A DNA stretch of 63,854 nt, counting the filler, from Octopus bimaculoides (taxonomy: Eukaryota): the NCBI RefSeq assembly GCF_001194135.2. It is 7 parts of 7 records of this genome, joined end to end, with 100 filler letters (N's around TTAATTAATTAA, not from the genome) between each part and the next. Parts side by side here need not be neighbours in the genome. Positions count along the whole stretch, not along the records: positions 11,307 to 20,374 come from NC_068981.1; 6 more parts are not named here. One strand, given 5' to 3'. Every line of letters begins with the position of its first letter. Position 1 is the stretch's first letter. The notes under the pieces are model-generated. The model saw only the letters and a list, made by a program, of their open reading frames with translations, was not told where the DNA came from and did no database searches. The position numbers were made by a program, and so were the translations under genes. Positions 1 to 63,854 of this stretch are shown here, one piece after another.

Positions 1-197
1 CTCTTACTTTTTGGTTTTTCATTAGAAAACTTTTTGTGGATTGTTCTTTTCTTTCCTTGAATTTATTGTGAGGGTCGTGCTTGGGCATTTGTATTTTGTT
101 TCCCTAACATTTATCGAGTTGCTTATTTGCTGGATTTATTTGTTAATTTCACTAAAGCTGTTATTTAGTTTTTGGTCAAGTTCATTTCATCGATTAA

Positions 198-403
198 TAC
201 TCTCTTTTACTTGTTTCAATCATTTGACTGCGGCCATTCTGGAGCACCGCCTTTAGTGGAGGAAATTGACCCCAGGACTTATTCTTTGGAAGCCTAGTAC
301 TTATTCTATCGGTATGTTTTGCCGAACCGCTAAGTTACGGGGACGTAAACCTACCAGCATTGGTTGTCAAGCGATGTCGGGGGGACAAAAACAGACACAA
401 ACA

Positions 404-439
<36 letters not shown>

Positions 440-610
440 TATATATACGAAGGGCTTCTTTCAGTTTCCGTCTACCAAATCCACTCGCAAGGCTTTGGTC
501 GGCCCGAGGCTATAGTAGAAGACACTTGCCCAAGGTGCCACTCAGTGGGACTGCACCCGGGACCATGTGGTTGGTAAGCAAGCTACTTACCACACAGCCA
601 CTCCTGCGCC
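198..610 (-). mobile_element. Full-length composite tRNA-derived SINE (family A: tRNA/CORE-like head, internal microsatellite, body, hairpin 3' tail)
   Basis: Reverse complement aligns end to end with the + copy at 10319-10716; head GGCGCAGGAGTGGCTGTGTGGTAAG, CORE-like CCTTGGGCAAGTGTCTTCTACTATAGCC, tail GAAACAAGTAAAAGAGAGTA. Confidence 0.9.
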
Positions 611-1161
611 TAATAGTGGATATGCAATTCATTTTGTCTTTTAAGATGTTGATGTTTGTGGTAGAACGATTTCATTGGTGTGAATTTTATTTGTAGTTAA
701 TGTCAGACGGTTTTAGGGATATATTTGTTTATGTACTTTGTTGGTTATGAGTATGTTTGCATATTTGTTTTTGTTGGTTAAGGGTATGTTTGCATATTTG
801 TTTCTGTTTTGCTGTTCCGTTATTATGTATTCTGTTATTAACTGTGATGTTTTCTTTTTATTTATCTGTTAAACTAAAGAAATTTGCATTTGTAAAGAAG
901 GTGAGGTGTGTCTCATACTACAAATAATATTTCATTGTTAAATGTCTTTTCTTGACGTGTTTTGAATTTTGTGTTCATCAAGAATGAAAGTTTTAAAATG
1001 CTGTTTATGAGGGAGAATATGATGTTGCTTATTGATTACGTCAGTTAAACTAATTAAACATTGTTGCTTGTTTATTTGGGAGTGTCACCTATTGGTATGA
1101 GTTTCCTTGTATATATGTATATATATATATATATATAGATAGATATATATATATATATATA

Positions 1162-1417
1162 TACTTGCAAAAAGACGCGTTCGTTCGATCATATAATAAT
1201 ACAAATAATATGTGAGTATATGCATATATACGTACATGTATGTACATACTTACATCTACATGTATATATAGATGCATATCTGGGTACAGGACGTCACAAA
1301 AAAAAACGTGGACAAAATGAAAAACAGAACATAAACAGAGCACAGAAAACAAACAGGCCACATAGAGAACATTTCCTTCATCAGCTGCCCCTATTCTAAA
1401 CTAAGCATTTCGAAGAG
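1162..1417. repeat. Unclassified dispersed repeat (family with copies at 32850-33045 and 63314-63475)
   Basis: Shared blocks GGGTACAGGACGT and TTGCAAAA..GACG..CGTTC.AT.AT.TAATAATACAAA with the 63314 copy; the 32850 copy is the reverse complement and shares CTGATGAAGG. Confidence 0.65.
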
Positions 1418-1446
1418 TATATATATACACATATATACATACACTT

Positions 1447-1610
1447 GACGGGCTTCTTTCAGTTTTTTTTCTACTAAGTCCACTCACAACGCTTTGATCG
1501 ACTCAAGGCTATAATAGAAGACATTTGCCCAATGTGCCGCGTAGTAGGATTGAATCTCGAACCATGTGGTTGGGAAGCAAGCTCCTTAGCACACAGCCAC
1601 AGCCGCGCCT
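1447..1610 (-). mobile_element. SINE family A, 5' head only
   Basis: Matches 447-610 and the reverse complement of 10319-10480. Confidence 0.85.
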
Positions 1611-1790
1611 TAACTATCTTTGTGATAAAATGTTGCAATACTTTCTGACAGTTCAAAAGAATAGAGTACAACTATCCAACCCAGATAGTTTTCTTTAAAA
1701 TCTGGCCAAAGAACCTCTTCACCTTCATTCACAGAAGATCCTAGTAATCCTGCTGCAATAAGAAAGTAATCGATAGAAGACTTAGAAGGG

Positions 1791-1861
1791 ATGACTGCTC
1801 GTCGTCGACGTCGTCCTGTTTCACCAGCACCACAACCGCCAGCACCACAACCACCAGCACC

Positions 1862-1892
<31 letters not shown>

Positions 1893-1939
1893 CCACCCTA
1901 CTGCACTTCACTTTGGGATAAACAATCCAACAAATTCAG
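1791..1939 (+). CDS. Candidate Arg/Pro-rich coding exon (MTARRRRRPVSPAPQPPAPQPPAPPAPPPPPPPPPPYCTSLWDKQSNKF)
   Basis: ATG after an in-frame TAA at 1767, 49 open codons, consensus donor CAG|GTGAGT at 1940; could instead be a degenerate (CCA)n repeat. Confidence 0.25.
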
Positions 1940-2520
1940 GTGAGTAATAGAGAAACTTCTCAAATTTTAATTTGTAATTGTTTAAATTTTATAATAATTC
2001 TTTCGTTTTACAAATTATTTGCGTTATTTATCACGTAATAACACCTTTAATGTCCTATTTTCGTGTTTGTTAGCTTTTAAATCTTCGTGTGAAAGAGATC
2101 TTTGAAATGAGGTGCGCAAATTTATTTCTTTGTATTTTGTTACGGTTTATTCAAATTATTTATTATCTTAGTGAACAATTATATTTATTCTGTATTGTCT
2201 TTACATTGTTTTTATATTTCATTGATTATTTTGTATTTTATTAATGCTTCAAGGAATATTTTAAGTGCAAACTTTCGGCTTTGGCGGAGGTTTCAAAACG
2301 AATTGTCCCTAAATATTTTAATTGATTTGATCACGAATGAAGTTCTGGAACAGATTATATTTATTACCGTGTGGTTAACTGTACATACATACATACATAC
2401 ATGCAAACATGCAAGCGTACATTTATATACATACGTTATGTTTATGACTCTCTCAGTACCTCCGCCCCACTTTCTCTCTATGTATACATATATAAGTGTG
2501 AAGATGTATATTTACTTTTC

Positions 2521-2700
2521 TACTCTAGGCACAAGGCCCGAAATTTTTGGAGAGGGTGCCAGTCGATTGGTACTTAATTTATCGTCGACTCTGAAAGGTA
2601 AAGTCGACCTCGGCGGAATTTGAACTCAGAGCATAGCGACGGGCGACATACCACTAAGCATTTCGCTCGGCGTGTTAACGTTTCTGCCAGCTTGCTGCCT
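2521..2700 (-). mobile_element. tRNA-derived SINE family C followed by (AAT)n
   Basis: AAAGTCGACCTCGGCGGAATTTGAACTCAG is the reverse complement of the B-box region in 32339-32573. Confidence 0.85.
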
Positions 2701-2723
2701 TAATAATGACAATAATGATGATG

Positions 2724-2783
<60 letters not shown>

Positions 2784-3561
2784 GAAATCTTTTCTTTTTG
2801 GGTTACAGGAATGGTTCCTCTTATTAATGAAATACATTTTGTTAGTTTGTGAGACTCATTTCGCTACATGTTCCATCCTTAATTTCTCTCTCAAGACCTT
2901 TTCAGGACACATTGTTCCAGAATCGTTGTTATAATGAATAGAAGCAGCTTCTTCATTCACCACCGTTTATCTCTTTTTTATTCTCATTATTTCCATATTT
3001 TCGAATCTGAAAAAGAAAAAATATAAAAAGGGAAATATCCTGTTAATCACCATAAAGTAATTTTAATGAACTGATCCTTTAACATCAATCAATATTCCGA
3101 CTACAAGGCAGAATCCCTTTATTACAGCGGCTAATCGGTTTGTTAATATCTTTCAAACCGTATTATACTCATATTTAGATGTCATATATAATGTACAGGC
3201 ATCTATAATTTCCTACCAGATTCTTTATAGCACGCATATATTTTTTATTTGAAGAAAATAGGCTCTGCTAATAGTTAGCTATAATGTTTTCATGGACCAC
3301 ATATAGAGTTAAGATAGCTAGCTAGCTAGCTATATAGATTAGACAGATAGATAATCTCTTATTAGCTGAAACCACTATAGGAATGATTTAAGGAACTAGA
3401 TTTTCGTTCCGATACCTAACGGCGCAAGCATAGCTGTGTGGTTTCGAAATTCACTTATCATTCACATGGTTTAGGGTCCAGTCGCAATTTGCAGCACCGA
3501 AACTGTGCAAAAGTCTGCCATACATACCTACAAACATACACATACATATACATACATACAT

Positions 3562-3890
3562 GATGGCTGCCCCCTCGTTATCGAGTATGGCCATTGCACG
3601 AAGTTTAACTTAACGGTGCTGTAATCGAATGTGACTTTTTAGCCCAGTCAAAGATCTACAATGTCTTGCACAGAGTTGGCATCCAAAACCTTTACTGGCA
3701 ATAGCTGTCTATTGTTGTAATTGGGCTCCATGTACTTTTGCGTGTCATTTAAGTCCTCCTGCTGAATCACACTCCCTTCCACATGCCCGACAGACATGAC
3801 TAGTATGGTGTGTAGCATCATCACCAGCGGCCTGGTAGTCAATCATCGATCTTGCTTTATGACTACGAAGATGACTCATGAGTTCAGCTT
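3562..3890 (-). mobile_element. 3' end of an RTE-type LINE with tandem C2H2 zinc fingers (decayed)
   Basis: Single frame 3888->3610: AELMSHLRSH...VCRACGRECDSAGGLK*HAKVH...FGCQLCARHCRSLTGLKSHIRLQHR*; short 3' UTR running into a (TATG)n tail. Confidence 0.75.
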
Positions 3891-4226
3891 TATACATACA
3901 TACATACATACGTATGTATGTGTCTCACAGTTAACCTATATTGGTTTGTTTACATCTCTGTAACTTAACAGTTCGCAAAAAAGAGAGACCCATAAAATAA
4001 GTACCAGGCACCAAGAGAAATAAATATTGTGCCTCGATTTGATCGACTAAACCCTTCACAAAACTAATTTTGCGTAATGATGTATTACTCATATTTTCTT
4101 CTACAATTCCAACCAGTACATGACCTTTTCTTATACCGTTCCCTCTAGTATGACCTTCCTGCATGAATTAGTGCCCCACGTTAAATTAAATTTTTTATGA
4201 AAATTACTTAGGAAGGTAAGGACTTA

Positions 4227-5436
4227 TACAGGGTGTTCGGGCAAAATTTGACAGTTTGCATAAAGAGAAAGTAAACACATTATCCTATCCAAAAATAAAG
4301 ATATTAAAAAAAAGAATAACAACTAGATTATGGCTGGAAGATAATAGTTTCCTCAAAGTAGCCACCCTCACCTTTTGCCTGGACTCAGCTTCGAGTACAG
4401 CCTCAGCTTCGACCACAGCCTCAAGACGGCTCTAGAACCAGGCGCATGCTTTCTCCGTTGTGTTCCTGGGAAGATCTTAGCGGTATTTCGTCTGCCGTTA
4501 CGTTCTGAGTTCAAATTCCGCCGAGGTCGACTTTGCCTTTCGTCCTTTCGGGGTCGATAAATTAAGTACCAGTTACGCACTGGGTCGATGTAATCGACTT
4601 AACCCCTTTGTTTGTCCTCTCTATGTTTAGCCCCTTGTGGGCAATAAAGAAATTGAACATCCTGATATTAGCCACCAGCTCGGCCTTAGTGATGCAGNNN
4701 NNNNNNNGGGTCGATAAATTAAGTACCAGTTACGCACTGGGTCGATGTAATCGACTTAACCCCTTTGTTTGTCCTCTCTATGTTTAGCCCCTTGTGGGCA
4801 ATAAAGAAATTGAACATCCTGATATTAGCCACCAGCTCGGCCTTGGTGATGCAGGCAGAGCGATTGATGTCTTTCTCAAGCCGCTCCCCACACATAGTAA
4901 TCCATGAGATTATAATCAGGAGAATTAGAAGGCCAGAAATTGGGGCCAGTGTGAAATCGAAGAAATTCTTCGACAACCACTTCTGGATCTTTCTGGAGGT
5001 ATGGCAAGGAACTGAACCCTCTCCAGCCAGGGTTTGCCCGCAGTCTCAAGCAGCCTCGCATAGCCGTTTGAATTGAGCCTAAGGCTCTATTCAAATATAT
5101 AAAGAAGCATTCCGTCGTGCAGATTCAGTCAGGATGTTTGCTGAGTGCCTTCTTACTGGCCACGGCTTTGTACTCTCTGTTGCAGCTGTCAATGTCACAT
5201 CTTACAGCGTTTACAGTGTTCAAAGAGCATTAAGCATCTATCATTTTGATACGTGGCGTGAATCATCATGACACAGGTAACTCTTTTCCAAAATTCAGAT
5301 GGCTTCCAGTCCCCATGCCAGCTAACTTTTCCTCAACTACAAATTTAGTCTTTATGCTCTCCAACGCTGTCAATTGTTCACCAGTACAAGAAGCTGTTCC
5401 TGAAAGTCAACAAATTTAGCCCGAATTCTCTGTGTA
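4227..5436 (-). mobile_element. Internally deleted Tc1/mariner DD37D (maT)-like transposon with a SINE inserted
   Basis: Transposase remnant PNFWPSNSPDYNLMDYYVWG...ACITKAELVANIRMF; imperfect TIRs TACAGGGTGTTCGGGCAAAATTTG (4227) and CAAATTTAGCCCGAATTCTCTGTGTA (ends 5436). Confidence 0.8.
4477..4653 (+). mobile_element. 5'-truncated SINE family C inserted in the transposase
   Basis: Matches 32381-32573 and interrupts the minus-strand transposase frame between MF and LPRN. Confidence 0.85.
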
Positions 5437-5440
5437 ATGC

Positions 5441-5655
5441 ATTCTAATATAGGCACAAGGCCCCACATTTTCTGAGGAGGATGCTAGTCGATATAATCAA
5501 CCCAGTACTTGACTGATATTTTATTATATCGACGCCGAGAAGACGGAAGGCAAATTTTACCTCAACAGGATTTTGAAACCAAATCGTAAAGAACTGGAAG
5601 AAATGCCGCCAAGCATTTTGTGCGACACTCTAACGATTCTGCTCGCTCGCTGCCT
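5441..5655 (-). mobile_element. SINE family C (diverged)
   Basis: AGGCACAAGGCC tail and GGCAAATTTTACCTCAACAGGATTTTGAA B-box region. Confidence 0.75.
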
Positions 5656-5734
5656 TCAGGATGTATATAATGAAATTATATTGGACCTTGGTACATTATG
5701 ACTCATATTTTCTGCTTACTGATAACACAAAATC

Positions 5735-6250
5735 TATCTTACTATATGTATGTGAGGGCTGGCCAGTGTCAATACGAAATTTATTAAAACGATATAACAT
5801 TTCATTGAGATAATTTTTCTATTGTCAACAGCACATTTTATACCACCACGACGACCTCGCATTTTGTATATGACTGTGCATCTTTCTGTGAGTGTATGTG
5901 TGTAAGTGCATGAGTGTGTATATGTCTGATAGTGTGTCTGTCTTTCCGCGTTAGGTACGTTGTTAAACATACACACATCTACACATACATATACATATGT
6001 AACGACTGACATGCGTGAATGTATGTCTCTGTGTGGCTATCTTAGTATATGTATGTGAGTGTATGTGAGGAACATTTTAGACGACGACATCACATTTTGT
6101 ATATGAGTGTATATCTGTGTATATCTGTGTATGTGCCTGTGAGTGTGTATGCTTCCGCGTTACGTTCGTTATTAAACATGCACACACATCTACACACACA
6201 CACACACATATATACATATGTGACGACTGACATGCTTGAATGAATGTATA
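5735..6250. repeat. Diverged direct duplication (~300-bp period) in TG-rich DNA
   Basis: CTATCTTA.TATATGTATGTGAG, ACGACGAC.TC.CATTTTGTATATGA, CTTCCGCGTTA and ACGACTGACATGC each occur twice in the same order. Confidence 0.75.
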
Positions 6251-6599
6251 TGAGTGCTAGAGGTGAAACTCTTGAAAATAAACAATGAGGTGTCAAAGGT
6301 CCAAGGCATATATAAAAATATACATTGAAACAAGTGAAAGATAAAAGATTCTTGCTGGAGAAGTTTTTCACAAATAAATAAACGCTCTTCCTGGTATCGA
6401 ACCCTTGTCTCATATTCACTTTCGTTATTTATATACTGCATGTTGAAAGTTTTTGAGAGGCGGCGACAGTTGAAAATGTAATTCAGTTTGGCTATTTCGC
6501 CTCTTAACAGCAGACAGAATTATTGAATTCTTGAAACTTCACAAGGAGAGAGGCAAATGAGATTAAGAAATGAATTAGAATATTGGATGGCAGGTAGTT

Positions 6600-6899
6600 A
6601 TAGGAGGAGAGGGGAATGGAGAGGGGAATGAAGGGAGAGAGGGAGAGAGAGAGAGAGGGAGAAAGAGTGAGAGAGAGGGAGAGAGAGAGGGAGAGGAAGA
6701 GCAAGAGAGAAGGAGAGAGAAAGAGAGAGGGAGAAAAAGAGTGAGAGATAGGGAGAGAGAGAGAATATGTGTGATAAAAGAGGAGACGTGAGATGGGGAG
6801 AGAGCAAGGAAAAAGAAAGCAAGAGAAGAGAGAAAGAGAGAATGTGTATGAAAAAGAAAGAGGGTGATAGAGTGGAGAGGAGAAGAGAAGAAGAGATAA

Positions 6900-6938
<39 letters not shown>

Positions 6939-7345
6939 AACAGACAGAGTGAGAGAGTGGAAAAGGCAAGTGGTAGAAGACAGAGTGAAGAGTAATAGAA
7001 ACGAGAGAGAATGAAAGAGCGGGAACGAGAACAGCAGAGGTAGGGAAAGAGAGATAGAAAAGAGAGAGAGAGAGAGAGAGAGAAAGAGCAGAGAGAGAGA
7101 GAGAGAGGGTATGAGAGAGAACGAGCAATGTATGAAAACAGAGAGTGTGTATATGTGTGTAAGAAAGAGGGTGTGAGTAGAGACAGAGAGTGTATGTGTG
7201 TGCGTGTGTATGTATGTGTATGTATGTTTATGTTGTATATGCGCGTTTGTGTGTGTGTATGTGTATGTATGTACGTGTGCTTGCATGTGTATACGAATGT
7301 GTGTGTGTGTCTGTGTGCGTCTGCGTGTGCCTGAGTGTCTAACTT
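6600..7345. repeat. (GA)n-rich followed by (TG)n-rich low-complexity tract
   Basis: Direct reading. Confidence 0.9.
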
Positions 7346-7829
7346 GACGTATGTGAACTGACCGAATTTCCACTGAAGGTTTCTAGTGGTTTGCTATATC
7401 ATCATCGTACGTGGGTGTCATTACCTGGAGGTGACACTGATCGATGTTCAATAACCTCGATTTCCACTCTTATTAAGACTATTTTTTTTTCCTTTCTTAA
7501 TTTCTCTTATTATATTCACATTCGTTTTTGCATTCCATTTATCTATGTCTGTATTAACAATATTTTGTATATTTTCTGCCCCTTGCAGCAAATAAAGAAA
7601 TTTATTTGCAATATTCCTTTTTCTGTATTCGTTATATTAAACATTTCTTCTGAGTTTTTGATGTATTTATTTTGATTTATGACTTCTCGTCTTCATTTAG
7701 TTCCAGCAACAACAACGGTAGTAGTAGTAGTAGTAGTAGTAATAGTAGTGGCGGTTGTGAAAGAACAAGTGCGCGCGCGAGCGCAGACACACATACACAC
7801 ATATATATGTATATATATGTGTGTGTGTA

Positions 7830-8001
7830 TACTCTTTTACTCTTTTACTTGTTTCAGTCATTTGACTGCGGCCATGCTGGAGCACCACCTTTAGTCGAAC
7901 AAATCAACCCCAGGACTTATTCTTTGTAAGCCTAGTACTTATTCTATCGGTCTCTTTTGCCGAGCCGCTAGGTTACGGGGACGTAAACACACCAACATCG
8001 G
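7830..8001 (-). mobile_element. SINE family A, 3' half, cut by a gap
   Basis: Nearly identical to 198-370. Confidence 0.9.
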
Positions 8002-8933
8002 NNNNNNNNNNNNNNNNNNNNNNNNNNNNNNNNNNNNNNNNNNNNNNNNNNNNNNNNNNNNNNNNNNNNNNNNNNNNNNNNNNNNNNNNNNNNNNNNNNN
8101 NNNNNNNNNNNNNNNNNNNNNNNNNNNNNNNNNNNNNNNNNNNNNNNNNNNNNNNNNNNNNNNNNNNNNNNNNNNNNNNNNNNNNNNNNNNNNNNNNNNN
8201 NNNNNNNNNNNNNNNNNNNNNNNNNNNNNNNNNNNNNNNNNNNNNNNNNNNNNNNNNNNNNNNNNNNNNNNNNNNNNNNNNNNNNNNNNNNNNNNNNNNN
8301 NNNNNNNNNNNNNNNNNNNNNNNNNNNNNNNNNNNNNNNNNNNNNNNNNNNNNNNNNNNNNNNNNNNNNNNNNNNNNNNNNNNNNNNNNNNNNNNNNNNN
8401 NNNNNNNNNNNNNNNNNNNNNNNNNNNNNNNNNNNNNNNNNNNNNNNNNNNNNNNNNNNNNNNNNNNNNNNNNNNNNNNNNNNNNNNNNNNNNNNNNNNN
8501 NNNNNNNNNNNNNNNNNNNNNNNNNNNNNNNNNNNNNNNNNNNNNNNNNNNNNNNNNNNNNNNNNNNNNNNNNNNNNNNNNNNNNNNNNNNNNNNNNNNN
8601 NNNNNNNNNNNNNNNNNNNNNNNNNNNNNNNNNNNNNNNNNNNNNNNNNNNNNNNNNNNNNNNNNNNNNNNNNNNNNNNNNNNNNNNNNNNNNNNNNNNN
8701 NNNNNNNNNNNNNNNNNNNNNNNNNNNNNNNNNNNNNNNNNNNNNNNNNNNNNNNNNNNNNNNNNNNNNNNNNNNNNNNNNNNNNNNNNNNNNNNNNNNN
8801 NNNNNNNNNNNNNNNNNNNNNNNNNNNNNNNNNNNNNNNNNNNNNNNNNNNNNNNNNNNNNNNNNNNNNNNNNNNNNNNNNNNNNNNNNNNNNNNNNNNN
8901 NNNNNNNNNNNNNNNNNNNNNNNNNNNNNNNNN

Positions 8934-9011
<78 letters not shown>

Positions 9012-9320
9012 GTGTGTAAGTGTATCTTAAAATATGCTCTTACTTAAATTCCCCTGTAGTAATGAATAGATGTGTTTTATTTATCTATTTTTAATTTTGT
9101 CAATATAATTTTTTTTTAAATCTGAAAAACGTTTCTGAAGCTGGTATTTGAAATAGTTTACATCAGGGTTTTCCAACAAAGGATTACCCACAGCAGAACC
9201 GAAGTTAAGCCCTGAGTAGCTGGGGCACTTCAGATTCGGTGAATCCCTCCAACTCAGAAATTAAGATACATGGCAGGTCACAACATTCACAGGTCAAAGT
9301 CTCTATATTGCTCGCAATTA

Positions 9321-9530
9321 AGGCAGTGAGAAGGTACAATCGTTACTGTTCCGGAGAAAATGCTTAGCAGCATTTCTTCCGAGTTAACGTTCTCAGTTCA
9401 AATATCATCGGGTTCGACTTTGCCTTCTGTCCTTCCGGGTCGATAAAATAAATACCAGTTGATTACTGGGGTTGATGTAATCGATTAACCCTTTCCCTGA
9501 AATTACTGGCCTTGTGCCAAAATTTGAAAC
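9321..9530 (+). mobile_element. SINE family C (diverged)
   Basis: TGCTTAGCAGCATTTC...GTTCAAAT...GTCGATAAAATAAATACCAG...GGCCTTGTGCCAAAATTTGAAAC. Confidence 0.8.
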
Positions 9531-10074
9531 TTATATTGCATGTAATCGGAAATGACAAGTTAAATATACATATAAAGGATAAATGCAAAAAATATATCCT
9601 GTATTTTGGAATTTGGTTTGCAAGATTCTTGATGTGAAATCGTGTATTAAAAACCGATTTGATTGTATCTTGGGAGGGTTGTTATGCCAATAATAAACAC
9701 ACGCACTGATTTTGTTTAACTTCTTTTATCATTATTAGTGAAACTAATTAACTATAGACAGACCTGGAATAGTGAAAGTATATCATTGATGAAGCTGCAA
9801 TGGCGACGAAAGGACTCTAGTGACCAAACTAACTGACTGACCGAACGATTAATCAGACAATCGATTAGTTAACCGGATAAATAGTTAGCAAATTATATTA
9901 AAAGTAATGAAATAGAACCAGTGCATGTATTTATAATTAGTATAATGACCTTCTGAAGATATAACAAATGCTACATATACATAAGTGTATATGGCAGTGC
10001 CCCAGCATGACCACAGCTTCAAGGCTGAAACAGATAAAAGAATAAATGTGGCTAGTCCACATTACTCCATAAGG

Positions 10075-10275
10075 AGTATAGGACCGGTTTCTCGGTTTCT
10101 CTGATGTATATATTCCCCCCTGGACAGGACACCGGTCCATTACAGGATTAATCATTTTTACCACCTGAGTGGACTGGACTGACGTGAAATGAAGTGTTTT
10201 GCTCAAGAACTCAACGCATCACCCGGCTCAGTAATCTTATGATCATGAGTCCAAAACCCTAACCACTAAGCCATA
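10075..10275 (-). mobile_element. tRNA-derived SINE family D head with an alternative 3' body
   Basis: Reverse complement starts TGGCTTAGTGGTTAGGG and shares TTGAGCAA...ATTTCAC...AGTCCACT.AG.TGG.AAAAATGA with 57243-57570, then diverges. Confidence 0.7.
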
Positions 10276-10318
10276 CACCCCCACAGTTATACATAAATGC
10301 TTTATAGAAATATACATA

Positions 10319-10716
10319 GGCGTAGGAGTGGTTGTGTGGTAGGTAGCTTGCTTACCAACCACATGGTCCCGGGTTCAGTCCCACTGCGTGGCATCTTGGG
10401 CAAGTGTCTTCTACTATAGCCTCGGGCCGACCAAAGCCTTGCGAGTGGATTTGGTAGACAGAAACTGAAAGAAGCCCGTCGTATACATGTATGTGTGTAT
10501 GTGTTTGTGTGTCTGTGTTTGTCCCCCCAACATCGCTTGACAACCGATGCTGGTGTGTTTATGTCCCCGTAACTTAGCGGTTCGGCAAAAGAGACGGATA
10601 GAATAAGTACTAGGCTTCTAAAGAATACGTCTTGGGTCGATTTGCTCGACTAAAGGTGGTGCTCCAGCATGGCCACAGTCAAAAGACTGAAACAAGTAAA
10701 AGAGTAAAAAAGAGTA
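10319..10716 (+). mobile_element. Full-length composite SINE family A
   Basis: tRNA-like A/B boxes (TGGTTGTGTGG, GGTTCAGTCCC), internal TG tract, tail CAGTCAAAAGACTGAAACAAGTAAAAGAGTA. Confidence 0.9.
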
Positions 10717-10805
10717 TAGATTCATGAGCGTTAAATGTATTATATGAATGTTAAATATACATAGACTCATGAATTTTAAATATAATATATGAATGTTAAA
10801 TGTAA

Positions 10806-11065
10806 TACGAGGGTGAGTCAAAAAGTAATGCCATTTTGTTTAGGACGGGTATAATTACTAACACAGGAACATGTATCATACATCAAAATGAAGCTGGTCC
10901 TCTGTGGATCACATCCCTACTTCTCAACATAGTCACCGTTTCTCTCAATAGCAAAGTTCCACCTTCGAATGAGAGCATGTATCCCTGCCCCGTAAAATTC
11001 TGTTGACTGTTCTTTGATCCACTTCTTCACTACAGTTTTCACTTCCTCGGCACTGGAATAAACTT
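10806..11065 (-). mobile_element. mariner transposon 3' fragment with TIR
   Basis: C-terminus EEVKTVVKKWIKEQSTEFYGAGIHALIRRWNFAIERNGDYVEK*; TIR TACGAGGGTGAGTCAAAAAGTAATGCC at 10806. Confidence 0.9.
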
Positions 11066-11306
11066 CGGCCCCATGATAAAGTGTTTGAGAGGCAAACCTC
11101 CTCTTCTTATTTGGAGTTGGTTGCAATTGTCCCGGGATGTTTACATTCTCTCGAAGTGAAGTAATTTTAAATAAATCAGGAATCCATCTTGCATGATATT
11201 ATTTAANNNNNNNNNNNNNNNNNNNNNNNNNNNNNNNNNNNNNNNNNNNNTTAATTAATTAANNNNNNNNNNNNNNNNNNNNNNNNNNNNNNNNNNNNNN
11301 NNNNNN

Positions 11307-11344
<38 letters not shown>

Positions 11345-11345
<1 letters not shown>

Positions 11346-12272
11346 CACCCAGGCCTATTCCCCATTTTTTTAGGAGGGGATAACCACAATCAGGCACACA
11401 CCAAGCATACTATTCATTTCCTAACTCAAAGAGGCGAGTCCCGTCCTATGCTTTTGTCTAGGCGTAGAACGCAACCCTCAATATCAGTAGCGGAGCCCGA
11501 CAGTATGTGCTGGTTTAGCCCCGCGGCATCATGCTGGTTCTGTACCCTTTTAAGGAACATCAAATTCACTCATCCGTCGACAAACACTCTCAGCATTCCT
11601 ATCATTTATAAACTATCTTCCCTTTCGAACACCTTTCACCACCAAAGCTTTCCTCAGTCTATCCATCCGCACAGGCCGAGGTCTGCCACTGATATTTCTG
11701 CCTTCATCACACTCCTTGTCATGCGTTCCTCATCCATACTCTCCGTGTGGCAAAACCACATCAACATTCGTCTATCCATTTTGGTTGTTGGTTTTTCTCT
11801 CACTCCTGCTCGCCTACGCACTTCTCCATTCCTTATCCAGCCCATCCATGCCACACCAACTATAGCCTTTAGGCATCTCATCTCAACCACATCTAGTCGC
11901 CTCTTTTCAGCCTCTCTAAGCCCCCACGTCTCTGCACCATATAACATTGTCGTCACAATCATGCCCTTATACACACCTCTTCTCGCTTTCATACTCAATC
12001 GTTTTGTATATCCCACTTCCTCAACCAACGGTCACATGTGATCCCAGATATTAAAAACACTCACCCCTTCTAACATCACACTATTTATACTCACATCATC
12101 CTACCAGCCATTCCATCTCTCGAACATCTCATCACCTTACTTTTAGCTACATTCACTTTCACTTTCCTCCTCTCACACACGCTTTCACATTCTACCACCA
12201 GTCTCCTCAGTTGTTCTTCCGAATCCGCCACCAGTGCTGTATCATCAGCAAACAACAACTGACTCACCAATA
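11345..12272 (-). mobile_element. RTE-clade LINE, RT C-terminal half plus 3' UTR (frameshifted)
   Basis: VSQLLFADDTALVADSEEQLRRLV..CERRKVKVNVAKSKVM and TMLYGAETWGLREAEKRRLDVVEMRCL..IRNGEVRRR. Confidence 0.9.
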
Positions 12273-12282
12273 GACATACATC

Positions 12283-12320
<38 letters not shown>

Positions 12321-12580
12321 NNNNNNNNNNNNNNNNNNNNNNNNNNNNNNNNNNNNNNNNNNNNNNNNNNNNNNNNNNNNNNNNNNNNNNNNNNNNNNNN
12401 NNNNNNNNNNNNNNNNNNNNNNNNNNNNNNNNNNNNNNNNNNNNNNNNNNNNNNNNNNNNNNNNNNNNNNNNNNNNNNNNNNNNNNNNNNNNNNNNNNNN
12501 NNNNNNNNNNNNNNNNNNNNNNNNNNNNNNNNNNNNNNNNNNNNNNNNNNNNNNNNNNNNNNNNNNNNNNNNNNNNNNNN

Positions 12581-12938
12581 AACATTGCTTGTTTTCACTT
12601 TTTCGATATCAGTGAAGAATTTCACTGGAAAAATATACACAAGGTTGCCAAGAATTTATATCTCTCATCGAAGGTCGGTAGCTATCGGACGCTGACGAAG
12701 GGAAATAACCCTGAAACCCGGGTCCGTTCGTGCTACGATCACGATGAGAGGGATAACTTCCCTTGGCAAAACAAACAGGACACAGTAGTGTGTCGATAAG
12801 CCAGCTGGAGGAGATGTCCTCCTGGGGCTAAAGCAACAGTAACATCCACCCCTAGGGGTCAGACACACTTAAGTGGCAATACACTTCACTTTATCGTGTA
12901 GTTACTGTTAATACTTCATTTAGAGAATTAACATTGCT

Positions 12939-12939
<1 letters not shown>
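12581..12939 (+). mobile_element. Putative non-LTR retrozyme unit (349-nt period)
   Basis: Contains the hammerhead and many nested stems; AACATTGCTT repeated at 12581 and 12930; upstream side lies in an assembly gap. Confidence 0.6.
12678..12736 (+). ncRNA. Type I hammerhead ribozyme with palindromic stem III; predicted cleavage 3' of C12724
   Basis: CUGACGA 12692-98; stem II AGGG/CCCU with loop AAAUAA; GAAA 12713-16; palindrome ACCCGGGU 12716-23; GUC triplet; stem I CGGACG/CGUUCG extended by GUAGC/GCUAC. Confidence 0.9.
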
Positions 12940-12970
<31 letters not shown>

Positions 12971-14099
12971 AAGATAAATTTTATTTTATTCAACGCGTAG
13001 ATACTGAACAGTATGTATATAAAGGATAACATTTCTGCTTTTTATGCTTTTAGAAAAAAAATAACGGATTTTATCCTTTGTAAATATACTGTCAGTATCT
13101 ACGTGTTGAATAAAATTTATATTTCTACTTGTTCTAGAATACATTTCAACGCTTCGAAAACATGTACACATGAAGAATTCCTCCCAGAACTCTTGAGCAC
13201 TAATGAAAATTATTCAACAAAGAACAAACAACAAAAGTTGGGCAAATCCAATTTTTTTGGTGGTTGGAAATTACCAAAATCATTAAGATACTACGGTAAG
13301 AAACCAAAATTGTAACCAAACACGTGTGCCAGAAGCCGTAGTTATTCGAAAAACAATTGGCTGCAAATCTAGAGATAAATTAGGCTTCAAATAGCTGAAA
13401 TTTTGCCTACAGACAAAAGACCTTGAGAACTCCGAAGCCGATTCGATAACTGTCATCAAATGTTGAGAATTGCATTGAATATTTCAGCAATCTTCTAATA
13501 CATAGATTCTCGCCGACAAAATAATGGATATTTACAAATGAAACACCGCCACGCAAAAGAATTTTTACTAATGCCATTATCAGAAAATAGGAGAATTACT
13601 ATACAGCTCACAATTAAATAAACCTGAAATCAAAGGAGCCAGACACTCTCCTCAAGAGATAAGACAATGAGGATAGAGTGAAAACGTGCGCACTATATTA
13701 CACTTTCTTTCCAGCCTTAATCATTCCATCTAATAGCAAGAAAGGCACACTTAGTAAATGTATCATTGATGTCGTCATGTATGATATCAGTAATGTGATC
13801 GAATAGGCATAATAGGATTATAGCAGAACAATCGTTAACTAGTTGCGTGAAATCGAGACAAGAGAAAGCAGTAGACTCAGAATAATATCTTACATTTCGT
13901 CATATCACACTTTCTAAATACTCAGGATAATGGGAGCCGAATCCCTAGAATCAGCAATATTAATATCAGAAATTATTTGCAACGCTAGAAGTCATACTTG
14001 TAAAAATAGAAAGCGACAATAGTTGGTGTATGTAGATATCATTGGAAAGCATGCGGGTGAGAAAGCAACATTGAAGATCTACCACATGGAAGCTATGCA

Positions 14100-14420
14100 C
14101 CAAGTCAAAATACATCTTATAGCCTAATTTTTAACAGTATAAATCCCAAATATTGTCAACCGCAAAATTGTCGACTAGAGAGCTTGATCCAAGAAATGTT
14201 AAGATATCACTCTCAGGTGTAGGGTTTAGCAGGCAATGACTTCAAGTATAGATTCTCATATCATGAGTATTTATTCAGGTGCATAGACATAGAAAACTTC
14301 ACCGACCTGAACTCGGTATCTAAATGACAGCACATGAAGTATCATTGAAAGATACAATCGATTGATTAAATTTTATCTATCGTATTGATTAACACAGGAG
14401 CACACAATGACCCACAACCC
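14100..14420 (+). mobile_element. Probable Penelope-like GIY-YIG endonuclease remnant
   Basis: Frame from 14151: YCQPQNCRLESLIQEMLRYHSQV*GLAGNDFKYRFSYHEYLF..ENFTDLNS, resembling the CNC..CP..C..YIG.T..FK.R..NH..F...N.T.LS pattern. Confidence 0.4.
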
Positions 14421-14611
14421 AAAATAAACATTATACCTTAAAACAAACGCTATATCGCCCTTTTTTATTCAGCAAGGTCTTTTGTGGTCATCCGAAAAGA
14501 CAGATCTCTAATACGTTAGTACTTGTATATATTTTTTTCACCTTATCTTTCTCCTGCCAAACTTGACATACATTTTTATATATCGGAGAAATATAATATT
14601 AGTTCAGATTG

Positions 14612-14656
<45 letters not shown>

Positions 14657-14694
14657 AATTGAATACATTCTGCATAATAAAATTGCTGCATAAA

Positions 14695-15880
14695 TATATG
14701 AGGTTCATCCCAGAAGTATTGTAACATTTTTTAGAGAGGTTACTTAAAATTATCCTAGATTGTTGTAACTTTAGTATATCATTGCGAAATTTTCATTCCA
14801 GATTTAAGGAGCTGATTTTAAGAGAACTTTGTAAATACTCTGATAAAGAGTGCTTGTCACAGCTGACTAACTTGCAGAATGAAGTCGGGAAGCAAAGATA
14901 ATATGGATGCTCGCTATGCAATAAAGATTTGTGTCTGACCGGGCAAAAACGCTACAGAAACTTATCTCATGTTTCACACTCTTTATATATCAACATTTTC
15001 GGTTATACAATAAATGCAAGGACTGTAGAGAAGTGATGAGAGATGACAAGTGTGGTGAGTGGAAGAAGAACCTCAGAACATCAGACCTGTTTGAGAAAAT
15101 TATGAATTTTCTCGATGAAGACTGTCAAGTATTTGAAAAGTCAATAAGCATAGACATTGAAACTGTTGTAGCAGTTGTACAGAAAATTACTTATGAGAAA
15201 CTGCTGATACAGATGTTACTCTGTGAATAGTTTGTTCCCAAGATGAAAAGGAGGGACGCTTTGGTGATAGTGGGGAGATCAAAAGTACGTTGGTCTCTGG
15301 TGACCTATTACGAACAGAATCCAGTGTTACGAGACAAAGAGACACAACCCCCCAATGGCAGTGCCCACATTCCCCCAGACTCAAGAAGGCCAAGTAAAGT
15401 AGGTCTAAGAGAAAGCTCATGATGAACTCCTTTAAAAGTATGGACATCATTAACATTCACTCGGTTCTCTCTGGCAACACGGTCAACAAGGAATTATTTG
15501 TGAAAGTTCTGAGGGAGTTCGAGAAGAGATTTCTATGCAAAAGGCCAGAGATCGTCAAATCAGGATAATGAATCAGTCCATAATTCCTTCCTGTAGCCAA
15601 CTACTTGACTGAGTTCAGTATCAAAACTAACTGTCACCTCCCATACATCCCAGACACTGTGTTCTATGACTTTTAGCCCCTCACCTAAATGAAAACCACA
15701 GAGCCAGTCATTTTGAAAACACTGAGTAGATGAATGTGGATATGATATGCGTCCTGGATACCTTCATTTTGGAATACATCCGTGGGATCTTCACGAACTG
15801 GCTGATCCAATTCAGCAATTTAATTGAGGTCAAAGTATCATACCATCTATGAGAACACAGTTGTGTACGTTCTTTAAAAG
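14695..15880 (+). mobile_element. Near full-length decayed mariner transposon
   Basis: RYAIK..PGKNATETY; QWQCPHSPRLKKAK*SRSKRKLMM; GNTVNKELFVKVLREF..KRPEI; many stops and frameshifts. Confidence 0.75.
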
Positions 15881-16142
15881 TAATAAATGCCTCTCCGCTA
15901 AAAGACTGAAGGCTTCCTATTCCTGAAAAAAGTTAACTCTACATATTTAATAATCAATGCCAATGGGAAAGAACAAAAACGTATAGGTTTGTAGCGTAAT
16001 AATGTACGAAGATATGTGTGTGTGTGTGTGTATGTGTGTGTGTATGTGCGTGTGTGTGCGTGTGTGTGTGTGAAGAGAGAGTATTACGTGTTCGCGCGGG
16101 TTTCTATGTGTGTCTAAATATATGTGTGTGTGTGTGTGTGTG

Positions 16143-17360
16143 TGTAGAGTGCAATGATTAAATTGTCGCCGTCTTATATTTGTAATTCAGCGCATGCGCA
16201 TTGTTTGTTTTTGAATTTATCGACTTCACAATGTAGTAGGGTCAGCTGGACACCGTCATTGAGAAAAACAGCATCATAACGTAATTCACTTTGCCAGAAA
16301 TTTGGAAACGACATGCTGTACTGCTTGGCATTCGCGCCGAAAGCTACCACATGAACATTTCAGAATGTTTGGGGATCAAATTGAGGACAGCACAGGGCAT
16401 ACGGAAAACTCTCTCTGATGAAAGAAACCAACCTCCTGAATTTGTTGGTGAGATCCAGGCCATGATTGACAACGATCATTCCAAGTCAATCGGGTGCGTT
16501 GTCAGGGACATCGGAGTGTTTGTGCTTCTTATCAAGCAGATAATATATGAAGACATTCAGTATTCCTCATATAAGATGAGAAAGGGTCAATTTTTATCCG
16601 AAGCCATCAAGGACAAGAGGAAAGACCACGCCACGCAGCTTTTGAACAGACTCAAGCATCCCCTCCAACCAAACCTGTTTTGGCTTTGCTGAGTCGAGAA
16701 AAATTTCTACCAGGATCAGATGGTGAACACACAGAACAACTGTCGGCTTGCCGTTTCCGCAAAATATATACCGAGAGTGATATACCGAGTGTTGGAGTGA
16801 TCACTAGTGATGGCGAGATTATGCCACCATTTATCATCCCATACGGCCTCAGACTCAACAGGCAGGCGCACATCTAGTGCCTGGAGGGAGTATTGCTGCC
16901 CAGGGTCAAGAGGGTGGCTGCTGGAAGACACTATATCAAGCAACAGGACACTGCACCATGCTACACAAGCAGGAGGACCCAATCATGGCTGTCAGACAAT
17001 TTCTGCGACCCTAACATCTGGCCACCTAACTCCGCAGACTGCAAACCCCTTGATTATTATGTGTGGGGCGCAGCTGAGCGAGAGACCAGCACAAATTCCG
17101 TGTAACACCAAATATAAACTAAAGGCAGGTGTTATGGCAGCTCTCACTAACGTAATCAAGGAGACCGTCCAGAAGAGTTTAAGAGATTCCGAAGTCATCT
17201 GGAGGCCATGATTGAAGCCAATAAAGATTATATTAAACAAATTTACTCTTCAGTATTTCAAGATATTTTAATGTAAATTTGGTAAATATATCTGTTAAAA
17301 TGAGATGTCAGTGTTATTTTCATGTTTGTGTCGTTTAGACGACAACTTACTCACCGCACC

Positions 17361-17365
<5 letters not shown>
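16143..17365 (+). mobile_element. Tc1/mariner DD37D (maT)-like transposon, both ends present
   Basis: QQDTAPCYTSRRTQSWLSDNFCD-PNIWPPNSADCKPLDYYVWG; imperfect TIR pair TAGAGTGCAATGATTAAATTGTCG and GACAACTTACTCACCGCACCCTGTA. Confidence 0.9.
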
Positions 17366-17396
<31 letters not shown>

Positions 17397-17780
17397 GAAT
17401 ATCACTATGGTTTCTACACATGGGCGCTACCATTCAATCCAGAAGTGTCCGGAGTGTTAAAAACATAAACGTTGTCGAGGAATCTACCAGTATATTTACT
17501 ACTAGTAATAACACCAGAATAAACATATATTATAAACTTAGTCACAAAATAGTAATCATAGAACAAATAAGGTGTTCGTGAGGGACATTTACATAACACA
17601 GGCATAGACTACTAGATATATTTCCCTGCCTCCATCACAACACAAACTTGATATCACACCAAAGGCCAGCCTTAGAAAGACAAGTGTAACAGTATGTCAC
17701 ATAAATAGCGTCCTTGAATAAGGTACAAGGAAAAGGACAAGATTAGATTGATATATATGAAATATGCTCAATATTCGCTT

Positions 17781-17890
17781 CTGCTCTAGGCACACGGCCC
17801 GAAATTTTTAGGGAGCAGGCCAGTCGATTAGATCGACCCCAGTGCGCAACTGGTACTTAATTTATCGATCACGAAAGGATGAAAGGCAAA
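17781..17890 (-). mobile_element. SINE family C, 3' fragment
   Basis: CTAGGCACACGGCCCGAAATTTT...GTCGATTAGATCGACCCCAGT. Confidence 0.8.
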
Positions 17891-18131
17891 TGCATTTCTG
17901 TAATTATATTGAGAGCCAAGTTTCCGAATTTGTTATAATAACCATAATAGTTTGTTTTTTTTTCAGATATATTTGCGAGTATTGTCAGTGGTGTTAAATC
18001 AGCCAAATCTACATGCTGGTAATATTTGAAAGTGAACGTTGTTGTTTGTTTGAAGCCCAGGCCGCAAGTAAATTTTTGATATCGGCGCGTTTCATTGTTG
18101 GGGGCGGGGAAGTTACATACATAACGTAAGT

Positions 18132-18192
<61 letters not shown>

Positions 18193-18816
18193 ATATTAAC
18201 GAATACGTGAAGCTTATACCTGTCCCCTGTGTGTATGTGTCGGTCGTCACAAAAATGTGTGTATACTGACAGACAGAAACCGTCATTCATCGGCCTAACG
18301 TATGTAACGAAAGCGCGAACACAGAAAATGTGACGTTATCGTCGTTGTGCTGGTGGTGAGGGTGGGGTGGGGTAAAAATGTCGTTTACAATAGGTGAGTA
18401 AAAGCAAAATGATAATCTTAAACATTTGTAATACAAATAAGTGAATGAAAATATATTTTAGTTCGTAGCCAAAAGCTTACTGAATCTTTTGATACCTCAT
18501 ACGTCAAAAACGGTAACTCGGTTTTGGAATGCATAAGGAACATACTCGCACGCACGCACACACATACATACACACACACACACATACACACACATACACA
18601 TGCAAACTCTCTTTTATATATATATAGAGAGAGAGACAGATATACAATGGAGGTGAACACCTTTCTCCATGTGATCGGCTCGAAAAATTGTTAAGAGACT
18701 ACGATATTTTACTGCTTTTCTGAACAAGGAACCAATGGTAGTATTAATTCACAAATAAAGAAATTATATCCACCAATGCGTTGTTGAGCACTCATCATTT
18801 TCATCGTTCAACATTT

Positions 18817-18855
<39 letters not shown>

Positions 18856-19270
18856 TGTATACTACTCTATGACACGTTGCCACATAACTCTGTATATAGT
18901 ATATTTAACAATAATTGAATAGCTCTAAGGGGTTACGTAAGAACTTATGGCATAATCACACAGCTTTCGTCAATTTCATTTGATATGCATAGTGCAGCAA
19001 TCAATATAATGTATCATATATTATATTCACTTCATTTCAGATTTTGGTGCCATTAAGTTAATTAAAGTACGTATGGTCAATTATATTTCAATATTAAGTT
19101 CTATACGTGATTTCCATTTCATGAATTATAATTTTGTATGGTTATGAGAATATTATGCGAGAATTGCATAACACGTCATATTTCTTTGATTCTAGTTTCT
19201 GTGAAAACTATCAGGAAATATGAGACTAGATAAAATTAAAGTAATGTTACTCTCTGTATCGCATAGGAAG

Positions 19271-19860
19271 ATATTGTGTTGGCCAGATAGTCCGTTCGGT
19301 TTTTGTTCACACTAAGCCTCATGCAATTCTACTATGTAGGTAACTTCAATCTATCTCTTGCACATGCACACTCGTTAAATACTTGATTTTCAGTGTAGTT
19401 CGAGATGTATTTGCGGATAGACTTGTATTGTCTGTGCTTGAGACTAACCTGAAATTAAGCAAATAAAACAAACATTATCGACATATCATGCTTTCCTTAC
19501 TTTAAAAAAGGCAATAAAGCAGCAGAAACCCGCAGAGAGTTGTGTGCTGTATACGGGAAATACGCTGTAATGAATGTGTAACCGAAATGTTCTTTCAAGA
19601 TTTCTGTCGGGAAATTCTTCTGTTCAGGATACGCCTCGCACTGGTCATTCAACTGAGATTAACAACGTCACCAATCCTTAGTATACGACCAGCTTGATCA
19701 CCGATATTCCCCGCATATTCATACAGTGTGTTCAAAGACATCTTCATGGACTTGGTGACGTCAGCAGCATTAAGAAACATACGGTCTTTTTTCTCTGTCG
19801 TTTCCACAGAGCAATGATTACACGTTTGGTACAGTTCCTTTTTTGGTTCTTTCATGTAAC
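19271..19860 (+). mobile_element. mariner 5' fragment (HTH region)
   Basis: HYRHIMLS..KKGNKAAETRRELCAVYG..QDTPRTGHSTEI; TIR-like TATTGTGTTGGCCAGATAGTCCGTTCGGTTTT. Confidence 0.75.
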
Positions 19861-20563
19861 TGATTCTCAGACGTAGGAAGACAAGAGAAAACGAACCCAG
19901 TACTTCACAGGTGCTTTAATTATCGAACCAAAAGAATAAAATTAAATGCATGCCTCGGCAGGTTTTGTACTTAGGGAGCCAGAACAAATATCGCAAATAA
20001 TTCAATTATTCTGAAAACCATTGTAACATGTTTTTTTTCTTTTTCATACAGGCAGTGATTTAAAGTATGAGATGTAAAGAACAGTGCTATATTTAATTAC
20101 ATATTCCGCATGAAGGTATAGAACTACTCAATTTCAGCAGAGTTTGTGATGTTGAACATGTAATGTATGAGACTACACTGATATCGATTTTCAGTGCGGA
20201 TCATCCGCGTTTTAGATTGAAATTTTAAAGATACGTAAAATATCTCCCTCGCGTTATATACGTTACATGACTATCACTACTGTACTTAAGTCACTGGAAA
20301 TAAAAATATATCAAGAAAATAAAGATGCTTACTTTAAGTGACTTGTTGGATGAGCATATATATATATATATATANNNNNNNNNNNNNNNNNNNNNNNNNN
20401 NNNNNNNNNNNNNNNNNNTTAATTAATTAANNNNNNNNNNNNNNNNNNNNNNNNNNNNNNNNNNNNNNNNNNNNGCTTCTGTAGTTGATGCACCATTCTA
20501 TTGTCACCGCTGCTGTTCTTGCTTGTCGTTGCAATTGTTTCTCTTGATTATGGTATTATTGCT

Positions 20564-20594
<31 letters not shown>

Positions 20595-20942
20595 ACGATG
20601 ACGACGACGACGACGACGATGACGAGCATAATAATGACACTAATGACACCAAAGTCGTTGTTTCTTTTTTTTTTTCTTGTTTGTTTTCCCGCCATTACCA
20701 GATTGACTTTAATTTCCGGTAATACATATATATCTTTTGCGTTGTTCTTTCCAGCTTGCTAGTTCTGTGTGTGTGTGTGTGTGCGCGCGTGTGAAAATAT
20801 GTGAGAGTGTGCATGAGTTGTATATGTGTGTGTGTGAGTGTATGTATGTATGGCTATCTATTTGTCTGTCTATACACACACACACTCAGACACACATTCA
20901 TGTATGTATATGTGTGTGATATATATATATACATATATATAT

Positions 20943-21464
20943 AAAGGCAAAATTGATAGAGGTCACGATAGTGATGGACGGTGCTGTCTGACACCGTTTA
21001 TGCTAAAATAAGAGTTAAATTAACTCCAATGCAACTAAACCATTATACTTAATGACTGACAAAGGGAGGTAAGTCCCTAGCGTATATAGCCGTATCGCGA
21101 TTTCGAATTTTGGTGTAGATCATCTTATTTTTCATCAGCGGCTCTTAACGCCTAGGGTTAAACTCAACTTTCTTTGTCAATCTTATAAGAAAAGCCGTTG
21201 AAATCATGTGCTGATGTTCAAAAAGGTAAAAGTGTAAGCAACAAATTAAAAGGGTGGCTTATTAACAATTAGAACCTAAAAGCAAAATGAATAGAGATCA
21301 CAAAAGTGCCGGAGGATGCAGACTAGCACCGATTATGCTAAAAATAAGAATTAAATTAACTCCAAAGCCACTTAAGCACTATACTAAATGACTGACAAAG
21401 GGAGGTAAGTCCTTAGCGTATATAGCCGCATCGCGATTTCGAATTTTGGTGTAGACCACCTTAT
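20943..21464 (-). mobile_element. 336-nt tandem unit (about 1.55 copies) carrying a hammerhead; putative second retrozyme family
   Basis: 20943-21127 repeats at 21278-21464; ATCGCGAT at 21094 and 21430; flanked by (TA)n and (TAGA)n. Confidence 0.7.
21075..21157 (-). ncRNA. Type I hammerhead ribozyme with palindromic stem III; predicted cleavage between 21093 and 21092
   Basis: Minus strand: CCCUA-G-GCGU-UAAG-AGCCG CUGAUGA [stem II region] GAAA UCGCGA UA / CGGCU-AUAU-ACGC-UAGGG; palindrome AUCGCGAU; stem II base is imperfect. Confidence 0.75.
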
Positions 21465-21478
21465 AGATAGATAGATAT

Positions 21479-21520
<42 letters not shown>

Positions 21521-21612
21521 GAAAATCCTTGATGTAACAATTTGGTCCTCCGAAGTATTTATTATTTGGTCGTTCGGCTTACCCAAATTAGGAGCCATAT
21601 TTCTTTCTAGTT

Positions 21613-21900
21613 ACCTGCCATCGTTTTGAACACGGAGAAATACAACGGATGATACTGTCGAGGATGCGTGCTTACTGCTTGAAAATTAAAAATAGAAAAT
21701 TTAAAAAACGACTTGATCAAAGTGTCACTGCGTTTGACGATAGCACTCCTGGATCAGAGATGGCTTAGGACCAAACGACACCCACGTTAACATCTTCAGC
21801 CACTCTTGCCAGCCAAGTATGAAACACATAAATAACAAAACTCTCTACAAGTGGTCACGTCACAACAGGCCAACCACTTCCGGATCGCAATCGCTGCTCC
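21613..21900 (-). promoter_or_regulatory. Candidate promoter and first exon
   Basis: ETS-type CCGGAAGTG (21883-21875), GTGACGTGAC (21863-21854), local CpG enrichment, AAAACG-ATG-GCA-G|GTAACT donor at 21614. Confidence 0.3.
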
Positions 21901-21974
21901 GACCGCGTAACAATCGTTATTTCTATACATTTAAGTCTCATTAGTTCTACAATAACATATCCCTTATCATTATT

Positions 21975-22612
<638 letters not shown>

Positions 22613-23175
22613 ATTGAGTGAGAGAGCAGCGCATGTCATCAAAGTGACACTGGGGTAAAATATATGAAGCCTAATATACCCATCATGACTGCCTGTCTGA
22701 TAAGGGTACACCAGTCACATGCATCACAACTATATATGCGTGACATGGTGATCTCATATCAAGATAAACAGCGCATGACCTCACAGGTGGGGCCCAGTTA
22801 GAATTTTCTTCAGGTTGAGTAGTCCATCCCGCTCAAAAGGTCCCTGAATAAGGTTTGTTTAAGGATGTTGAATGAAACACCAATGTTTCCAGAGGTGAAT
22901 TATTCAAATCCCAAAGAGTTCTTCTCAACACATAGCTATGATGCTCCCTCACTACTTCTGCTCATGATCAGAGACGCACATATTATCAGCCACCAAGGGA
23001 CATGCTCAACTGGTTAAGGTCAAACAACTGACAAGCAAATTTGTGGTATTAAGCAGAATATTTGCTGTAACCCATCTTTTATACCAAGACAAAACAATGT
23101 ACATGATAACACTTCCAATCAATTAAGATCAGAAGCCACGAGAGCCACTACGTGGTACTGCATCCGGGCATTATT
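22613..23175. repeat. Unclassified ~560-bp probable interspersed repeat between two (ATT)n arrays
   Basis: Non-coding complex sequence sharply bounded by (ATT)n on both sides; recognised from memory as an abundant octopus repeat, with no second copy in the window. Confidence 0.4.
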
Positions 23176-23180
23176 ATCAA

Positions 23181-23245
<65 letters not shown>

Positions 23246-23247
<2 letters not shown>

Positions 23248-24251
23248 GCCCTGTTTCGTGGCTGATCAAGCTAGAGCGCTGCACTTCCAATCTCTGTGGA
23301 AGAGACGTGTTCCACTCGTCCCACGGTCCATCTGTTGTCAACAGCCGCTGAGTGGAGGACTTGTTATGCCGTGGCTAATGATGCGCAGACATGCGCTGAG
23401 GCTGCGAATTCTCCAGCGTTTTCATAAAAGTGAGCGGTTCTGGTCGCCGTTTGTCAGACAGGATCTTTCGCAGCTCGTCTCATTGATGGAGCTACAGTCC
23501 TGGATCAAGTGTAAACCAAAAAAGGATGATTCACACCTGAAGTATCAACAAGCGCTCACAGCCTTCTGCCAGCCAGGTAATGCGATCGGTGGAAGTTCCA
23601 CAATGGAGTTCTATAAGGGATAGCGACAACGTCTTCGAGGAAACTCTGGGCGACGGGAGGGATCAATTGGTTGGCTTTTTCCGGAGGACTTTTGGGTCGG
23701 AGCCCATGGATAATTTCCAAAAATCCCTAATCTAGCAATGGTACCGGGGAGATCTGCTAGTTCGAGACAAGCTCTACAGATACAGAAGTGCTGTCAGACG
23801 GACCTGTCTGAGATGTACGCAAGGCGACGAAACCGTCATTCATGCACTTGTCCAATGTCCGGGTATTATTGACTCGTGGAGCTTTGTCGAACAGCTGTTG
23901 ACGTGTGTAGGACGGAGATCCGGTTTTCAGCCGAGTTTCTCGTGAAGATTGCCCCGCCTTTTTTTTTTTAAACCGGGATAAATAGGAAGTTTTGCTCTGT
24001 CTGGTAGCTATGGCGATGGGGGTAGTGTGGTGGAAGAGATTCAAAGGACTGAAGACGGATACATTCCTCTTCGGCCAAGCCTGCATCGACTTTGTCAAGT
24101 TCCACTTAAAAAGGAAAGCGAGAGTGGAGAGAGGGAAGTACCGCTCCCCAGTATTTCTGTTGAAAAGTGGGGGGATGTGGCCAGGATGGCCCAACATGGC
24201 CACAGCCTTGGGGCGGCTGAAACGTATAAAGGAATAAAAGAATAAAAGAAT
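23246..24251 (+). mobile_element. Tx1/L1-like LINE 3' fragment with CCHC zinc knuckle
   Basis: Frame from 23715: FQKSLI*QWYRGDLLVRDKLYRY..TCLRCTQGDETVIHALVQCP (C-x2-C-x8-H-x4-C); ends in a hairpin and (AATAAAAG)n-like tail. Confidence 0.85.
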
Positions 24252-24294
24252 AGACTCACCAAGATAATTATGACAATAATGATGAGGAACATGG

Positions 24295-24296
24295 TT

Positions 24297-24351
<55 letters not shown>

Positions 24352-24397
24352 CCATCATCACCATCACCATCATCACCATCAACATCATCATCATCAT

Positions 24398-24444
<47 letters not shown>

Positions 24445-24535
24445 CTGTTACTATTATCATTATTACTATTACTACTTCTACTACTACTACTACCACAAGA
24501 ACACCTACTACTATTGCTGTTACTACAACTACTAA
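24295..24535. repeat. (CAT)n/(CAC)n/(TAC)n compound microsatellite
   Basis: Direct reading. Confidence 0.9.

Positions 24536-63854: not shown

What the first reader, a model, noticed from the sequence alone, without database searches (positions are those of the whole stretch)
12678..12736. Intact minimal type I hammerhead ribozyme with a self-complementary stem III
Seen: every catalytic core nucleotide is present and correctly ordered. CUGACGA (12692-98), a 4-bp stem II AGGG/CCCU with loop AAAUAA, GAAA, the 8-nt palindrome ACCCGGGU, GUC, and stem I CGGACG/CGUUCG extended across a UAU/U internal loop by GUAGC/GCUAC. Established: minimal type I hammerheads with palindromic stem III, which can cleave as dimers, mark Penelope-like terminal repeats and the non-LTR retrozymes described in cnidarians, mussel and salamanders. 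Inference: an active self-cleaving RNA in a cephalopod. I know of no characterisation of it, but cannot search.
Basis: partly seen in the sequence, partly recalled or inferred. Interest (0 to 1): 0.92.

Follow-up and report, generated by a model that had tools for sequence, protein, structure and literature searches.

The report
Hammerhead ribozyme in a retrozyme-like repeat
The window holds a complete, classical animal-type hammerhead self-cleaving RNA motif inside a ~340-base non-coding, strongly folded repeat unit, which looks like one more copy of the known "retrozyme" mobile elements rather than a new kind of thing.

Summary
A descriptor scan finds it once in the piece, against 2 hits in 2000 shuffles. 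A covariance model built only from four experimentally validated retrozyme hammerheads (coral, mussel, two axolotl) matches 12686-12730 end to end at 25.8 bits, E about 4e-6. Rfam reports no hammerhead family even at E<=10, which I could not explain.

The architecture is the canonical metazoan type I form, not the Penelope "minimal" form: helix I of 6 bp, a 3x1 internal loop, a 5-bp closing stem, helix II of 4 bp, and an 8-nt palindromic helix III like the mussel's. The only deviation is A10.1-U11.1 in place of G-C.

The motif caps a ~110-nt hairpin inside a 339-349-bp non-coding unit with 44% GC. That unit folds far better than shuffles (z about -5.5), is bracketed by a 10-nt direct repeat, and abuts a (TA)n tract. 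An assembly gap hides the upstream side.

The best reading is a solo or array-terminal monomer of a non-LTR retrozyme-like element. Catalysis, circular RNA, paralogues and the host organism could not be tested. This is a new member of a known kind, of modest interest.

The parts
12678..12736 (+). Complete type I hammerhead motif, including the closing stem of helix I
   Evidence: Sequence; descriptor hit; geometry table
12686..12730 (+). Hammerhead proper: helix I 6 bp, core, helix II, helix III. This is the region matched end to end by model R1
   Evidence: 25.8 bits, E 3.6e-6, all 13 modelled pairs standard
12692..12698 (+). Core strand C3 U4 G5 A6 C7 G8 A9 (CUGACGA)
   Evidence: Sequence
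12699..12712 (+). Helix II hairpin AGGG-AAAUAA-CCCU, 4 bp with a 6-nt loop. The base pair at 10.1-11.1 is A-U, not the usual G-C
   Evidence: Sequence. Same dimensions as axolotl Ax330 GGUC-CAAAAA-GGCC
12713..12715 (+). Core G12 A13 A14
   Evidence: Sequence
12716..12723 (+). Helix III segment ACCCGGGU, an 8-nt palindrome. It forms 2 bp plus a CCGG loop in a monomer, or an 8-bp intermolecular helix in a dimer
   Evidence: Sequence; dimer MFE structure; compare mussel ACGCGCGU and axolotl ACACGUGU
12724..12725 (+). Predicted cleavage site: C17 at 12724, scissile bond 12724|12725
   Evidence: Position in the hammerhead consensus (inference from family knowledge; not assayed)
12652..12760 (+). 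Long hairpin that extends helix I, for example 12661-12670 pairing with 12742-12751. The hammerhead sits at its tip
   Evidence: MFE -47 kcal/mol, z = -4.5, 0 of 200 shuffles as good
12591..12929 (+). Body of the non-coding repeat unit: 339 bp, or 349 bp counted with one copy of the direct repeat. GC is 0.44
   Evidence: Circular MFE -106 to -109 kcal/mol, z about -5.5, against -1.3 to +0.6 for three same-size control segments of the window. No Pfam hit, tRNA or pol III box
12581..12590 (+). Left copy of the direct repeat AACATTGCTT. It starts at the very edge of the assembly gap, so its true left limit is unknown
   Evidence: A 10-mer recurs 150-500 nt downstream at about 6e-4 of positions in this piece
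12930..12939 (+). Right copy of the direct repeat AACATTGCTT. It is either a target-site duplication or the end of a second, tandem unit
12939..12970 (.). (TA)n microsatellite directly abutting the unit. This is the kind of site that Penelope-like endonucleases are reported to prefer
   Evidence: TRF; PMC8557442
12321..12580 (.). Assembly gap (260 N) that hides whatever lies 5' of the unit: another unit, a Penelope-like ORF, or plain flank

Best explanation
The 339-349-bp segment 12591-12939 is one copy of a small, non-coding, non-autonomous retroelement of the non-LTR retrozyme kind. It is either a solo monomer flanked by a 10-bp target-site duplication, or the last unit of a tandem array whose remainder is lost in the assembly gap. 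It carries a canonical metazoan type I hammerhead ribozyme.

Proposed mechanism:
1. The unit is transcribed, probably by read-through.
2. The hammerhead folds, either alone (2-bp helix III capped by CCGG, helped by contacts between loop 1 and loop 2) or more stably by pairing its ACCCGGGU palindrome with a second copy to give an 8-bp helix III, the double hammerhead.
3. It cuts its own backbone after C12724, leaving a 2',3'-cyclic phosphate and a 5'-OH.
4. Unit-length RNA released from multimeric transcripts is joined by a host RtcB-type ligase into a highly base-paired circular RNA.
5. That RNA is copied and inserted by the RT/endonuclease of an autonomous Penelope-like element, here next to a (TA)n tract.

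Shown here: the motif, its match to validated retrozyme ribozymes, the dimer-favouring energetics, the exceptional foldedness of the unit, the direct repeat and the (TA)n junction.

Inferred: transcription, cleavage, circularisation, mobilisation and copy number.
For: - A covariance model built only from coral, mussel and axolotl retrozyme hammerheads that were shown to self-cleave (sequences, alignment, model) matches 12686-12730 over its full length: 25.8 bits, E 3.6e-6, every pair standard. The best full-length score in 83 kb of related animal DNA is 10.9 bits.
- The geometry beyond the model also agrees: helix I 6 bp, a 3x1 internal loop (U-A-U opposite U, against U-G-C/U and U-U-C/U in axolotl), and a 5-bp closing stem. 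Helix III is an 8-nt palindrome, as in the mussel.
- The dimer MFE is the double hammerhead, 4.3-5.5 kcal/mol better than two monomers. The monomer's active fold lies 7.6-8.2 kcal/mol above its MFE, similar to the active mussel ribozyme at 7.4.
- Non-G-C pairs at 10.1-11.1 are tolerated in nature: the validated axolotl Ax353 ribozyme has U.U there.
- Unit size (339-349 bp), GC (0.44), absence of an ORF, LTR or tRNA, and strong self-pairing (z -5.5; controls -1.3 to +0.6) match the published description of non-LTR retrozymes: 170-400 nt, GC <45-50%, highly self-paired.
- There is a 10-nt direct repeat at both ends, with a background of about 6e-4 per position, and a direct junction with (TA)n, a reported Penelope-like insertion preference.
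Against: - Only one copy is visible, and no paralogue or orthologue could be retrieved from any reachable collection. Family-level conservation and covariation are therefore untested.
- Tandem arrangement, the defining layout of retrozymes, is not shown. Only 10 nt of a possible preceding unit are seen before the gap.
- Rfam's hammerhead models give nothing at E<=10.
- A10.1-U11.1 departs from the highly conserved G-C pair and may lower activity.
- A stable alternative pairing (CGGAC 12686-90 with GUCCG 12722-26) sequesters the cleavage site in the monomer MFE.
- At whole-genome scale a 25.8-bit hit to a 44-nt model could arise about once by chance (extrapolated from the rough E-value). The case therefore leans on the added context.
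Confidence: 0.6

Rival explanations
1. The segment is the 3' pseudo-LTR of an autonomous Penelope-like element, whole or truncated. Its RT/GIY-YIG reading frame lies in, or was lost at, the assembly gap, and the hammerhead is that element's own processing ribozyme.
For: - Penelope-like elements always carry type I hammerheads with short palindromic helix III in their pLTRs, and these are thought to act as dimers.
- They insert next to microsatellites, including (TA)n.
- Retrozymes are reported to be derived from pLTRs, so the two kinds are hard to separate on sequence alone.
- A stop-free frame of 72 codons runs from the gap edge into the unit.
- Penelope elements exist in cephalopod genomes.
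Against: - The ribozyme does not have the pLTR "min-HHR" architecture of a long helix II, a short helix I, a bulged base after A9 and no helix III. It has the canonical retrozyme layout instead.
- The open frame has no Pfam match, GIY-YIG or other.
- The only RT nearby is LINE-type and lies on the opposite strand.
- The stated gap of 260 nt is too small for an ORF of about 2.5 kb.
Confidence: 0.17
2. It is a genuine hammerhead-bearing repeat but a dead copy. The motif looks intact, but A10.1-U11.1 and the competing alternative fold make it catalytically inert. The locus is neither transcribed nor mobile.
For: - A-U at the normally G-C 10.1-11.1 pair (conservation stated).
- The monomer MFE is not the active fold, which carries a 7.6-8.2 kcal/mol penalty.
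- A solo genomic copy has no partner in cis for dimer formation.
- Monomers are regarded as non-transposing offspring.
- The neighbourhood is a graveyard of broken LINE and mariner copies.
Against: - All 13 core positions and all 20 helix pairs, including the 5-bp closing stem, are intact. That is unexpected after long neutral decay.
- G-C to A-U needs two changes that preserve pairing.
- An active axolotl ribozyme has a U.U mismatch at the same place.
- The active mussel ribozyme shows a similar fold penalty.
Confidence: 0.15
3. It is a chance occurrence: an AT-rich hairpin that happens to spell the hammerhead consensus, with no evolutionary relation to ribozymes.
For: - Rfam finds no hammerhead.
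- There is a single copy and no homologues.
- One of 100 preselected core-plus-palindrome loci reaches 25.4 bits with my model.
- Extrapolating the E-value to gigabases gives about one chance hit per genome (inference).
Against: - About 0.001 hits are expected per piece by shuffling.
- Features not used in the model all agree with validated ribozymes: the 3x1 internal loop with U/U, the 5-bp closing stem and the further 10-bp helix.
- The unit matches retrozymes in size, GC content and foldedness, and has a flanking direct repeat.
- The 25.4-bit control was drawn from roughly a terabase by demanding 18 fixed bases, and it lacks helix I.
Confidence: 0.05
4. It is a domesticated single-copy hammerhead serving a host transcript, for example within an intron or UTR, like the amniote intronic hammerheads.
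For: Such exapted type I hammerheads exist. Only one copy is seen here.
Against: No exon or gene is detectable in the 9-kb piece. The flanking direct repeat, the (TA)n junction and the repeat-rich surroundings point to a mobile element insertion.
Confidence: 0.03

Closest known systems
Non-LTR retrozymes of metazoans (Cervera & de la Pena, NAR 2020, PMC7229834), especially the Mytilus galloprovincialis 350-390-bp repeats and the axolotl 330/350-bp repeats
   Same: - Canonical type I hammerhead: helix I 6 bp, helix II 4 bp with a 5-6-nt loop, helix III of 2 bp plus a palindromic tetraloop.
- The helix III segment is an 8-nt palindrome of the same form as the mussel ACGCGCGU.
- The 3x1 internal loop and closing stem are as in the axolotl.
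- Unit of about 340-350 bp, GC 0.44, non-coding, strongly self-paired.
- The double hammerhead is predicted as the dimer ground state.
   Different: - Only one unit is seen; tandem repetition is not shown.
- There is no primary-sequence similarity outside the ribozyme, as is usual between species.
- A10.1-U11.1 base pair.
- Loop 2 is AAAUAA.
- Expression as circular RNA is untested.
- The host is said to be a cephalopod, for which no retrozyme description was found.
Minimal hammerheads of Penelope-like element pLTRs (Cervera & de la Pena 2014, PMC4209133; Lunse, Weinberg & Breaker 2017)
   Same: - Type I topology.
- Palindromic 15.2-16.2 region that allows dimer formation.
- Association with retroelement repeats and microsatellite targets.
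   Different: The pLTR variants typically have helix II of 6-8 bp, helix I of 2-5 bp with no defined loop 1, an extra base between A9 and 10.1, and little or no helix III. No RT/GIY-YIG frame is visible here.
Satellite 2 / newt and Schistosoma Sm-alpha hammerheads (classical type I; Epstein & Gall 1987; Ferbeyre 1998; Martick & Scott 2006)
   Same: - Helix I of 6 bp followed by an asymmetric internal loop.
- Helix II of 4 bp with an A-rich 6-nt loop (Sm-alpha CAAAUA from my memory; AAAUAA here).
- A weak palindromic helix III and dimer-dependent cleavage in newts.
- A repeat unit of about 330 bp.
   Different: Sm-alpha has a tRNA-like pol III promoter, whereas no tRNA-like sequence or A/B box is found here. 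Whether the loop nucleotides reproduce the tertiary contacts was not tested.
Rfam RF00163 Hammerhead_1 loci annotated in the giant squid genome (235 loci; PMC6962438)
   Same: Type I hammerheads in a cephalopod genome.
   Different: Those loci passed Rfam's gathering score, and this one does not reach even E<=10. Their sequences and repeat context are not published in the text I could read.

Membership tests
Hammerhead ribozyme, type I | Conserved core C3 U4 G5 A6 N7 G8 A9 / G12 A13 A14 / A15.1-U16.1 / H17 (not G), in that order | tested here: met
   CUGACGA 12692-98, GAA 12713-15, A12716...U12723, C12724 (descriptor)
Hammerhead ribozyme, type I | Three helices around the core, with helices II and III closed and helix I open (5' and 3' ends leave through helix I) | tested here: met
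   Helix I 6 bp plus a 5-bp closing stem, helix II 4 bp, helix III 2 bp plus tetraloop (or 8 bp in a dimer). All 13 modelled pairs are standard
Hammerhead ribozyme, type I | G10.1-C11.1 base pair (highly conserved, not absolute) | tested here: not met
   The pair is A12699-U12712. A validated axolotl retrozyme ribozyme has U.U here and still cleaves, so I treat this as a deviation, not an exclusion
Hammerhead ribozyme, type I | Loop 1 / loop 2 tertiary contacts of natural type I ribozymes | tested here: inconclusive
   The geometry is identical to the axolotl ribozymes (6 bp, then a 3x1 internal loop starting with U, single U opposite; A-rich 6-nt loop 2). The specific contacts cannot be verified from sequence
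Hammerhead ribozyme, type I | Mg2+-dependent self-cleavage 3' of H17 | not testable with these tools
   Needs in vitro transcription or RNA end mapping
Rfam RF00163 Hammerhead_1 (operational membership) | Score at or above the family's gathering threshold | tested here: not met
   No hammerhead family is listed at E<=10 on 9 kb or on 141 nt.
Retrozyme-type hammerheads (model R1 from four validated ribozymes) | Significant full-length match to a covariance model of experimentally active coral, mussel and axolotl retrozyme hammerheads | tested here: met
   25.8 bits, E 3.6e-6, model positions 1-44 of 44. Controls
Non-LTR retrozyme | Head-to-tail tandem repeats of a 170-400-bp unit, each with a type I hammerhead | tested here: inconclusive
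   One full unit, plus 10 nt identical to the unit's end at the edge of a 260-N gap. This is compatible with a tandem array or with a target-site duplication around a solo monomer
Non-LTR retrozyme | Non-coding, no LTR/PBS/PPT, low GC (<45-50%) | tested here: met
   GC 0.44. No Pfam match in any open frame. No internal repeats or similarity to the rest of the piece
Non-LTR retrozyme | Unit RNA predicted to be highly self-paired | tested here: met
   Circular MFE z about -5.5. Validated retrozymes give -0.8 to -3.2 and window controls -1.3 to +0.6
Non-LTR retrozyme | Many genomic copies; expressed as linear and circular RNA | not testable with these tools
   No genome or transcriptome of the source organism was reachable. 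All paralogue hunts were empty
Penelope-like element (pLTR with min-HHR) | Adjacent ORF with telomerase-like RT and GIY-YIG endonuclease | tested here: inconclusive
   None is found in the readable sequence. The upstream side is hidden by the gap. The nearby RT is LINE-type on the other strand
Penelope-like element (pLTR with min-HHR) | Minimal ribozyme architecture: helix II 6-8 bp, short helix I, bulged base after A9, helix III absent or 1-2 nt | tested here: not met
   Helix II is 4 bp, helix I is 6+5 bp with a defined loop 1, and the helix III segment is 8 nt

The most novel reading that the evidence does not exclude
The family would be invisible to Rfam's Hammerhead_1 model because of its A10.1-U11.1 pair and loop-less palindromic helix III. 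It would be expressed as abundant ~350-nt circular RNA, with cleavage gated by dimer formation, since the monomer's ground state hides the cleavage site. That would extend circular-RNA retroelements to a lineage where none has been characterised, and would show that standard annotation undercounts them.
Probability: 0.3. Interest if true: 0.45.

Novelty: new member of a known kind. Interest (0 to 1): 0.3.

Why it matters
If confirmed, this adds one more animal lineage to the hosts of hammerhead-bearing circular-RNA retroelements.

It also gives a concrete example of a well-formed type I hammerhead that the standard Rfam scan does not report. That matters for how completely such elements are counted in genome annotations.

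It does not change what is known about how hammerheads or retrozymes work. The class, its dimer-dependent cleavage and its link to Penelope-like elements are all published.

Tried and rejected
- **Rfam.** I scanned the 9-kb piece and a 141-nt slice at E<=10. No hammerhead family was listed, only weak miRNA-like hits on microsatellites and hairpins. No positive control was possible.
- **Paralogues via spurious ORFs.**
  - The 67-aa minus-strand ORF across the ribozyme found nothing in the 5.8-billion-protein index.
  - It found only low-complexity repeat proteins in the 1.84-billion representative library.
- **Paralogues via neighbouring transposons.**
  - The LINE ORF gave 3 weak ENA hits.
  - The mariner-like frame gave transposases of at most 52% identity.
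  - Five 20-kb loci from long contigs of ENA assembly ERZ21867824 share the mariner at about 66-75% nucleotide identity. They hold no hammerhead and nothing similar to the unit.
- **Pattern scans.**
  - Core plus palindrome in the viral and metagenome collections gave about 100 loci, none with helices I and II.
  - Family-specific patterns in GTDB genomes and viral contigs gave zero hits.
- **Penelope ORF.** The open frames in and upstream of the unit have no Pfam hit.
- **SINE-like origin.** No tRNA was found and there are no A/B boxes within 2 mismatches.
- **Similarity to other retrozymes.** There is none to coral, mussel or axolotl retrozymes outside the ribozyme.
- **Organism.** No tool result names it. 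One window ORF was looked up by exact sequence and is not on record, and neither transposon protein search returned a self-hit.
- **Literature.**
  - No paper on retrozymes or characterised hammerheads in cephalopods was found.
  - Lunse et al. 2017 and de la Pena & Garcia-Robles 2010 are not held.

Full report
**Observation**

The sequence at 12678-12736 (+) reads GUAGC-UAU-CGGACG-CUGACGA-AGGG-AAAUAA-CCCU-GAA-ACCCGGGU-C-CGUUCG-U-GCUAC. All 13 canonical core positions are there: C3-A9, G12-A14, A15.1, U16.1 and H17 = C. Helix I has 6 bp with one G.U. It is followed by a 3x1 internal loop and a 5-bp closing stem. Helix II has 4 bp and a 6-nt loop. The helix III segment is an 8-nt palindrome. 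The predicted scissile bond is 12724|12725.

**Chance**

- A descriptor I wrote (helix I >=5, II >=3, III >=2, A15.1-U16.1, H17 not G) finds only this site on either strand of the piece. It gives 2 hits in 2000 dinucleotide-preserving shuffles.
- A scan of the metagenome and viral collections for the linear core plus the same palindrome returned about 100 loci. None has both helix I and helix II.
- Rfam release 15 reports no hammerhead family at E<=10, on the whole piece or on a 141-nt slice. I could not run a positive control, so I record this as unexplained negative evidence.

**An independent membership test**

The supplement of Cervera & de la Pena 2020 (PMC7229834) prints four genomic retrozyme constructs whose hammerheads were shown to self-cleave: one coral, one mussel and two axolotl. 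I aligned only those four ribozymes and built a covariance model with the textbook structure.

- The model matches 12686-12730 over all 44 positions at 25.8 bits, E 3.6e-6, with every modelled pair a standard pair.
- The next best hit in the piece scores 9.1 bits.
- In 83 kb of related animal DNA the best full-length score is 10.9 bits.
- Among 100 loci preselected for 18 fixed core and palindrome bases, scores are mostly 11-20 bits. One reaches 25.4, and it lacks helix I.
- Extrapolating the rough E-value to gigabases gives about one chance hit per genome. The model score alone is therefore not decisive.

**Features outside the model**

These features agree with the validated ribozymes.

- The window has helix I of 6 bp, an internal loop 5'-UAU/3'-U, and a 5-bp closing stem.
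- The axolotl ribozymes have 6 bp, UGC/U or UUC/U, and closing stems of 5-8 bp.
- The helix III segment ACCCGGGU has the same form as mussel ACGCGCGU and axolotl ACACGUGU.
- This is what Cervera & de la Pena 2014 call the canonical metazoan type I hammerhead: helix I 6 bp, helix II 4 bp, helix III 1-2 bp capped by a 2-4-nt palindromic loop. It is not their Penelope "min-HHR", which has a long helix II, a short helix I, a bulged base after A9 and no helix III.

**Energetics**

- The monomer MFE is not the active fold. CGGAC 12686-90 pairs with GUCCG 12722-26 and hides the cleavage site.
- The active fold lies 7.6-8.2 kcal/mol higher. By the same measure the penalties are 7.4 for the mussel ribozyme (about 0.1 per min as a monomer), 3.6 for coral, and 2.3 and 0.5 for axolotl.
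- For two copies, the MFE is the double hammerhead with an 8-bp helix III. It is 4.3-5.5 kcal/mol better than two monomers, as for coral and axolotl Ax353.
- Dimer-assisted cleavage is thus plausible, and monomer activity is not excluded.

**Context**

- The ribozyme caps a ~110-nt hairpin at 12652-12760, z = -4.5.
- The rest of the unit is also structured, z = -2.9.
- Folded as a circle, the 339-349-nt unit has z about -5.5. Three same-size control segments of the window give -1.3 to +0.6, and the validated retrozymes give -0.8 to -3.2.
- The unit has GC 0.44, no ORF with a Pfam match, no tRNA and no pol III boxes. It has no similarity to the rest of the piece or to the published retrozymes outside the ribozyme.
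- AACATTGCTT occurs at 12581-90 and at 12930-39. Such a 10-mer recurrence has a background of about 6e-4 per position in this piece.
- The left copy starts at the edge of a 260-N assembly gap, so it may be longer. It is either a target-site duplication or the tail of a preceding tandem unit.
- The right copy runs straight into (TA)16, a target type reported for Penelope-like endonucleases.
- Left of the gap lies a LINE-type RT remnant on the opposite strand, which is unrelated.

**Interpretation**

The most likely reading is a solo or array-terminal monomer of a non-LTR retrozyme-like element. Such elements are described as 170-400-bp, low-GC, non-coding, highly self-paired units with canonical type I hammerheads. 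They are transcribed, self-cleaved, circularised by a tRNA ligase and probably mobilised by Penelope-like elements.

Rivals:
- a Penelope pLTR whose ORF is hidden by the gap;
- a real but inert relic;
- chance;
- a domesticated ribozyme.

**What could not be done**

- No paralogue or orthologue was reachable by any route.
- The organism could not be verified.
- Cleavage and circular RNA need the bench.

**Novelty**

Type I hammerheads in animal repeats, their dimer mode and retrozymes are all published. The giant squid genome paper lists 235 Rfam Hammerhead_1 loci. I found no paper that characterises a cephalopod retrozyme. This is a new member of a known kind, of modest interest. The small added point is that Rfam's scan missed it.

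Noticed in passing
window 12985-13115: A near-perfect ~130-nt hairpin (inverted repeat with arms of about 48 bp) lies immediately after the (TA)n tract. Its MFE is -59.6 kcal/mol and z = -14.5. It gives a sub-threshold Rfam MIR1444 hit (41 bits against a gathering score of 80). It looks like a small foldback or MITE-like insertion and has no sequence relation to the ribozyme unit.
   Followed up: partly
window 11654-12320 (minus strand): A remnant of a LINE-type reverse transcriptase (FADD motif; Pfam RVT_1, E 8e-7), cut off by the N gap. The closest database proteins are only 48-57% identical and come from short ENA contigs.
   Followed up: partly
window 16291-17211 (+): A frameshifted, stop-interrupted Tc1/mariner-like transposase remnant. 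It is 52% identical at protein level to intact 349-373-aa transposases.
   Followed up: partly
L104-L108 (ENA assembly ERZ21867824, contigs of 140-314 kb): A "metagenome" assembly holds long AT-rich (29-35% GC) animal-like contigs. These carry the same mariner family at about 66-75% nucleotide identity, so a related animal genome sits in that assembly. I could not identify it.
   Followed up: no
window 11307-11345, 12283-12308, 14614-14653, 16015-16145, 17364-17393, 18133-18190, 18549-18601, 18819-18858: There is an unusually dense set of dinucleotide microsatellites, (AT)n, (CA)n and (GT)n. They account for all the weak miRNA-family hits in the Rfam scan.
   Followed up: no
window 12581-12796 (+, frame of 12581): A stop-free stretch of 72 codons runs from the gap edge through the ribozyme. 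It has no Pfam match and is probably fortuitous. It would matter if the gap hides a Penelope-like ORF.
   Followed up: partly
window 12686-12726: The 5' strand of helix I (CGGAC) is complementary both to its proper partner and to GUCCG spanning the cleavage site. This gives a stable inactive alternative fold that the dimer resolves. It could be a conformational switch or a coincidence.
   Followed up: partly
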